A stretch of DNA of 64,000 nt from Campylobacterales bacterium (GTDB lineage Bacteria; Campylobacterota; Campylobacteria; Campylobacterales; Hydrogenimonadaceae), in assembly GCA_027065515.1 (NCBI GenBank), contig JAMOOM010000151.1:8038-72037 (forward strand). Direction: 5' to 3'. The stretch's first letter is position 1. Each line of letters starts with the position of its first letter. Below the pieces are notes generated by a model that saw only the letters and a list, made by a program, of their open reading frames with translations, had not been told where the DNA came from and made no database searches. Both the position numbers and the translations under genes were made by a program. This document shows positions 1 to 64,000 of this stretch, in pieces.

Positions 1-738
1 GAATTTTTCGTTAAGACTCTGAGCGAAGGTGTCGCGACGATAGCCGCCACGGTCTATCCCAGGCCGTGTGTCGTGAGAATGAGCGATTTCAAGAGTAACG
101 AATATGCCTCTTTGCTTGGCGGAAAATATTTCGAGCCAAAAGAGGACAACCCGATGATCGGATTCCGCGGTGCAGCCAGATATTCGCATCCGGCTTACGA
201 GGAGGGGTTCGCTCTCGAGTGTGAGGCGATGAAGCGGGTGCGCGAGACTATGGGATTTGAAAATGTAATTTTGATGATCCCTTTCTGTCGCCGCGTCGAA
301 GAGGGAGAAAGGGTGCTGGATACGATGGCTAAAAACGGCCTGAAAAAAGGAGAGAGCGGCCTTGAAATATATGTAATGTGTGAAATACCAAACAATGTGA
401 TCCTTATAGACGATTTTTCGAAAATATTCGATGGCTTCAGTATCGGAAGCAACGATTTGACACAGCTGACACTGGGGGTGGATAGAGACAGTGAAATCGT
501 CTCTTTCGATTATGATGAAAGAGATCCGGGCGTCAAGAAGATGATAGAGATGGCAGTGGAGGGCGCCAAGAGAAACGATCGCCACAGCGGTATTTGCGGA
601 CAGGCGCCAAGCGATTATCCGGAAGTGGCGGAGTTTTTGGTGAAGCTGGGCATAGACTCCATGAGTCTAAATCCAGACAGCGTCCTTGGCACTATGCGCG
701 ACATTGTGGAACTCGAGAAAAAACTGGGAAGAATATAG
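1..738 (+). CDS. ppsA: phosphoenolpyruvate synthase, C-terminal part (5' end is upstream of the window)
   Basis: Frame 1 is open from base 1 ([35 protein letters not shown]...). It carries PEP-utilising-enzyme C-terminal motifs ([21 protein letters not shown]). Confidence 0.9.
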
Positions 739-739
739 A

Positions 740-1666
740 ATGAAAATTGCATTTTTTGAAACCAAGCCGGAAGAGAAAGAGTTTTTTTCGAAGCGCTTGA
801 GAGGGCACGATCTGTACTTTTTCAAAGGTACGATCAATGAAGAGCTCAAAGAGCCGCAAGATTACGAGATCGTGTCGGTGTTTGTCCATTCGCGCATAAA
901 CGACGATATTTTGGCGCTCCTTCCGAAGCTGCGATATCTGCAGACACGCTCTACGGGATACGATCATATAAAATGCAAAGAGCTCTACCGAAGAGATATT
1001 ATAGCCTCTAACGTGGCGGGATATGGCGGACCCGCGGTGGCGGAGTTTGCGTTTTCTCTGCTTTTGTGCGCTACGCGGCATACACATGTGGCGTTGCAGA
1101 GGAGCAAAGAGGGGATTTTCGAGTATCATGATCTCAAGGGAGTCGAATTGTACGGCAAGCGAGTCGGTATTCTTGGTTTGGGTACGATCGGTTCGCGAAT
1201 GGCTTACATGGCCAAGGGGTTTGGTATGGATATCAGCGCATGGTCCAGGAGTCGCAAGCCGATCGTGGATGAGCTCGGTATCGATTTTTGCGCTCTGGAT
1301 GAGGTGTTGCAAAAGAGTGATGTAATCATGATAGCGTTGCCCTTGACGCCTGAAACCAAGGATCTGATAAACAGCTCAAGAGCGGCGCTTTTGAAAAAAG
1401 AGGCGATCATCGTGAATGTCGCACGCGGAGAGATTATAGAAAAATCTCTCTATCGCTCTCTTCCCAACGTGCTCTGTCTGGATGTCACCGCCGACTTGCA
1501 ATCTGTAGTCCGGCCAAACGTTTTATATACGCCGCATATGGCCTACTACACGAAAGAGGCGCTGCAGCGGATCATGGAGATATCGTATGAAAATATCGCA
1601 GCTTTTATCGCAGGCAAGCCACTGCCAAACTGTTTGAAGGATATCTGCAAAAGAGATTATAGATAA
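740..1666 (+). CDS. D-isomer-specific 2-hydroxyacid dehydrogenase family protein
   Basis: ATG at 740 (MKIAFFETK) lies 1 nt after the ppsA stop. It has a GILGLGTIGSRMA NAD-binding Rossmann motif and typical family length. The ORF-track extension to 686 overlaps ppsA and was trimmed. Confidence 0.85.
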   Translation: MKIAFFETKPEEKEFFSKRLRGHDLYFFKGTINEELKEPQDYEIVSVFVHSRINDDILALLPKLRYLQTRSTGYDHIKCKELYRRDIIASNVAGYGGPAVAEFAFSLLLCATRHTHVALQRSKEGIFEYHDLKGVELYGKRVGILGLGTIGSRMAYMAKGFGMDISAWSRSRKPIVDELGIDFCALDEVLQKSDVIMIALPLTPETKDLINSSRAALLKKEAIIVNVARGEIIEKSLYRSLPNVLCLDVTADLQSVVRPNVLYTPHMAYYTKEALQRIMEISYENIAAFIAGKPLPNCLKDICKRDYR

Positions 1667-1696
1667 GAAGCATTTCTGAAACAAAAAGGATGAATC

Positions 1697-2602
1697 ATGA
1701 TACAGCAATGGCTGCCGGCGGATGTGCCGGCCGATAGCGAAGGAAAGTTTCTGGAAAATTTTGAAAAGAGCACAGGAGGAAGCGGACGCTTGATGCTTTT
1801 TGCTGGTGATCAGAAAGTGGAGCATCTGAACGATGACTTCTACGGCCCCGATATCCCAAAAGAAGACAACGACCCCGAGCATATGTTCAAGATAGCTTCC
1901 AGGGCCGATATAGGAGTGTTTGCCACGCAGATAGGACTCCTCAGCCGTTATGGACGCGACTATAAAAGCGTTCCGTATGTGGTCAAGATCAATTCCAAAA
2001 CCAATCTGATACCCTATTCACAAAAAGATCCATGGTCGCAGCAGTGGCTGGATGTGGACGATGTGGCGCGTTTTGCACGAAGTAGCGGATTGGATATCAG
2101 AGGTATCGGATATACGGTGTATCTGGGAAGCGAACATGAACACGCGATGCTCAAAGAGGCGGCACAAATCGTTCATGATGCACACGAACATGGTCTTTTG
2201 GCGATACTTTGGATCTACCCCAAAGGTAAATATGTGGAAGATGAGCACGATGCACATCTGATCGCAGGAGCTGCGGGCGTGGCAACCTGCCTGGGCGCCG
2301 ATTTTGTAAAAGTGAAAGTTCCATATACCAACGGGCGTTTCGATCCTGTTTTGTTGAGCGAAGCTACGACGGCTGCTGGACGCACCGGTGTTCTTTGTGA
2401 AGGGGGAGCCCGTATCGACGAAGCCGAATTTCTGGCTCAATTGCACGAGCAGATTCATATAGGGCACACTCGTGGAAACGGTACGGGGCGAAATATCCAT
2501 CAACGCCCGCTGGAAGAGGCGATACGCATGGCCAATGCCATATATGCCATTACCGTCAAAAACGCTTCGGTTGAAAAGGCGTTGGAGATATTGAAAACGT
2601 AG
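1697..2602 (+). CDS. class I (DhnA/FbaB-type) fructose-bisphosphate aldolase family protein
   Basis: 301 aa. Motifs LMLFAGDQKVEHL, GADFVKVKVP (Schiff-base Lys region) and GRNIHQ are typical of DeoC/LacD-superfamily class I aldolases. Confidence 0.75.
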   Translation: MIQQWLPADVPADSEGKFLENFEKSTGGSGRLMLFAGDQKVEHLNDDFYGPDIPKEDNDPEHMFKIASRADIGVFATQIGLLSRYGRDYKSVPYVVKINSKTNLIPYSQKDPWSQQWLDVDDVARFARSSGLDIRGIGYTVYLGSEHEHAMLKEAAQIVHDAHEHGLLAILWIYPKGKYVEDEHDAHLIAGAAGVATCLGADFVKVKVPYTNGRFDPVLLSEATTAAGRTGVLCEGGARIDEAEFLAQLHEQIHIGHTRGNGTGRNIHQRPLEEAIRMANAIYAITVKNASVEKALEILKT

Positions 2603-2604
2603 TA

Positions 2605-3258
2605 TCAACTTGTTTGCATCCAGAGCCCCTTGATACCTTCCACAATAAACTGCGCTGCTATTGCACCGACGATAAGTCCCATAATTCTTGTTAGGATCTT
2701 CGTTCCGGTCACCCCGAGAAAGCGGTATATGACGCCGGCATACCGAAGTGAGAAATAGACAATCGCGGTCGAGAGCAGTATGGATAGTGCAATCAGCGCA
2801 TAACTTACGATGACGCCGAAAATTTTTGTGTCTGCATGATTCAGTACTATGATCATCGCTATGACACCGGGCCCAAAAAGGATGGGTATTCCCAATGGAA
2901 TGATGGAAATATCCTCTTTTTCCTGAGCCTCATCTCTCTCTTCCGGTGTGTGTCGGGATGCGCTTCCATGTCCGTAAGCCATATTTATGGCAATCATCAT
3001 CAAAATAATTCCGCCGATTACCTTGATAGAAAGAACACTGATGCCAAAAAAATGGAAGATGAATTCCCCTGTGAAAAGTGTCGCTAGTGAGGCTATTAGA
3101 ATGGTTAGTGTCGTTCGTTTGGCGATATGCCGTATGACGGCAGGGGTTGTGGGCGAAATCATCGATAGCATTATGCTTGCGGCAGCGATTGGATTAAAAA
3201 TTGTGACGAGGGCGATCGTATCGTGAAGCATAGTCGAAATATATACATCATAGTTCAT
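2605..3258 (-). CDS. MarC-family integral membrane protein
   Basis: Start trimmed to ATG at 3258 (MNYDVYIS), preceded by AAGGAAAA. It is multi-TM with the FNPIAAA motif near the N-terminus and overlaps the upstream MscS gene end by 11 nt. Confidence 0.75.
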   Translation of the reverse strand: MNYDVYISTMLHDTIALVTIFNPIAAASIMLSMISPTTPAVIRHIAKRTTLTILIASLATLFTGEFIFHFFGISVLSIKVIGGIILMMIAINMAYGHGSASRHTPEERDEAQEKEDISIIPLGIPILFGPGVIAMIIVLNHADTKIFGVIVSYALIALSILLSTAIVYFSLRYAGVIYRFLGVTGTKILTRIMGLIVGAIAAQFIVEGIKGLWMQTS

Positions 3259-5089
3259 GAGATTTTCCTTTTTTTGTGATATCGTTTTGGGTTTTAAGCT
3301 CCAGAGAAATTTTATCGTCCACCGAGCGTATATGAATATCGCGTTGCGGAAAAGGAATTTCGATATTGGCTTCGTACAGAGCATCGTAAATAAGCATGAG
3401 AAAACGTGATTTTGTGCGGAGTGGATAGAGAATCTCTCCTCCTTTTATCCAGACGAAGAGTTCAAAATCGACACTGCTTTCGTTCATGCCAACCATAATG
3501 ACGCGGGTATAGCGTACAGAATCGGAGTAGATATCGCCAAAGCCACTCTTTTTGACTGCCTCTTTGATTATGCCCGCCACTTTGTGAACATCGTTGCCAT
3601 ATGCGACACCAAAGGGGATGCGAAATCTTTTTATTCTGTCGTTCATGGTCCAGTTGACGACACGGTTTTGCACAAGATCCTGATTTGGTATGATGATATC
3701 GATATTGTCGTTGGTGGTGATGGTCGTAGAGCGCATACGGATATCTCCGACATGTCCGCGTAAATTTTCGTCTATTTCGATGTAGTCTCCGATCTTGATC
3801 GTGTGCTCGAACATCAAGATCAGGCCTGAAACGAAATTGGATACGATGTTTTGTAAACCAAAACCTATACCCACAGATAGCGCTCCAGCTACGAGTGCGA
3901 TAGACGAGAGATTGATTCCCATGACATTGAGGGCGATGAAAAATGCGATGATGACGATCGCATAGTGGCCAAGATTTGACAGCAGCGTCTGGGTGGATTG
4001 AGTTAGCGTACTGTTTTTGTAGGCGAGGCGTTTGATGCTTTTTTTGTAGAGCCATCCGATAATGGTGCCGGCATAAAAGATGAAGATGGCCATAAAGAGC
4101 TTGAAAGCGCTGATTGGCGTACCGTTTATGGTGAAAAGTGGAGTGTTTATCTTTTGCCAAAAAAGAGACACCATCCGTTTCATCTCTTCGAGCGTTGCCC
4201 CTTTGATCGTCTCGGCTTTACCTAAAATCGCAGTCTCCATAGTGTTGAAAAGGGAACGGAAATCTTCCTGGACATCTTTTGGATAATGGATCTTTATGAT
4301 ATCCATAATCTCTTTTTGGAGCCTGAATACATCGGATTTTCTTTTATCGTGAAGGGCAGCCGAAAAGTCCACGAAAAGTTCGGTTAGTTTGCTGTTTATC
4401 AATTTTCGTTTTTTCGCTTTCAAAAGATCTATCTGCCTGTCGATCCGTTTGACGCCGCTGCTTCTTCCGAGCAGATCGAGCCGCTCTCTTTCGACATCGA
4501 GTTTCTGTATCTCCTTTTCCAGCTTTTCAAGAGATCTATCCAGCTTTCGAACTCTTTCGCGGGCGGCTTCCACATCGAAAGCGAGCTGTTTGACCCCTTC
4601 TATGAAAAGAGGAGCCGCTTTCGAGATAGCTTCTTCATAACGATCGAGTTTTTGCAAATATAACAATTTGCTTTTGAGATAAAATGCATACTGAAGCTGT
4701 AGTGTCAAAAGATCCGGTGAATCCGCTCTCTCTTTTTTGAGTTGATCGGCCGTCATGCCCAATTTGTTTTCGATCGATTCGACAGCTTTTTTGGCCCTGG
4801 ATTTGGATAGGGACCACTCGACAAACATACGGGTCAGATCCCGATACGCTTTTTCATCGGATGGGGCTTTGATTTTGATTTTTTCTACGGGCGGGTTTTT
4901 GGAGATATTGATCAATTTGTACAAAAGTGCCTGTTGCAAAGCTTTCGTATCGTCCATTCGTCCCTCTTTTTTCAGAGTGGCCAGCAAGGACTCGTAAATT
5001 TTGACATTGCCTCGCGCTATCGTGCTGTTTATGTCGGCCCCCCATAAAAAAAGAGAAAGAAGAATAAAAGCGGTGATATATCTTTTCAT
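3248..5089 (-). CDS. large mechanosensitive channel of the MscS family (MscK-like, periplasmic coiled-coil N-domain)
   Basis: 613 aa. It has an N-terminal signal peptide, a long charged helical region, then TM helices and the MscS beta-domain (GDYIEIDENLRGHVGDIRMRSTTITTNDN). Confidence 0.85.
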   Translation of the reverse strand: MKRYITAFILLSLFLWGADINSTIARGNVKIYESLLATLKKEGRMDDTKALQQALLYKLINISKNPPVEKIKIKAPSDEKAYRDLTRMFVEWSLSKSRAKKAVESIENKLGMTADQLKKERADSPDLLTLQLQYAFYLKSKLLYLQKLDRYEEAISKAAPLFIEGVKQLAFDVEAARERVRKLDRSLEKLEKEIQKLDVERERLDLLGRSSGVKRIDRQIDLLKAKKRKLINSKLTELFVDFSAALHDKRKSDVFRLQKEIMDIIKIHYPKDVQEDFRSLFNTMETAILGKAETIKGATLEEMKRMVSLFWQKINTPLFTINGTPISAFKLFMAIFIFYAGTIIGWLYKKSIKRLAYKNSTLTQSTQTLLSNLGHYAIVIIAFFIALNVMGINLSSIALVAGALSVGIGFGLQNIVSNFVSGLILMFEHTIKIGDYIEIDENLRGHVGDIRMRSTTITTNDNIDIIIPNQDLVQNRVVNWTMNDRIKRFRIPFGVAYGNDVHKVAGIIKEAVKKSGFGDIYSDSVRYTRVIMVGMNESSVDFELFVWIKGGEILYPLRTKSRFLMLIYDALYEANIEIPFPQRDIHIRSVDDKISLELKTQNDITKKGKSHEL

Positions 5090-5655
5090 TTCGAATCCTC
5101 ATTGTTCGAGAAAAATATCAGAATAAAAGCGGCAAATATGAAGAGGACGGCAAATATATTTTTCTGGGCGAAAAGTATGAGATTGATGGCGGAATCTCCA
5201 AAAAAGTAACCTATGGATACGAATGCAAAAGCCCAAAGCACAATCCCGATCAAATCGAAAAGCAGAAATTTGAAAAAATCGTAGCCAGACATCCCTATGG
5301 TCAGCAGTATGGGGATGTGTGTGCCGTAGATGAATCTCTCGAAAACGATCACAAAAGCCCCCCATTTTTTGAGCCAAGCTATGGCGGCCCTCTTTTTTTT
5401 GGGATGTGCATCGAGCCATTTTCGAGCCCGCTTTTCAAAAAGCCTGCCTATGAAAAACACGACCAAATCTCCGATGGCCGCACCTGCCATCGCCACCATG
5501 ACAACATTTTCGTAGGTGAATACACGATGCTCGGAAGCCAGCCATCCGGCCAGCATAAGCCCGATCTCTCCTTCGAGTACACTCCATATAAAAAGCGCGA
5601 TATATCCATGCGCTAGAAGCAAGTGAACCGGAAACGAGAAAATATCTACGACCAT
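5086..5655 (-). CDS. DedA/SNARE-associated family membrane protein
   Basis: 189 aa with DedA-type TM pattern and conserved G/R residues (FFIGRLFEKRARKWL). A 4-nt ATGA overlap joins it to the MscS gene. Confidence 0.8.
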   Translation of the reverse strand: MVVDIFSFPVHLLLAHGYIALFIWSVLEGEIGLMLAGWLASEHRVFTYENVVMVAMAGAAIGDLVVFFIGRLFEKRARKWLDAHPKKKRAAIAWLKKWGAFVIVFERFIYGTHIPILLTIGMSGYDFFKFLLFDLIGIVLWAFAFVSIGYFFGDSAINLILFAQKNIFAVLFIFAAFILIFFSNNEDSK

Positions 5656-5996
5656 TGCGCTCTTGCCTTTTCATCGATTTTGATGTTGTGCGTTTTATGG
5701 GCGCCGCCCGCGAGGTAGGCGAATTGTCTGCCCGCAGCTTTTTGTGAGCGTTTACGCTCTTTTTGTAAAACGCAGAATATCGGTCATATTGTAGCATTTT
5801 GCCGTCCGCTTGGATTTCAAGACTTCCTGTTTTGTATCATTATGCTTGAATGATGAAATACAAAATTATGAACGATAGCAGCCGATAAACGCTTTTGTGC
5901 TCTTGCCTTGCCTGCATGCCTCGAGTGTGCCTCCAAAAAGGTGTTCGTAGAGCTAAAAAGTATTATAATGGGTAAAACGCTTTAGGAGCTTTATGG

Positions 5997-7337
5997 ATGA
6001 AAAGAGTTATTGTGGCTACACTGTTTCTTGTTATTGGGATGTTGCTGGTATGGGTGGTTTTTGAGCCCAAGATAGCTCCTTATTATATGCAGCTTACGCA
6101 AGCGCGCGTGGGGCTTGAAAAAGATTTGCAGCCACCATCGCAGAAAGAGGCATCTTTTGTGGGTTCCGCTACATGCAAAAAGTGTCATGAAAAACGATAC
6201 GATCACTGGAAACATTCGCGGCACAGCAAAATGATTCAGGATATAAAAAAAGACCCAAAAGTTGTAGTGGCCGACTTTTCCAAGCTTCCAAAGGATGCCG
6301 ATTTCACACTCGAAGAAGCGGTATATACCATAGGAGGCAAATTCAAGCAGCGCTATATGATCGAGGCCGTGATAGATGGCAAAAAGGATTTCAGACTGGG
6401 GAATTATCAGTGGAATGTGCAGACGGGCAAATGGCAGCGCTTCAAGCCGTGGAAATATTGGTATCACGATGCTTATCCTCACGACAACCACAAATTTCCG
6501 ACTTCAAATACCTGCGACGGCTGCCATTTTACCGGATTTATGGCGATCGGAAAAAGAGTCGAGCCATCTATTGCATGTGAAAACTGTCATGGGCCGGGAT
6601 CCAACCATGCAAAAGACCCAGAAAACCCTCTCTATAAAGCCAGCCTGCATGATCCGATACGTGCCAATGAAGTCTGTCTGCAGTGTCATATGCGCAATCG
6701 GGACAAGCGGCTGGAGAAAGACCCCGACATCAGAAAGCTCTGGATGAAAGCGAAAGATTATCCCGCAGGCTACGAACCCGGCAGAGCACTTATAAAGTAT
6801 AAGCTTGCGGCCCCATTTATTTCAGGACGTGAAACGAAGGAGTTTTGGCCAAATGGCGCGGCCAAAAAGAATCGCACCCAGGGCAACGAGTTCGTCAAAG
6901 ATGCAATGTATCAACATGGTATAACCTGCATAAACTGTCACGATCCCCATAAGCTTACCAACACCGCCGACAAACCCGAAGGCAATGCCGCCTGCATGAA
7001 GTGTCACGGCTTCAATTCCATTATCGGACCTCATCAGGCCTCTCTTGAGGCGCATACCCACCATAAAGCCTCATCCAAAGGCTCGAAATGTATAGAGTGT
7101 CATATGCCAAAGACAGGGCGACACACCGGTAAATCGCCCCTGACCGTCAGGTCTCATATGTTCAGGTTCGTTTCGCCCGCCGAGACCAGAGCGTACGGTA
7201 TGCCCCCCGAAACCAATGCCTGCTACGCATGCCATAGAGACAAAAGCCTGGATCGCCTGCAAAAATCACTAGATGCATGGGGAGAGAACCAGTGGGCAAC
7301 CCAGGAGATACTGAGCCATTACCTGCTTGAAAAGTGA
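5997..7337 (+). CDS. membrane-anchored octahaem c-type cytochrome (c554/NrfA-superfamily-like)
   Basis: Eight CXXCH motifs (CKKCH, CDGCH, CENCH, CLQCH, CINCH, CMKCH, CIECH, CYACH). It has an N-terminal hydrophobic anchor (VATLFLVIGMLLVWVVF) and an AGGAG RBS 8 nt upstream. Confidence 0.85.
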   Translation: MKRVIVATLFLVIGMLLVWVVFEPKIAPYYMQLTQARVGLEKDLQPPSQKEASFVGSATCKKCHEKRYDHWKHSRHSKMIQDIKKDPKVVVADFSKLPKDADFTLEEAVYTIGGKFKQRYMIEAVIDGKKDFRLGNYQWNVQTGKWQRFKPWKYWYHDAYPHDNHKFPTSNTCDGCHFTGFMAIGKRVEPSIACENCHGPGSNHAKDPENPLYKASLHDPIRANEVCLQCHMRNRDKRLEKDPDIRKLWMKAKDYPAGYEPGRALIKYKLAAPFISGRETKEFWPNGAAKKNRTQGNEFVKDAMYQHGITCINCHDPHKLTNTADKPEGNAACMKCHGFNSIIGPHQASLEAHTHHKASSKGSKCIECHMPKTGRHTGKSPLTVRSHMFRFVSPAETRAYGMPPETNACYACHRDKSLDRLQKSLDAWGENQWATQEILSHYLLEK

Positions 7338-7346
7338 GCGGGTATA

Positions 7347-7378
7347 GGGCAATTTGCTTCCATTGGGGCAAATTGCCC
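7347..7378. terminator. 11-bp perfect hairpin between convergent genes (possible bidirectional terminator)
   Basis: GGGCAATTTGC (7347-7357) pairs with GCAAATTGCCC (7368-7378). It lies between the cytochrome stop (7337) and the sppA stop (7403). No clear U-tract on either side. Confidence 0.45.
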
Positions 7379-7402
7379 GGATACGCTCTTTGGAGGTGCC
7401 CT

Positions 7403-8332
7403 TTAGCGAATCAGCCAGCTTTTGAGTTGATTGGCGAATGTTATGGCCGAGTTTTGCGCCAGATTTTCGATATACTCTTCCAATTTGCTTTTTTCTTTCC
7501 AGTGCGCCTCTTTTACGCCGCTGAGCTTTTTCGTTATATCTTTTGCATCTTCTATCGATCCGATTTCATCTATAAGACCTACTTTTTTCGCCTTTTCCGA
7601 GATGAAAATCCGAGCATCGGCGAATTTTTCGGGATGTTTGGCATCCAGGTGGCGGGCATTTGCCACATCCTGAATAAAAAGATGATATATATCAAGCACA
7701 TGTGTTTCGATCTCTCTTCTTTCGTCCGGCGTCCATTCGCGAAATGGCGTACCTGCCTCTTTGTATTTACCGGCCTTGACTACTTGCGGCTTGATTCCCA
7801 GTTTGTCGGCAAGTCCTTTTATGTTCAGCCCCTCCATGATGACCCCGATCGATCCGATCGTAGCAGCAGGATTGGCTACTATTTTGCTGCTCCATATCGA
7901 TGCGTAGTAGCTGCCGCTGGCCATCGTGCCGGCAGCGTACGCCACTACCGGTTTTTTGGCTCTTAGCCGTTTGATGGCCATGGATATCTCCACGGAGGGT
8001 GCCACGGCGCCGCCTGGCGAATCCACAATGAAAAGCACCCCCTTGATCGATTTTTCCTTGCGCAGATCCGTAATCTCTTTTACCAGTTTGCCGGCATTCA
8101 TGATCGGGCCTGAAAGATTCAGTATGGCCAGATTGGGCGGCTTGACCGACTCGCTGCCAATTGGCGCGAAAAGAAGCAGGAGTATCAACAAGAAAAGCAG
8201 GGATTTGAAATATTTCTGAAAGAAATCGAGCGTAGATGTGATTGGCGAAAAAAGCTGTCCAAAAAAGCTGGAAACTCTCTTTTTGTCGGAAGCGGTATCG
8301 GCGTTTGGGTTATCTTTCTCATTTGATGGCAT
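7403..8332 (-). CDS. sppA: signal peptide peptidase SppA, 36K type
   Basis: 309 aa with an N-terminal TM segment and the ClpP/crotonase-fold motif VDSPGGAV containing the catalytic Ser region. Confidence 0.85.
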   Translation of the reverse strand: MPSNEKDNPNADTASDKKRVSSFFGQLFSPITSTLDFFQKYFKSLLFLLILLLLFAPIGSESVKPPNLAILNLSGPIMNAGKLVKEITDLRKEKSIKGVLFIVDSPGGAVAPSVEISMAIKRLRAKKPVVAYAAGTMASGSYYASIWSSKIVANPAATIGSIGVIMEGLNIKGLADKLGIKPQVVKAGKYKEAGTPFREWTPDERREIETHVLDIYHLFIQDVANARHLDAKHPEKFADARIFISEKAKKVGLIDEIGSIEDAKDITKKLSGVKEAHWKEKSKLEEYIENLAQNSAITFANQLKSWLIR

Positions 8333-9548
8333 GTTGTTTTCCTTTGATGTATAGTCGATCTACATTGTCTGTATGGAGGATAGCCTCAAGAACCACTTGA
8401 TCGGCGCTTTTTAGTTTCGACGGAAGAGTCACGACGGCTATATCGGCACTCATTCCTTCAGCGATTCGCCCGATCGGCAGATTCAGTGCGCAGGCGGCTA
8501 TGGACGTGCAGGCTCGTAACAGCGAGATAGCCAGTTTTCTCAGATCCTCATCGTGATGCATCATCAAAGCTGCCCGCATTTCGTCCCAGAGGCTGAGTGA
8601 AGTGTTGGAGCTTAGGCCGTCAGTGCCAAGAAGGCAGCCGATTCCCCTTTTTTGCAGCCTCTGGATCGATAGACGTCCGCATCCAAGAAGGCGGTTCGAG
8701 CGGGGACAGTGCGTTATGGTGTGGCCTGCATCGGCGATCTTGTCAAGAAGAGCATCGTCTGCTTGCACGGCATGGGTCAGCAGTACCCGTTTTCCCTTAA
8801 ACTGAGAAAGAAACTCTCCTGGTGTGGCAAGAGGCCTGTTTTGTTTCAGGAGATTTTCGAAAAACGGTTTAAAATCCCCTTCTCCTTTTTCAAGCCACTC
8901 TTTTTCGGCAGGCGACTCCATGAAATGGGCTGTCAAGAGCAAATCGCCATGCTCTTTGAGTATCTTTTTGATCAGGATGGGATGGACGGAATAGGCCGAA
9001 TGTATAGCTACGGCAGGTACGAATTTTTCGTTTGCAAGCTTCATGCTCTCGTGGAGCCTGGCTGAAAAATCATGATACAGTGCATCTACGGCGGCAGGCT
9101 GGGAGCCGATGGCTTCGTTGAAATATACGACACGCTGGGGCGCTGCATGGCAGGCGCGCATATCTTTCCCATAGCTGCTCACCGCTCCAAATGTGGTGAT
9201 TCCGCTTTGTGCCATCGCGTCGATCTGCTTTTTGTAGCAGGAGGCCCGGCAAGACTCCACGATCGTCTCCCGATGTGCGATGACACTTTGAAGCCAACCC
9301 ATGAAATCGCCATATTCGAGCTCCGTCGTGTGTGCTCCAAACTCGAGATGCACATGGGGGTTTACAAGCCCGGGTATGATAATCGTGTCTGCCTCGAAAC
9401 GCTCTATCGGTACATCGGGAAAGCGGGTTTCTAAAATTTCGGCAGAGCCCGTAGCGACGATATTTCCATCTTTTTCGTCGAAAGCGACAGCCATGTTTTC
9501 AACGATATTTTCCCCATCAAACAGCCATCTGCCGGCAAGTATTTTCAT
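8319..9548 (-). CDS. amidohydrolase-superfamily metallohydrolase (chlorohydrolase / aminodeoxyfutalosine-deaminase-like)
   Basis: 409 aa with an HVHLEF metal-binding motif near the N-terminus and TDGLSSN near the C-terminus. It sits next to sppA and aroQ, as in Campylobacter/Helicobacter. Confidence 0.7.
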   Translation of the reverse strand: MKILAGRWLFDGENIVENMAVAFDEKDGNIVATGSAEILETRFPDVPIERFEADTIIIPGLVNPHVHLEFGAHTTELEYGDFMGWLQSVIAHRETIVESCRASCYKKQIDAMAQSGITTFGAVSSYGKDMRACHAAPQRVVYFNEAIGSQPAAVDALYHDFSARLHESMKLANEKFVPAVAIHSAYSVHPILIKKILKEHGDLLLTAHFMESPAEKEWLEKGEGDFKPFFENLLKQNRPLATPGEFLSQFKGKRVLLTHAVQADDALLDKIADAGHTITHCPRSNRLLGCGRLSIQRLQKRGIGCLLGTDGLSSNTSLSLWDEMRAALMMHHDEDLRKLAISLLRACTSIAACALNLPIGRIAEGMSADIAVVTLPSKLKSADQVVLEAILHTDNVDRLYIKGKQHAIK

Positions 9549-9628
9549 CCATTATCCGTTTTTAGCGGATATTATGTCAAAAAAAGGTAAAATATTGAAT
9601 TAAGACTTCAATATTCAAAGGAAAAAGA

Positions 9629-10111
9629 ATGAAAATAATGGTTATCCAAGGACCCAATCTGAATATGCTGGGCGTTAGAGAACAGAATGTGTACGGCCCG
9701 ATGAAGCTGGAGCAGATTCATGAGCAGATGCGTGCTTTTGCGGAGCAAAATGGTGTCGATATCGAATTTTTCCAAAGCAACCTGGAGGGTGAAATAGTCG
9801 ACAAGGTCCAAGAGTGCCTTGGCGATGCCGATGGTATCATCATCAACCCCGCGGCATATACGCACACTTCCATCGCGATTCGCGATGCGATATCCGCCGT
9901 TGCGCTACCTGCGATAGAAGTGCATATCTCCAATATCCATGCCCGTGAAAAGTTTCGCCAAAAGAGCCTGATCGCACCTGTTTGTGCGGGGCAGATCACC
10001 GGATTTGGACCTTTTGGATACCACATGGCGATGGTCGGCATGATCCAGATTTTAAACGAAGTCAAGGCTATGCGGGAGATGCAACAGCAGCAAGAGGCTT
10101 CCCAGGCGTGA
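9629..10111 (+). CDS. aroQ: 3-dehydroquinate dehydratase, type II
   Basis: 160 aa. [18 protein letters not shown]..., [12 protein letters not shown] and [11 protein letters not shown] are hallmark AroQ motifs. Confidence 0.95.
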
Positions 10112-11145
10112 TGACAAACTATATCCTCAGAGACGAAAATGCCATCTACTACGAGTGTGGCTACAGCAGCGACAATGCGATCTTTCTCTCTCTGGGGAGC
10201 GAAAAATGGTTTATCACCGACAGCCGTTACACCACAGAGGCCAAAGAAGCCGTGAAAAGCGGCATAGAGGTGGTGGAAGCTTCGGATCTTCTCAAGGCTG
10301 CCCGCACCCTGGTGCGCGGCCAGAGGAAGCGGCGCATGGTTGTGATTTTCGATCCGAAAGATTGGACGGTGGAAGGATTTAAAAAGCTTGGGCAAAAACT
10401 TCCTGAAGTGCATTTTAGGCCCGTTGCCGATTTTTCGCATCAAAAACGCATCGTCAAGAGTGAAGAGGAGATATCACTGCTGCAAAAGGCCGCCATCCTC
10501 GGAAGAGAAGGGTTTGAGATATTCGCCAGATATCTCGATATCGCAGGCTTGCAAAAGAGCGAGAAAAGACTCCATTTCGAAGCAAAGGCGGCGCTTGGAC
10601 GCCATGGAGAGTATCCTCTGAGTTTCGATCCGATCGTAGCTATCGGTGCGAATGCGGCCAAGCCGCACGCTCTGCCAACCGAACGCAGGCTGAAAGAGGG
10701 AGATCTTCTGCTGATGGACGCGGGGTTGAAGTACAAGCGATACTGCTCCGACAGAACCCGCACCGTCTGTATGAAAAAGGGTGTAGCTTTTACGGACGAT
10801 CAACGTTTTACCTCACCCAAAATACAAAAAGCGTACGATCTTGTCAAAAAAGCGCATGACACGGCGATCGAGAAAGCCCGAAGCGGAATGACCGGAGCGC
10901 AGATAGACCGCCTTGCCAGAGATGTGATAGAAAAAGGTGGGATGGGCGAGTATTTTATCCACTCCACCGGACACGGTGTGGGCCTGGATATACATGAAAT
11001 GCCATATATCTCGTCCAGAGGAAGCACCGTGATCGAAGATGGCATGGTCTTTACTATAGAGCCGGGTGTATATCTGCCCAAAGAGTTTGGCATCCGTATA
11101 GAAGATATGGTTGTCATGAAAGATGGAAAGGCGCAGCTGCTTTGA
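10111..11145 (+). CDS. Xaa-Pro aminopeptidase / M24 family peptidase
   Basis: ATG at 10111 overlaps the aroQ stop (TGATG). It has a creatinase-like N-domain and the M24 motifs HSTGHGVGLDIHE and EPG. The ORF-track start at 9982 was trimmed. Confidence 0.85.
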   Translation: MTNYILRDENAIYYECGYSSDNAIFLSLGSEKWFITDSRYTTEAKEAVKSGIEVVEASDLLKAARTLVRGQRKRRMVVIFDPKDWTVEGFKKLGQKLPEVHFRPVADFSHQKRIVKSEEEISLLQKAAILGREGFEIFARYLDIAGLQKSEKRLHFEAKAALGRHGEYPLSFDPIVAIGANAAKPHALPTERRLKEGDLLLMDAGLKYKRYCSDRTRTVCMKKGVAFTDDQRFTSPKIQKAYDLVKKAHDTAIEKARSGMTGAQIDRLARDVIEKGGMGEYFIHSTGHGVGLDIHEMPYISSRGSTVIEDGMVFTIEPGVYLPKEFGIRIEDMVVMKDGKAQLL

Positions 11146-11615
11146 GTGAGAGCGATATCTTTTCAACCCCACGTTTTCCGGCCCGTTTCACGTCACACGG
11201 AATGCGGCACAGGGCAATTGTGGGAATCGGAGGCAATATAGGAGACGTGGCGGACAGATTCGCACGTGTAGTCGACTACCTGAATCATGGCGGCGTTGCA
11301 AGGGTGCTGGCGACATCGCCTCTTTTGAAAAATCCGCCTTTTGGGTATTCGGATCAGCCAGATTTTCTAAATGGTGTAATGGTGGTGGAGACGGCTTTGT
11401 CGGCGCACTCGTTGATGCGTTATCTGTTGTGGGTAGAAAAGCGGTTCGGGCGCAAAAGAGTTTTCAGAAACGGACCCAGAACGGTCGATTTGGATATAAT
11501 ATTTTACGATCAATTACGCATAAGAACTCGGCGGCTGGTTTTGCCGCATCCGCACTTTCATGAGCGTGATTCGGTGATGATACCCTTGAGATTATTGAAG
11601 GATGGCAGCGTATGA
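11142..11615 (+). CDS. folK: 2-amino-4-hydroxy-6-hydroxymethyldihydropteridine pyrophosphokinase (HPPK)
   Basis: Motifs IGGNIGD, TVDLDIIFYD and LPHPHFHERDSV. The start is uncertain: TTG at 11142 overlaps the pepP stop, and ATG at 11202 (MRHRAIVGIGGN) is equally plausible. Confidence 0.85.
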   Translation: MSESDIFSTPRFPARFTSHGMRHRAIVGIGGNIGDVADRFARVVDYLNHGGVARVLATSPLLKNPPFGYSDQPDFLNGVMVVETALSAHSLMRYLLWVEKRFGRKRVFRNGPRTVDLDIIFYDQLRIRTRRLVLPHPHFHERDSVMIPLRLLKDGSV

Positions 11616-12985
11616 AATTGATGACATTTACCGCACCCACACCTGCACAGGCGCTTAAAGCGGCGCAGCAGCAGTGTGGCGAAGATGCGCTGGTCGTCAG
11701 CACGAAACAGATTCGCAAAAAGAGCCTCACTCAATCCTCGCTTTATGAAGTAGTCGTAGCTATCGAAGAGGCATCCAAGGCGAAACGAAACCGACCCAAA
11801 AGTGGCACCGGCAGAGCCGACGGTTTTTCGGATGCAAAAGAAGAGGCTCCTCGGCAGGCAAAAAGAGCGGAAACGAAACGCCGTAAAAGAGCTATCGATG
11901 ATTCTGAAGAGATACTCGTAAACATATCCGAAGCGGCGCGTCAGATATCGAAGATCGCCCAGGTCGAAAAAAGTACGCCGCCAGAAGAGACAAAACGCAC
12001 CAGGGTCCATACACGAGAGCAGGGGAGAGATGTCGCTTTGTCCGTATCACCACAGGAGGTCGAAGAACTCAAGGCGATCAGAAGCGAACTGAGCAAGCTC
12101 ACCGACAAGGTGAAGCTGATACAGAATATGGTATGGGAGGAGAAGAAGCCTGTCGCTTCCGGTGCGATACCGCCGGAGTTTGCCGAGATATATCGTATAG
12201 CGAAAAAGAGCGGTATGGATCCGCAGCATCTGGACGAGATTATGCGGCTGACCCTTCAGCATATGCCTATGCAGATGCGCACTTCGAGCGAAACTGTCCG
12301 TCGCTATTTCCAGACTCTGTTGCGAAAAATGGTGCCGGTTCGCATGGAGGCGAAACTGGTGCCTCCGCAGAAAAAGATCATGATGCTCGTAGGCCCCACG
12401 GGTGTGGGAAAAACTACGACACTGGCAAAACTGGCGGCAAGATATGCATATATGGTGGAAAAGAAATACAAAGTCGGCATAATTACTCTCGATACCTATC
12501 GAATAGGCGCGGTGGAGCAGCTGATGCAGTATGCGAAGATGATGCGCATCGGTATCGAAGCGGTCGTCGATCCACCCGAGTTCATTACCGCACTTCAGGC
12601 GCTTCAGCATATGGATATAATCCTGATCGACACGGTTGGAAGCAGCCAGTACGACAAAGAGAAAATCGACAAGCTTCAGCAGTTTCTTTCAAGCCATACC
12701 GATATCGGAATCGATGTGAACCTCGTGCTCGGAGCGCCTACCAAGCTCGAAGATCTGAGGATCATCTATCAAAACTTTTCAACTCTGGGTATCGATACGC
12801 TGATTTTTACCAAGCTCGACGAGACGGATGGTTTTGGCAACCTCTTCTCTCTCGTTTACGAAACGGAAAAACCGGTCAGTTATCTATCTACCGGTCAGGA
12901 GGTGCCCGATGACCTTCTTCGCGCAGACAGCGACTACCTCGTGCGCTCTTTGATGATGGGGCGTGCCAGAAAGGGCAGCGCATGA
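11612..12985 (+). CDS. flhF: flagellar biosynthesis SRP-type GTPase FlhF
   Basis: 457 aa with a charged N-region and a G-domain carrying LVGPTGVGKTTTLAKLA, DTYR and FTKLDET. It overlaps folK by 4 nt. Confidence 0.9.
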   Translation: MKLMTFTAPTPAQALKAAQQQCGEDALVVSTKQIRKKSLTQSSLYEVVVAIEEASKAKRNRPKSGTGRADGFSDAKEEAPRQAKRAETKRRKRAIDDSEEILVNISEAARQISKIAQVEKSTPPEETKRTRVHTREQGRDVALSVSPQEVEELKAIRSELSKLTDKVKLIQNMVWEEKKPVASGAIPPEFAEIYRIAKKSGMDPQHLDEIMRLTLQHMPMQMRTSSETVRRYFQTLLRKMVPVRMEAKLVPPQKKIMMLVGPTGVGKTTTLAKLAARYAYMVEKKYKVGIITLDTYRIGAVEQLMQYAKMMRIGIEAVVDPPEFITALQALQHMDIILIDTVGSSQYDKEKIDKLQQFLSSHTDIGIDVNLVLGAPTKLEDLRIIYQNFSTLGIDTLIFTKLDETDGFGNLFSLVYETEKPVSYLSTGQEVPDDLLRADSDYLVRSLMMGRARKGSA

Positions 12986-13851
12986 GCACACAGGCAAGCG
13001 GACTCGAAGCGTTGATGAGTTCTCACGGGAGGTCAAGGGGTGTAACCCGCGTGGTGGCGATCACCAGCGGCAAAGGGGGAGTGGGGAAAAGTACGCTCAG
13101 CGCCAACATCTCCTATGTGCTAGCCAAAAAAGGCTTCAAAGTAGGGATTATGGATGCCGATATCGGACTGGCCAATCTGGATGTCATGTTCAATGTGCGA
13201 GCGGATAAAAATATTCTACATGTACTCAAGGGTGAAGCCGATTTCAGCGAGATTGTCGTGCCGATCGAACCCAATCTCTGGCTGATTCCCGGGGAGAGCG
13301 GAGACGAAATCTTGAAATTTTCCGATGCGACGATCGTCAGCCGCTTTGTCGATGAGGCACAAACACTTGATAGTCTCGATTTTCTCATCATCGATACTGG
13401 TGCTGGCATCGGCGATACGATTCAGATGTTCTTGCGGGCCGCAGACGATGTGGTGGTGGTGACGGTGCCAGATCCTGCCGCCATTACGGATGCTTATGCG
13501 ATGGTCAAAGTGGTTGGTCGTGTACGTAAGGATATCAAGATGATCGTCAATCAGGTAAAAAGCCCCAAAGAGGGGCAGAAAATTTTCGATACGATCAATA
13601 AGGTGGCGATGGGAAATATAGCTGAAGGTTTGAGTCTGGAATTGCTTGGTACGGTACGGACCGATTCCCATGTTTCACGCAGTGTGAAACAGCGAGTTCT
13701 GGTATGCAAAGAGCTTTCGAATATCGCACCGGCAGGCGATATCGAGGAGATTGCCAAGATTATCGGCAATAAAAAGGAACACAAAATGCTTGAAGCTCGC
13801 AAAGAGAGCGGTATCGGCACCTTTTTCAAAAAGCTGCTGGGACAGTTCTGA
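12982..13851 (+). CDS. flhG: MinD/ParA-type flagellar number regulator FlhG
   Basis: 289 aa with the deviant Walker A SGKGGVGKST. It overlaps flhF by 4 nt, in the conserved position. Confidence 0.9.
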   Translation: MSTQASGLEALMSSHGRSRGVTRVVAITSGKGGVGKSTLSANISYVLAKKGFKVGIMDADIGLANLDVMFNVRADKNILHVLKGEADFSEIVVPIEPNLWLIPGESGDEILKFSDATIVSRFVDEAQTLDSLDFLIIDTGAGIGDTIQMFLRAADDVVVVTVPDPAAITDAYAMVKVVGRVRKDIKMIVNQVKSPKEGQKIFDTINKVAMGNIAEGLSLELLGTVRTDSHVSRSVKQRVLVCKELSNIAPAGDIEEIAKIIGNKKEHKMLEARKESGIGTFFKKLLGQF

Positions 13852-13874
13852 GAGCTCGGGATGGAGGGGAATGG

Positions 13875-14201
13875 ATGCGGGAAAATAATTTCATCGCTTT
13901 TTGGCTGGTTTTTGGTTTTTTTACGGGCCTTTCGATCGGCTTTCTGACACAAACTGATCCATTCGATATTCTGACGGTTGTAGCCTTTTCGACACTCTAT
14001 TTCTATTTGATGGCTCATGTCAGCGTAGCTTTTTTTGTGCGTTTTATGAAATTTGGCAAAGTCCATTTTGAAAAAGAGGCGTTTGAGAGAAAGCTTGACT
14101 GGTTTTTCAACCAACTCCTGCAACGTGAAGTGCATATCGATGTTGCACATGGGGATGCGGAAAATATCAATACGGCAAAATCTGCTGGCTCGAAAGGCTG
14201 A
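13875..14201 (+). CDS. small two-TM membrane protein conserved between flhG and fliA in Campylobacterota
   Basis: 108 aa with two hydrophobic helices and then a charged tail. Its position matches the small unnamed gene in the Campylobacter/Helicobacter flhG-fliA interval. Confidence 0.6.
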   Translation: MRENNFIAFWLVFGFFTGLSIGFLTQTDPFDILTVVAFSTLYFYLMAHVSVAFFVRFMKFGKVHFEKEAFERKLDWFFNQLLQREVHIDVAHGDAENINTAKSAGSKG

Positions 14202-14206
14202 AAAAG

Positions 14207-14884
14207 ATGGCACAGGGCTACGACGACACCATTCGCCACTACCAAGATGAGCTTGCAGTTCAGTATCTTCCTGCGGTAAAGGCGATGGCTTACCGTCTCA
14301 CGGAACGACTGCCGCGTTCGGTGGAGTTCGACGATCTTGTGGGTATTGGCGCCGAAGAGTTGGTAAAGCTGGCCCGGCGGTACGACAAGAAGAGGAACGA
14401 TTCTTTCTGGGGTTATGCCAAGACGCGGATATACGGTGCGATGCTCGATTATCTCAGATCACTCGATATCGTAAGCCGCACCAACAGGAAACTGATCAAA
14501 ATGATAGACGAGATTATTTCGCAATATATGGATGAACACGGCATAGAGCCTGAAAACAGCTATATTGCCGAAATTTTGAATGAAGACGAGATTAAAATCA
14601 AAGAGGCTCGCCGCGTTGCCGCAATCTACAATGTATTACCTCTCGATGACCAGCTGGAGAGTGAGCAAAAGGACACTTTTAAACAAATAGAGCAGGAAGA
14701 TCTGGTAGAAAGGATCGAGAAGATCCTAGAAACGGTACCAAAAAGGGATCAGATGATTATGCAGATGTACTATTTCGAAGAGCTCACATACAAGGAGATC
14801 TCCGAAGTGCTGGACATTACACCATCGAGAATATCGCAGGTGCACAAGCGGATCATTACAAAAATCAGAAAAAGCATAGGGTAG
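14207..14884 (+). CDS. fliA: flagellar RNA polymerase sigma-28 factor FliA
   Basis: 225 aa with sigma-70 regions 2 and 4 (LTYKEISEVLDITPSRISQVHKR). Confidence 0.9.
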   Translation: MAQGYDDTIRHYQDELAVQYLPAVKAMAYRLTERLPRSVEFDDLVGIGAEELVKLARRYDKKRNDSFWGYAKTRIYGAMLDYLRSLDIVSRTNRKLIKMIDEIISQYMDEHGIEPENSYIAEILNEDEIKIKEARRVAAIYNVLPLDDQLESEQKDTFKQIEQEDLVERIEKILETVPKRDQMIMQMYYFEELTYKEISEVLDITPSRISQVHKRIITKIRKSIG

Positions 14885-14888
14885 GGCG

Positions 14889-15968
14889 ATGGCAGATATT
14901 CTAAGTCAGGAAGAGATCGATGCGCTGCTCGAAGCAGTGGAGGACGAAGGCACGCCAGAGTCGCTAGAGAGCGAAGAGGAGGTATTCGACCAGCGCCAGA
15001 TCACTCTTTACGACTTCAAGCGGCCCAATAGAGTCAGCAAAGAGCAGCTGAGAGCGTTTAGGGGTATTCACGATAAAATGGCGCGTTCACTGGCTTCGCA
15101 AATCTCTTCGGTGATGCGTTCCATCGTTGAAATACAGCTCCATTCGGTCGATCAGATGACATATGGGGAATTTTTGATGAGCCTTCCCAGCCCCACCAGC
15201 TTCAATGTTTTTTCGATGAAGCCGCTCGATGGAAACGGAATTTTGGAGATCAATCCTTCCATCGCCTTTCCGATGGTGGACAGGTTGCTCGGCGGACCCG
15301 GAGAGCCTTATGAGACTACGCGTGAATTCACCGATATCGAACTCAACCTGATGGACACGATACTGCGCATCATCATGGGGACACTCAAGGAGGCATGGGG
15401 TCCAGTAATCGAGATATATCCAAATATCGAATCCAAGGAGTCCAGCCCCAATGTAATACAGATCGTTGCGCAAAACGAGATTGTCGTGATGGTGGTGATG
15501 GAGATCGTCATAGGACACAGCAGCGGGATGATGAATATCTGTTATCCGGTTATCACATTGGAATCCATACTCAACAAGCTTGGAAGCCGCGACTTCATGC
15601 TGACCGAAAAAAGTGCAAAAAAGAGCCGCAACAAAGAGCTCAAGGCACTGGTGGGGGGCGCGAAGGTCAATATAAATGCCTTTTTGGGAGATGCGGAGCT
15701 GACATTGAGTGAATTGTTGAGCCTTAAAAAAGGCGATATCATACGTCTCGATCGTCCCGCCAACGATACCGCCGTAATCAACGCGGATGGCAAAGATCGT
15801 TTTGTAGGCAAGATTGGCCTTAGGCGCTTCAGAAAAAGCGTAGAGGTAATCGAACTCATCGTCGATGAAAAAGATGAAGTCAAAGAGATTCTCGAAGAGA
15901 TAGAACAGGAGCGTCGTTCCAGATTGGCCACTACGCTCAAAGAGGAGAAGGAGGTCGTCAATGGCTGA
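14889..15968 (+). CDS. fliM: flagellar motor switch protein FliM
   Basis: 359 aa with the N-terminal CheY-binding motif ILSQEEIDALLE and a C-terminal SpoA-like domain. Confidence 0.95.
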   Translation: MADILSQEEIDALLEAVEDEGTPESLESEEEVFDQRQITLYDFKRPNRVSKEQLRAFRGIHDKMARSLASQISSVMRSIVEIQLHSVDQMTYGEFLMSLPSPTSFNVFSMKPLDGNGILEINPSIAFPMVDRLLGGPGEPYETTREFTDIELNLMDTILRIIMGTLKEAWGPVIEIYPNIESKESSPNVIQIVAQNEIVVMVVMEIVIGHSSGMMNICYPVITLESILNKLGSRDFMLTEKSAKKSRNKELKALVGGAKVNINAFLGDAELTLSELLSLKKGDIIRLDRPANDTAVINADGKDRFVGKIGLRRFRKSVEVIELIVDEKDEVKEILEEIEQERRSRLATTLKEEKEVVNG

Positions 15969-16830
15969 TTGGGTAGATCTACTGGCGCAGGAGACGGCTG
16001 CCACGATCGAGGGCTTGACAGGTCAGCGTCCGGAGGTGGTGTTTAAAGACAAGGAGGAGATCAGTGGAATTTCGAACATTATCCCTCCCATATCCATCGT
16101 TACGATCGATGTATCAGGAGACCTCAATGGCAAGATGGCGGTTGCCATAGCACCACATCTTGGAACAGCGCTTTCTGATTTGATGCTTGGCGGAGAGGGT
16201 GAGAGCAAAGATACGATGGACGATGACGATCTTGATGCGATCAAAGAGATAGTCTCCAATATCTTCGGTGCTCTTGCTACGGCAATGAAAGCACAGAAAG
16301 AGTTTCCGACTTTGACGTTCGACATCGGTGATATCAGGCTATACAAAGAGGGTGAAGAGGTCGATATGGATGGCTTCTCCAGACTTTTGGCCTACAACTT
16401 CTCTTTGGGTATCATAAACGGGGTTATTCTTGTTTTGCTCGACAATGCCCTTCTTCCCCTTCTGGAAGGATCTTCCTCTCAAACCACCGAAAAAGAGATC
16501 GAGTCCGCACCTGCAAGCCGTCAGCGGCAAGCGGAAAACGAGACGGTCGAAATGGACGAGGCGGAGATGAAAAATATAGGTCTCATTCTCGATGTGAAGC
16601 TTCCTCTTCGTGTTAGAATAGGCAGCAAGCGAATGCTTCTTAAAGACGTACTCTCGATGGATATAGGCTCGGTGGTGGAGCTCGATCAGCTGGCAAGCGA
16701 TCCGCTTGAGATATTGGTGGACGACAAGGTTGTAGCGTATGGCGAAGTGGTCATCGTGGATGGAAACTTCGGCGTGCAGATTACCCATATCGGATCGAAG
16801 CGCGATCGCCTGGAGACGCTGAAGTCCTGA
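15961..16830 (+). CDS. fliY: flagellar motor switch protein FliY (CheC-like N-domain plus FliN domain)
   Basis: 289 aa. The C-terminal FliN/SpoA domain reads LPLRVRIGSKRMLLKDVLSMDIGSVVELD...VDDKVVAYGEVVIVDGNFGVQI. It overlaps fliM by 8 nt. Confidence 0.9.
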   Translation: MADWVDLLAQETAATIEGLTGQRPEVVFKDKEEISGISNIIPPISIVTIDVSGDLNGKMAVAIAPHLGTALSDLMLGGEGESKDTMDDDDLDAIKEIVSNIFGALATAMKAQKEFPTLTFDIGDIRLYKEGEEVDMDGFSRLLAYNFSLGIINGVILVLLDNALLPLLEGSSSQTTEKEIESAPASRQRQAENETVEMDEAEMKNIGLILDVKLPLRVRIGSKRMLLKDVLSMDIGSVVELDQLASDPLEILVDDKVVAYGEVVIVDGNFGVQITHIGSKRDRLETLKS

Positions 16831-16837
16831 TCCTGGC

Positions 16838-16866
16838 TTGACATTTTTCATAACCGATAGTATATT
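16838..16866 (+). promoter_or_regulatory. sigma-70-type promoter candidate for mnmA
   Basis: TTGACA (16838-16843), a 17-nt spacer, then TATATT (16861-16866), located 52 nt upstream of the mnmA ATG. Confidence 0.5.
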
Positions 16867-16917
16867 CGGCACAAGACACCTCCAAAGGGTGCCCTAAAAC
16901 TATTCGGGACTGCTTTG

Positions 16918-17955
16918 ATGAAATATACAGAAAAGAAAAAAGTGCTTGTAGGCATGAGCGGCGGTATAGACTCCACAGTGACTGCCAAGTTGCTTCTCGA
17001 TGCCGGATACGAGGTCGAAGGAGTCTATATGAAGCTTCACGACAAGCCGGGCTACCATGAGAAAAATTTTGAACGGGTGCTTCATGTCGCTGATTATCTT
17101 GGAATCGAAGCCAGGATGATCGATCTATCCATGGATTTCAAGGATGCAGTGTATAACCCGTTCGTGGAGGATTATCGCAAAGGGCTCACTCCAAATCCAT
17201 GCGCCAACTGCAATCGCCAGATAAAGTTCGGAAAGATGATCGAATATGCCGACAGCATCGGCGCGGAGTATCTGGCTACGGGGCATTATGTACGCCACGA
17301 TGGACAAAACATTATCGAAGCGATAGACGAGACGAAAGATCAGAGCTATTTTCTCTTCGATATCGACAAATCGATTCTGCCTCGTCTTGTTTTTCCGCTT
17401 GGTGAATGGCGCAAAGAGGATGTCAAAGCGTATGCCGCCGATATCGAAGCGCTCAAAGATTTCGCCGCACAGAAAGAGTCGAGCGAAATATGTTTCGTGG
17501 AGACTACATACGTAGATGTGCTCAAAAAGCATATGGAGATAGATATGCCGGGCAATGTGCTCGATATCGAGGGCAATGTTATCGGCCACCATAAAGGGTA
17601 TATGCACTACACGATAGGAAAGAGGCGAGGTTTTTTCGTCAAAGGAGCACACGAGCCCCACTACGTTAAAGAGATCCGTCCGCAAACCAATGAAATCGTG
17701 GTTACCACACAAGACACTTTGCTGGCCGATAGGATCAGGATCGAAAGAGTCAATCTTCCCGGGGATTTAAGACATTTCAGGTGTGAAGTGAAGATCCGCT
17801 ACAGGACCAAAAAGATTCCATGTGAAGTGGTCGTTGACAGGAGTGGAAAAGGGGAAATATTTCTCGAAGAGCCGGTTTACGGGGTGGCTGCGGGTCAGGC
17901 GGCCGTGTTTTACGAAGGAGAAAGGCTCATAGGCGGAGGATGGATAGTCGCATAA
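16918..17955 (+). CDS. mnmA: tRNA-specific 2-thiouridylase MnmA
   Basis: ATG at 16918 ([23 protein letters not shown]-loop), with [11 protein letters not shown] and ATGHY motifs. Confidence 0.95.
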
Positions 17956-17980
17956 ACGTATAGAATCTATCTCGAAAATC

Positions 17981-17989
17981 TGCTATAAT
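17981..17989 (+). promoter_or_regulatory. extended -10 promoter candidate for tRNA-Pro
   Basis: TGcTATAAT at 17981-17989, 18 nt upstream of the mature tRNA 5' end. Confidence 0.45.
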
Positions 17990-18006
17990 TTCATCCTGTA
18001 GTTGCG

Positions 18007-18083
18007 CGGGGTGTAGCGCAGCCTGGTAGCGCGCCTCGTTCGGGACGAGGAGGTCGAAGGTTCGAATCCTTTCACCCCGACCA
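18007..18083 (+). tRNA. tRNA-Pro (anticodon CGG)
   Basis: Hand-folded 77-nt cloverleaf. The acceptor stem is CGGGGTG/CACCCCG, the D-arm GCGC...GCGC, and the anticodon stem CCTCG/CGAGG with loop TTCGGGA. The T-arm is GAAGG-TTCGAAT-CCTTT, and the 3' CCA is encoded. Confidence 0.9.
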
Positions 18084-18180
18084 TTCATACATCTTCCATA
18101 GCTTTCAAAAATCAAAATTTCAACTTGAATAGATGCGATTTGAGATATAATTGCGCCAATATTATTACGAAGGTAAATCT

Positions 18181-19110
18181 ATGCGTGGGTACAAAATATT
18201 TGCAGGAACAGCCTCGGAACCCTTTGCTGCGGAGATCAGCAAATATCTCGACGCTCCTTTGAGCGGTGCGAACATTCGCCGTTTCAGCGATGGAGAGATA
18301 GGGTGTCAGATTAGTGAGAGCGTTCGCGGGCGTGATGTTTTCATCGTGCAGTCCACTGGAGCGCCGGCCAATGACAACCTGATGGAGCTTCTGATCATGA
18401 CCGATGCGCTGAGACGCTCGTCGGCCAAGTCCATCAATGCGGTCATTCCATATTTCGGCTACGCCAGGCAAGATAGAAAGGCCGCTCCTCGCGTACCTAT
18501 CACAGCCAAGCTCGTAGCCAATCTCATCGAGACCGCAGGCATCGACCGTGTGATCACGATGGATCTGCATGCCGGACAGATTCAGGGGTTTTTCGATATT
18601 CCTGTCGATAACCTCTATGGCGCAATCCTTTTCATCAACCATATCAAGAGCAAAAACCTCGAAGATCTTATCGTGGCCAGCCCAGATATTGGGGGAGTTG
18701 CCCGTGCCCGTTACTTCGCGAGTCGTCTTGGCGTGGATATGGCGATCGTCGACAAGCGGCGCGAACAGGCGAACGTTTCGGAAGTCATGAATATCATCGG
18801 TGACGTCGAAGGAAAGAATGTCGTTCTCGTTGACGATATGATCGATACCGCCGGCACTATCGTCAAGGGGGCCGCCGCTCTCAAAGAGCGGGGCGCCAAA
18901 AGTGTCATCGCGTGCTGCACCCATCCTGTGCTCAGCGGGCCAGCCTACGATCGTATCCGCGAAGGGGAGTTGGACGAGCTGATAGTCTCGGATACCCTTC
19001 CTTTGAAGGAAGCGTGCAACAAGATCACGGTACTTCCGGCTGCGCCAATTTTTTCAGAGGTAATTCGCCGCGTCTATCACAACGAGAGCGTTAACTCGCT
19101 CTTTTCATAA
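18181..19110 (+). CDS. prs: ribose-phosphate pyrophosphokinase
   Basis: ATG at 18181 ([12 protein letters not shown]), with [11 protein letters not shown] and [10 protein letters not shown] motifs. Confidence 0.95.
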
Positions 19111-19118
19111 GGCATTTT

Positions 19119-20912
19119 GTGCAAAAAAATATCCGCAACTTCTCGATTATCGCTCATATCGATCACGGCAAGAGCACTCTTGCCGACCGTATTATCCAAG
19201 AGTGCGGCGCCGTAACCGAGCGCGAACTAGGTACCCAGATGATGGATACGATGGATATCGAGCAAGAGCGTGGTATCACGATCAAGGCTCAGAGCGTACG
19301 GCTGACATATGTCAAAGATGGCCAGCCATATATTCTGAATCTGATAGACACCCCCGGACACGTCGATTTCAGCTACGAAGTAAGCAAATCGTTAGCCTCC
19401 TGTGAAGGTGCGCTTCTGGTCGTCGATGCCAGCCAGGGCGTCGAAGCTCAAACCATAGCCAATGTCTATATCGCGCTCGAAAACGACCTCGAGATCATCC
19501 CCGTCATAAACAAGATCGACCTCCCGGCCGCGGATCCGGACAGGGTTGTGGAAGAGATAGAACAGACGATAGGCCTAGATTGCAGCGGCGCCATCTACGC
19601 CAGCGCCAAAACAGGGCAGGGGATTCGTGAGCTGCTCGATGCCATCGTCGATCGTGTTCCGGCTCCCTCTGGCGATGAAAACGCGCCAACCAAAGCGATT
19701 ATCTACGATAGCTGGTTCGACAACTATCTGGGGGCGTTGGCCCTGGTAAGGGTTTTTGACGGTTCGATCAAAAAAGGGCAGGAGGTGCTCATTATGGGTA
19801 CGGGTAAAAAGCACCAGGTATTGGAGCTCACCTATCCGCACCCACTAAAACCCGTCAAGACCGATGAGATAAAAGCGGGTGAAGTCGGCATCGTGGTGCT
19901 TGGCCTTAAGAATGTAAGCGATGTCGCGGTGGGAGATACGATCACCGATGGCAAAAATCCGACGAAAGAGCCGGTAGGAGGCTTCAAGGAGGTGCGACCT
20001 TTCGTATTCGCGGGGCTATATCCGATCGATACCGACAAATTCGAAGAGTTGCGTGACGCTTTGGATAAGCTTAGGCTCAATGACGCTTCTATCAGCTACG
20101 AGCCCGAAAGTTCCGTCGCACTGGGATTTGGCTTCAGGGTGGGATTTTTGGGTATGTTGCATATGGAGGTGGTAAAGGAGCGGCTTGAACGTGAGTTTGG
20201 CTTGGATCTTATCGCTACCGCACCTACCGTAATATACAAAGTCAAGCTATCCGATGGCAGTGAGGTGGAGGTACAAAACCCCAGCGAGATGCCAGACCCG
20301 GCCAAAATCGAAAAAATTTACGAACCATATGTGCAGGCTACCGTCATAACACCTGTGGAGTTTCTGGGCAATATCATCACGATGATGGCCGACAGGCGGG
20401 GCGTGCAGGAGAAGATGGAGTATCTTAACGAAGAGAGAGTGATGCTGGTGTATGCGGTTCCGATGAATGAGATCGTAGTCGATTTCTACGACAAACTCAA
20501 AAGCGCTACCAAAGGATATGCCAGCTTCGATTACGAGCCTATCGACTACAGGGAAGGGGACTTGGTGAAGCTCGATGTTCGCGTCGCCGGAGAGGTCGTG
20601 GATGCGCTCAGCATCATCGTGCCGCGCGACAAGGCGCAAAGCAGGGGAAGAGAGCTTGTAAAGACGATGAAGGAGCTGATTCCCCGCCAGCTTTTCGAAG
20701 TCGCCGTGCAAGCTAGCGTAGGCAACAAGGTCATAGCCAGAGAGACGGTCAAGTCGATGGGCAAGAATGTCACGGCCAAATGTTATGGCGGCGATATCAC
20801 CAGAAAGAGAAAGCTTCTGGAAAAACAGAAACAGGGAAAGAAGCGGATGAAATCGATAGGAAAAGTCCAGTTGCCGCAGGACGCTTTTTTGGCGGTGCTC
20901 AAGATCGACTGA
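19119..20912 (+). CDS. lepA: elongation factor 4 (LepA)
   Basis: 597 aa with a GTG start. It has the G-domain motifs [10 protein letters not shown] and DTPGHVDF, and the LepA C-terminal domain ([23 protein letters not shown]). Confidence 0.95.
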
Positions 20913-21484
20913 TGCGTTGTCATGTCTGCAGGTCTGTCTCTTTTTTGCCTCTTTGCAAGACGTGCCGACGAGAACTTTTGCAACCCGAGCCTAAAACAAG
21001 AAGACTGGATAACGGCCTCGAGGTTATAAGTTTTTACGCCTACGATGATATCGAGCCTTTTTTGCTCACCAAGCATCTGCCTCATGGCTGGGCGATATAT
21101 CGCATTCTCGCAAAAGAGAGTTTCTCCTCCTTTAAACGAAATATCGAATCGGGCACAATGGCCATTCCGATCGACGACGATCCGAAAAGTGGATACAGCC
21201 ATACCGCAATTTTGGCTCGTAGTCTCAAATCGGCAACCTGCAAGACGCTTTACGGCAAGCTTCATGCACAAAACCGTATCAGCTATGCGGGCCGATCCAA
21301 GAGTTTCAGGCTCCAAAACCCAAGAAATTTTCTTTATACAGGATCCGCAGGTATAAAAGCGCTGCTTGTCGACGATATCGTAACTACCGGTTTCACTTTG
21401 ATGGAAGCGGGAGATATATTGGCGCGCCACGACGTTGAAGTGAGCGGAGCCATCGTGCTGGCCGACGCAGACCGGAAGGGCTGA
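20912..21484 (+). CDS. ComF-family phosphoribosyltransferase-domain protein
   Basis: ATG at 20912 overlaps the lepA stop (TGATG). It has an N-terminal CxxC...CxxC zinc-finger (CHVCRS...CKTCRR) and the C-terminal PRTase motif LLVDDIVTTGFT. Confidence 0.8.
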   Translation: MRCHVCRSVSFLPLCKTCRRELLQPEPKTRRLDNGLEVISFYAYDDIEPFLLTKHLPHGWAIYRILAKESFSSFKRNIESGTMAIPIDDDPKSGYSHTAILARSLKSATCKTLYGKLHAQNRISYAGRSKSFRLQNPRNFLYTGSAGIKALLVDDIVTTGFTLMEAGDILARHDVEVSGAIVLADADRKG

Positions 21485-21504
21485 TGCTTTTCTTGGCTGT
21501 TTTG

Positions 21505-21513
21505 TGGTATAAT
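21505..21513 (+). promoter_or_regulatory. extended -10 promoter candidate, implying a roughly 290-nt leader for the DEAD-box helicase gene
   Basis: TGgTATAAT at 21505-21513, 20 nt after the comF stop. Downstream are perfect inverted repeats CTGAACCT/AGGTTCAG and AATATACTT/AAGTATATT. Confidence 0.4.
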
Positions 21514-21810
21514 GCGCAAATCCTGACACCTGAACCTAAAAATATTTCACTCGATTTATCAGGTTCAGTTCTTCCCGTCGACCGCGAATATACTTCCATA
21601 TAAAAGTATATTTACCGGATGGGCACCGAAGGCACTTGGCTTGGGAGCCATATTGGGCATTTCTGAAAACATGCCGCTTAAAGAGAGTGACGTTTTTGGA
21701 TATATCCATTTGAGTATGTGCGTGCCGTCGGTAAATAGACTTCGATATCCCGATTATGAAATTTTCGCCTTGTATCGAAGCTACAAATCATTACAAAGAG
21801 AAACACCACC

Positions 21811-23301
21811 ATGGAACAAGAACAGCAACAACAAACAACTGATGCTTCCGCGCAAGAGAGCGCTCCAAAGCCGACAATGACATTTGCAGATTTTGGATTC
21901 AAGCAGCCGATAATGCGCGCTATAGATCGAATGGGATTCAAAGTGCCCAGTCCGATACAAGAGAAGGTCATTCCGTTGATTTTGGAGGGCCACGATGTCG
22001 TAGGCCAGGCGCATACCGGAACAGGCAAAACAGCCGCATTCGGTTTGCCCGCACTCAACAATATAGAGTGGCGAAACGGCGTGGAGATGCTCGTTATCAC
22101 TCCTACACGTGAATTGGCCACACAGGTTAGCGACGAGCTCTTCAGTCTCGGCCGATTTGCCGGAATCCGTACCGTCAGCGTCTATGGAGGCCAGAGTTAT
22201 CGCCGACAGCTCGATCTGATCGGGCGTGGCGCGCAGGTTGTCGTAGCGACACCGGGGCGTCTGCTGGATCTTCTAAGCAGCGGAAGGCTGGAAGATTTCA
22301 ACCCTTCCATCGTCGTGCTCGATGAAGCCGACGAGATGCTCGATATGGGTTTTCTAGACGATATCAAAGAGATTTTCAGTTATCTGCCGCAACAGCGCCA
22401 GACACTTCTTTTTTCGGCAACGATGCCAGAACCGATCAAGGATCTGGCGCGCCATATTCTGCACGAGCCAAAATTTGTCTCCGTCACAAAAAAAGAGACG
22501 ACAAACAAAGATATTCGCCAGCTCTATTACGTGATCGAAGAGAAAGATCGCGATGATGCGATCGTGAGACTTTTGGACAAAGAGCAGCCTGAAAAAGCGA
22601 TCGTCTTTTGCCGTATGAAGCGCGAGGTGGATCGTGTGGCTGAGCTGCTTCAAGCCCAGGGGATAAACGCCCGCGGATTGCATGGCGATATGGAGATGCG
22701 CGAAAGGATGGAAGTCATCAAGGGGTTCAGGGGGCGCGATGTCTCTATTCTCGTAGCCACCGACGTAGCGGCACGCGGACTCAATATCGAAAATGTAAGT
22801 CATGTTTTCAACTACCACATACCTTTCGATCCGGAAAGCTATGTCCACCGCATCGGTCGCACCGGACGCGCAGGCAAAAAAGGAACGGCGATCACTCTGG
22901 TGACTCCGCTGGAGTTCAAAGAGCTCGAGCGTATCCGACAGAAGGTTGGCGCAAAGATGGAGTTTGGCTTCGTGGACGAGAATGCCAATGTGGCAGAGGA
23001 TATGACCGACCTGTTTCTCGATGCAGTGCGCGAGCAGGATATAGATCAGGCCGCAGTCAAGATTTATGAGGCACTCGAAAACGATATGGCTCCGCAAAAG
23101 GTTGCCTATAAACTCATTTCGATGATTCTCGAAAAAGGGGTGCTTTCGCCAAAAAGCGAAGGAATAGGCCTTAGCAAAGAGGAGGCTGAGCGGCTTATGC
23201 AGATGAGTGGCGTCGGAGCCAAGCCGAAAAGAAAAGGCGGCGGCGGACGCAATAGAAGAAGCGGAGGGCAAAACCGCGGCAGAAGCGGCCATCGCCGTTA
23301 A
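21811..23301 (+). CDS. DEAD-box ATP-dependent RNA helicase (DeaD/CsdA-like) with RGG-rich tail
   Basis: 496 aa with the Q-motif, AHTGTGKTAAF, DEAD (LDEADEM), SAT and HRIGRTGRAG. The C-terminal tail is KRKGGGGRNRRSGGQNRGRSGHRR. Confidence 0.95.
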   Translation: MEQEQQQQTTDASAQESAPKPTMTFADFGFKQPIMRAIDRMGFKVPSPIQEKVIPLILEGHDVVGQAHTGTGKTAAFGLPALNNIEWRNGVEMLVITPTRELATQVSDELFSLGRFAGIRTVSVYGGQSYRRQLDLIGRGAQVVVATPGRLLDLLSSGRLEDFNPSIVVLDEADEMLDMGFLDDIKEIFSYLPQQRQTLLFSATMPEPIKDLARHILHEPKFVSVTKKETTNKDIRQLYYVIEEKDRDDAIVRLLDKEQPEKAIVFCRMKREVDRVAELLQAQGINARGLHGDMEMRERMEVIKGFRGRDVSILVATDVAARGLNIENVSHVFNYHIPFDPESYVHRIGRTGRAGKKGTAITLVTPLEFKELERIRQKVGAKMEFGFVDENANVAEDMTDLFLDAVREQDIDQAAVKIYEALENDMAPQKVAYKLISMILEKGVLSPKSEGIGLSKEEAERLMQMSGVGAKPKRKGGGGRNRRSGGQNRGRSGHRR

Positions 23302-23305
23302 AAAA

Positions 23306-24463
23306 TTGTCCGAGCGCATCTACGACGCCATCATACTTGGCGCCGGTGCCGCCGGGCTGATGGCTGCAGCGCATCTGAAGCGAAAAAGTGTAGCCATTTT
23401 GGAGCACAACCCAAAGCCGGGCGCAAAAATCGCCATTTCGGGCGGAGGGCGTTGCAATATCACCAATGCCGAACTATCCCCTTCACGTTATCTTGGAGAC
23501 CCATCTTTCATAGAGAGCGTTTTTTCACAATTTGACAACCATGATCTTATAGAGTTTTTGCATCGTCACGGCCTCGAGCCTGTCGTTCGAAAAGAGAACC
23601 AATATTTCTGTCCCGATCGTGCACGGGAGTTGATCGATACGCTTTTGCGTGCCGGAAGTGGCGGGGATTTCAGCGGAAATGAATTTTTTTACGATACCGA
23701 AGTGAATGGCGTCGTGAAAGAGAATGGGCTGTTTGCAGTAGATAGTTCGCGCGGCATATATCGGGCCAAAAAGCTTATCGTCTCAACCGGCGGACTCAGT
23801 TACAAAAGTGTTGGAGCCGGCGGTGCCGGCCTGCAGATAGCCGAAGCCTTCGGTCACCGTGTCAGGCCGCCAAACCCTGCGCTTGTCGGCTTGACACTGC
23901 AGCCTGAACAGGCGTGGATGAGGTCGCTTTCTGGCCTCTCTTTGCCTGTGGAGATCGGTGTCGGCAGACGAGTACTGAAAGAAGATATGCTTTTTACCCA
24001 CAAAGGCATCAGTGGCCCTGCAGTACTGAACGCCTCTTTGTATTGGAAGCAGGGCAAGATCGTAGTGGATTTTCTGCCCAAAAAGAGAATCAAGACGCTT
24101 TTGAAGTCCCCCACAAAGAGCGCGGCATCCCAGATACCTCTTCCAAAGCGCTTCGTGCGTGCCTTTTTCGATTCACTGGATATTCCGAATATTCCATACA
24201 AAGAGATGAACGAGATTCAAAAGCAGCGTCTTTCATTGCTGAAGTCGTACGCTTTTGCCCCGGCGGGCACTTTCGGTTTCACAAAGGCGGAAGTGACAAA
24301 GGGCGGGGTCGATACCGATCAGATCGATCCATATACGATGCAAAGTCGATTGACAGAAGGCCTCTATTTTGCCGGAGAAGTCATAGATGTAACAGGTGAG
24401 ATTGGCGGATACAACTTTCAATGGGCTTTTTCATCGGCGGTAGTGGCGGCAAAAAGTATCTAA
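23306..24463 (+). CDS. HI0933/BaiN-family NAD(P)/FAD-dependent flavoprotein
   Basis: FAD Rossmann motif DAIILGAGAAGLMAA directly at the N-terminus, with ISGGGRCNITN and a C-terminal FAGEVIDVTGEIGGYNFQWAFSS. The proposed TTG start at 23306 lies 4 nt after the helicase stop. The ORF-track start at 23207 lies inside the helicase gene. Confidence 0.8.
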   Translation: MSERIYDAIILGAGAAGLMAAAHLKRKSVAILEHNPKPGAKIAISGGGRCNITNAELSPSRYLGDPSFIESVFSQFDNHDLIEFLHRHGLEPVVRKENQYFCPDRARELIDTLLRAGSGGDFSGNEFFYDTEVNGVVKENGLFAVDSSRGIYRAKKLIVSTGGLSYKSVGAGGAGLQIAEAFGHRVRPPNPALVGLTLQPEQAWMRSLSGLSLPVEIGVGRRVLKEDMLFTHKGISGPAVLNASLYWKQGKIVVDFLPKKRIKTLLKSPTKSAASQIPLPKRFVRAFFDSLDIPNIPYKEMNEIQKQRLSLLKSYAFAPAGTFGFTKAEVTKGGVDTDQIDPYTMQSRLTEGLYFAGEVIDVTGEIGGYNFQWAFSSAVVAAKSI

Positions 24464-24594
24464 AAGATACCTTTCGAAATGCTGAATACAGCTTTGATAT
24501 CTATAAAATCGTTGCAGAAAAAATATGGATCCAGCCTCTGCGGTCTATTTTGATTTGACTTTTTACCACCTTGCTGTATATGGGCGAAAATCTC

Positions 24595-25638
24595 CTACAG
24601 TGTATTCATTTCGATGTTGTCGAAATTTCGACGGTAGTATCGCATATACAGAACCTTCTTTTCGAGTGCTTCTATGACCGTCTGGCTAAAGTCCACATCT
24701 TTGAAAAGATGGGTGTGATGCAGCCCTCCGGGACTGAATACATTGATCTCAAGCAGTTTATCGCCAACGATATCGAGCCCGACCAGAAACATACCGTCTT
24801 GGACAAGTTTCGGACGGACGATCTCCGCGATCCTCAACATTTCATCGGTCACTTCCGTTTCAGCCGCCCGCCCACCGGCATGGATATTCGACCGGATATC
24901 CTTTTCGGCGGGAATTCTCCTGAAAGCGCAATAGCGTCCATTCGACTGCAAAGGGACCCCGTTCATCAGAAACAAGCGCACATCGCCGTCGATGGCTTCC
25001 GGCAGAAACGCTTCGGCGATGGCATATCCGTCGCGAAAGACGGCATCGGCCATCTGGTGAAGATTCGCTGCATCGGCAGGCTGCACGAAAAAGACGTTGC
25101 GCCCTCCCGAACCCATCAGCGGTTTGATAATGATATTGTGATCGTGCGCTTCGTAAAAACGCTCGATCTCGGAAACATTTCTTGCGATCACCTTCTCGAC
25201 ACGTACCTCTTTCGGAAAATGTTGAAAATACATCTTGTTGATCGCTTTTGAAAGACCGTCCGGATCGTTGAGAACGATCACACCATGCCGCAATGCAGTG
25301 CGTCCGAAGACGATCGCAGCATGCTGTGCCCATGAGGATTGAACATCCTGGGCCGGATCGTTGCGAAGCATCAAGATATCGAGATCGTCCACGGTGATCC
25401 GTTTCTGTATCGCATCATCCGCACAGAGCGCGCCGTAATAACTCTTCTGATCCGAATAGTTTCCGGTTTCGACGCTTCTGGCATGGGCATGTACCATCTC
25501 GTCGCAGTTGTAGACGAAATCACCCACGCCCATCAGCCAGACTTCATGGCCCATCTTCGTCGCCGTCAATGCCAGCTGGATCGTGGAGCTGGGCAAGGGC
25601 TCGTGAAGAAGGTCGTTGATGACAAATCCGATTTTCAT
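24595..25638 (-). CDS. glutathione-synthetase-like (GshB-type) ATP-grasp ligase
   Basis: 347 aa. The N-terminus (MKIGFVINDL...ALTATKMGHEVWLMGVGDF) resembles the prokaryotic GshB N-domain and is followed by an ATP-grasp core (IIKPLMGSGGRNVF, GDVRLFLMNG, NIHAGG). It is the last gene of a four-gene overlapping operon. Confidence 0.75.
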   Translation of the reverse strand: MKIGFVINDLLHEPLPSSTIQLALTATKMGHEVWLMGVGDFVYNCDEMVHAHARSVETGNYSDQKSYYGALCADDAIQKRITVDDLDILMLRNDPAQDVQSSWAQHAAIVFGRTALRHGVIVLNDPDGLSKAINKMYFQHFPKEVRVEKVIARNVSEIERFYEAHDHNIIIKPLMGSGGRNVFFVQPADAANLHQMADAVFRDGYAIAEAFLPEAIDGDVRLFLMNGVPLQSNGRYCAFRRIPAEKDIRSNIHAGGRAAETEVTDEMLRIAEIVRPKLVQDGMFLVGLDIVGDKLLEINVFSPGGLHHTHLFKDVDFSQTVIEALEKKVLYMRYYRRNFDNIEMNTL

Positions 25639-27542
25639 ATGTATCCTTTTTCGATCAGATCCAGAATACTCAATCTCTTATTCCGTATCTCTTCAAGTCT
25701 CGCTTTTGCGGACTTTTCCTCAAGCCAGCGAGGCCAGAGCGGCGGTTTTTTCAAAATCTCTCTCCACTGCAGCTCTTCGATCAGAGGGATGTGTTCGGCC
25801 GCGATCTTCCCGACAAACAGAGGCTCCAACGCACCGCCATCGTGCAGATAGTCGAACAGTCCGACCAACCCGCGCAGATAGACCGCATCTTTCGTCAACC
25901 CGCCCCCCCTGAATACACGTGTCGTGATCGTGAAGGCGCTCTTCTCGCCAAACAGGTAGCGTTCATGCAGCTGCCGGAACGTCTCTTCGAAAGAGCTTCC
26001 TTCACAAAGCATATGCACGGCAACCACCCGTGCCGCCAGGATTCTTAGGCGCGCTTTGCTGATGCCCCCGCTGAGATATTCGGAGAGAACGGCAATCCCC
26101 TCCTGCATCTCGTCATAACCGCTAAGCCCCGTATGGAGCTGTTTGAAAGGCTGAGCGAGGCCGTTCGTGTAGGTCAGTATATGGGTGCCGATCTCGTGAT
26201 GAAGCAGTGCTTCGACTCTCTTTTTGGGAAAATGCGCCCATTTGGAGATGAAGAAATCTCCACCGGAGACCATCGCTCCGGAGACGATATCTTCACGAAT
26301 CTGCACGGAAGAACGCATCGACGGATAGAACGTTTTGTAGTATGCGATCTCTTCATTCGCATACTCGGCAAACGTTTCGGCATCCACAGTATCCGTTTCG
26401 GCATCGGCCTCGAGATTCCGCTGTTCATGGGGGAGGTGTTCGAGCATCGTTTCCGCCGTTTCAAGCAGTGCGTTTTCGACCTTTCCGTAGGCGGGAATAC
26501 TTCCATAGAGAAAATTCGGCGTGTCGCGGTCGGAAAGCATCGTCAATTTACGATCGAGCTCTTCGCGCTTCTGGCTAAAAAGCTCCATCAGTGTCGGATC
26601 TTCGATCTTTCCGATGGGAATGTCGTAGAGCGCACGTTTCATCTGCGGAATGTCGAAGGGCCTGGGCCGGTAGAGGAAATGGGGTGTTTCCGCATATCCT
26701 TTCGCTTTGAAGCTACCCCATGCCTCCTCCGTATTGACAGGGGTGACCTGTAGAAGAAAGTCGAACGCATCGTCGATTTCGGCCAAGGCGTTGTCCACAT
26801 CCCAAACGACTTTCGTGACAAGCCGCCGTCCCATCATCGCATAGTGGGTGGGGCAGCTGCCGGTCAATGCCACGGAAAAGCGGTAAAAAGCGTTTTTAAG
26901 CGCTTTCGCAACCCCTTTTCGGATTCCTTCGAGTTCGATAGGATAGAGTGTTTTCCCTGTCTCGTCCTGATAGACGGGTGCGACGCCGAGTCCGAGGAGA
27001 TAGGTGTTGCAGCGTTGCAATACATCTTTTTCCAAAAGCGGGGGGAGCGTTGCCGGGGCGACGCTTTTACAGCGTGCAATCTGCACATGGGCGTGAAGCC
27101 GGTGAAGCGTAACTCTTTCCAGCCAGTTCCGAAGTGTTTCTACGGTAGAAAGGAGTTCCTCCGGCTGCTCCGAACAGATCCTGAACGCCGGTGACCGCTT
27201 CGTTTCCGTTTCATCGCAAAAGGCTTCGTGCGGCAGCGTCCAGAGCTCGACGATCAAGAAATGCCCAAAGATTTTCGACATGGTTTCGGCAACGGCTTCG
27301 AGCAAGGATGCGACATTCTCGCCTCCCAAAACCGTCAGATAGGAAGCCTCGCCATATACGAGACGTTCGGTGCCCACATCCGCCCTCTCTTTCGGCTTTC
27401 GATAGACACAAAGAAATGGAAGCTGCCGGTCGATATGAATCCGTCCGCCACCAGGAAGTTTTTTTCTGATGGCCCGATTGGCCTGAATATCCGCCGTTAC
27501 ACTCTCGATGAAGTCTCGATCGATTTTCACCGATCCATTCAT
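25635..27542 (-). CDS. DUF1704-family putative metallocarboxypeptidase ('flavohaemoglobin expression-modulating QEGLA-motif protein' family)
   Basis: 635 aa with an HHEIGTH metal-binding-type motif followed by DEMQEGIAVLSEYL (QEGLA-like). It has 4-nt overlaps with both neighbours. Confidence 0.7.
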   Translation of the reverse strand: MNGSVKIDRDFIESVTADIQANRAIRKKLPGGGRIHIDRQLPFLCVYRKPKERADVGTERLVYGEASYLTVLGGENVASLLEAVAETMSKIFGHFLIVELWTLPHEAFCDETETKRSPAFRICSEQPEELLSTVETLRNWLERVTLHRLHAHVQIARCKSVAPATLPPLLEKDVLQRCNTYLLGLGVAPVYQDETGKTLYPIELEGIRKGVAKALKNAFYRFSVALTGSCPTHYAMMGRRLVTKVVWDVDNALAEIDDAFDFLLQVTPVNTEEAWGSFKAKGYAETPHFLYRPRPFDIPQMKRALYDIPIGKIEDPTLMELFSQKREELDRKLTMLSDRDTPNFLYGSIPAYGKVENALLETAETMLEHLPHEQRNLEADAETDTVDAETFAEYANEEIAYYKTFYPSMRSSVQIREDIVSGAMVSGGDFFISKWAHFPKKRVEALLHHEIGTHILTYTNGLAQPFKQLHTGLSGYDEMQEGIAVLSEYLSGGISKARLRILAARVVAVHMLCEGSSFEETFRQLHERYLFGEKSAFTITTRVFRGGGLTKDAVYLRGLVGLFDYLHDGGALEPLFVGKIAAEHIPLIEELQWREILKKPPLWPRWLEEKSAKARLEEIRNKRLSILDLIEKGYI

Positions 27543-28384
27543 AGTTTTACACCCATCTTTTTCAATGAATGCTCGATGCCAGGCATGGCGGACTTCAGAA
27601 GAGTATGGATTTTTTCAACCTTCAATAGATCGATATGTCCGCTCCACTCATCCATAAAAAATTTTTTGATTTCGATCGAAAGAACACATCCTGATTCTTT
27701 GAAATTGCTGTGAATCCATTCAGCCATATAGCCTCCCTGGAACTTGACGTTTTCACGCACATCCAGCGTTCGGCCGAAATAGTCGAACCTCTGCAAATCG
27801 CTCATAAATGTTTCGATGAGCGGTTCCCAGAGTGTCCGGTTCCAAAGTGTCGCGGTTCCGACATTGATATCGGGATTCATCCGAGGGTCTTCCGGCGGGG
27901 CATCGGGCCCCTCCCGCCGATGATTGTAACTGTGCAGGTCCAAAACGACGAAAAATCCATACCTCTCTTTCAGGTTGGATAAAAATTCGTAAAGCTCTTT
28001 GTAAAAAAGATCGTAGAGCCCCAGTGCATGTTCGATCATCTTTTCGTTTGGAAGGCACTCCCACACGTCCAGTCCCCATGCATCTTCGGGTTTTAGATAG
28101 ACCGCCTTCTCTCTGGGTCGGTTTAGATCGACAAGAAAACGGGAAGCCGAAACCGTCAGGCGGTTGTCGGCGATCGATGTCATACGATAGGTGCATGGAT
28201 CCTCTTCGCGAAGTCTCGTCGCTTCATCGATCGCGATAAATGCGGCGACTTCTTCGGATAGATCGTGCCCGTCATGGATTGCAGCCGCGACAATCGGGCC
28301 TTCCGCCGGGCACATTGTCCACTGCCGTCGGCTCATCGAAAATTTCCGGGCGATAGACTCCGGATCGCAAATTGGCTTATCCAT
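27539..28384 (-). CDS. N-formylglutamate amidohydrolase (FGase)-family hydrolase
   Basis: ATG at 28384 (MDKPICD) overlaps the upstream stop (TGATG) and follows GAGGAGGAAAGG. FGase-family motifs are SRFLVDLNRP and VVLDLHSYN. Confidence 0.7.
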   Translation of the reverse strand: MDKPICDPESIARKFSMSRRQWTMCPAEGPIVAAAIHDGHDLSEEVAAFIAIDEATRLREEDPCTYRMTSIADNRLTVSASRFLVDLNRPREKAVYLKPEDAWGLDVWECLPNEKMIEHALGLYDLFYKELYEFLSNLKERYGFFVVLDLHSYNHRREGPDAPPEDPRMNPDINVGTATLWNRTLWEPLIETFMSDLQRFDYFGRTLDVRENVKFQGGYMAEWIHSNFKESGCVLSIEIKKFFMDEWSGHIDLLKVEKIHTLLKSAMPGIEHSLKKMGVKL

Positions 28385-28803
28385 CACCTTTCCTCCTCGC
28401 AAAGTTCCTCCTCGATTCGAGGCAGAAGAAGCCGTTTGAGCTGGTGAATCGTCCGCTCGTACGCTTCAAAAGGCTTTCCATCGGGATTTTCGAAACCTAT
28501 ATGGATCACTTTTTTCGCACCCGGCAAGACCGGACACGCCTCTTTGAGGTTGTCGCATACAGTTACCACCAGGTCGAAATCCCTGCGCTTCAAATCATCC
28601 AGACCCTTCGACCACAGATGCTCGGTTTCGATTCCGTCTTCTGCTAGCACCTGTAGCGTTTCGCGATCGATACTCTCTTTCGGGACGATACCCGCACTCT
28701 CGGCATGGAGGTTGCACGAACGTTTCAGATGGTGGTTGACCAGTGCTTCGGCCATAATGGAGCGGGCCGCATTGCCTATATCCAATATCAAAATTCTTTT
28801 CAT
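28384..28803 (-). CDS. ArsC/low-molecular-weight phosphatase-fold protein with Asp in place of the P-loop cysteine
   Basis: 139 aa. The P-loop region reads ILILDIGNAARSIMAE, where the canonical sequence is LCTGNSCRSQMAE. It retains VVTVCDNLKEACPVLPG and GFENPDG. Confidence 0.7.
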   Translation of the reverse strand: MKRILILDIGNAARSIMAEALVNHHLKRSCNLHAESAGIVPKESIDRETLQVLAEDGIETEHLWSKGLDDLKRRDFDLVVTVCDNLKEACPVLPGAKKVIHIGFENPDGKPFEAYERTIHQLKRLLLPRIEEELCEEER

Positions 28804-28848
28804 GGATTCACTTCTTTTTTATTCATATCATACACTGATAAAGTTTTA
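28795..28848 (-). repeat. copy A of a duplicated promoter/5'-leader/start-codon segment (partner at 32179-32229)
   Basis: On the minus strand it reads TAAAACTTTATCAGTGTATGATATGAATAAAAAAGAAGTGAATCCATGAAAAGA. It matches copy B at 47 of 51 aligned positions with one 3-bp indel, by manual alignment. It contains a TATGAT -10-like hexamer and ends in the first three codons of the ArsC-like gene. Confidence 0.85.
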
Positions 28849-29031
28849 GGGTCAATAGAGTCTGAGAGGATGATTGAGGTGGCGACTCGAATCTCTTTGT
28901 GATAAAGGGCACCTCCAAAGTATTTAGTGCTATCTTGAAGTACTCTATGGGAATTGAAATATAGAAGAATTTGATTTACTTTATGATAAAAAAATAAACT
29001 TCAAAGGACTCTGTATGGGAATTTTTATCTT

Positions 29032-29052
29032 GGGCCGCGTTTGGAGCGGCCC
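29032..29052 (-). terminator. GC-rich hairpin 4 nt after the rhodanese stop (possible terminator, no U-tract)
   Basis: GGGCCGC (29032-29038) pairs with GCGGCCC (29046-29052) around a 7-nt loop. Confidence 0.35.
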
Positions 29053-29056
29053 GGAA

Positions 29057-29461
29057 TTACTTCTGTATGTGGGCTTTATGTGCGGCTATCATATCTTCGA
29101 TGTTGGCTCCTAGGACAAAAACGTTTTCGTATCCAAGCGCTTCGAGATAACCCATCACTCGGTTAGCAAACCATCCTTTGAGGCATGCTACGAGGATTGG
29201 CGTGGTTTTGTCTTTCGGTAGAATATCAAGATAATTGGTGAAATCTGTATAGGGAGTGTAATAGGCATCTGGAATGTCGGCTTCCTCTGCGTTTTCGCCA
29301 TTCACTTTGGCAGGAGGACGAACATCCAGCAAAATAGCTCCTACCTCGCGTATCAGCTCTGCACCCTTTTGCATATCTACATTCCCAAGACCCGGTTTCT
29401 CTTTGTCGAGGGCGATCGCTGCTTCGATTCTTTCAACGATATTTTGATCCAATGTCGTCAT
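29057..29461 (-). CDS. single-domain rhodanese-like sulfurtransferase
   Basis: 134 aa with rhodanese topology (ILLDVRPP...) and a candidate active-site loop PILVACLKGWFANR. Confidence 0.7.
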   Translation of the reverse strand: MTTLDQNIVERIEAAIALDKEKPGLGNVDMQKGAELIREVGAILLDVRPPAKVNGENAEEADIPDAYYTPYTDFTNYLDILPKDKTTPILVACLKGWFANRVMGYLEALGYENVFVLGANIEDMIAAHKAHIQK

Positions 29462-29660
29462 ATTCTCTCCTTTTTGAATGTTTAATTTTTATGTTGAGAA
29501 ATTATAATAAAGAGAACCTAAATAGCGTGTTAATAGCCTATTTCATTCTCTTTCTTTCGCGGTCGGTATATTGCCGTATTGCTCGAATTGTTTTGTTTCA
29601 ACCCCTCTCTTTGAAATCTTTGCGCACATGAACCTCTCCGGCATCATATTTGAATCAGAA

Positions 29661-31793
29661 TCAAGACAGAAATATCCTTCCGATCTGATAGACCGATACG
29701 CTCGTGCCGTATGCCAAAAGCGGAAGAAATAGGATCTCGAAAATCGCCAATCTCCATCCGAACTCCTCTTTGATTGCAGCGATTGTAGAGATGCACGGAA
29801 TATATAGCAGAACGAAAACCATATAGCTATAGGCAGCCAATGGCCCGTCGAACTGACTTTTTAACCGCGTCTGAATTGTACCGGGCGCAGGCATATCCTC
29901 TTCGCTGCCGCCGCTTAGAAAGAAGAGATTTCTCACCGATGCGATCAGTGCATCTTTCAGTGCCGCCGCCTGCTGTTTCGTATCTTCCCACAGATCGTGA
30001 GGAGATGGTTCTCTCCGGACTGACTCGATCCCGTAGATTGTCCCCAGCGACCCTATCACCACCTCTTTGGCGATGGTTCCGGGAATCAGTGCCGCCACCG
30101 GCTCCCAGTGTCTGCCGAAGCCTGCAGGCTCGAAAAGTGGTGTGACGATTTTGGCTCCTTTGGCGAGATAGGAGTCGTGAATATCCGCATCAGACGGAAG
30201 ATGGATGACACCCCACAAAACGATGGATGCGGCAACGATGACAGTTCCCGCGCGCACGATGAAATCTTTCAATCTCGGCCACATCAATACCCAAATCGCC
30301 CTGAATGTCGGCATGTGGTAGGCGGGAAGTTCCAGAAAGAATGGCTTCATACCGCTTTTTGGCAGTATTCGGTTCGCAGCCCAGGCGATAAGAAGTGCGA
30401 TTGCGACACCTATAACATAGAGGGAGATAATGATCTCCGCCCGATTCTCTTCGAAAAAGAGTGCCGTGAAGAGGGCATAGATGGGCAGTCTTGCGCTGCA
30501 GCTCATCAGGGGAATCGTCAAAGCTGTGATGATGCGCTCTCTTAGACTTGTCATTGTACGGGTGGCGTAGATCGCCGGAACGTTACAGCCAAATCCCATG
30601 ATCATCGCGATGAAGGCATTGCCTTTGATTCCAAGCGATCGCGCCAACCGATCGAGCAGAAAACTGACACGCGCCATGTAGCCGCTCTCTTCTAAAAGTG
30701 CCATCAAGAAGTAGAGAAAAAAGAGCAGAGGTAGAAACGACAGCACCAGCCCGACACCGTTGATGACACCGTCGACGAGTAGCGAATCGAGCCATGACGG
30801 CAGATGGACACTCAAAAGTGCATGCAGATGAGGCCCGATGTAGCCTTCGAAAAAACCTCCCGTCCACTCTACCAGCGGGGCGCTGGCATCGAAGGTGATT
30901 CTGAAAAGAAGATAGAGGATCGCGAATAGAATCGGGAACGAATAGAACCTGTGCAGAGCAACCGCGTCGATGCGCTCGCTGAGTGCGACCCTGTCGACCA
31001 CGGGCTCTGTCAAAACCTCTTCGAGGATTCTGTCTATCACCTCGTAACGGGAACGGGTGATGATTGTTCGAATCGGAAGCTTTATATGGCACTCCAGTCG
31101 CTTTCTCGCACCTTCGGCGAAACGAAGAACCTCTTCGGCATACGCTTTTTGTGCCAATTCGACGGCGAAGGCATCGTTTTCGATCAGTTTGATGGCAAAG
31201 AGGCGTTTCGGATAGGGAAACACTCCGGCTTGTTCGATTTTTCGCATCAAAAACGCGACCTCTTTTTCGATATGCTCCTGGAGAGGCTGAATCCGGGGCC
31301 TCTTTCCCTCTTTGATCGTTTCGATCGCCCGTGCGATCACCTCTTTGGCCCCAAGGCCTGCCGAGGCGACGGTGGGTACGGCGTAGGCCCCTAAAATCTC
31401 CTCCAGCCGTTTCAGATCGAGCGTGTATCCGCGCCGCGTGAAGTCGTCGAACATATTGAGCGCGAGAACCATCGGTTTTTGCATGTCGATCAGTTCGAGC
31501 GTCAGATAGAGATTTCTGCGAAGATTGGTCGTCTCTATGATATCGACAATTCCGTCCGGCGGTTCGTACGCGAGAACGTTTCGGGTGATCTTCTCTTCTA
31601 TGGAGTAGGGGCTTAGCGTGTAGGCACCCGGCAGATCTACGAGCGAAATGGATTCACCTTCGTATCGGAATGTAGCCTCTTTTTTCTCGACCGTCACGCC
31701 GGGCCAGTTGCCGACCTCCAGGTCACTTCCGGCGATAGCGTTGATCAAGGCCGTTTTTCCCGTATTCGGATTGCCCACGAATGCGATTTTCAC
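29661..31793 (-). CDS. feoB: ferrous iron transporter FeoB
   Basis: 710 aa with a GTG start overlapping the feoA stop. The N-terminal G-domain reads KIAFVGNPNTGKTALINAIAG and DLPG, followed by a polytopic membrane domain. Confidence 0.95.
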   Translation of the reverse strand: MKIAFVGNPNTGKTALINAIAGSDLEVGNWPGVTVEKKEATFRYEGESISLVDLPGAYTLSPYSIEEKITRNVLAYEPPDGIVDIIETTNLRRNLYLTLELIDMQKPMVLALNMFDDFTRRGYTLDLKRLEEILGAYAVPTVASAGLGAKEVIARAIETIKEGKRPRIQPLQEHIEKEVAFLMRKIEQAGVFPYPKRLFAIKLIENDAFAVELAQKAYAEEVLRFAEGARKRLECHIKLPIRTIITRSRYEVIDRILEEVLTEPVVDRVALSERIDAVALHRFYSFPILFAILYLLFRITFDASAPLVEWTGGFFEGYIGPHLHALLSVHLPSWLDSLLVDGVINGVGLVLSFLPLLFFLYFLMALLEESGYMARVSFLLDRLARSLGIKGNAFIAMIMGFGCNVPAIYATRTMTSLRERIITALTIPLMSCSARLPIYALFTALFFEENRAEIIISLYVIGVAIALLIAWAANRILPKSGMKPFFLELPAYHMPTFRAIWVLMWPRLKDFIVRAGTVIVAASIVLWGVIHLPSDADIHDSYLAKGAKIVTPLFEPAGFGRHWEPVAALIPGTIAKEVVIGSLGTIYGIESVRREPSPHDLWEDTKQQAAALKDALIASVRNLFFLSGGSEEDMPAPGTIQTRLKSQFDGPLAAYSYMVFVLLYIPCISTIAAIKEEFGWRLAIFEILFLPLLAYGTSVSVYQIGRIFLS

Positions 31794-32050
31794 ACGCTTT
31801 CCTTCTTTTCTTCTCTATGTGGTCGAGAAATCGGCTCCACATCGATCTTTCGGGCATCCTCTTCGCGCAAAGCGATCTTTTCGTTCCCGAAGCTAAACTC
31901 CAGCGGGTCACCGAGCGGTGCCCTGCGCAAAAGCTGTACCGTCTCGCCGCAAAGCAGCCCAAGCTCCATCAGCCGGTCTCTGAGTTCGCCGAGATCACCG
32001 ATCGTTTTGACGATCGCCTTCTGTCCGGGCTGAAGATCTGCCAATTTCAT
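31790..32050 (-). CDS. feoA: ferrous iron transport protein FeoA
   Basis: 86 aa. MKLADLQPGQKAIVKTI...LRDRLMELGLLCGETV is the FeoA SH3-like domain. An AAGGTGG RBS lies upstream. Confidence 0.9.
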   Translation of the reverse strand: MKLADLQPGQKAIVKTIGDLGELRDRLMELGLLCGETVQLLRRAPLGDPLEFSFGNEKIALREEDARKIDVEPISRPHREEKKESV

Positions 32051-32178
32051 CGTTTACCACCTTGCCGCGCATAATATGGAAGTGAAAACGACTCTTCTGA
32101 TTCACACAGTTTCCGGTTTCTGCACTTTGGGCAGGGGCAGAAATCATCTCGTGATAGTTGAAGGAGAAATCACCCACA

Positions 32179-32229
32179 TCTTTTCATCGATTCACTTCTT
32201 TTTTCGTATCATACACCGATAGAGTTTTA
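32179..32229 (-). repeat. copy B of the duplicated promoter/leader segment, upstream of feoAB
   Basis: On the minus strand it reads TAAAACTCTATCGGTGTATGATACGAAAAAAGAAGTGAATCGATGAAAAGA. Here the shared ATGAAAAGA opens only a 5-codon mini-ORF (MKRCG, 32170-32187), 119 nt upstream of the feoA ATG. Confidence 0.85.
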
Positions 32230-32324
32230 AAAAAGATTTTTATGGTGAAATCGAAAATATTTTCTTGAAGCCTTCTTTTGCAAAGAAAACCAAGCCGAAG
32301 CGTATAAAGTGTATAATCGACCTT

Positions 32325-33332
32325 ATGGAAAAGAGATTTGAACAACCGCCCGTGCGTCACAACGGGGCAGGGGAACTTCGCAAAGTAGGTTTCGAGCTGG
32401 AGTATGCGGGTCTGACGCTTTCTAAAAGTGCCGCTATCGTACTCAAGGAGGTAGGTGGACATATCGATATCGTCAATCCCTATCACTATAAAATCAGAGA
32501 TACGAGATACGGCACCTTTACGCTGGTGCTGGATTTTCAGTTTCTTGTGGAATCCGGGCTCGAAGAGTGGCTTCATACCATAGGGCTCGACCAGGCGCTC
32601 GAAAAGGATACGATAGAAGCAATGGAGAGATTTATCGCCGATCTGTCGGAAACGGTGGTTCCTCATGAAATTTCTACATCTCCTCTCTCGCTGGACAATC
32701 TGGAAGTGATCGAAGAGATCAAAGAGACATTGCGAAAACATGGTGCTCTTGGTACCAAGGCCGACCCTCTCTATGCGTTCGGGTTTCATATCAATCCCGA
32801 GGCGGCACGTATAACGGTGGACGATATTTTACGCACTCTTCGCGCTTTTTTTATCCTTTATGACTATCTCGTGGAGATTATTCAGCCGGATATGACCCGC
32901 CGCATTACTCCCTATATCGATCCATTCGAGGACGACTATATGGAAATGGTGCTCGATCCATATTACGATCCTACGATGCCGCAGCTGATCGACGACTATG
33001 TGGAGTACAACCCCACCAGAAACAGAGCACTCGATCTTTTGCCCCTCTTTGCATGGATCGATGTGGACAGGGTGATGGAGAAGATGGAGGGCGAAAAGAT
33101 CTCCGCGCGACCGACATATCACTACCGTCTTCCCAACTCCAGAGTCGATGAGGTGCAGTGGTGTACCTGCGATGCATGGAACAGCTGGGTGCTTGTTGAG
33201 AGGCTCGCTTTCGACGACGACGCTCTCGCGGAGCTTGGAAGCGAGTGTCAGGACTATCTTTCATCGCCTTTTAGTTATTTCCAAAAGGATAAGTGGATAG
33301 AGAGGGTGAAGCAGTGGGTTCAAAAGCGGTAG
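32325..33332 (+). CDS. putative amidoligase (glutamine-synthetase/GCS2-like 'amidoligase enzyme' family)
   Basis: Motifs KVGFELEYAG, VVPHEISTSPL and YAFGFHINPE fit the amidoligase family pattern. The start is uncertain: ATG at 32325 lies 7 nt after a TATAAT (32312-32317), which suggests a leaderless mRNA. TTG at 32265 is the longest ORF. Confidence 0.65.
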   Translation: MEKRFEQPPVRHNGAGELRKVGFELEYAGLTLSKSAAIVLKEVGGHIDIVNPYHYKIRDTRYGTFTLVLDFQFLVESGLEEWLHTIGLDQALEKDTIEAMERFIADLSETVVPHEISTSPLSLDNLEVIEEIKETLRKHGALGTKADPLYAFGFHINPEAARITVDDILRTLRAFFILYDYLVEIIQPDMTRRITPYIDPFEDDYMEMVLDPYYDPTMPQLIDDYVEYNPTRNRALDLLPLFAWIDVDRVMEKMEGEKISARPTYHYRLPNSRVDEVQWCTCDAWNSWVLVERLAFDDDALAELGSECQDYLSSPFSYFQKDKWIERVKQWVQKR

Positions 33333-34003
33333 TCGTTGTCACCGGATCTTCGCGCGGAAGCAAAACGGCGTGGCTTGCAAGCCGTTTCCTGCTTCGGCTT
33401 TTTGGTGTGAAAGTTCGTTTTTTTCATCCAGGATCGTGGGACGAGTCTGCGCATATGCATGGAGTGCTGATCACCGGGGGTATCGATATCGATCCATCCA
33501 CCTACAAAGGAGCGCATCACCCCTCCATCACCAAAAGCGATCCGGAGCGTGACGCTATGGAGTTGGCATTGTTGAAGCGTGCCGAAAAAGAAGGTTTGCC
33601 TGTCATGGGAATCTGCCGCGGGATGCAGATGATCAATCTTTTTTATGGCGGAACGCTACATCCGCATGTTCACGACCTGGATCTCTCCTATCCCCATCCG
33701 CATACACCTTTGCCCCTTCGCGAGGTGATAATCGAGCCAAAAACCAGGCTCCATGAAATACTGCACTCTTCCAAAATCAAAGTCAATGCGCTGCATCATC
33801 AGGCCGTAGATCGCCCAGGCGATGGCCTGCGTATCGCCGCGCGAGATAAAAATGGCCTGATACAGGCGATCGAAGGAGAGTCGGAACGGTTCGTAACGGG
33901 GCTTCAGTGGCATCCGGAATTTATGCCGTACGCTTGGCACAGCCGCAGGATTTTCGGTGCGCTTGCAAAGGCAGCGAAGGTCGCCAGACGGCAGATGCGA
34001 TGA
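33314..34003 (+). CDS. class I glutamine amidotransferase-like gamma-glutamyl hydrolase (peptidase C26 / PuuD-like)
   Basis: Motifs PVMGICRGMQMIN (nucleophile Cys) and LQWHPEF (His). The start is GTG at 33314 after GAGGGTGA, or ATG at 33293. Both overlap the amidoligase 3' end. Confidence 0.8.
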   Translation: MGSKAVVVVTGSSRGSKTAWLASRFLLRLFGVKVRFFHPGSWDESAHMHGVLITGGIDIDPSTYKGAHHPSITKSDPERDAMELALLKRAEKEGLPVMGICRGMQMINLFYGGTLHPHVHDLDLSYPHPHTPLPLREVIIEPKTRLHEILHSSKIKVNALHHQAVDRPGDGLRIAARDKNGLIQAIEGESERFVTGLQWHPEFMPYAWHSRRIFGALAKAAKVARRQMR

Positions 34004-35250
34004 AAAAAACGGTCGTACTGATACTTGTGGTTTCGCTTCTTGGCGGAGGCTTCTATCTGTGGCAGATGAAAAAGAAGCGAAAAGATTTCAGCCGCTATAT
34101 ACCCATTACCGTCCAAAAAGGGGATGTGGTAGAGAGTGTGGAGGCTACAGGAGTGATCAAACCATCCGTCGGTGCCGAAGTGACGATCGGAGCGCGAATG
34201 AGCGGCATCGTGGTGAAGGAGCCGGTGCGTGTGGGAGACAGGGTCGAAAAAGGAGATCTGATCGCCAGAATCGACGACAGAGAGCAAAGAATGTCGCTTG
34301 ACATCGCCAAAGAGGAGCTTGAAAAGATCGAAGAGGGATATCCCAAAGAGATCGCACGCCTTAAAAGCGCTCTTCAAAGATCGCGGATAGGAGTGAGGAA
34401 GGCGAGGGCTTCTTTGGAGGCTGCAAAATCGGACACAAAGACAGCCGCGTGGCTTTGTGCCAATAAAAGGAGGCTTTTCAAAAAGCGTAGCGGATCCGAG
34501 CGTGATTATCGTATAGCCTGCAACGAAGCGGCTATAAAAAAGGCGGCATTAACAAAGGCCGAAGAGTCGCTTGAAGAGGCTCGAAAAATAGAAGAGGAGG
34601 CCAGGCTGAGGCTTCAGAAGGCGCAAAGCGACTTCAGGCATGACCGCTCCGCTGCCAAATCGAAAGTCGAGCAGGCGGAAATAAGGCTTAGCTACTCTAT
34701 GATCACAGCCCCTTTTGGCGGTATCGTGAGTTATGTTTCCACGCAGGAGGGAGAGACGGTCGTAGCGGGCCTCAACGCTCCAAAATTCGTCAAGATTCTC
34801 GATCCCGAAAAGATCGAAAACCGTATCTATGTGGACGAGACAGCCATCGGGCGTGTACGAAACGGAATGCGTGTCGATTTCAACGTCGATAGCTGGCCCG
34901 ACAGGAACTTCACGGGGAAAATATCCCAGATATATCCTCAACCGGAGATTCAAAACGGTGTGGTTTACTATATAGCCGTCGTCGACCGTTTTGAAAATGC
35001 CCGGCTTTTGCGCCCCCAGATGACGACGCACGATACGATCGTCGTAAAAATCCACAAAGGAGTCCTCCGTTTGCCAAACCGCGCCGTGAAGTTCAAAAAC
35101 GGCCGTTTTTTTGTATATCTAAAGCGCGACGGGAAAGTGGTGGAGCAGAGTGTGGAGACAGGCATTTCGGATGCTCGCTATACGCAGATCGTCCATGGCC
35201 TGAAAGAGGGGGACGAGGTATTGATGGAGCCGCTCGAGCATGCTGATTGA
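34000..35250 (+). CDS. HlyD/MacA-type periplasmic adaptor (membrane fusion protein)
   Basis: ATG at 34000 overlaps the preceding stop (ATGA). It has an N-terminal TM (VVLILVVSLLGGGFYLW), a lipoyl-like domain, a long coiled coil and a beta-barrel domain. Confidence 0.85.
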   Translation: MKKTVVLILVVSLLGGGFYLWQMKKKRKDFSRYIPITVQKGDVVESVEATGVIKPSVGAEVTIGARMSGIVVKEPVRVGDRVEKGDLIARIDDREQRMSLDIAKEELEKIEEGYPKEIARLKSALQRSRIGVRKARASLEAAKSDTKTAAWLCANKRRLFKKRSGSERDYRIACNEAAIKKAALTKAEESLEEARKIEEEARLRLQKAQSDFRHDRSAAKSKVEQAEIRLSYSMITAPFGGIVSYVSTQEGETVVAGLNAPKFVKILDPEKIENRIYVDETAIGRVRNGMRVDFNVDSWPDRNFTGKISQIYPQPEIQNGVVYYIAVVDRFENARLLRPQMTTHDTIVVKIHKGVLRLPNRAVKFKNGRFFVYLKRDGKVVEQSVETGISDARYTQIVHGLKEGDEVLMEPLEHAD

Positions 35251-35902
35251 GTGCCAAAATATCGTCAAACGATTCAAAACCGGCGATATAGAGACAACGG
35301 TGCTCAAAGGGGTCGATCTGCAGATAGAAGAGGGAGAGTTCGTGGCCGTCATGGGGAGCAGTGGAAGCGGAAAATCGACACTGCTTTACATTTTGGGATG
35401 CCTGGATCGTCCAACCTTTGGACGCTATCTGCTGGAGGGCAAAGAGGTGGGCGCCATGGATGACGACACGCTTTCACATATACGCAACGAAATGTTCGGA
35501 TTCGTCTTTCAGGCCTTCTACCTGGTGCCGTACCTCAGCGTGCTCGACAATGTGCGTATTCCCACCCTCTATTCCAAAAGAGCGAAAACCAAAAAAGATG
35601 CCGTAGCTCTTTTGGAAAAACTGCAGCTTGGGAGTCGGATCGATTTTATGCCAGATCAGCTCTCAGGTGGACAAAAACAGCGTGTCGCGATCGCCAGGGC
35701 GCTGATAAACGATCCCAGGGTTATCTTCGCCGACGAGCCGACCGGGCAACTCGACAGTGAAAACGCCAGAAACGTGATGGAGATTTTAAAAAATCTAAAC
35801 GAAGAGGGGCGGACGATCGTGCTGGTAACGCACGATCCCGTGATGGCAGCATACGCTACGCGGATCGTGCGGATAAAAGATGGCCAGATTCTATCTGCAT
35901 GA
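35240..35902 (+). CDS. MacB/LolD-type ABC transporter ATP-binding protein
   Basis: 220 aa with Walker A GSSGSGKST, signature LSGGQKQR and Walker B IFADEPTG. It overlaps the adaptor gene by 11 nt. Confidence 0.95.
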   Translation: MLIECQNIVKRFKTGDIETTVLKGVDLQIEEGEFVAVMGSSGSGKSTLLYILGCLDRPTFGRYLLEGKEVGAMDDDTLSHIRNEMFGFVFQAFYLVPYLSVLDNVRIPTLYSKRAKTKKDAVALLEKLQLGSRIDFMPDQLSGGQKQRVAIARALINDPRVIFADEPTGQLDSENARNVMEILKNLNEEGRTIVLVTHDPVMAAYATRIVRIKDGQILSA

Positions 35903-37073
35903 TCTAATCGCCTTTCTTCTGTTTTACAAAGGCAGAAGCCTTTTTGCTCTTTTGGGTATCGTGCTTGGTATCGCATCGCTCGTTTTTATCGTTGCAGCGA
36001 TCGAGGGAAGCCGCTTGAAAGCCGACAGGATTATCGGTATGCTCGGATCGGATACGATTTTGATACGATCGAGTTTCGGAAGCCGTATATCGTTTCGGCA
36101 TATCCCCATGAAGCTCACGATGGAACATTACCGAAAGATCGGAACGATAGAGGGGGTGCGCAGTGTGGACTATTTCTATGTAAAAAAGATGATCGTCGCA
36201 AGGGGAGGTTTCAGCAAGCATCTGATGGTGGAGGGATTCACACCCGGCACATTGGAGCATTTTGGCTACGAAAGCGAATGGGGCCGTTTCTTTCAGTCGA
36301 AAGATTTCAAAAATTTCGCGAAGGTCGTTGTCGTGGGGCACGATATCGTCGATGAGTTTTTCAGTGGAAAAAATCCGATCGGAAAGACGCTTTTGATCGG
36401 GAAAATTCCATTCAGGGTCATCGGCGTATATAAACGCAAGGGCAAAAGTCCACGCGGTACGAGTATGGACGAACGGATCATGATGCCGGTTCCAACGTAC
36501 CGAAAATTTATACAGGCCGAATACGGAAAACTTTTTGCGATCGTAGCCAAAGTGTCGCCGCAGGCCGACTACGATCGCGTGGTGGACGATGTGAAAAACA
36601 TCTTGAATCGTACTTTGAAACCGGATGACTATTTTCTGATCACGCCCGAGGTGATCAGGAAGTTCCTCTCCATGCTCAGCGCCTCTTTGGGGATTTTTCT
36701 TGGCATCGCCTCTTTGACGGCGCTTTTTGTGAGCGGATTTGTCCTTTCGAACATCTTTCTCATCAATAACCGTATCCGAGCATGGGAGATCGGCCTTCGC
36801 CGTGCACTTGGCGCTACGAAAAGGCAGATTCTTGTCCGTATTTTGCTCGAAGCTTCCGTCATCGCCATTGCGGGCGCATTTTTGGGAACTCTGGCCGGAT
36901 TTGCCAGTGTCAAATATATTCTTCCGCTTCTTCAAATCCCGGTGGTCTATCCTCTTGAATCTTTCTTTGTAGCGATACTCTTCTCCATGACCGTGGCACT
37001 CGTCGCAGCATGGTCGCCCGCCAAAGAGGCTGCGGCGATGGATCCGCTCGAGGCGTTGAGGCGGCGACTGTGA
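35880..37073 (+). CDS. FtsX/MacB-type ABC transporter permease 1
   Basis: 397 aa with an N-terminal TM, a large periplasmic MacB_PCD-like domain and a C-terminal three-TM FtsX domain. It overlaps the ATPase gene by 23 nt. Confidence 0.85.
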   Translation: MARFYLHDLIAFLLFYKGRSLFALLGIVLGIASLVFIVAAIEGSRLKADRIIGMLGSDTILIRSSFGSRISFRHIPMKLTMEHYRKIGTIEGVRSVDYFYVKKMIVARGGFSKHLMVEGFTPGTLEHFGYESEWGRFFQSKDFKNFAKVVVVGHDIVDEFFSGKNPIGKTLLIGKIPFRVIGVYKRKGKSPRGTSMDERIMMPVPTYRKFIQAEYGKLFAIVAKVSPQADYDRVVDDVKNILNRTLKPDDYFLITPEVIRKFLSMLSASLGIFLGIASLTALFVSGFVLSNIFLINNRIRAWEIGLRRALGATKRQILVRILLEASVIAIAGAFLGTLAGFASVKYILPLLQIPVVYPLESFFVAILFSMTVALVAAWSPAKEAAAMDPLEALRRRL

Positions 37074-38278
37074 AATGGCTCTATGCCCAGGAGCTTTGGA
37101 GGTATCTTGACCGCAACAAAAAGCGTACTTTCATCGCCATAGCGGGAATCGCGCTGGGGGTGCTTTCGCTGGTGTTGATGAGTGGAATCAGCGGTGCGAT
37201 GCGTGAAAAGACACTCCATGAGCTTGGAAAATTCGGAAGCCGCATCATCGTGGTGGCTCCCGGGGAAGTGGTGTCGCTGGGGCATAAAACTGCACAGATC
37301 GGAATGGTTCGTACGCTTAAAAACAGCGACGCCATAGCGATTGCGCAAAAAATCGACGGAATCGAGTCGGTTTCGATGCTGCGAAGCGATATGCTTTTGG
37401 TCTCTACGAAAAAAAGAGCCGAGCCATCGAATGTGATGGGTGTGGAGCCAACGTTCGTATCGCTGATGGATCTGAAGGTGGCACATGGTCGCGGGCTTTT
37501 GGATGAAGATTGTGCCAAAATGCGCAAAGTGGCCGTGATCGGGAGTAAGGTAGCGGCGGATTTTTTTCCGGATTCATCCGCTGTGGGCAAGATCATGACA
37601 ATAGCCAACATTCCATTCAGGATAGTCGGCGTGCTGGCCGTCAAAGGGAGTGTGGGCATGGAAGATTACGACCACACGATTCTCGTGCCTATTAAATTGA
37701 TGCAAAAACTTCTCTCGCCCAGCGACTGGCTTGACGGTATCTTTATCCTCTCCAAAGACTCTACGATGAACAAAAAGGTGATCGCCCAGACATCCGCGCT
37801 CCTTGGGCTGCGCCACGGAAAAAAAGATTTTACCGTCATGGGATACGAAGCGGCCAGCGGTACTTCTGCGCAGATGGAGCACCTATTTTCGGTGCTCAGC
37901 GTGATCGTAGCGGCAATCGCCTACAGTGTTGGCGCACTGGGAATTGTGGCGATCATGGCCCTTTCGATGTATGAAAGATTGATCGAAATAGCCATCAAGC
38001 GGGTCGCAGGAGCCACCCGCAGAGATATCTTTTTCCAATTCTTTTTCGAATCCACGATCCTGTCGCTATCGGGTGCGATCTTTGGTGGGGGTGTGGCGCT
38101 TTTGTTTCTTGTCGTTGTCGAGATCTTTGCCCGATGGCCGTTTTACATCCCTTTTGAAATGCTTCTTTTTTCGATATCTCTTTCCGTATTCATAGGAATT
38201 TTAGCCAGTCTGTATCCTGCGCGCAGGGCTGTGGCCCTGGAGCCGGTGAAGATTTTGAAGATGTACGAAGAGAGCTAG
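37070..38278 (+). CDS. FtsX/MacB-type ABC transporter permease 2
   Basis: GTG at 37070 overlaps the permease-1 stop (GTGA). It has the same architecture as permease 1. The ORF-track start at 37010 was trimmed. Confidence 0.8.
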   Translation: MKWLYAQELWRYLDRNKKRTFIAIAGIALGVLSLVLMSGISGAMREKTLHELGKFGSRIIVVAPGEVVSLGHKTAQIGMVRTLKNSDAIAIAQKIDGIESVSMLRSDMLLVSTKKRAEPSNVMGVEPTFVSLMDLKVAHGRGLLDEDCAKMRKVAVIGSKVAADFFPDSSAVGKIMTIANIPFRIVGVLAVKGSVGMEDYDHTILVPIKLMQKLLSPSDWLDGIFILSKDSTMNKKVIAQTSALLGLRHGKKDFTVMGYEAASGTSAQMEHLFSVLSVIVAAIAYSVGALGIVAIMALSMYERLIEIAIKRVAGATRRDIFFQFFFESTILSLSGAIFGGGVALLFLVVVEIFARWPFYIPFEMLLFSISLSVFIGILASLYPARRAVALEPVKILKMYEES

Positions 38279-38311
38279 GGCCACACCGAAAAATTATGCT
38301 ACCATTAAATC

Positions 38312-39799
38312 ATGAAACAGATGGAAATCGAAAGAAAATTCCTCTTGCCTCCATGCTCGATGAAGCGTTTTTTGAAAAAAAACGAAATATCGTACGAAAA
38401 ATTCCCGATCGAACAGTTCTATCTTGCCGGCGATGATTCCAGTGCCGAGCGTTATCGGCGTATAGGGGAGCGATATGTGCATACCATAAAAACTGGCGTC
38501 GGGCTCGTGCGAGAAGAGTTCGAAGAGCCGGTGAGTGCGTATGTCTATGAAAGAATGAAGGCGCAAAACAGTGGCAAAATCATAAAAAAAGTACGTTTTC
38601 GCTTCGAGCTTGAGGGTTACACTTTCGAGCTCGACTCTTTCAAAGGCCGGCTAAAAGGGCTCAATGTACTCGAGGTGGAGTTCAAAGAGAGAGCTTCGGC
38701 GCTCTCTTTCAGGCTCCCCGCGCTTTTTGAAGGGGTCGTTTTGAAAGAGGTGACCCAAAATCCGGATTTTACCAATGGGTCTATTTCACGCAATATGCAA
38801 ATCCCCGCCATTTGCCGTCCGCTGCCTGAGATTTTAAAAACCGTAGATGAGCGAAAAAATTTTCTAAAAGCTTCCACGAATGTACCGATTGAGCCTTATG
38901 AAAGCATGGCTCACGCAATCAAGGCGCTCGTATATACTCTGACAAAAAGTATCGAAGCCAACTCCATAGCGATTTTGCAAGGCGATAAAGATCCAGAGCG
39001 TCTTCACCAGATGCGGGTTGCCATGCGCAAGATTCGTGCCATGTTTTCCCAGCTTAAAGAGTTTTTCGACGAAGGGTGGCTACGGATGCATAAAACGGAG
39101 CTTGCGCAACTGATGCGCGAGACGGGTCCAAAGCGTGATATCGACGTATATCTTTTGCGGATGGATCTTTACAAAGGGATGATTCCTCAAAGATATCACG
39201 AAGGAATCGAACATCTTCGCAAATATCTGGTATCTCTTGAGAAAGAGCAAAATGTCAATCTGCTGAAATTGCTGCAAGGTGAAGCCTTCAGGGCCGAGAT
39301 GGAAAGTTTGAGGAAATTTTGCTCAAGTGAAGAGAATGAAGGCCTTGTGCAAAAGGCCGTCAATCCGGTGATTGTGGAGATAAAGCCGATATTGAAACGC
39401 CGCTACAGAAAGATAATGGGCAAAGGCGGCTCACTGGATGAGAAATCACCTGCGCACGCCTATCATCTGTTGCGCATCGAAGTGAAAAAGATGAGATACG
39501 TGATGGAGTTTTTCGCCACCGCTTTCGAGCCGAAATCCTATGCCCGTCTGATGGAGCGTATCAAGACTATACAGTCGATTCTTGGAGACCATCAAGACCT
39601 GTATGTCCAGCGAGAACATCTAAAAAGCTTTCTGTCGCAGCCAGGACTAAAAGAGGACAAAGAGATAAAAGAGTCGATCGATGCACTGCGAAAAGAGATG
39701 AAACGACTCGAAATCGGCAAGCGGTATGAATTTTTAAAAGTTTTCAAAACTTTCAAAAAAGAGAAAAAAGAGCTTCAAAAAATGATATGCCGTTTTTAG
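38312..39799 (+). CDS. CYTH-domain plus CHAD-domain protein
   Basis: 495 aa with an N-terminal EIERKFLL CYTH signature and a C-terminal helical CHAD-like region (HQMRVAMRKIR, LRIEVKKMRY). Confidence 0.75.
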   Translation: MKQMEIERKFLLPPCSMKRFLKKNEISYEKFPIEQFYLAGDDSSAERYRRIGERYVHTIKTGVGLVREEFEEPVSAYVYERMKAQNSGKIIKKVRFRFELEGYTFELDSFKGRLKGLNVLEVEFKERASALSFRLPALFEGVVLKEVTQNPDFTNGSISRNMQIPAICRPLPEILKTVDERKNFLKASTNVPIEPYESMAHAIKALVYTLTKSIEANSIAILQGDKDPERLHQMRVAMRKIRAMFSQLKEFFDEGWLRMHKTELAQLMRETGPKRDIDVYLLRMDLYKGMIPQRYHEGIEHLRKYLVSLEKEQNVNLLKLLQGEAFRAEMESLRKFCSSEENEGLVQKAVNPVIVEIKPILKRRYRKIMGKGGSLDEKSPAHAYHLLRIEVKKMRYVMEFFATAFEPKSYARLMERIKTIQSILGDHQDLYVQREHLKSFLSQPGLKEDKEIKESIDALRKEMKRLEIGKRYEFLKVFKTFKKEKKELQKMICRF

Positions 39800-39817
39800 G
39801 GATATCCCGATGGGAGG

Positions 39818-42800
39818 GTGGATGTGAACGATCAGTTTCTGGGTGAATTTCTGTTGCTGCTGGCGCTTCTTTTTGGCCTGACATACTTTTTGGCTGGTTT
39901 TTTGGAGCGGCTGAGGGTGCCCGGGATTTTGGGTGCGCTTTTTGTGGCGATGGGCATCCACTATACGCCGGTTTTCCAAAAGCTTACAACCGGGATCTCG
40001 GGTGATATATTTTCGGCTCTTGCCGATCTGGGAGTGCTTTTTTTGCTCTTTTTTATCGGGCTTCAGATCGATGTGGGGCAGATGAAGCGTCAAAGTGGCG
40101 ATATCGTGCTGGCGACTGTGCTCAATACGGTAATGCCTTTTTTGATGGGAGCGGGGGTGATGCTCTGGCTGGGATACGACTGGATGCTCTCGTTCGTTAT
40201 CGGAATCACTCGCATGCCGACAGCCGAAGCGGTGATCGTACCGATACTCGATGAGTTTGGACTGATCAAAACGAAAGTGGGCAACTATATCGTAGGTGCA
40301 GGGGTGCTCGATGATGTGATCGAAGTGTTTCTGGTGGCTTTCGTTTCGATATGGATCGGAAACAAAAGCGGGATGGTTGCAACCGATACCAAAGAGATTG
40401 GCGATTTGCTGATACATCTAACCATATTCGTAGCGGCTGCATGGATAGCAAGAAGTTGGATACTGCTTCCTCTTTCGCGCTGGACACAGATCAAGGTGAG
40501 CAACCTGATCGTTTTGATGATCGTTACACTTTTCGTTTTTGGCGGATTTGCCGAATATGCCGACCTGGGGCTGGTAGTAGGGGCGATTGTGGCTGGGATG
40601 CTGATGCGTCCGGTGTTCGACAAGGCAGGAGTTGCGGGAGTGCGTGCCGTCAATGCGACGAGGGCTGTAGCGTATGGATTTTTCGGCATCATCTTTTTTC
40701 TCTGGGTGGGAATGAGTGTCGATCTTGGCGGAATGGTCGAGGCGCCAGAGCTTGCCATTTTGCTATTTCTTGCAGCTTTTTTGGGTAAATTGGTCGGTAT
40801 TTTTTTGATGGTGCCCATGAAAAAACTCACCGTCAAGGAGGCGTGGGCGATCGGTATCGGACTCAATGCAAGGTTGACGACGGAGATTATCGTCGCCAAG
40901 CTTCTGCTGGATGCCAACCTTATCGATACCCAGCTTTTTACGGCACTTGTAGCGGCTTCGTCCGTTTCGACGATTATAGTTCCTGTTGCCTTTTCGATAC
41001 TGATGGTCAGATGGCGAAGCGATCTTGTCAAAGAGGCTCAAACTCCTGAAGGTATCGAAGGGAAAAAAGGCGAAATCGCCGAAGTTGCAGTGCCATGGCA
41101 CGCCAAGCCGGTGCAGGCCGTGCTGCAGATGCTCAAAACCGATCCGAAAACGGGTCTTTCGCAAGCTGAAGCTGATCGGCGCCTTGGAATATACGGCCCC
41201 AACAGAATCGAAGCGGTGCGCAAGGAGAAGTGGTACCGGATACTGCTGAGGCAATTTACCGATGTGTTGATTTTGATACTTTTGGTGGCGGCAGGTATAT
41301 CGTTTGCGATCGGAGAGATGGGCGATGCCGCGACGATTTTGGCGATCGTGGCGCTCAATGGAATTTTGGGTTTTGTGCAGGAGTTCAAGGCCGAAAAGGC
41401 GATCGAAGCGTTGCAGAAGATGCTTTCACCCAAATGCAAAGTGCTTCGAGACGGCAAAGAGATCGAAATCGATGCACAGAAACTGGTGCCCGGAGATATC
41501 GTACTCTTGGAGATCGGAGATCGCGTGCCTGCCGATTTGCGGCTGGTGGAAGCGGTGAATCTGAAAATCGACGAATCTGCACTTACCGGAGAATCGGCTT
41601 CGGTACCCAAGCGCGTCAAAGCAGTTTTGGAAGATGCGCCTTTGGCCGAGCGTGCGGATATGGCGTGGATGGGCACCAATGTAACCAACGGCTATGCCAA
41701 AGGAGTCGTAGTCGAGACCGGCATGGCGACGGAGTTTGGAAAAATCGCCAGGCTTACCAGTGAAGTGGAGCGTACTCCTACTCCTTTGCAGAAAAAATTG
41801 GCTGTGCTTGGCAGGAAACTCGGCATTCTATCTGTTGCCATCTCCGTATTTGTCGCGATCGTGGGGTATCTTTTCGGCAAAGATCTGATGGAGATGTTTC
41901 TCACGGGCGTCTCGCTGGCCGTGGCTGTCGTACCCGAAGGATTGCCTGCAGTCGTTACGATCACGCTCGCACTCGGTGTCAAGGCGATGGTGCGCCAACA
42001 TGCATTGCTACGGCGCTTGCAGGCGGCCGAAAACCTTGGAAGCGCGAACGTCATATGTACCGACAAAACGGGCACGCTTACCCAAAACCAGATGACTGTG
42101 AAAAAGATCTGGACATTTGTGGGGGAAGTGGATGTAACCGGCAGCGGGTACGATCCGGCGGGCCATTTCGAAGCGGATGGCCAGAAGGTCAATTATAAAA
42201 AACGACCCGACCTGCTGCTGCTTTTGAAAACGGGTCTCTTTTGCAATCACGCTTCGCTGCGCAAGGAGGAAGAGGGCTGGAAAGTCTCGGGTGAGCCGAC
42301 GGAGGCTGCGCTGATCGTGGCAGCCTATAAAGCGTGGCTAAGCCCTTCGGAGCCCAAAGTGATCAGTGAATTTTCATTCAACTCCGAGCGTAAACGGATG
42401 ACGGTCATAGTCGAAGAGAAGGGGCAAAAAGTCGCCTATGTCAAAGGCGCGCCCGAAGTGTTGATCGAAAGAGCCACTCACTATTTCGACGGTAGCGACA
42501 GAAAGCCGCTGGATACAAAGATGCGCAAAGCTTTCGAAGATGCGTATGTAAAATTGGCCAAAAAAGGCCTTCGTACACTCGCACTTGCCAAGCGGGTATT
42601 GCCACCCGGGGTGAAGCTGGACGCCGAGGATGTCGAGAGGGATTTGACACTGCTGGGTGTTGTGGGCATTATCGACCCGCCGAGGCCGGAGGTGCCCGAA
42701 GCGATCGCTACGGCCCAGCGCGCAGGTATTCAGGTGGTGATGATTACGGGAGATGCACCGCTTACGGCTCTGGCTATCGCCAAAGAGGTGGGGCTGGCAG

Positions 42801-43768
42801 CTACCCGGGCGATTACGGGTGCGGAGCTGGCGGGCATGGAGGATGACGCGCTCAAAGTGGCGCTCAAAGAAGGGGTGATCTTCGCCCGTACGACGCCACA
42901 GGACAAGCTACGCATCGTAAAAGTGCTCCAGAGCGAAGGACTTGTGACAGCGATGACAGGTGACGGCGTCAACGATGCACCGGCGCTCAAACGGGCCGAT
43001 ATCGGTATCGCGATGGGTATGCGGGGCACCGACGTCGCCAAAGGGGCGGCCGATATGATTTTGCTCGACGACAATTTCGCCTCGATCGTGGGTGCGGTAA
43101 AAGAGGGACGCAGGCAGTACGACAATATCAAAAAATTCGTCACCTATCTGCTTTCATCCAACACCGGAGAAGTGATCGCGATATTCGTAAATATCCTGTT
43201 GGGCGGACCATTGATACTTCTGCCGGTGCAGATTCTTTGGATGAACCTCGTCACAGATGGATTGACGGCGGTGGCGTTGGGGCTCGAGCCGGCCGAAAAA
43301 GGGATTATGCAGAGGCCGCCGCATTCGGTCAACGCTCCGTTTTTGCAACTGCGTGGCACGGTCATGATTTTGCTGCTGGGCGGCTATATCGGTGGTGGGT
43401 CGCTATGGCTTTTTCATCACTATCTGGATATGGGGCTTCCTGGAACGCAGGCTGTCGCACTGGCGCAGACGGTCGCATTCACCGGTATTATCATACTCGA
43501 GAAGATGAACGTTTTCAACTACCGCAGCCTTCATGCGCCGATGCCGGTCATCGGCTTTTTTTCCAATCCATGGGTTATAGGGGCATGGGCGCTCACGGTA
43601 TCCGCTCAGGTGGCGGCTGTTTACGTACCGTTTTTGCAAGATGCCCTCCATACAGTTCCTCTGCGGATGGAGGATTGGCTGCTCATATTCGAAGTGGCTG
43701 TGCCAATCTTTATCGTGGTAGAATTGTATAAAGCTTTCGAGTGGTGGGTTTTGAAGCGCAGAGCGTAA
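39818..43768 (+). CDS. fusion protein: N-terminal CPA-type cation/H+ antiporter domain (about aa 1-395) plus C-terminal P-type (P2-like) cation-transporting ATPase (about aa 410-1316)
   Basis: One uninterrupted 1316-codon ORF. Antiporter motifs are LGVLFLLFFIGLQIDVGQMKR and VGAGVLDDVIEVF. ATPase motifs are the cation-ATPase N-terminus (GLSQAEADRRLGIYGPNRIE), TGES, PEGLP, DKTGTLT, KGAPE, MITGD and TGDGVNDAPALK. The start is GTG at 39818 or GTG at 39824, the latter 6 nt after GGGAGG. Confidence 0.85.
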   Translation: MDVNDQFLGEFLLLLALLFGLTYFLAGFLERLRVPGILGALFVAMGIHYTPVFQKLTTGISGDIFSALADLGVLFLLFFIGLQIDVGQMKRQSGDIVLATVLNTVMPFLMGAGVMLWLGYDWMLSFVIGITRMPTAEAVIVPILDEFGLIKTKVGNYIVGAGVLDDVIEVFLVAFVSIWIGNKSGMVATDTKEIGDLLIHLTIFVAAAWIARSWILLPLSRWTQIKVSNLIVLMIVTLFVFGGFAEYADLGLVVGAIVAGMLMRPVFDKAGVAGVRAVNATRAVAYGFFGIIFFLWVGMSVDLGGMVEAPELAILLFLAAFLGKLVGIFLMVPMKKLTVKEAWAIGIGLNARLTTEIIVAKLLLDANLIDTQLFTALVAASSVSTIIVPVAFSILMVRWRSDLVKEAQTPEGIEGKKGEIAEVAVPWHAKPVQAVLQMLKTDPKTGLSQAEADRRLGIYGPNRIEAVRKEKWYRILLRQFTDVLILILLVAAGISFAIGEMGDAATILAIVALNGILGFVQEFKAEKAIEALQKMLSPKCKVLRDGKEIEIDAQKLVPGDIVLLEIGDRVPADLRLVEAVNLKIDESALTGESASVPKRVKAVLEDAPLAERADMAWMGTNVTNGYAKGVVVETGMATEFGKIARLTSEVERTPTPLQKKLAVLGRKLGILSVAISVFVAIVGYLFGKDLMEMFLTGVSLAVAVVPEGLPAVVTITLALGVKAMVRQHALLRRLQAAENLGSANVICTDKTGTLTQNQMTVKKIWTFVGEVDVTGSGYDPAGHFEADGQKVNYKKRPDLLLLLKTGLFCNHASLRKEEEGWKVSGEPTEAALIVAAYKAWLSPSEPKVISEFSFNSERKRMTVIVEEKGQKVAYVKGAPEVLIERATHYFDGSDRKPLDTKMRKAFEDAYVKLAKKGLRTLALAKRVLPPGVKLDAEDVERDLTLLGVVGIIDPPRPEVPEAIATAQRAGIQVVMITGDAPLTALAIAKEVGLAATRAITGAELAGMEDDALKVALKEGVIFARTTPQDKLRIVKVLQSEGLVTAMTGDGVNDAPALKRADIGIAMGMRGTDVAKGAADMILLDDNFASIVGAVKEGRRQYDNIKKFVTYLLSSNTGEVIAIFVNILLGGPLILLPVQILWMNLVTDGLTAVALGLEPAEKGIMQRPPHSVNAPFLQLRGTVMILLLGGYIGGGSLWLFHHYLDMGLPGTQAVALAQTVAFTGIIILEKMNVFNYRSLHAPMPVIGFFSNPWVIGAWALTVSAQVAAVYVPFLQDALHTVPLRMEDWLLIFEVAVPIFIVVELYKAFEWWVLKRRA

Positions 43769-43779
43769 AGGAGGCTGTT

Positions 43780-45045
43780 TTGGACTACTCTATCATCAAG
43801 TCACTGATCGAAGTTCTTATGATCGGTTTCATGATCGGAATGCAGCGAACGCTCAGCTATATGCCAAAAGGCGGGCAAAGCTTCGCCGGTAGCCGCACTT
43901 TTGCATTGATTTCGCTCCTGGGGTATCTGTCGGGATGGCTCGGTGCGCAGATTCCGGGTTTCATAGTGGCTTCTACGGTAGTGGTGGGCGGACTTGTCGG
44001 AATCTCCTACTATCTCAAAGTGACGCGCTATCAAAAACGGGGAATGACGACGCAGGTTGCCGCGCTGGTTACATATTTTCTTGGACTGATGGTGTGGTTC
44101 AATCTTCAAAACTATGCGATATTCATCGCTGTGCTGATCGTGGTAATTTTGGAGATCAAGCCAAAGCTTCAGAGATTCGAATCGCATCTATCTTCCACCG
44201 ATATCAATGCCACGATTTTGCTTTTGGTGATGAGTTTTGTGGTTTTGCCGGTGCTTCCGGATAAAATGATCGGCCCCTATCATCTTTTCAACCCATACAA
44301 GACATGGCTGATGGCGGTCATCATAGCGGCTATCTCCTTCGTAGGTTACGCCGCGATCAAGCTGCTTGGCCAAAAAAGAGGCGTATTCATTACCGGTGCC
44401 GCCGGCGGTCTTATCTCATCTACGGCGGTTTCGATTTCACTCTCGAAAATGTTCAATCGGCAATTCGAATATATAAACAATTATACGGGCGGTATCGCGA
44501 TAGCCTGTACATTCATGTATCTGCGGGTACTATTCGAAGCGGCGGTAGTTCATCCTGAATTGGCCTTGCGGCTCGCTCCCGCCTATTTGGCTGCGGCATC
44601 CAGCGGCCTGCTTTTTAGCTGGTGGCTCTACAGCCACTCTAAGGCGGCCGATATCAATTTTGAAAATCCGGCTATCTCAAGAAACCCGCTGCAACTGAGC
44701 GAAGCGATCAAGTTCGGCCTGCTTTTCGGGATCATCTACGGAGCCATAGCATTCGTGCAGACCCGCTACGGCAACATAGGCGTCTATATCGTTTCGCTCT
44801 TTTCGGGAATCACCGACGTAGATGCGATCACCCTCTCGCTGAGTGAGCTGGCCAAAGATGGAAGGCTTTCGCAGATTGCATCCATGAATGGAATCGTCAT
44901 AGCCTCTGTGACGAATTCGATCGTGAAGCTGGGAATCGTCTTTTGGCTCGGGGGCTGGAGGCTTGGATGGCGCGTAGCGCAGTTTTTCATTCTGACACTC
45001 GGGTCGATGGGGGCGGGACTGTTCGTCGCCCAAAAGTGGATGTAG
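43780..45045 (+). CDS. MgtC/SapB-family membrane protein with DUF4010-like extension
   Basis: The proposed TTG start at 43780 lies 5 nt after AAGGAGG. The protein is polytopic. The ORF-track start at 43741 would overlap the ATPase gene. Confidence 0.65.
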   Translation: MDYSIIKSLIEVLMIGFMIGMQRTLSYMPKGGQSFAGSRTFALISLLGYLSGWLGAQIPGFIVASTVVVGGLVGISYYLKVTRYQKRGMTTQVAALVTYFLGLMVWFNLQNYAIFIAVLIVVILEIKPKLQRFESHLSSTDINATILLLVMSFVVLPVLPDKMIGPYHLFNPYKTWLMAVIIAAISFVGYAAIKLLGQKRGVFITGAAGGLISSTAVSISLSKMFNRQFEYINNYTGGIAIACTFMYLRVLFEAAVVHPELALRLAPAYLAAASSGLLFSWWLYSHSKAADINFENPAISRNPLQLSEAIKFGLLFGIIYGAIAFVQTRYGNIGVYIVSLFSGITDVDAITLSLSELAKDGRLSQIASMNGIVIASVTNSIVKLGIVFWLGGWRLGWRVAQFFILTLGSMGAGLFVAQKWM

Positions 45046-45534
45046 CTATCTTTCGGATCGTTGCCGATGCGCTTTTTTGACGGAGTGTATCCATAGTCTG
45101 TTCACCAGTAGATATGCCAGCGGCGATAGGATGATCGCATAGAAAAAAGTACCCGTGTAAAGAGGCAGAAAAATATTGTCGAAGTGCGACTGAAACCAAT
45201 CGACGCTCAGCTGGACATTTTCGACACTTTTGCGCCCGAGCAGCCAATTTCCCGTCAGATATTCGATGTAGTACATAAAAGGCATCGTCACGGGATTGCT
45301 CAGCCAGCACATTGCGATAGCGATCAATACATTGTAGCGAAAAACAGGAAACAGCAATACGACGGCCAGCATCTGAAAAGGCATTGGAATGAGTGCCACG
45401 AAAAGCCCCACCGCGACCGCTTTGGAGACGGCACGCCGGTTTATGGCGAGTGCTTCGGCGGGTATATGGTATTTTTTCAACAAGGCGTCGAAACGGCCGG
45501 ATGTTTTAAGAAGACGCGCTTTTTTTCTAATCAC
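45046..45534 (-). CDS. DUF2062-family membrane protein
   Basis: 162 aa with a basic N-terminus followed by the motifs [12 protein letters not shown] and [13 protein letters not shown]. Its stop codon abuts the stop of the convergent MgtC-like gene. Confidence 0.65.
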
Positions 45535-45626
45535 TTTTTATCCTTGGACGAAAAATCGATCATATATGCCCATAAAACGTTATAATAGCGTAACGCCAGT
45601 TAAAAGTTAAAGATAGAGGAGTTGTT

Positions 45627-45836
45627 ATGGATGCCGAGCACAAAGAGTTTCAAAAGATGAAAAAAGAGATCGAAAAAGAGATCGAGCTGCTTTTCAAGGC
45701 GAATATGAAAATATTCGATTGGGATATTCCCGAAAACGATGACCGTGAGTCGGCAAGGCTGATCATAACTGCGATGGAGGAGGCGATAGACCGATTGAAG
45801 CAGGAAGTGGAAGCCGGCAAATACGACAACTATTAA
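45627..45836 (+). CDS. small acidic helical hypothetical protein
   Basis: 69-aa ORF with an ATG preceded by a GAGGAG-type RBS, 12 nt upstream of the carbonic anhydrase gene. I recognised no family. Confidence 0.45.
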   Translation: MDAEHKEFQKMKKEIEKEIELLFKANMKIFDWDIPENDDRESARLIITAMEEAIDRLKQEVEAGKYDNY

Positions 45837-45848
45837 GGAAAGCGGATT

Positions 45849-46499
45849 ATGAATCAGGAGTATTGGAGAAAGGGTGCAGAGGCGTTCAAAGAAGTCCATT
45901 TCAAAAAGCACGAGAAAGATTTTCTGGAGCTTGTGGAGAATGGACAGAATCCAAAAGCGCTCTTTATCGGATGCAGCGATTCGCGTGTAGTCCCGACGCT
46001 GATTACCTCCACCGGCCCGGGCGATCTTTTCGTGCTTCGCAACGTGGGGAATTTCGTGCCACCCTACAAGCCCGACAACGATTTCCACGCGACAGCAGCG
46101 GCTATCGAATACGCCGCGTTCAATTTGGAAGTGGAAGAGATCATCGTCTGTGGGCATAGCGACTGCGGAGCGTGCAAGGCTCTGTATCAAGACCACAGTG
46201 CCTATGCCAGTGAGATGATCCATACGATCAAGTGGCTTGAATTGGGTATGCCGGCCAAAGAGCTGGCACTGAAAAGCGTTCCGAAAGAGAACAAAACCGA
46301 GCTTCTGGAGGCGACTGAAAAATTTTCGGTCATCTTTCAGCTTCAAAACCTTTTGACCTATCCGAATGTCCGCAAGCGACTGATGGAAGGAACGCTCTTT
46401 CTGCATGGATGGTATTACAAACTCGACACAGGAGAGATCGAATATTTCGATCCGGAGGCGCAGGAGTTTTTGTTGTTGACGGATGAGGTGAAAGAGTGA
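45849..46499 (+). CDS. beta-class carbonic anhydrase
   Basis: 216 aa with zinc-ligand motifs CSDSR and GHSDCGAC. Confidence 0.9.
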   Translation: MNQEYWRKGAEAFKEVHFKKHEKDFLELVENGQNPKALFIGCSDSRVVPTLITSTGPGDLFVLRNVGNFVPPYKPDNDFHATAAAIEYAAFNLEVEEIIVCGHSDCGACKALYQDHSAYASEMIHTIKWLELGMPAKELALKSVPKENKTELLEATEKFSVIFQLQNLLTYPNVRKRLMEGTLFLHGWYYKLDTGEIEYFDPEAQEFLLLTDEVKE

Positions 46500-47404
46500 A
46501 AATCGCTATCGTGGGTGCAGGAGGAGTAGGGGGCTATCTGGCCGCCAAGTTGGCGGATGCCGGGGCCGATGTCTATGTAGTGGCGCGCGGTAAACATCTT
46601 TTGGCTATCAGGGAGACCGGCATATGCCTGCAGATGCCCGAAGAGACGCATTGTGTCTTTCCGAAAGCGGTGGAAGACGATCCAAAAGAGTTTCACACAA
46701 CGATGGATTATCTGTTTTTCTGCGTCAAAGGGTATGCCCTTGAAGCGGCGGCCGAAATAGTCAAACCCATTGTCTCTCCATCTACCGTATTGGTGCCGCT
46801 TGGCAATGGAGTGGATAACGACAGGGTACTGCGTCGATACTATCCTGAAAATATCATTGCCAACGGTGCGATCTACATCGTCTCGCATCTTGTCGAACCT
46901 GGAGTCATCGAAGTGCAGAGCAAGAGAGCCTACATCGTATTCGGTGTCGATGGAGAGGTTCCAAAGCCACTTATGGAGCTTGCGGAGATTTTACGAAAAG
47001 CGGGACTGAAGGTAAAGGTGAGTGACGATATTACCACCGATGTATGGAAGAAGTTTCTGCTTATCAGCGCTATGGGGACGCTCACTAGCTGCTACGATGC
47101 TCCGATGGGCGCGATTTTGTCCGAACACAGAAAAGAGCTGGAGGAGATTTTGCACGAAATTCTCGCTGTTGGCAAAGCGGAAGGCGCAAAGCTCGACGAA
47201 AAAGATATCGACAGAGTGATCGATCAGATTTCACGCGTTCCATATGAGGCCCCCACGTCGATGTGGCTCGATTTTAAAGCAGGAAAGAAGACGGAGCTGG
47301 AGCAGTTGAGCGGGTATGTGGTGCGCAAAGCGAAAGAGCATGGCATAGATGTTCCCGTTGTTACCAAATGTTATGAACGTTTGAAAAAGAGGATATCGGC
47401 GTGA
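46496..47404 (+). CDS. panE: 2-dehydropantoate 2-reductase (ketopantoate reductase, PanE/ApbA family)
   Basis: 302 aa with the N-terminal Rossmann motif MKIAIVGAGGVGGYLAAKLA and the C-terminal ApbA domain with the SMWLD motif. Confidence 0.8.
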   Translation: MKIAIVGAGGVGGYLAAKLADAGADVYVVARGKHLLAIRETGICLQMPEETHCVFPKAVEDDPKEFHTTMDYLFFCVKGYALEAAAEIVKPIVSPSTVLVPLGNGVDNDRVLRRYYPENIIANGAIYIVSHLVEPGVIEVQSKRAYIVFGVDGEVPKPLMELAEILRKAGLKVKVSDDITTDVWKKFLLISAMGTLTSCYDAPMGAILSEHRKELEEILHEILAVGKAEGAKLDEKDIDRVIDQISRVPYEAPTSMWLDFKAGKKTELEQLSGYVVRKAKEHGIDVPVVTKCYERLKKRISA

Positions 47405-48612
47405 CAGCCAATATTATCGTAATCGTCGCGACACTTCTGGTGACGCTGCTGCTTTTTAGCAAGCCGGTAGAAAAGAGCTCGTGGTGGAGCGCCACGGTCA
47501 TTCCACTGGCCTCTATCATAGGAAGCGGTTTTTTGGTTATCGCTCCTATTTTGCAGATGAGCGTGGGCAGATTTGCCGTACTGGCGATAATCGTGCTCGT
47601 ATCGGTGGCTTACGCCATAGGGGCGGCTATACGGTTCAATATCCGCTGGGTAGAGCCAAAACTGGCGGCCGGTACACTGCATGCATCCGCCTGGGCTTTC
47701 GAACGCTTTTCGGGATGGGCTTTGGCGTTTGCCTATATCGTCTCGGTTACCTACTATCTGACGCTTTTTGGTGATTTTATGCTGCGAGGAGTGGATATGA
47801 CCGATCAGACGTTGTCGCGCTCCATCACGACGGCCGTGCTGATTTTCATCGCCTTTTACGGCAAGCATAGAGGATTTAATTTTCTAGATAAGTTCGAAGC
47901 GCTGAAACTGGGGATTATCGCGGGCCTGCTAGCTGGACTCGCCTGGGGCAACTGGACGGCATGGCAGGAGGGTATATGGCGCCTTCCTGTGCAAGAGCAC
48001 ATTCCAGGTTGGCACGAAATGCGGATAGTGCTCGGCATGCTGATCGTTGTGCAGGGGTTTGAAACATCCCGCTACCTGAGCGAGAAGTTTCCCCCATCAC
48101 TTCGCATACGTTCCATGCGTTACGCCCAGTGGATTTCCGGTATTGTCTATGTGGTCTATATCGCGCTTATGCTCTACTATTTCAACTATCCTCTCCCCTC
48201 CAGTGGGCAGGATACGGCGATTGTGACACTCTCTGCACATGTGGCGACGATACTTCCGATCATGTTGGTCTCTTTGGCTTTGATCGCACAGTTTGACGCA
48301 GCTATTGCTGATGCTCAGGGAGGCAGCGGATTGCTCGAAGAGTTGAGTAAAAAAAGAATTAGCCAGGGGACAGGCTATATAATCATCGCAGTGGGCGGGC
48401 TTCTTATTGTCTGGACATCCAACGTTTTTGAAATCATCACCTACGCATCCCAGGCTTTTGCGATCTACTACACTCTTCAAAGTATGGTGGCGGCCATGAC
48501 AGCGTTCAACCATAAAGATATCCCCAATCGATGGGTTAAATTTGTCGGGTTTTCTTTGGTCGCATCGATTGCGCTCGCTGTCGCTATTTTCGGTATTCCA
48601 GCCGAGGGATGA
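47401..48612 (+). CDS. uncharacterised polytopic membrane protein (about 11-12 TM)
   Basis: 403 aa and strongly hydrophobic throughout. GTG at 47401 overlaps the panE stop (GTGA). I did not recognise a family with confidence. Confidence 0.6.
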   Translation: MTANIIVIVATLLVTLLLFSKPVEKSSWWSATVIPLASIIGSGFLVIAPILQMSVGRFAVLAIIVLVSVAYAIGAAIRFNIRWVEPKLAAGTLHASAWAFERFSGWALAFAYIVSVTYYLTLFGDFMLRGVDMTDQTLSRSITTAVLIFIAFYGKHRGFNFLDKFEALKLGIIAGLLAGLAWGNWTAWQEGIWRLPVQEHIPGWHEMRIVLGMLIVVQGFETSRYLSEKFPPSLRIRSMRYAQWISGIVYVVYIALMLYYFNYPLPSSGQDTAIVTLSAHVATILPIMLVSLALIAQFDAAIADAQGGSGLLEELSKKRISQGTGYIIIAVGGLLIVWTSNVFEIITYASQAFAIYYTLQSMVAAMTAFNHKDIPNRWVKFVGFSLVASIALAVAIFGIPAEG

Positions 48613-48648
48613 TAGGCGGAAAGTGGGTGATCTGTTTGGAAAAGTACT

Positions 48649-49929
48649 TCAGGGAATGCTTCTGTGTCCAGTTACCTTGAAAACGGTAAAAACGAGTGCC
48701 ACCAGAATGTAGATAAGGCCGATATCGGCAAGTGTCTGTGGTTCGTTGCCATAGAGGTAGCAGATCATCAAAACCACGGCACTACCCATCAGCAGAAGCG
48801 AAACCATTATGATGAGCAGATTGGCATCCGTCTGCTTGCGAAGCATCAGATTGGCGACACCGACTGCTATGGATACGAGCAGAAAAGTCATACTCGAAAA
48901 GGCGATAATCCCCTCCAGGTGGCCATACAGGACAAATAGAGCGGAGAGTACGAACATCGCAAGCAGGGCATAGTAGGGGATCATACGGCTGTTTCGCCGG
49001 GAAAGAATCGAAGGGAAAATACCATCTTTGGCGATATCTGCCAGCATGCGACTCGCACCGAACATCGTGCCGTTGATGGCGCTGCCGGTGGCAAGAAGTG
49101 CAGCGATCGATGCAAGGACAAATCCCCACTCTCCAAAGACCGGTTTGAGCGCTTCGGCGATCGCGTACTCTTTGGCTGCCTGGATCTGTTCGAATGTCAA
49201 AATGCCCATTACTGACAGTGCCAATGTGATATATATGATCGTGACGATTATGATGGAGATATAGATCGAAAGGGGCGTATTGCGTTCTGGATTGTCGGTT
49301 TCTACGACCGAATTGGTGATGAGTTGAAACCCTTCGAAAGCGACGAAAACGATGGCGCCACTAAGAAGCACCGTGCTATATCCTTTGTCGAAAAAGGGAA
49401 CGAAATGTTCGGTGTGGAGAAAAAAGAGCCCTGCGACACCAAGCGAAAGCATGATCGCCACTTTTGAGAAAACGATAACATCTTCGCTTTTGCCCACATC
49501 ACGGACTCCTTTGAGATTGATGAAGAGAAATATGGACAAAATCGCGAACGCCAAAGTCGTACGGACGAAATAGTTGCCCGCAAAACCGATCATCGCCGCT
49601 CCATAGGAGCCGAATGTGTAGGCGTATAGAGCCAAGGTGCCGATATACCCTACAATGACGCTCCATCCGACGAAGGCCGCTATGACGGGCCTGTGAGGAA
49701 AAGCGTGCCTTAGATAGGTGTAACTCGCCCCGTCTTCACGATATGCCAGCGCCAGTTTGGCATAGTTGTAGCCGGCAAAGAGTGCAATGACGCCTCCTAG
49801 TACAAAAACCAGTATCGTGGCGTTGCCGGCAATGGCGTTGGCTTCTCCCATAACCGAAAAGATTCCACCACCGATCATGCTTCCGATACCGATGGCGATC
49901 AGCTCTTTTAATCCCAGCTTGTCAGACAT
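48649..49929 (-). CDS. APC-superfamily amino acid permease
   Basis: 426 aa and 12-TM-like. The N-terminal motif GIGSMIGGGIFSVMG is typical of amino acid/polyamine permeases. Confidence 0.8.
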   Translation of the reverse strand: MSDKLGLKELIAIGIGSMIGGGIFSVMGEANAIAGNATILVFVLGGVIALFAGYNYAKLALAYREDGASYTYLRHAFPHRPVIAAFVGWSVIVGYIGTLALYAYTFGSYGAAMIGFAGNYFVRTTLAFAILSIFLFINLKGVRDVGKSEDVIVFSKVAIMLSLGVAGLFFLHTEHFVPFFDKGYSTVLLSGAIVFVAFEGFQLITNSVVETDNPERNTPLSIYISIIIVTIIYITLALSVMGILTFEQIQAAKEYAIAEALKPVFGEWGFVLASIAALLATGSAINGTMFGASRMLADIAKDGIFPSILSRRNSRMIPYYALLAMFVLSALFVLYGHLEGIIAFSSMTFLLVSIAVGVANLMLRKQTDANLLIIMVSLLLMGSAVVLMICYLYGNEPQTLADIGLIYILVALVFTVFKVTGHRSIP

Positions 49930-50006
49930 GCTCTTTACAACTCCTGATTTTTATATTGTTTTTTGTATATTTTAGCCAAACAGGATAGAATCACGTCAAA
50001 AAGGTT

Positions 50007-50570
50007 TTGTTTTTGGAAGAGATACTGGGCAATCTTACGACATATGGATACATAATTCTCTTTTTTTACTCGCTCGGCGGAGGTTTTTTCGCCCTGGCGG
50101 CCGCCGGCGTTCTATCGTCGATGGGAAAGATGGATCTGGCGACATCGATCGTGGTGGCTTCGCTCGCCAATTTTCTGGGCGATCAGGCGCTGCTTCTGTT
50201 TACGCGGGCCAACAAACATCAGATGATGGGATATCTGAAAAAACATAGACGTAAATTGGCCTATGCTCACCTACTCATGAAAAAATATGGCACATGGGTC
50301 ATATTTTTGCAAAAGTATATCTATGGAGTCAAGACGCTCGTGCCCATCGCTATCGGCCTGACCCGCTACGATGCCGTTAAATTCGCTCTTTATAATTTTT
50401 TGGCGGCGATACTCTGGGGCGTGGTGATTGGCGTGGTGAGTTATCTGGGAGGTAAGACTATACTCTCCATGTTGCAAAATGCCAAAGACAACCCATGGAT
50501 ATTTCCGTTTGTCGCAGTCGCACTCATTGCAACGATTGGATTTTTTATCAGCCGTGCTACAAAGAAGTGA
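50007..50570 (+). CDS. DedA-family membrane protein (second copy in window)
   Basis: 187 aa with a TTG start and the DedA pattern (GDQALLLFTRANKHQM, KYGTWVIFLQKYIYGVKTLVPIAIG). Confidence 0.75.
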   Translation: MFLEEILGNLTTYGYIILFFYSLGGGFFALAAAGVLSSMGKMDLATSIVVASLANFLGDQALLLFTRANKHQMMGYLKKHRRKLAYAHLLMKKYGTWVIFLQKYIYGVKTLVPIAIGLTRYDAVKFALYNFLAAILWGVVIGVVSYLGGKTILSMLQNAKDNPWIFPFVAVALIATIGFFISRATKK

Positions 50571-50719
50571 CTATATCCAACCACTTGTCGTCAGGGAATC
50601 ACTTTCTTGCAGTTTGCAAAAAAGAATTTTTTTTCTCAATAGTTTGTAGGTTTTTGTTTCATCAAAGAAAGAAAGAGTAAAATTACAACATAGATACAAC
50701 TCAACAGGGAAAAGGTATT

Positions 50720-52300
50720 ATGACACCCAAAGGACTTGACAAACTGGGACTCGACAACATCGGTAAGGTTTACTATAACCTCGACTACGACGAAGTGATC
50801 AAGCATACACTCGAACGCCTCGAAACCAAACCAACCGCGCTGGGCGCAACCACGGTAGATACGGGCATCTTCACCGGACGAAGCCCGAAAGACAAATATT
50901 TCGTAAAGCAACAGCCAAGTGAAAAATATATAGCGTGGGGTGATATCAATCAGCCAATCTCGCCGGAACTTTTCGACGAACTTTTCGACATCATGAAAAA
51001 AGAGCTTTCCGGCAAGGATCTGTATATATCGGATGCATATGTCGGAGCGAGCCCAAGCAGCCGTCGTTCGATCCGTTTTGTCAGCGAAATCGCGTGGCAT
51101 GCGCATTTTGTAAAAAATATGTTCATTCGCCCCAGTATAGAAGAGCTGAAAGATTTTTCTCCGGATTTCACACTCTACAGTTCCGGCAATGCCGTGAACA
51201 AGAAATTCAAAGAGCATGGTCTCAACTCCGAAGTTTTCGTCGTATTCAATATCGAAGAGAACATCGCGCTCGTTGGTGGCACATGGTATGGAGGAGAGAT
51301 CAAAAAGGGAATCTTTACGATGATGAACTACTGGCTTCCGCTGGAGGGCAAACTCTCTATGCACTGCTCGGCAAATATCGGTGAAGAGAACGACACCGCG
51401 CTCTTCTTCGGTCTTAGTGGTACAGGAAAGACGACACTCTCCACCGATCCAAAACGCCGTCTCATCGGTGACGACGAACATGGTTGGGACGAACACGGCG
51501 TATTCAACTTCGAAGGCGGATGCTATGCGAAAGTGATCAACCTGGATCCTGAAAGTGAGCCGGAAATCTACAATGCCATCAAAAAAGGGGCTCTGCTGGA
51601 AAATGTCGTTTTGGATGACGATGGCAACGTTCTTTTTGACGACAACAGTAAAACTGAAAATACCCGCGTAAGCTACCCGATCGAATTTATCGAAAACCAT
51701 GAATGTACACTGATGGGACCACACCCTAAAAATATCATTTTCCTCTCTGCCGACGCTTTTGGAGTATTGCCGCCGGTGAGCAAACTGACGAAAGAGCAGG
51801 CGATGTACTATTTCCTTAGTGGATATACGGCAAAAGTGGCCGGAACCGAACGCGGCATCACCGAGCCAGTCGCGACGTTCAGCGCGTGTTTCGGGGAGGC
51901 TTTCTTGCCGCTACATCCGACCGTTTATGCAGAGCTTCTGGGCAAAAAGATCGATGAGCATGAGGTGAATGTATATCTCGTCAATACGGGATGGACCGGC
52001 GGCCCTTATGGCGTAGGTCATCGCATGAGTATCAAAGATACCCGCGGATGTATCAACGGCATTTTAAGCGGAGCGATCAACAAAAGCGAATTCGAAACTC
52101 TTCCTGTATTCAATCTACAGATTCCCAAAACGTTAGAAGGTGTAAATACCGATGTACTCAACCCGATGAATACATGGGAGGACAAGGAAGCGTATCTTGA
52201 AACTCTCAAGAAGCTTGGCTCCATGTTTCAGAAAAACTTCCATCGTTATGACGATGCGGCCAATACCGCACAAATCGCCCAGGCTGGTCCGGCGGTTTGA
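50720..52300 (+). CDS. pckA: phosphoenolpyruvate carboxykinase (ATP)
   Basis: 526 aa with kinase-1a [19 protein letters not shown] and NTGWTGG motifs. Confidence 0.95.
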
Positions 52301-52304
52301 TTTT

Positions 52305-52338
52305 CGATTCCGGGATAGCTCCCGGAATCGCCTTTTGG
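52305..52338 (+). terminator. rho-independent terminator candidate after pckA (shared with the convergent gene)
   Basis: An 11-bp perfect stem, CGATTCCGGGA (52305-52315) with TCCCGGAATCG (52320-52330), has a 4-nt loop and is followed by CCTTTTGG. Confidence 0.6.
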
Positions 52339-52349
52339 CGGCCTTTTGG

Positions 52350-52829
52350 TTATTTGGGCAGATATCCCAACTTTTGCAGAACGCTTTTGATATCGAAATT
52401 GAAAAAGAGCATTTTGTTTTCATGCTCTTCGTAGAGAAGTACGTATATTTTTCCCGATGTTTCGTTGTAGTATGGGTCGCTCATGAAGTAACGATCGCGT
52501 TTGGTCGTGATATAGCGCAGAAAAGAGCGGCGGTTCAGGCCAAGTTTCCCTTCCGCTTTTAGGTGGTCTTTGTATATGTTGGGCGATTCTTGTATGCAAT
52601 CGTCGTTCACTACATAAGCAACCATCAAAAAAGGCGTCTCTTTTACAACTTTTTGAAGTCCTTCCAATGAATAGTCATCTTTTTCATGCTCTTTGAGAAG
52701 ATTGATTAGATAACCCCTGATCTCACCTCTGTGTTCACAATAGGCCTCTTCGATTTTGTCCAGCTCATCTCTTTTCAATTTTTTTCCTCTTGAAATTGTG
52801 TTTATGGCAGCCTCTTTAGGGGTGCTCAA
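52350..52829 (-). CDS. stand-alone PAS/Cache-like sensor-fold hypothetical protein
   Basis: 159 aa with no TM segment. The C-terminal half (YFMSDPYYNETSGKIYVLLYEEHENK) resembles the ligand-binding strand region of Cache/PDC domains. The start is uncertain: TTG at 52829, with no upstream ATG. Confidence 0.45.
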   Translation of the reverse strand: MSTPKEAAINTISRGKKLKRDELDKIEEAYCEHRGEIRGYLINLLKEHEKDDYSLEGLQKVVKETPFLMVAYVVNDDCIQESPNIYKDHLKAEGKLGLNRRSFLRYITTKRDRYFMSDPYYNETSGKIYVLLYEEHENKMLFFNFDIKSVLQKLGYLPK

Positions 52830-53039
52830 ATGTAGTAATATTATAGCGAGATTTCGAATACAAGCTGATTTATATCTATTTTCTCTAAAGCTGAACTATG
52901 GTCACGCAAGGCTCAAAGCGTTTTTCTGTTTTTGAAGGTATTTCAGTGTTGTTTATTGGAAAATGATGATATAATCATATAATACGTAATTATGCAGCGC
53001 CTCACCATATTCAAAAAGAGGCACTTAGTGAAATAAGGC

Positions 53040-53651
53040 ATGAAAATAAAAACTGAAAAAAAGAGACAGAGGCGGGTAGAGATTCTGCTTGCGGCACTAG
53101 AGTTGTTTTCTCAAAGAGGCTACTATGTTACGACGATGCCCGAAATCGCAAAGAAAATACAAATGAGTGTAGGAAATCTTTATAACTACTTCTCTTCCAA
53201 AGAGGATCTAGCGCAAGCGATCATCCAGTATATCTCACAGATGTTGGCCGAAAAGATTCATGACGTCAACAATCAGCCGATTTCAGTAAAAGAGAAAATT
53301 CGACAAATCGTCAAAATCTATTTCGATATAGCTGCCGACCAACCACAGATGATCGAGTATTTTCTGCGTATCTATCTGGCAAATAGGGAGGTATTTTCCG
53401 ATGGATGCGAGGGGATGATATGTGTAGCTCCTTTTATGACCGAGATCATGGTCTTCTTCGAAGAAGGTGTGCGCGCCGAAGATCTGCGGAATCAGGACTT
53501 CTTTAGTGCCTTTGGCCTTTTTATGGGCTACCTCGGTGGTATGGCTTTTCTCAAGGGTGAAAATGTCTTGCCCAAAGAGTTGCAAAGCTATAGTGATGAA
53601 ATCGCTGAAAATATCTACAGAGCGCTGAAGAGTGATGGCGCGCCGGCCTAG
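53040..53651 (+). CDS. TetR/AcrR-family transcriptional regulator
   Basis: 203 aa with the N-terminal HTH region RRVEILLAALELFSQRGYYVTTMPEIAKKIQMSVGNLYNYFSSKEDL. Confidence 0.9.
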   Translation: MKIKTEKKRQRRVEILLAALELFSQRGYYVTTMPEIAKKIQMSVGNLYNYFSSKEDLAQAIIQYISQMLAEKIHDVNNQPISVKEKIRQIVKIYFDIAADQPQMIEYFLRIYLANREVFSDGCEGMICVAPFMTEIMVFFEEGVRAEDLRNQDFFSAFGLFMGYLGGMAFLKGENVLPKELQSYSDEIAENIYRALKSDGAPA

Positions 53652-54510
53652 AGTCCTTTGGTTGCAGGGTGTTACTTGCAATGGAGACAGCCACTCCTTT
53701 TTGAATGCATCGGAAATGCCGCAGATACTGGAAAAATTTCACTTCGTTTACCATCCGCTCTTTGAGACAGGATATACGTTGGAATCGATTGCCAAAGAAT
53801 ACTTCGATATCGATATTCTCGTTATTGAAGGAGGATTGTTAAAAAAAGGATTCAAGCGGGCAGGAGTGGAGAGTTTTGAGTTGATCGAGCGGTATGCCTC
53901 CATTGCGAAGCAGATTGTGTGTGCCGGTAACTGTGCATCGTTTGGTGGGATTTCCAGGAAGATGGACAGGAATGTGACTGGCGCTGCCTTCTGTGAACAG
54001 GAGCCTACAGGCCTTCTTGCCTCCTACTCTTCGAAAATTATCAATCTTCCCGGCTGTCCGATTCATCCCCAGTGGCTGGTCTATGCACTGGAGATGAATC
54101 GCCATGGACAGACTATCGAACTTGATGAGTTTCGCAGACCTGTGGAGCTATATGGATATACGGTGCACGAAGGGTGTACGAGAAATGAATATTTCGAGTG
54201 GAAGATTGATGCGAAGGGGTTTGGGGTGAGGGAAGGATGTCTTTTTTACGAGCACGGGTGTCAAGGCCCTTTCACTCATGGGAGCTGTAATAAAATATTG
54301 TGGGGAGGGGTAAGCTCGAAAACAAGAGCGGGAATGCCATGTATCGGGTGTACAGAACCGGGCTTTCCATCGACAAACCTTTTTGAAACAAAGACATTGA
54401 TGTCGATCCCTGCAAAAATGCCTCTAGGGGTGCCAAAACGTGCATATTTGACAATGACCGGCATCGCTAAAGCGTTTAAAATAGAGCGTCTCGAGAAGAA
54501 AAAATTTTAA
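53635..54510 (+). CDS. [NiFe]-hydrogenase small subunit, cytoplasmic group-2 type (no Tat signal)
   Basis: ATG at 53635 lies inside the TetR 3' end (17-nt overlap). The mature-like N-terminus reads RVLWLQGVTCNGDSHSFLNA with no RRxF signal. Fe-S ligand motifs are AGNCASFGG, PGCPIHP, HEGCTRN, GCQGPFTHGSC and PCIGCTEP. Confidence 0.85.
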   Translation: MARRPRVLWLQGVTCNGDSHSFLNASEMPQILEKFHFVYHPLFETGYTLESIAKEYFDIDILVIEGGLLKKGFKRAGVESFELIERYASIAKQIVCAGNCASFGGISRKMDRNVTGAAFCEQEPTGLLASYSSKIINLPGCPIHPQWLVYALEMNRHGQTIELDEFRRPVELYGYTVHEGCTRNEYFEWKIDAKGFGVREGCLFYEHGCQGPFTHGSCNKILWGGVSSKTRAGMPCIGCTEPGFPSTNLFETKTLMSIPAKMPLGVPKRAYLTMTGIAKAFKIERLEKKKF

Positions 54511-54537
54511 TTGCATGATTTTGGCTAAAGGCAACTT

Positions 54538-55848
54538 GTGAAAATTGAACGTTTTATCGAGCGTATAGAGGGGGAGGCGACGCTGCTTTTCGATAAAAAT
54601 AGAGACGGTTCTATTCGCTTTGTCGAAATATTTTTTCCTCATATCAGGGGTATGGAAAAATTTTTGGAGCGTAAACCGGCACTCGATGCTCTGGCTATAG
54701 CACCTAGAGTCTGTGGTATATGTGGGCATGCTCATCTCGTATCGGCAGCAAAGGCACTCGAGAGCTGTTATGAAAATGCCGGAATCGAGTTAAATATTTC
54801 TGCAAAAGCCGAAGCGATTCGCTCCTTGACTCTTTCATTGGAGATAATTCAAAACCACTTTAAATGGTTCTATCTAACGCTTCTTCCGGCGACGGAGGGT
54901 TTTGAAACAAAAAAGGATAAGTCCGTTTTGACGGCCCATCATGCCGCCTCCCTATGCTCCCGCGCTATAGCTCATCTGGCAGGACAGTGGCCCCATACCT
55001 CCTATGCATTACCTGGCGGTGTTATGTGCGATCCTACGCATGTAGAGATGTTGCAGACAGAATCACTCCTTGCCCAAATTGATGAAGTATTTAAAAATAG
55101 TATTTTGCAGCTGGATCCAAAGGATGCTTGCAAGATCGCTAAAGTTGAAACACTTTTCGAAAAGAATGGGGATTTCCCCGATCTTTTGAGATATTTTCGC
55201 AAAAAAGGGTGGGAGAGAGTGGGCCAAAGCCATGACCGTTTCATCGTGCTGGCCAACCACCCGATAGGCGGAGCTGGCAAAGCCATAAAAACCCGTCTCG
55301 CGCCGATCGATATCTTGTCGGCCAAAGAGGATGAGGCGATCGCACCAGAAGGTTTTATAAACCACGCGAAGCCTGTCCGCTACAATAGGCGTTTTTACGA
55401 AGCGGGTCCGCTTGCGCGGGCGATGGTGGCGAAATCATACCTGATCCGCCAGATGCATAGACGATACAAAGACGCTTCGCTTAGCCGGATCACGGCACGT
55501 GTTATGGAGATTGCCAAACTACTGGAATATTGCAAGAAAACGCTGGATTCCATAGATCTTTCGGAACCTTCCTATGTGCCGCCACCCGTATCTTTGAAAG
55601 AGATAGAATCCACAAGAGGGCAAGGGTACGTCGAGGCAGCCCGGGGATCTTTGCTTCATGGCGTTCATCTCTATCGCGGTAAAATTACCCGCTATTGCAT
55701 AACCACTCCCACGCAGTGGAATCTTGCCAATGGTACTCCGGAATATCCTGGAGTGGCACAGAAAGCCATGATTGGGCTGCCGAATGAAAAAGTGGCTGAA
55801 ATGGTTTTCAAAAGTTTCGATATCTGCTCGGTGTGCACGACTCAATAA
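54538..55848 (+). CDS. [NiFe]-hydrogenase large subunit, group-2 type, lacking the C-terminal maturation extension
   Basis: 436 aa with a GTG start. It has the N-terminal RIEGEA and RVCGICGHAH motifs and ends ...FDICSVCTTQ-stop directly after the second CxxC pair. Confidence 0.85.
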   Translation: MKIERFIERIEGEATLLFDKNRDGSIRFVEIFFPHIRGMEKFLERKPALDALAIAPRVCGICGHAHLVSAAKALESCYENAGIELNISAKAEAIRSLTLSLEIIQNHFKWFYLTLLPATEGFETKKDKSVLTAHHAASLCSRAIAHLAGQWPHTSYALPGGVMCDPTHVEMLQTESLLAQIDEVFKNSILQLDPKDACKIAKVETLFEKNGDFPDLLRYFRKKGWERVGQSHDRFIVLANHPIGGAGKAIKTRLAPIDILSAKEDEAIAPEGFINHAKPVRYNRRFYEAGPLARAMVAKSYLIRQMHRRYKDASLSRITARVMEIAKLLEYCKKTLDSIDLSEPSYVPPPVSLKEIESTRGQGYVEAARGSLLHGVHLYRGKITRYCITTPTQWNLANGTPEYPGVAQKAMIGLPNEKVAEMVFKSFDICSVCTTQ

Positions 55849-56013
55849 CACGCTTTTGGAGGCACTCTTAAGTACGTCTTGCAGACGCCTTTTCTCCCAC
55901 TGGTCCTTAAAATATATATGAAATATTTTTTTTAACAAAATTTACAGATTATTAATAATTGCCTAAGCTCAACTCTTTTAGAATAGTGAATGATTATTCA
56001 TTGGAGGTGATCT

Positions 56014-57252
56014 ATGAGAGACAAACAAGATGCGGTAAGAAGCCTCTTTACCACGAAAAGTGCCAGGGTGGATACCAATCGTGGGGATGCCTATTATCAA
56101 AAATTGTATGCCCAGTGTAAAGCACGTCTGGCCGAACTGAAAAAATTCGAACCTTTGGGTAACCGGGTCGAGTTGACCGAAATACTCAGTGAGGAAGGAT
56201 ATGATAGGCGTGATTTCATGAAATGGGTAAGTGCAACGACAGCGATGTTGATGCTACCGAGTTTCTTTGAGCCACTTGTCGCAGAAGCTGCCGAAGTAAT
56301 GAATAGAGTGCCGGTTATCTGGTTGGAGTTTCAAGATTGTGCGGGAAATACAGAAGCTTTGCTTCGAAGCGACGGACCTAAAATAGATGAGATAATTCTT
56401 GAGATTATCAGTCTGGAATTCAATGAAACGATCATGGCTGCTTCGGGACATCAGGCAGAGGCCCAGCTGCACGATGCAATGGATACTTTCAAAGGTAAGT
56501 ATCTTCTTTTTGTCGAGGGATCCATTCCGACTGGTGCTGGTCGGGAATGGTGCACGATCGGCGCTGGTGGAGAAACATTCGAAGAGCATCTTCATCGGGT
56601 GGCAAAAGACGCTGCAGCGATAGTGGCAGTGGGTACGTGTGCCACATTTGGAGGTGTGCCGGCGGCAGCTCCCAATCCAACAGGCGCTGTAGGTGTGATG
56701 GAGCTTGTCAAAGGAAAGCCGATCATCAATATACCCGCCTGCCCGGCGAACCCTGCCAATATGGTTGGGGTCATCTTGCATTACGTATTGACAGGAGAGG
56801 TGCCTGAGCTCGATTCTTTGCTACGACCAAAGTTTGCATTCGGTTATCGAATCCACGATAATTGTGAGCGTCGAGCACATTTCGATGCGGGCGAATTCGT
56901 AGAAGAGTGGGGCGATGAAGGAGCCAAAAACAATTTCTGTCTATATAAAATGGGATGTAAGGGGCCGATGACATTCAACAACTGCTCCGTAGTGCGCTAC
57001 AACGAGAGTGTAAGCTGGCCAGTAGGTGTAGGGCATGGTTGCATCGGTTGCTCAGAGCCGAATTTCTGGGACAAGTATGCCTACGAACGTCCGATGGCGG
57101 ATGCAAATATCAAGCCACCGACCGGGGGTGTGGAAAAAACTGTCGACGAGTTCGGTTTAGGGGTATTGACTGCCACTGCTATCGGCATCGGTATTCATGC
57201 GGCAGCCAGCGCCGCTGCAGGCAAAAAATCAGATGATGGAGAAGAGAAATGA
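56014..57252 (+). CDS. hydA: membrane-bound uptake [NiFe]-hydrogenase small subunit (group 1) with Tat signal
   Basis: 412 aa. The twin-arginine motif DRRDFMKW sits at residues 64-70 after a long n-region, as in other epsilonproteobacterial HydA. It has Fe-S cysteine motifs and a C-terminal TM anchor. Confidence 0.95.
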   Translation: MRDKQDAVRSLFTTKSARVDTNRGDAYYQKLYAQCKARLAELKKFEPLGNRVELTEILSEEGYDRRDFMKWVSATTAMLMLPSFFEPLVAEAAEVMNRVPVIWLEFQDCAGNTEALLRSDGPKIDEIILEIISLEFNETIMAASGHQAEAQLHDAMDTFKGKYLLFVEGSIPTGAGREWCTIGAGGETFEEHLHRVAKDAAAIVAVGTCATFGGVPAAAPNPTGAVGVMELVKGKPIINIPACPANPANMVGVILHYVLTGEVPELDSLLRPKFAFGYRIHDNCERRAHFDAGEFVEEWGDEGAKNNFCLYKMGCKGPMTFNNCSVVRYNESVSWPVGVGHGCIGCSEPNFWDKYAYERPMADANIKPPTGGVEKTVDEFGLGVLTATAIGIGIHAAASAAAGKKSDDGEEK

Positions 57253-58979
57253 GCAAACATATCGTAGTCGATCCGATTACTCGGATAGAAGGGCATCTTC
57301 GTATCGAGGCGGTTATCGACGATAACAACACCATCGTGGATGCCTATAGCTCATCCACTATGTTCAGAGGCATCGAAACGATCCTGAAAGGACGTGATCC
57401 ACGCGATTGTGGATTGCTGGCAATGCGTATTTGTGGAGTATGTACAGGGACCCATTATCAAAGAAGTATCGAGGCGGTAGAGAATGCATTCGATATTACC
57501 ATTCCCAAAAATGCCCGCTTGGTACGCAATCTGATTCAGGGGGCACTTTATATTCACGACCATGTCGTTCATTTCTACCATCTTCATGCACTCGATTGGG
57601 TAGATATCACTTCCGCCCTCAAAGCCGATCCAAAAAAGACAGCGGAAGAGGCGCGGAAGTGGGCCGGAATTTCTGGTGAAAAACCATGGACAGACAGCGA
57701 GAGTGAATTTGCGCAGGTCCAAGAGAGAGTGGCCAAATTTGTCAAACAGGGGCGTCTTGGAATCTTTGGAAACGGCTATTGGGGCAATAAACATTACAAG
57801 CTGACGCCCGAGCAGAATCTGCTGGGTGTAACCCACTATCTTCAGGCTCTCGACATGCAGCGCGATATGGCGAAGATGATGGCAATCTTCGGTGGGAAAA
57901 ATCCACACCCTCAGAGTATAGTAGTCGGCGGCGTGACTTGCGTGCAGGATATTCAAAATCCTTCTCGTATAGCACTCTTCAAAACCCTGTTGCTATCTGC
58001 GAGAAAATTTGTCAAACAGGCTTATCTTCCAGATGTCTATATGGCAGGCACGATGTATGCCGATGAAGCACTCGACGGCACAGGAGGAGGATTGAAAAAC
58101 TATATGTCCTATGGAGGTTTCCGCCTTGATGATACTGGATTTTACAAATCTGCTCTTCTGTTTCCTGATGGCTTGGTGCTGAATGGAGATCTCGACAGAG
58201 TAATTCCGATAGACCAGAATAAGATCGCAGAAGATGTGGCTCACGCATGGTATGAAGGAGACAAGCCACTCCACCCCTTCGACGGACGTACAGATCCGAA
58301 ATATACCGGCTTTGGAAAAAAAGAGGATGGTGTAGCCTATCTCGATACGAAGAATAAATATAGCTGGATCAAGTCGCCTATCTACGATGACAATCGTGTT
58401 GAAGTTGGGCCGTTGGCGCGGATGATCGTAGGTGTTGCAGCCAAAGACAAGCGCATTACGGAATATGTGACGAAGTTTCTCAAAAATGGCAATTTGCCAA
58501 CGAAGGTTCTGTTCTCTACGGTTGGACGCACCGCTGGTCGTGCTATCGAAACTGAAATAATGGCCGATGTGATGGTGGAGTGGGTCGATGAATTGGCTTC
58601 CAACGTGGCGGCTGGAGATCTTTCCACTTGGACAGAATTCGATTTTGATGCCGTAAGCAAGAATGCCAAAGGTTATGGGATGGAGGAGGCACCTCGCGGT
58701 GCATTGGGCCACTGGATGCGCATAGAAGATGGCAAGGTCGCCAACTATCAAGCGATTGTGCCATCTACCTGGAATGCGGCTCCGCGCGATTACAAGGATC
58801 GTATGGGGGCGTACGAAGCGAGTCTCATCGGCACGAAAGTGGCCGATCCCGAGCAGCCACTTGAAATTTTACGCACGATTCACAGTTTCGATCCATGTAT
58901 TGCTTGCGCGGTGCATATTGTCGATACCAAGGGCAAAGAGCTTGGTGTGTACAAGGTTGATACGGCTTGTGCCGTTTAA
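57249..58979 (+). CDS. hydB: uptake [NiFe]-hydrogenase large subunit
   Basis: 576 aa with RIEGHLRIE, RICGVCTGTH and a C-terminal DPCIACAVH followed by a 15-aa cleavable extension. It overlaps hydA by 4 nt. Confidence 0.95.
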   Translation: MSKHIVVDPITRIEGHLRIEAVIDDNNTIVDAYSSSTMFRGIETILKGRDPRDCGLLAMRICGVCTGTHYQRSIEAVENAFDITIPKNARLVRNLIQGALYIHDHVVHFYHLHALDWVDITSALKADPKKTAEEARKWAGISGEKPWTDSESEFAQVQERVAKFVKQGRLGIFGNGYWGNKHYKLTPEQNLLGVTHYLQALDMQRDMAKMMAIFGGKNPHPQSIVVGGVTCVQDIQNPSRIALFKTLLLSARKFVKQAYLPDVYMAGTMYADEALDGTGGGLKNYMSYGGFRLDDTGFYKSALLFPDGLVLNGDLDRVIPIDQNKIAEDVAHAWYEGDKPLHPFDGRTDPKYTGFGKKEDGVAYLDTKNKYSWIKSPIYDDNRVEVGPLARMIVGVAAKDKRITEYVTKFLKNGNLPTKVLFSTVGRTAGRAIETEIMADVMVEWVDELASNVAAGDLSTWTEFDFDAVSKNAKGYGMEEAPRGALGHWMRIEDGKVANYQAIVPSTWNAAPRDYKDRMGAYEASLIGTKVADPEQPLEILRTIHSFDPCIACAVHIVDTKGKELGVYKVDTACAV

Positions 58980-58988
58980 GGAGATCGT

Positions 58989-59696
58989 ATGAAAAAGGTT
59001 GAATACCAAAATGTCAAGCGAATGACATCGACAGGGCGTATTATCCATTGGGTGAACGCTTTTGCCATTGTCGCCGCTGTAATTACGGGGCTTTATATCG
59101 CTCATCCATACTATCAGACTTTTATCGCTGATCCCGCAGTGGATAAATATGTAATGGCATGGAATCGGTGGATCCACTTTATCGGGGCGATCATACTGGA
59201 TGTCACATCTATCGTAATCGCTTATCTCTACTTTTTTAGCAGATTTGAAAAGCCGTATAAAAAGCTGATCCCTACAACCAAAAATATACGGGAATTCTTT
59301 GCGGTGCTGGGCAATCTTCTTACCCTCAATCGTCACAAAAATTTCGACAGCAGCCATAACGACAGTTTCAATACCGTCTATTTTACAATTTTACATCTGA
59401 TGCTGGTCTGGATGCTGCTTACAGGGCTTCAGCTCTATGTCCACGGTCTGGAGTCAGGAATCAGCTCCATAGGATCGTGGTGGCCTGCTCTTTTGCATCT
59501 GGCAACCGACTGGACAATTCCTGCTACCGGCGGGACACTGATGGATGTGCGTATCAGCCATCACGAGATGATGTGGTGGATTGTGGCATGGACGATGTTT
59601 CATATCTACTACCAGATATGGCGTACGATTTACTGGCAAGAAGGTGATATCACAATCGTTTTCGGCGGCAATAAATTCGTGAAGAAGGAAAAATAG
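58989..59696 (+). CDS. hydC: Ni/Fe-hydrogenase b-type cytochrome subunit
   Basis: 235 aa and four-TM, with the RIIHWVNAFAIV motif and conserved His ligands. Confidence 0.9.
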   Translation: MKKVEYQNVKRMTSTGRIIHWVNAFAIVAAVITGLYIAHPYYQTFIADPAVDKYVMAWNRWIHFIGAIILDVTSIVIAYLYFFSRFEKPYKKLIPTTKNIREFFAVLGNLLTLNRHKNFDSSHNDSFNTVYFTILHLMLVWMLLTGLQLYVHGLESGISSIGSWWPALLHLATDWTIPATGGTLMDVRISHHEMMWWIVAWTMFHIYYQIWRTIYWQEGDITIVFGGNKFVKKEK

Positions 59697-60248
59697 ATGG
59701 CTCTGCCTTCAACAGTCGTTATTGGCATTGGCAATATTCTTTTCAAGGATGAAGGAGTTGGTGTCTATGTCGCCAAATATATAGAAGAGAACTTCGATTT
59801 TTATCCCGCCATCGATATTGTCGATGGCGGTACTTTGGGCTTCAGGCTAATGAGCTATTACCAAAGTTACGAGAGGGTCTTGATTTTGGATACCGTAAGC
59901 ATTAAAGATACCCCCGGATCTATCTACAACCTTCCAGCTAAAGAGCTTCTGGGGTTGGGTGCATACCGCAACACCGCTCACGAAGTGGAAGTGGTGGAGA
60001 TGCTTGAAATCTGCTCTATGCTTGAAAAAATTGCCGAAGTGAGCGTTATCGGCATGGTGCCCGAAGACATCGATACTGTAGAGATCTCTTTGAGCGATAC
60101 GGTCAAAACGGCATTGCCGGCCATGGCTGCCGAAGCGATCAGGGAGCTTGGAAGCAAGGGATTTGAGGCTTCCGTCAAAAAAGGAAAGAGTCTTGATTCG
60201 ATAATTCGCTCATACAATGCTCCGACGATGGAAGCGCTGCATGGTTAG
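59697..60248 (+). CDS. hydD: hydrogenase maturation endopeptidase (HyaD/HybD family)
   Basis: 183 aa with GIGNILFKDEGVG and DGGTLG motifs. The start abuts the hydC stop. Confidence 0.9.
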   Translation: MALPSTVVIGIGNILFKDEGVGVYVAKYIEENFDFYPAIDIVDGGTLGFRLMSYYQSYERVLILDTVSIKDTPGSIYNLPAKELLGLGAYRNTAHEVEVVEMLEICSMLEKIAEVSVIGMVPEDIDTVEISLSDTVKTALPAMAAEAIRELGSKGFEASVKKGKSLDSIIRSYNAPTMEALHG

Positions 60249-60304
60249 GATGTTGGGCAGCATAATCTTTAAAAATTACACACAAATACAAGGAACCGGA
60301 CAAG

Positions 60305-62233
60305 ATGGCATTCGTTTTTGAATTGAATTTCCGCGCGCCCCATAATTATATAAAATGTTTTATCGAAGCTTTGGCGAAGGAGGAGGGCGTGAACGTTTCG
60401 GTTGCACGAAGCCATAATACTATAACTCTCGTAGGCGACGAAAAAGATGAAAAACTCTCGGTATTTTTGCAGAAACTCGGTTCTGTCCTGCCTGCTTCTT
60501 TCCATATGACCGGGTCTTCACATCGCATTATTTCAGAAGCTGTGCCAATATTAAAAAATATTATTGATAGGCCGTTACCGCATGCCGTTGGGCTTTGTAC
60601 GTATTGCATGAAGGATATCTTCGATCCCGCGTCGAGACGCTACTATTACCCCTTTACGATGTGTAATTGCTGTGGGCCACAATATCCGTTTTTCGAAGAG
60701 TATCCTTTCGATAGGGAACATACCCTGATGCGTTTTTTCACTCCATGCAAATCTTGCGAAAAAGAGCTCGCATCGAGTCCGTTCAGGAGGGATTTCCCTT
60801 TGATCTCATGTCATGTATGCGGAGTGCCTGTTTGTATGCGCGATGGAGCGAAAGAACGCTATGCCAACGATGCGGAAAGTTTCAAGACTCTTTTTGAAGT
60901 TGCAGCCAAAGCGCTGGATGACAAAAAGAGTGTCAAGATTAAAACGATGGCGGGGTGGCGACTCTTTTTCGATGCTTCTAAAACAAAAAGAGAGATGGAT
61001 AAAGTGATGTTGTTGACCGATGCGGCTCAAGCAGAGTGCTACTGTGCGCTAATTAAGCCTGAGGTTTATGCTTTGCTCTCTATCGAACGGCCACTGATCC
61101 ACGCTACCGTTGCAGACGAGTCGCTTCGCAAAATCTACGGAGAGACAACATCGCTGAAATATCCCGATGAGGGATTTACGATATTGTTGGCTAGAGAGTT
61201 GATAGAGATAGGACATGGGCATATCGCATATATTCCCTGCGATGAAGATACAAAAGCCGATTTCACTATCGATTTCGATCTTCCTATAGATCCCCAGCGA
61301 GAGCTTCGTCTTTCTATCAACAAGTCGGTATATCTTATCGTCGAAGGAGAGAGAGGGATTTTTCCCCAAAAAAGGAAAAAACGGAGTGATCGCATAGTGG
61401 CTGCATACGGTATGGCGGCAGTACCGACGCAAGAGGGCATGCTTTTCGATCGAATGGAAAAAATAGGAAAGGCGGAAGCCTCGCAGCTATGGGTGCTTGA
61501 GGGGGAGGATCCAATACTCCATCATTCCAACACCCGATATTTTTCCCAGGATATAGCATCTGTAATGTCGGTGCTTTACGAACATGAGAAAATGCACGAA
61601 AGTGCAATCGGGTGCTATTTTGGCAAAGAGCCGACTTTCATCTTTCATAATGGTAAAAAACCTATGGTCGCCGTACCTGCTATGGCATTTTCACCGAAAG
61701 ATCTTGGTGCACGGTTGAGCAGCCTGAGGGAAGGATCCGATCGGCTTGTGGAGAATTTTACAAAAAAATTCCCCCGTATTGCCGAAAAACTCTTTGAACG
61801 GGAAGAGGTTCTGGATATCTTCGATGCGGCTGCGTGCATTATGGAGTTGGAAGATGAAAGCCTGGAGAGAGTGGAGAAAGAGGCACTGAAATTTCATGGC
61901 AAAGGAGGATTGCAGATCGATACCAAGCTCAAGAACAATCGCTTCGATCCTTATGCATTTATTGCCAGCATTATGAGTTATCGTCTGGCAGGGGTAGAGA
62001 GTCCCTTGCTGGCATACTCTATTTTCGAATCTTTTGGAGATTACGTAGTGGAAATTATTACGGAACTCAAATCCCGCTCCAAAGCGGACAATATAGTACT
62101 ATGCGGCAGGACATTCGGCAATCCATCTCTATTTAGCCGGGTGCAGAAGAAGCTGGGTGTGAAAAGCTTTTTAATGAATGAATCCTTACCTATAGATAGG
62201 GAGAATGCGCTTTTTGGTGCGCTGGCGTTGTAA
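60305..62233 (+). CDS. HypF-like degenerate paralogue in the hydE position (function unknown)
   Basis: 642 aa and collinear with HypF. It has a degenerate acylphosphatase-like N-region, and both HypF-type zinc fingers are intact (CTYC...CNCCGPQY, CKSC...CHVCG). Its YrdC-like region has KTMAGWRLFFD where hypF has KGLGGFHLMCD. Its C-terminus reads VLCGRTFGN...DRENALFGA where HypF has SGG...DGG..LGQ. Confidence 0.7.
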   Translation: MAFVFELNFRAPHNYIKCFIEALAKEEGVNVSVARSHNTITLVGDEKDEKLSVFLQKLGSVLPASFHMTGSSHRIISEAVPILKNIIDRPLPHAVGLCTYCMKDIFDPASRRYYYPFTMCNCCGPQYPFFEEYPFDREHTLMRFFTPCKSCEKELASSPFRRDFPLISCHVCGVPVCMRDGAKERYANDAESFKTLFEVAAKALDDKKSVKIKTMAGWRLFFDASKTKREMDKVMLLTDAAQAECYCALIKPEVYALLSIERPLIHATVADESLRKIYGETTSLKYPDEGFTILLARELIEIGHGHIAYIPCDEDTKADFTIDFDLPIDPQRELRLSINKSVYLIVEGERGIFPQKRKKRSDRIVAAYGMAAVPTQEGMLFDRMEKIGKAEASQLWVLEGEDPILHHSNTRYFSQDIASVMSVLYEHEKMHESAIGCYFGKEPTFIFHNGKKPMVAVPAMAFSPKDLGARLSSLREGSDRLVENFTKKFPRIAEKLFEREEVLDIFDAAACIMELEDESLERVEKEALKFHGKGGLQIDTKLKNNRFDPYAFIASIMSYRLAGVESPLLAYSIFESFGDYVVEIITELKSRSKADNIVLCGRTFGNPSLFSRVQKKLGVKSFLMNESLPIDRENALFGALAL

Positions 62234-64000
62234 GATCTCAGGTGTAGTGCAGGGGGTTGGTTTTAGGCCTACCGTCTATCGATATGCTACAAGGGCCGAG
62301 CTTGGTGGCTGGATCCGCAATGATAGCGATGGAGTGACGCTGGAGGTAGAGGGCCCAAAAGAGGCTGTGAAAGCTTTTGTGAGACGAATAGAGGAGGAGC
62401 CTCCCTCTCTTGCGCGTATTGACACAATCGAGATAGAATCTATACGGATTGTCGGTGAGCGGGATTTTATAATACAACCATCCAAGGATTCGGGAGATAA
62501 AAAAAGCCCCATCTTGCCCGATATAGCAGTTTGTGAAACATGTCTTAAAGAGATGCGCGATCCCACTGACAGGCGTTTTGGCTATCCTTTTATAAACTGT
62601 ACAGAGTGTGGTCCTCGATACACGATCACAAAAACCATCCCCTATGATCGCCCTAATACTTCGATGGCGATTTTTGGGATGTGTGATGCCTGCCGTATGG
62701 AATACGAAGATGCTGCAAGCCGTCGTTATCATGCTCAGCCTATCGCCTGCCCCGAATGTGGACCTCGTTTGAATATGAGATTGAAAAATGAAAATTTCAA
62801 AGAGGAAAGCGCAAATCCCAAAGATAGCGGCATCAACGATTCATTGATAGAAAAATGTGCCACCTTGCTCAAGGAGGGTGCCATTGTAGCAGTCAAAGGA
62901 TTGGGGGGTTTTCACCTGATGTGTGACGCCACCAACGATAAAACGGTAGAGCGCCTCAGAAAGCGCAAACGGCGACCTGACAAACCTTTCGCCTTGATGG
63001 TGAAAAATCTTGAAATGGCCAAGACGCTGGCGCATGTGAGTGAAAAGGAAGAGCATCTGCTTATGTCGAAAGAGAGTCCTATCGTTTTACTAAAAGCAAA
63101 GGCAACCATATGTACCCACTGGCCAAGCGAGAAAGTGACACCCGGAATAGATCGGTTTGGAGTGATGCTTCCTTATACGCCACTGCATCATCTGCTTTTC
63201 GATTATCTCGATATCCCGCTGGTGGCTACCAGTGCCAATTTGAGCGAAGAACCCATTGTTCGTGATTGTAGCGAGTTGGTGGCCAAATTGGGACATGTGG
63301 TCGATGCCGTACTAGATCACGATCGCCCTATAGAAAACGCCATCGATGACAGCGTAGTACAGGTAATAGGTGACAAATGGGTGCAGTGGCTGCGTGTAGC
63401 GCGTGGTGTGGCACCACTGAATCTGCCGGTAAAAAAACCGATTGAAAAGAAAATAATGGCCGTAGGTGCCAATCAAAAAAATACGATCGCTCTAGCTTTT
63501 GGGCACAATATAGTTCTATCCCCTCATATCGGTGATTTAAGTGGCATTGAGCCTATGGAATATTTTAAACGTACTGTTGCAACGTTCGAGCGATTTTACG
63601 ATTTTGCACCGGAAGCTCTTGTCCATGATCTTCATCCAAATTACGAAACCACCAAATGGGCCAAAAAGGTATCCTTCGCCAACCGTGTACTACCTGTCGC
63701 CGTAGCGGTACAGCATCACTATGCACATGTTTTGGCGGTGATGGCCGAACATGGCGTGGATAGAAAGGTGCTCGCTTTCGCGTGGGATGGAACAGGATAT
63801 GGCACAGATGACACGATTTGGGGAGGAGAGGTATTGTTGGCCGACGTCGAAGGATTTGAAAGAGTTGGACATCTGCGCTCCTTTAGATTGCTTGGTGGAG
63901 AAAAGGCCATCAGAGAGCCAAGGCGCGTCGCGTTGGCGATGCTGTTCGAGATTTTTTCCATAGATGAGGTATTGGCGATGCAAAACCCGACAGTGAGAGC
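62205..64000 (+). CDS. hypF: [NiFe]-hydrogenase maturation carbamoyltransferase HypF (3' end beyond the window)
   Basis: This ORF is not in the ORF track because no stop lies in the window. I translated it by hand. ATG at 62205 gives MRFLVRWRCKISGVVQGVGFRPTVYRYA (acylphosphatase domain). It also has zinc fingers (CETCLKEMRDPTDRRFGYPFINCTECGPRYT, CDACRMEYEDAASRRYHAQPIACPECGP) and a YrdC-like VKGLGGFHLMCDA. It overlaps the upstream ORF by 29 nt. Confidence 0.9.
   Translation, partial: MRFLVRWRCKISGVVQGVGFRPTVYRYATRAELGGWIRNDSDGVTLEVEGPKEAVKAFVRRIEEEPPSLARIDTIEIESIRIVGERDFIIQPSKDSGDKKSPILPDIAVCETCLKEMRDPTDRRFGYPFINCTECGPRYTITKTIPYDRPNTSMAIFGMCDACRMEYEDAASRRYHAQPIACPECGPRLNMRLKNENFKEESANPKDSGINDSLIEKCATLLKEGAIVAVKGLGGFHLMCDATNDKTVERLRKRKRRPDKPFALMVKNLEMAKTLAHVSEKEEHLLMSKESPIVLLKAKATICTHWPSEKVTPGIDRFGVMLPYTPLHHLLFDYLDIPLVATSANLSEEPIVRDCSELVAKLGHVVDAVLDHDRPIENAIDDSVVQVIGDKWVQWLRVARGVAPLNLPVKKPIEKKIMAVGANQKNTIALAFGHNIVLSPHIGDLSGIEPMEYFKRTVATFERFYDFAPEALVHDLHPNYETTKWAKKVSFANRVLPVAVAVQHHYAHVLAVMAEHGVDRKVLAFAWDGTGYGTDDTIWGGEVLLADVEGFERVGHLRSFRLLGGEKAIREPRRVALAMLFEIFSIDEVLAMQNPTVR

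Follow-up and report, generated by a model that had tools for sequence, protein, structure and literature searches.

A three-gene module encoding a GshB-like ATP-grasp ligase, a MATCAP-type metallopeptidase and an FGase-fold amidohydrolase is widely conserved in bacteria and may form a writer/eraser system

Organization of the gene cluster

The analyzed stretch of Campylobacterales DNA (64 kb, hereafter the window) carries four ORFs on the minus strand between positions 24595 and 28803, which were re-read from the sequence (Table 1). An earlier note on this DNA had claimed that they are chained by start/stop overlaps, and one TGATG and two ATGA sequences were indeed read directly. The stop codon of the ArsC-like gene and the ATG of the FGase gene overlap by 1 nt at 28384 (...AGG TGA TGG...; TGATG), and ATGA is present both at the junction of FGase and 635-aa protein (27539-27542, read as ...CTATGAATGG...) and at that of 635-aa protein and ligase (25635-25638, read as ...ATATGAAA...). 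The presence of a tightly coupled operon in the window was thereby confirmed. The motifs HHEIGTH...MQEGIAV, SRFLVDLNRP, VLDLHSYN and DIGNAARS reported in the note were all found in the ORFs, and the four families it had named (GshB-like ATP-grasp, MATCAP/DUF1704/TIGR02421, FGase and LMWPc/ArsC-like) passed the curated HMM cut-offs.

A candidate promoter with 10 of 12 consensus matches lies 24 nt upstream of the ATG of the ArsC-like gene. It is only suggestive, and shuffled sequences yielded as many sigma-70-like sites as the region itself. The promoter side of the operon is separated from the upstream rhodanese gene by a gap of 253 nt, and a GC-rich hairpin is present there (29030-29054).

Table 1. 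Features of the minus-strand operon and its upstream region.
Feature	Position	Strand	Basis
GshB-like ATP-grasp ligase, 347 aa, PRK12458 subfamily, last operon gene	24595..25638	-	GSH-S_N + GSH-S_ATP
635-aa protein	25635..27542	-	
MATCAP-type (DUF1704/QEGLA) HExxxH metallopeptidase domain, aa 277-616	25695..26714	-	PF08014, TIGR02421
Second, divergent FGase/carboxypeptidase-like fold, aa 1 to about 245 of the 635-aa protein	26808..27542	-	AF2 + Foldseek
FGase-fold amidohydrolase, divergent subfamily, first gene of the conserved triad	27539..28384	-	PF05013
LMWPc/ArsC-like protein, 139 aa, P-loop D-I-G-N-A-A-R-S	28384..28803	-	PF01451
Candidate sigma-70-type promoter of the four-gene unit, TTGACC-17 nt-TATGAT	28827..28855	-	Consensus scan

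Properties of the encoded proteins

The ligase possesses the GSH-S_N and GSH-S_ATP domains (2.8e-48) and scored 419 bits with NF009110 (cut-off 408), a subfamily named glutathione synthetase; its automatic NCBI name is "glutathione synthase". It remained below both glutathione synthase equivalog cut-offs (207 vs 272 and 198 vs 299). RimK models gave only 55 bits compared to 207 bits with the GshB models, and no TTL match was found by the Pfam/HMM search, which places the ligase in the GshB clade. Alignment with E. coli GshB (1gsa, E 2.6e-38) revealed conservation of K160, the GxGG loop, R210, R225, R233, N235, R241, D273, E281 and N283, and the catalytic residues are intact.

The 635-aa protein consists of two domains. 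For the C-terminal one, PF08014 scored 328 bits and TIGR02421 359.6 bits (cut-off 338.65). As a correction, its metal motif is HExxxH (H449-E450-x-x-x-H454), as in MATCAP, and not HExxH; these residues and E481 of the QEGIA motif were invariant in 49 sequences, and the metallopeptidase site is intact. Human KIAA0895L/MATCAP was matched in a phmmer search (E 1.6e-3), and the full-length AF2 model (pLDDT 91.5, pTM 0.87) matched the structure 7z5g (Foldseek E 3e-9, target-normalised TM 0.67-0.71). The assignment of MATCAP to DUF1704 therefore holds, and the Pfam family is now itself named "MATCAP".

The N-terminal domain of the same model matched the FGase 2q7s (E 1.5e-3, probability 1.0) and also PNP/MTAN folds. 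A profile-profile comparison with the FGase family of the operon gave E 1.2e-4 at a probability of 55%, with FLIVELW pairing with VVLDLHS. The domain has the invariant motif G-R-x-H-I-D-R-x-L-P-F-L and occurs in 621 clusters at 50% identity. Among the members listed, this domain of about 245 aa was found only in fusion with a MATCAP-like peptidase; full-length members comprise about 590-720 aa and carry it at or near the N-terminus. As H36, D38, R39 and E99 are invariant, it may be a catalytic rather than a binding domain. HMM, alignment and structure comparisons revealed no DNA-binding domain in the 635-aa protein.

The FGase ORF comprises 281 aa when starting at the ATG at 28384 and 287 aa from an upstream TTG (28402). 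Since the orthologues have 281 aa, the ATG is supported as the start. PF05013 scored 69 bits (cut-off 28.9), and no match to NCBIfam/HutG equivalogs was obtained by HMM search. PDB relatives were not detectable by sequence searches, profiles included. With the AF2 model (pLDDT 91.4), Foldseek identified 2q7s as best match (E 8e-12, TM 0.69-0.72), followed by 2odf, M14 carboxypeptidases, YndL and AstE. The invariant residues include H37, R82, D86, N88, R89, H151, E211, H225 and E238, and judged from this conservation the catalytic residues are retained.

The ArsC-like protein scored 67 bits with PF01451 in the profile HMM search and stayed far below the cut-off of the ArsC equivalogs (52.9 against 174.3). 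In an alignment with pI258 ArsC and relatives, the catalytic cysteine of the P-loop is replaced by aspartate, and the equivalents of Cys82 and Cys89 are retained. The description as "Cys-less" was too strong: Cys30, Cys83, Cys90 and Cys135 are present, and only the two P-loop cysteines are gone (Cys to Asp8 and Cys to Ala13). The DxGNAARS variant forms 16 clusters, all of them among the top 18 matches of the query, and its named members are from Hydrogenimonas.

Conservation of the gene cluster

To analyze conservation, we compared 80 genome loci, which represent about 20 groups at phylum level. The genes for FGase, MATCAP-like peptidase and GshB-like ligase occurred together in 72 of the 73 loci with sufficient flanking sequence, and they abut or overlap; the gene order is FGase, peptidase, ligase, with three exceptions among the triad loci. 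Taken singly, the ligase was present in 77/78 and the FGase in 74/75 loci. The co-occurrence of the three families, which the earlier note had proposed to check, is thus extremely conserved, and with the core recurring in so many groups the arrangement far exceeds what chance would give. The triad is also present on pSymB of S. meliloti.

The ligase is the most conserved of the three proteins (identity to the ligase of the window ranges from 44 to 78% across phyla and is 53-61% in most loci), and tandem paralogues with two to three copies are present in some genomes. The peptidase-ligase junction usually overlaps, typically by about 4 nt (median about -3 nt), and where a second peptidase gene exists (two loci, L051 and L078), this second copy is directly followed by a ligase gene. 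Both features suggest that ligase and peptidase form a functional, possibly also physical, pair.

The ArsC-like gene, suspected to be usually the first gene, was absent from all 80 census loci. Its Asp variant was found at the same synteny position in three other Hydrogenimonas genomes (L087-L089) that lack the triad at this site. For this reason, the idea of a four-gene unit holds for the coupling of the ORFs in the window, but the conserved unit comprises three genes. Relatives with 92% identity have a canonical arsR-arsC pair in this place and a gap between this pair and the FGase gene. The ArsC-like gene is a lineage-specific local passenger, co-expressed here and outside the conserved module.

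Genomic neighborhood and expression

Neighboring gene families were defined by unbiased all-against-all clustering of the 80 loci. According to raw counts, which are without genome-background control, the most frequent non-core neighbors encode MscS (17 loci), CorA (13) and MgtE (9), followed by an MscS TM-helix family (8), CNNM (6) and an SLC12-like family (6). At least one gene of these channel and transporter families was present in 32 of the 80 loci, in 15 of them within 300 nt of the core. No such gene adjoins the triad in the window, where the sole MscS-like gene is located about 20 kb away. ABC systems adjoin the triad in S. meliloti. In agreement with the earlier note, no conserved substrate ORF was found in the neighborhoods; gshA, a conserved flavohaemoglobin gene and a conserved cognate binding protein or permease were likewise absent from the 80 loci.

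With respect to expression, an overlapping GshB-like/QEGLA gene pair of Photobacterium damselae was induced 38-fold and 27.5-fold at 1% compared with 3% NaCl, and RimK was 52-fold up in the same low-salinity comparison (PMC10308900). This pair is located on chromosome II and belongs to a diverged Vibrionaceae subfamily, a plasmid-encoded Vibrio member of which aligns to the 635-aa protein only over about aa 180-600. No FGase gene lies near the Vibrio plasmid member and none was seen in the Photobacterium data. The transfer of the salinity result to the triad of the window is uncertain.

Possible function of the three-gene module

GshB and RimK lengthen a C-terminal carboxylate, enzymes of the MATCAP family cut C-terminal residues off acidic tails, and FGase, AstE, PghP and M14 enzymes split N-acyl-Glu-type amides beside a free carboxylate, an enzymology with which the Foldseek neighbors of the FGase agree. 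Starting from the observed gene set, folds, intact catalytic motifs, conserved linkage and neighborhood bias, we tentatively propose, with a little less than even confidence, that the three conserved enzymes work in the cytoplasm as a writer/eraser module with an acidic glutamate-type product and an osmotic or ionic role. The ligase would activate the free terminal carboxylate of an acceptor encoded outside the operon as acyl-phosphate and add an amino acid, by analogy probably of the Glu type. The 635-aa protein, combining the HExxxH zinc carboxypeptidase with the degenerate FGase-like domain, would strip the added C-terminal residues, and the separate FGase would cleave the leftover small N-acyl-amino-acid or dipeptide-like remnant. 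As product we favor free oligo-glutamate or gamma/alpha-glutamyl peptides, possibly acidic protein tails, over one dedicated protein substrate. Its turnover might buffer the cytoplasmic pool of glutamate and counter-ions during osmotic or Mg2+/K+ shifts, and a link of the module to osmotic or ionic homeostasis is probable.

We infer in which direction and by what chemistry each step runs, that the product is acidic and what role the module plays in physiology. The cycle of addition and removal at a C-terminus suggested in the earlier note is likewise inferential; it is consistent with the family enzymology and the tight ligase-peptidase pairing, for which TTL and MATCAP offer an analogy. Without regulation, a ligase co-expressed with two hydrolases would cycle futilely, and no regulator is evident. 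The searchable literature yielded no experimentally defined function of the bacterial cluster, as the note had stated.

A rather unlikely alternative is that the C-terminus of a specific housekeeping protein, whose gene lies elsewhere, is reversibly tagged, with a short tail written by the ligase and erased by the MATCAP-like enzyme, comparable to RimK/RimB acting on S6 or TTL/MATCAP on tubulin. The clear structural match to a family working on protein C-termini, the alteration of a protein tail by RimK, which is of the same ATP-grasp clade and co-transcribed with an eraser, and the tight coupling and joint duplication of ligase and peptidase argue for it, and an operon devoid of a substrate gene would be expected for a housekeeping target. 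However, the ligase retains the small-substrate N-domain and loop arginines of GshB, the FGase and the additional FGase-like domain have a fold whose known members mainly use short peptides and small N-acyl amino acids, and no candidate acceptor was identified. A further alternative is the catabolism or salvage of a small peptide or N-acylated amino acid taken up from outside, e.g., osmolyte- or cell-wall-derived, which the hydrolases would degrade, with the ligase re-using a product or serving only to activate the substrate. Among the three enzymes, two are hydrolases of amidohydrolase/carboxypeptidase type, as are three of the four catalytic-type domains, and transporters are common nearby (the SLC12/APC-like family and the S. 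meliloti ABC systems). Such a route is improbable because ion channels, and not nutrient importers, predominate among the conserved neighbors, a cognate uptake system is not conserved, and a ligase that is the most conserved member and translationally coupled to the peptidase would be unusual in pure catabolism.

Even less probable is the synthesis and turnover of glutathione or another gamma-glutamyl or low-molecular-weight thiol peptide by a true glutathione-type synthetase and two recycling hydrolases. Both GshB Pfam domains, the match to E. coli GshB with its substrate-loop arginines and the subfamily name are in line with it, and with its ArsC-like, rhodanese and nearby Amidoligase_2/C26 genes the window leans towards thiols and gamma-glutamyl compounds. 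Against it stand the scores well below both equivalog cut-offs, the missing gshA, the chromosome II location of the Photobacterium pair and the ArsC-like gene not being conserved with the triad; moreover, glutathione turnover normally needs no MATCAP-type peptidase plus FGase. A very small likelihood is left for chance juxtaposition or an annotation artefact, or for the 635-aa protein being chiefly a transcriptional modulator of flavohaemoglobin. The latter idea stems from the NCBI family name, which goes back to an effect of P. aeruginosa PA3697 on fhp promoter activity, as cited in PMC8070244. The intact metallopeptidase site, the lack of a DNA-binding domain and of a flavohaemoglobin gene as conserved neighbor speak against a modulator, and the writer/eraser model leaves the PA3697 effect unexplained. 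Chance juxtaposition of the three-gene core, with its overlapping reading frames, is essentially refuted by the census and holds only for the membership of the ArsC-like gene.

Comparison with known systems

The proposed writer/eraser module resembles the tubulin cycle of MATCAP (KIAA0895L)/TMCP and TTL/TTLL in pairing a peptidase with an ATP-grasp ligase. The C-terminal 340 aa of the 635-aa protein fall into PF08014 and share the HExxxH...E(QEGxA) site and the predicted fold with MATCAP. In contrast, the sequences share only about 20% identity, an N-terminal domain is added in the bacterial protein, and the partner ligase belongs to the GshB rather than the TTL family. The bacteria have the FGase as an obligatory third enzyme and neither tubulin nor a known acceptor, and the eukaryotic pairing is not genomic. 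In Pseudomonas, the RimK/RimB(/RimA) system of S6 polyglutamylation also combines a RimK/GshB-clade ligase with a co-transcribed dedicated eraser protease; glutamates are added and removed, free poly-alpha-glutamate can be made, and the system responds to the environment (PMC7343187, PMC11957791). Unlike the MATCAP-type metallocarboxypeptidase, RimB belongs to the retropepsin-like aspartic endopeptidases, and the system has no FGase.

E. coli GshB and our ligase have the same two-domain architecture, and they share the catalytic residues of the ATP-grasp and the arginines of the flexible loop; our ligase differs by its own NCBIfam subfamily (PRK12458/NF009110) and its linkage to two hydrolases instead of gshA. 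The FGase resembles HutG and relatives (2q7s, 2odf) and the M14/AstE/PghP-YndL fold (PF05013, TM about 0.7), with His, Asp/Glu and Arg conserved where the metal site and the carboxylate-binding Asn-Arg pair are expected; unlike HutG, it does not lie in a hut operon, and the peptidase carries a fused second, degenerate copy of the fold. Iyer, Abhiman, Burroughs and Aravind (2009, Mol Biosyst 5:1636) reportedly catalogued amidoligase-plus-peptidase neighborhoods predicted to make or modify peptides, and a literature search found no experimental follow-up. An Amidoligase_2 and C26 gamma-glutamyl-type gene pair 3.5 kb from the triad in the window is presumably one of their pairs. The triad follows the same logic of an ATP-grasp or GS-like amidoligase beside peptidases, and its core of ligase, MATCAP relative and amidohydrolase stays linked across about 20 bacterial groups of phylum rank.

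Results

Organization of the operon

The four minus-strand ORFs described in the earlier note were recovered when the ORFs of the window were read, and so were the start/stop overlaps said to chain them. The junctions are TGATG, ATGA and ATGA, so each start codon overlaps the preceding stop codon, which is a classic arrangement for translational coupling. For the FGase, a longer version starting with TTG is also present in the mechanical ORF listing. A sigma-70-like candidate promoter with 10/12 matches lies 24 nt upstream of the ArsC-like ATG. Between the operon and the upstream rhodanese gene there are 253 nt containing a GC-rich hairpin, and the downstream gene, encoding an HI0933-family flavoprotein, is convergent. 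At the level of prediction, this layout shows the four-gene unit to be a real operon.

Genes of the operon and its surroundings in the window
Gene	Position	Strand	Remark
GshB-like ligase	24595-25638	-	347 aa ORF
MATCAP-like peptidase	25635-27542	-	635 aa ORF
FGase	27539-28384	-	281 aa counted from ATG
ArsC-like (LMWPc) protein	28384-28803	-	139 aa ORF
Rhodanese-domain gene	29057-29461	-	upstream of operon
FeoB	29661-31793	-	upstream of operon
FeoA	31790-32050	-	upstream of operon
Amidoligase_2 gene	32265-33332	+	PF12224, 3.3e-57
Peptidase_C26/class-I GATase gene, gamma-glutamyl-GABA-hydrolase-like	33293-34003	+	PF07722, 3e-47

Judged by its best named relatives, the window stems from a Hydrogenimonas-like bacterium (Campylobacterota). 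In Hydrogenimonas urashimensis (L084), feoAB directly follows the ligase gene, whereas it lies upstream of the operon in the window; the triad of FGase, peptidase and ligase genes and feoAB are therefore neighbors in both genomes, in different order. The Amidoligase_2 and Peptidase_C26 genes overlap by 40 nt and form a second ligase/hydrolase pair 3.5 kb from the operon. Near the triad in the 80 census loci, no matches were obtained for the rhodanese, FeoB or the Amidoligase_2/C26 pair.

Conservation of the triad across bacteria

The census, based on one genome per GTDB species, contained at least 519 relatives, and the best 80 loci were analyzed. They span about 20 phylum-level groups, including Campylobacterota, Chloroflexota, Planctomycetota, Poribacteria, Bacteroidota, Acidobacteriota, Gemmatimonadota, Ignavibacteria, Calditrichota, Actinomycetota, Myxococcota and Gammaproteobacteria. 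In tblastn searches with the window proteins, an FGase was detected in 74 of 75 loci and a GshB-like gene in 77 of 78. Both were found in 72 of the 73 loci with enough flank, and the co-occurrence of DUF1704, ATP-grasp and FGase raised in the earlier note is thus borne out in other genomes. The order FGase, peptidase, ligase was kept in all but three of the 72 loci, in which the FGase gene follows the ligase gene. Approximate median gaps at the two junctions are +3 and -3 nt. The three-gene core is thereby shown to be conserved across bacteria; its active sites are intact. As in writer/eraser systems, the ligase and hydrolase genes are co-conserved and predicted to be co-transcribed.

More than one ligase gene is present in seven loci (L023, L035, L051, L054, L073, L077, L078), three of which hold three. 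These are tandem arrays of two or three paralogues, mostly from Planctomycetota, Scalindua included. L051 and L078 have a second MATCAP-like gene, each with a ligase gene directly after it. The tandem paralogues suggest multi-step or diversified ligation in those lineages.

Sinorhizobium meliloti has the triad on pSymB, and related rhizobial replicons carry it too; the annotations there read N-formylglutamate amidohydrolase, QEGLA protein and glutathione synthase. The sole census locus with a long-form peptidase alone, lacking FGase and ligase genes within 8 kb, is that of the uncultured bacterium LOGT_bin.0176 (L071, 8001-9851), where its neighbors are a CNNM gene at -14 nt and a CorA gene at +4 kb. 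Other architectures go by the same NCBI name. Pseudoalteromonas xiamenensis (L086, 5845-7215) has a stand-alone short form of 456 aa that lacks the N-domain. In Vibrio sp. HDW18 (L091, 4317-6308), a 663-aa form lies behind a DUF413 (MaoP) gene and a gene for an HdfR-type LysR regulator; it aligns to the window peptidase only over residues ~180-600, and neither an FGase nor a ligase is annotated within 5 kb. Photobacterium carries a diverged ligase/peptidase pair. In Vibrionaceae the diverged form has the DUF413 gene upstream, with the ligase present or absent, and no FGase was found at the Vibrio plasmid locus or seen in the Photobacterium data.

Family assignment of the ligase and the FGase

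Profile searches confirmed the families to which the earlier note had assigned the four proteins, namely GshB-type ATP-grasp, FGase, DUF1704 and ArsC-like/LMWPc. The ligase has the architecture GSH-S_N (PF02951) plus GSH-S_ATP (PF02955) and matches E. coli GshB (1gsa) with an E value of 2.6e-38. The equivalents of 1gsa K160, R210, R225, D273, E281 and N283 are kept, so that both the catalytic residues of the ATP-grasp core and the arginines of the flexible loop are intact. It scored below the glutathione synthase equivalog cut-offs of NF003573 (207.1 vs 272 bits) and TIGR01380 (198.1 vs 299.05 bits) and exceeded only that of the separate NCBIfam subfamily model NF009110 (419 vs 408). By these scores it is shown not to be an orthodox glutathione synthetase. 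A TTL-type ligase was ruled out, as the protein gave no TTL Pfam match and belongs to the GshB clade.

The FGase is a divergent member of PF05013 (69.2 bits, cut-off 28.9) and matched no NCBIfam model, the HutG equivalog included. Hut genes are missing from its surroundings, both here and across the 80 loci. Neither the single sequence nor a 44-sequence profile retrieved a relative from the PDB, and only fold comparison worked. In Foldseek searches its AlphaFold2 model (pLDDT 91.4) matched 2q7s (E 8e-12, TM 0.69-0.72) and also 2odf, followed by M14 carboxypeptidases, the poly-gamma-glutamate hydrolase YndL and succinylglutamate desuccinylase. All of these enzymes cleave an amide adjoining a free carboxylate. 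The invariant His151 of the FGase family is probably a metal ligand.

The MATCAP-like peptidase and its N-terminal domain

The 635-aa protein exceeded the curated cut-offs of both PF08014 (Pfam MATCAP, formerly DUF1704; 328.3 bits, cut-off 27, aa 277-616) and TIGR02421 'QEGLA' (359.6 bits, cut-off 338.65). Its metal site consists of HExxxH and the Glu of QEGIA and aligns with HEIGTH...EEGLA of human MATCAP; H449, E450 and H454 of the zinc motif and Q480-E481-G482 are invariant in 49 homologues. The C-terminal half of an AlphaFold2 model built with these 49 homologues (pLDDT 91.5, pTM 0.87) matched the solved structures of human MATCAP, 7z5g/7z6s, in Foldseek searches (E 3e-9 to 1e-8, target-normalised TM 0.67-0.71).

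In Foldseek, the model further matched PNP/MTAN-type folds and 2q7s, an N-formylglutamate amidohydrolase (E 1.5e-3, probability 1.0); we assigned these matches to the predicted alpha/beta fold of the N-terminal ~245 residues. This assignment is supported by an independent profile-profile comparison of the N-domain with the FGase family of the operon (E 1.2e-4, probability 55%), in which FLIVELW stands opposite VVLDLHS. Based on the fold match and this alignment, the peptidase thus carries a second, degenerate FGase-like domain, in which a Trp corresponds to the FGase-family His151. Since H36, D38, R39 and E99 of the N-domain are invariant, it may serve either catalysis or binding. When 1.84 billion representatives were searched, the N-domain turned up in 621 clusters. 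Among the 150 matches listed, the full-length proteins measure ~590-720 aa and have the domain at their N-terminus or close to it, which argues that it is specific to the MATCAP-like fusion. The model shows the 635-aa protein as a predicted fusion of a MATCAP fold to an FGase-like fold.

The ArsC-like gene

The ArsC-like protein scored 67.3 bits against PF01451 (LMWPc) and 52.9 bits against the ArsC equivalog TIGR02691, below the cut-off of 174.3. Its P-loop reads D-I-G-N-A-A-R-S rather than C-x-G-N-S-C-R-S, so that CX5R with the nucleophilic Cys10 is missing. The description 'Cys-less' in the earlier note is correct for the P-loop only, as the relay pair is kept, with C83 and C90 standing opposite C82 and C89 in the alignment to pI258 ArsC. 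CxGNSCRS is present in 101 of the 120 homologues listed and DxGNAARS in the 16 closest; these represent 16 of the 18 closest 90%-identity clusters, the other two having the intermediate CTGNSARS and the more distant listed homologues the canonical motif. The named DxGNAARS members are all from Hydrogenimonas and annotated 'arsenate reductase ArsC'. The subclade has gained C30 and C135 and keeps C83 and, in all but one of the 16 clusters, C90. Its members share 61-99% identity with the window protein, so the subclade is under selection.

The idea that an ArsC-like gene is usually the first gene of the cluster did not hold: tblastn found it in 0 of 80 loci, and the Asp variant also occurs without the triad. 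A role as conserved operon member was ruled out on the same grounds. In three Hydrogenimonas genomes (L087-L089, 5001-5414), the Asp-variant gene occupies the same synteny slot, with other genes replacing the triad; the slot is bounded on one side by a LapD-like GGDEF/EAL gene (accompanied in 2/3 by a VIT1-family gene) and on the other by an MscS gene. In H. urashimensis (Asp variant at 4355-4768), the triad is present in that slot, after a DUF4282 gene. Contigs encoding a peptidase 92% identical to that of the window have a canonical arsR-arsC pair and a gap instead. Since the ArsC-like gene is absent from the 80 loci and found without the triad, the TGATG overlap in the window shows a predicted local co-expression, not a conserved partnership.

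Neighboring genes and expression

The earlier note saw no substrate gene nearby, and the census agrees with this. When the 7,827 ORFs of 40 aa or more in the 80 loci were clustered all against all, no conserved small ORF or precursor peptide emerged, only shadow ORFs forming clusters, and there was no recurrent gene just upstream of the FGase among same-strand ORFs ending near its start. Individual loci have small genes at this position: a 46-aa ORF overlapping the FGase start in L081-L083 (~5026-5166 in L081), the DUF4282 gene of H. urashimensis (4779-5105) and a gene for a 70-aa hypothetical protein in S. meliloti (L085, 5850-6062). As these are non-homologous and not conserved across loci, they probably do not encode a common substrate.

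The most frequent genuine neighbor families, obtained by clustering and confirmed with Pfam, are ion channels and transporters: MscS (17 of 80 loci), CorA (13), MgtE (9), the MscS 'TM-helix' family (8), and MgtE_N-CBS, CNNM/CorC and an SLC12-like permease (6 each). At least one of them occurs in 32/80 loci and in 25 of the 47 loci of at least 15 kb, as raw counts not set against the genome background. In 15 loci such a gene lies at most 300 nt from the core, in 11 of the 15 on the same strand. A planctomycetotal locus (L040, ~5750-7181) has a gene for an MgtE-type Mg2+ transporter between the MATCAP-like and GshB-like genes of a core that is contiguous apart from this insertion, and a block of MS-channel TM-helix, MgtE_N-CBS and MgtE genes recurs just downstream of the ligase gene in L043, L045, L060 and L074. 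In the window, no ion-channel gene is located next to the triad; the sole MscS-like gene is ~20 kb away (~3320-4160).

In an RNA-seq study of Photobacterium damselae, an overlapping 'GshB'/QEGLA pair was upregulated 38-fold and 27.5-fold at 1% versus 3% NaCl, and RimK 52-fold (PMC10308900). As the pair belongs to a diverged subfamily, transfer of this result to the triad is tentative. The name that NCBI gives the peptidase traces to P. aeruginosa PA3697 and the activity of the fhp promoter (Koskenkorva et al., 2008, as cited in PMC8070244).

Discussion

ATP-grasp enzymes of the GshB/RimK type attach an amino acid to a terminal carboxylate that they have phosphorylated, MATCAP-type enzymes take C-terminal residues off acidic tails, and FGase-fold enzymes cleave N-acyl-Glu-like amides. 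Given this established enzymology, the simplest scheme is one writer and two erasers: the ligase would add an amino acid to a terminal carboxylate, and the two hydrolases would dismantle the product from the carboxyl end. The scheme as a whole is possible and falls a little short of probable. For the product we favor, with less confidence than the scheme itself deserves, a small, acidic, glutamate-type compound tied to osmotic or ionic homeostasis.

Three other readings have to be weighed against this scheme. The ligase and hydrolases might write and erase a tag on a protein tail, which would be close to the action of MATCAP in eukaryotes; no tubulin-like acceptor for the predicted carboxypeptidase is evident, and we regard this reading as unlikely. 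A salvage or catabolic route is improbable. Genuine glutathione-type synthesis would agree with the GshB architecture and with the rhizobial annotation of the ligase gene, and is very improbable for a protein outside both equivalogs; among the conserved neighbors of the 80 loci there is no GCS-type (gshA) gene.

The writer/eraser scheme can be extended to a bolder picture, which we consider doubtful. In it, the triad would be a widespread and ancient prokaryotic writer/eraser of C-terminal (poly)glutamyl-type extensions, from which, in bacteria, the MATCAP side of the tubulin 'tail code' took its origin. It would switch osmotically active glutamate to and from an inert oligo-glutamate pool (or a housekeeping-protein tail) and help through osmotic and Mg2+/K+ shifts alongside MscS, CorA and MgtE channels.

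In the searchable literature we found neither a functional study nor an explicit bioinformatic description of the bacterial cluster. The gene set is visible in databases, under names that are uninformative or, probably, wrong, and is best filed as an amidoligase with its cognate peptidase. MATCAP was recognized as a tubulin detyrosinase only in 2022; here, in the best 80 loci of at least 519 relatives, the long-form MATCAP family is locked into an operon with a GshB-type ligase and an FGase in ~20 phylum-level groups. The triad is therefore a large 'known unknown' that is experimentally tractable, with S. meliloti (pSymB) as a tractable host. Leads are a putative acidic C-terminal substrate, the extra FGase-like domain of the peptidase, and the connection with mechanosensitive channels, Mg2+ channels and induction at low salt. 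If the writer/eraser scheme is true, bacterial physiology would gain a new reversible peptide-ligation system, the origin of a eukaryotic cytoskeletal enzyme would become clearer, and thousands of database annotations would be corrected.

Pairs of a ligase and a hydrolase are known from TTL/MATCAP, cyanophycin synthetase/cyanophycinase and glutathionylspermidine synthetase/amidase. RimK/RimB is a precedent for a ligase with a cognate eraser (PMC7343187, PMC11957791). At the level of the single proteins, the peptidase shares with human MATCAP the PF08014 family, HExxxH with the downstream Glu and the predicted fold. The ligase shares domains and catalytic residues with E. coli GshB and differs by missing the equivalog scores, and the FGase shares PF05013 and its fold with HutG and differs by the lack of an equivalog match and of a hut context. 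With thioredoxin-coupled ArsC, the ArsC-like protein has the LMWPc fold and the relay cysteines in common, but its P-loop carries Asp in place of the nucleophilic Cys.
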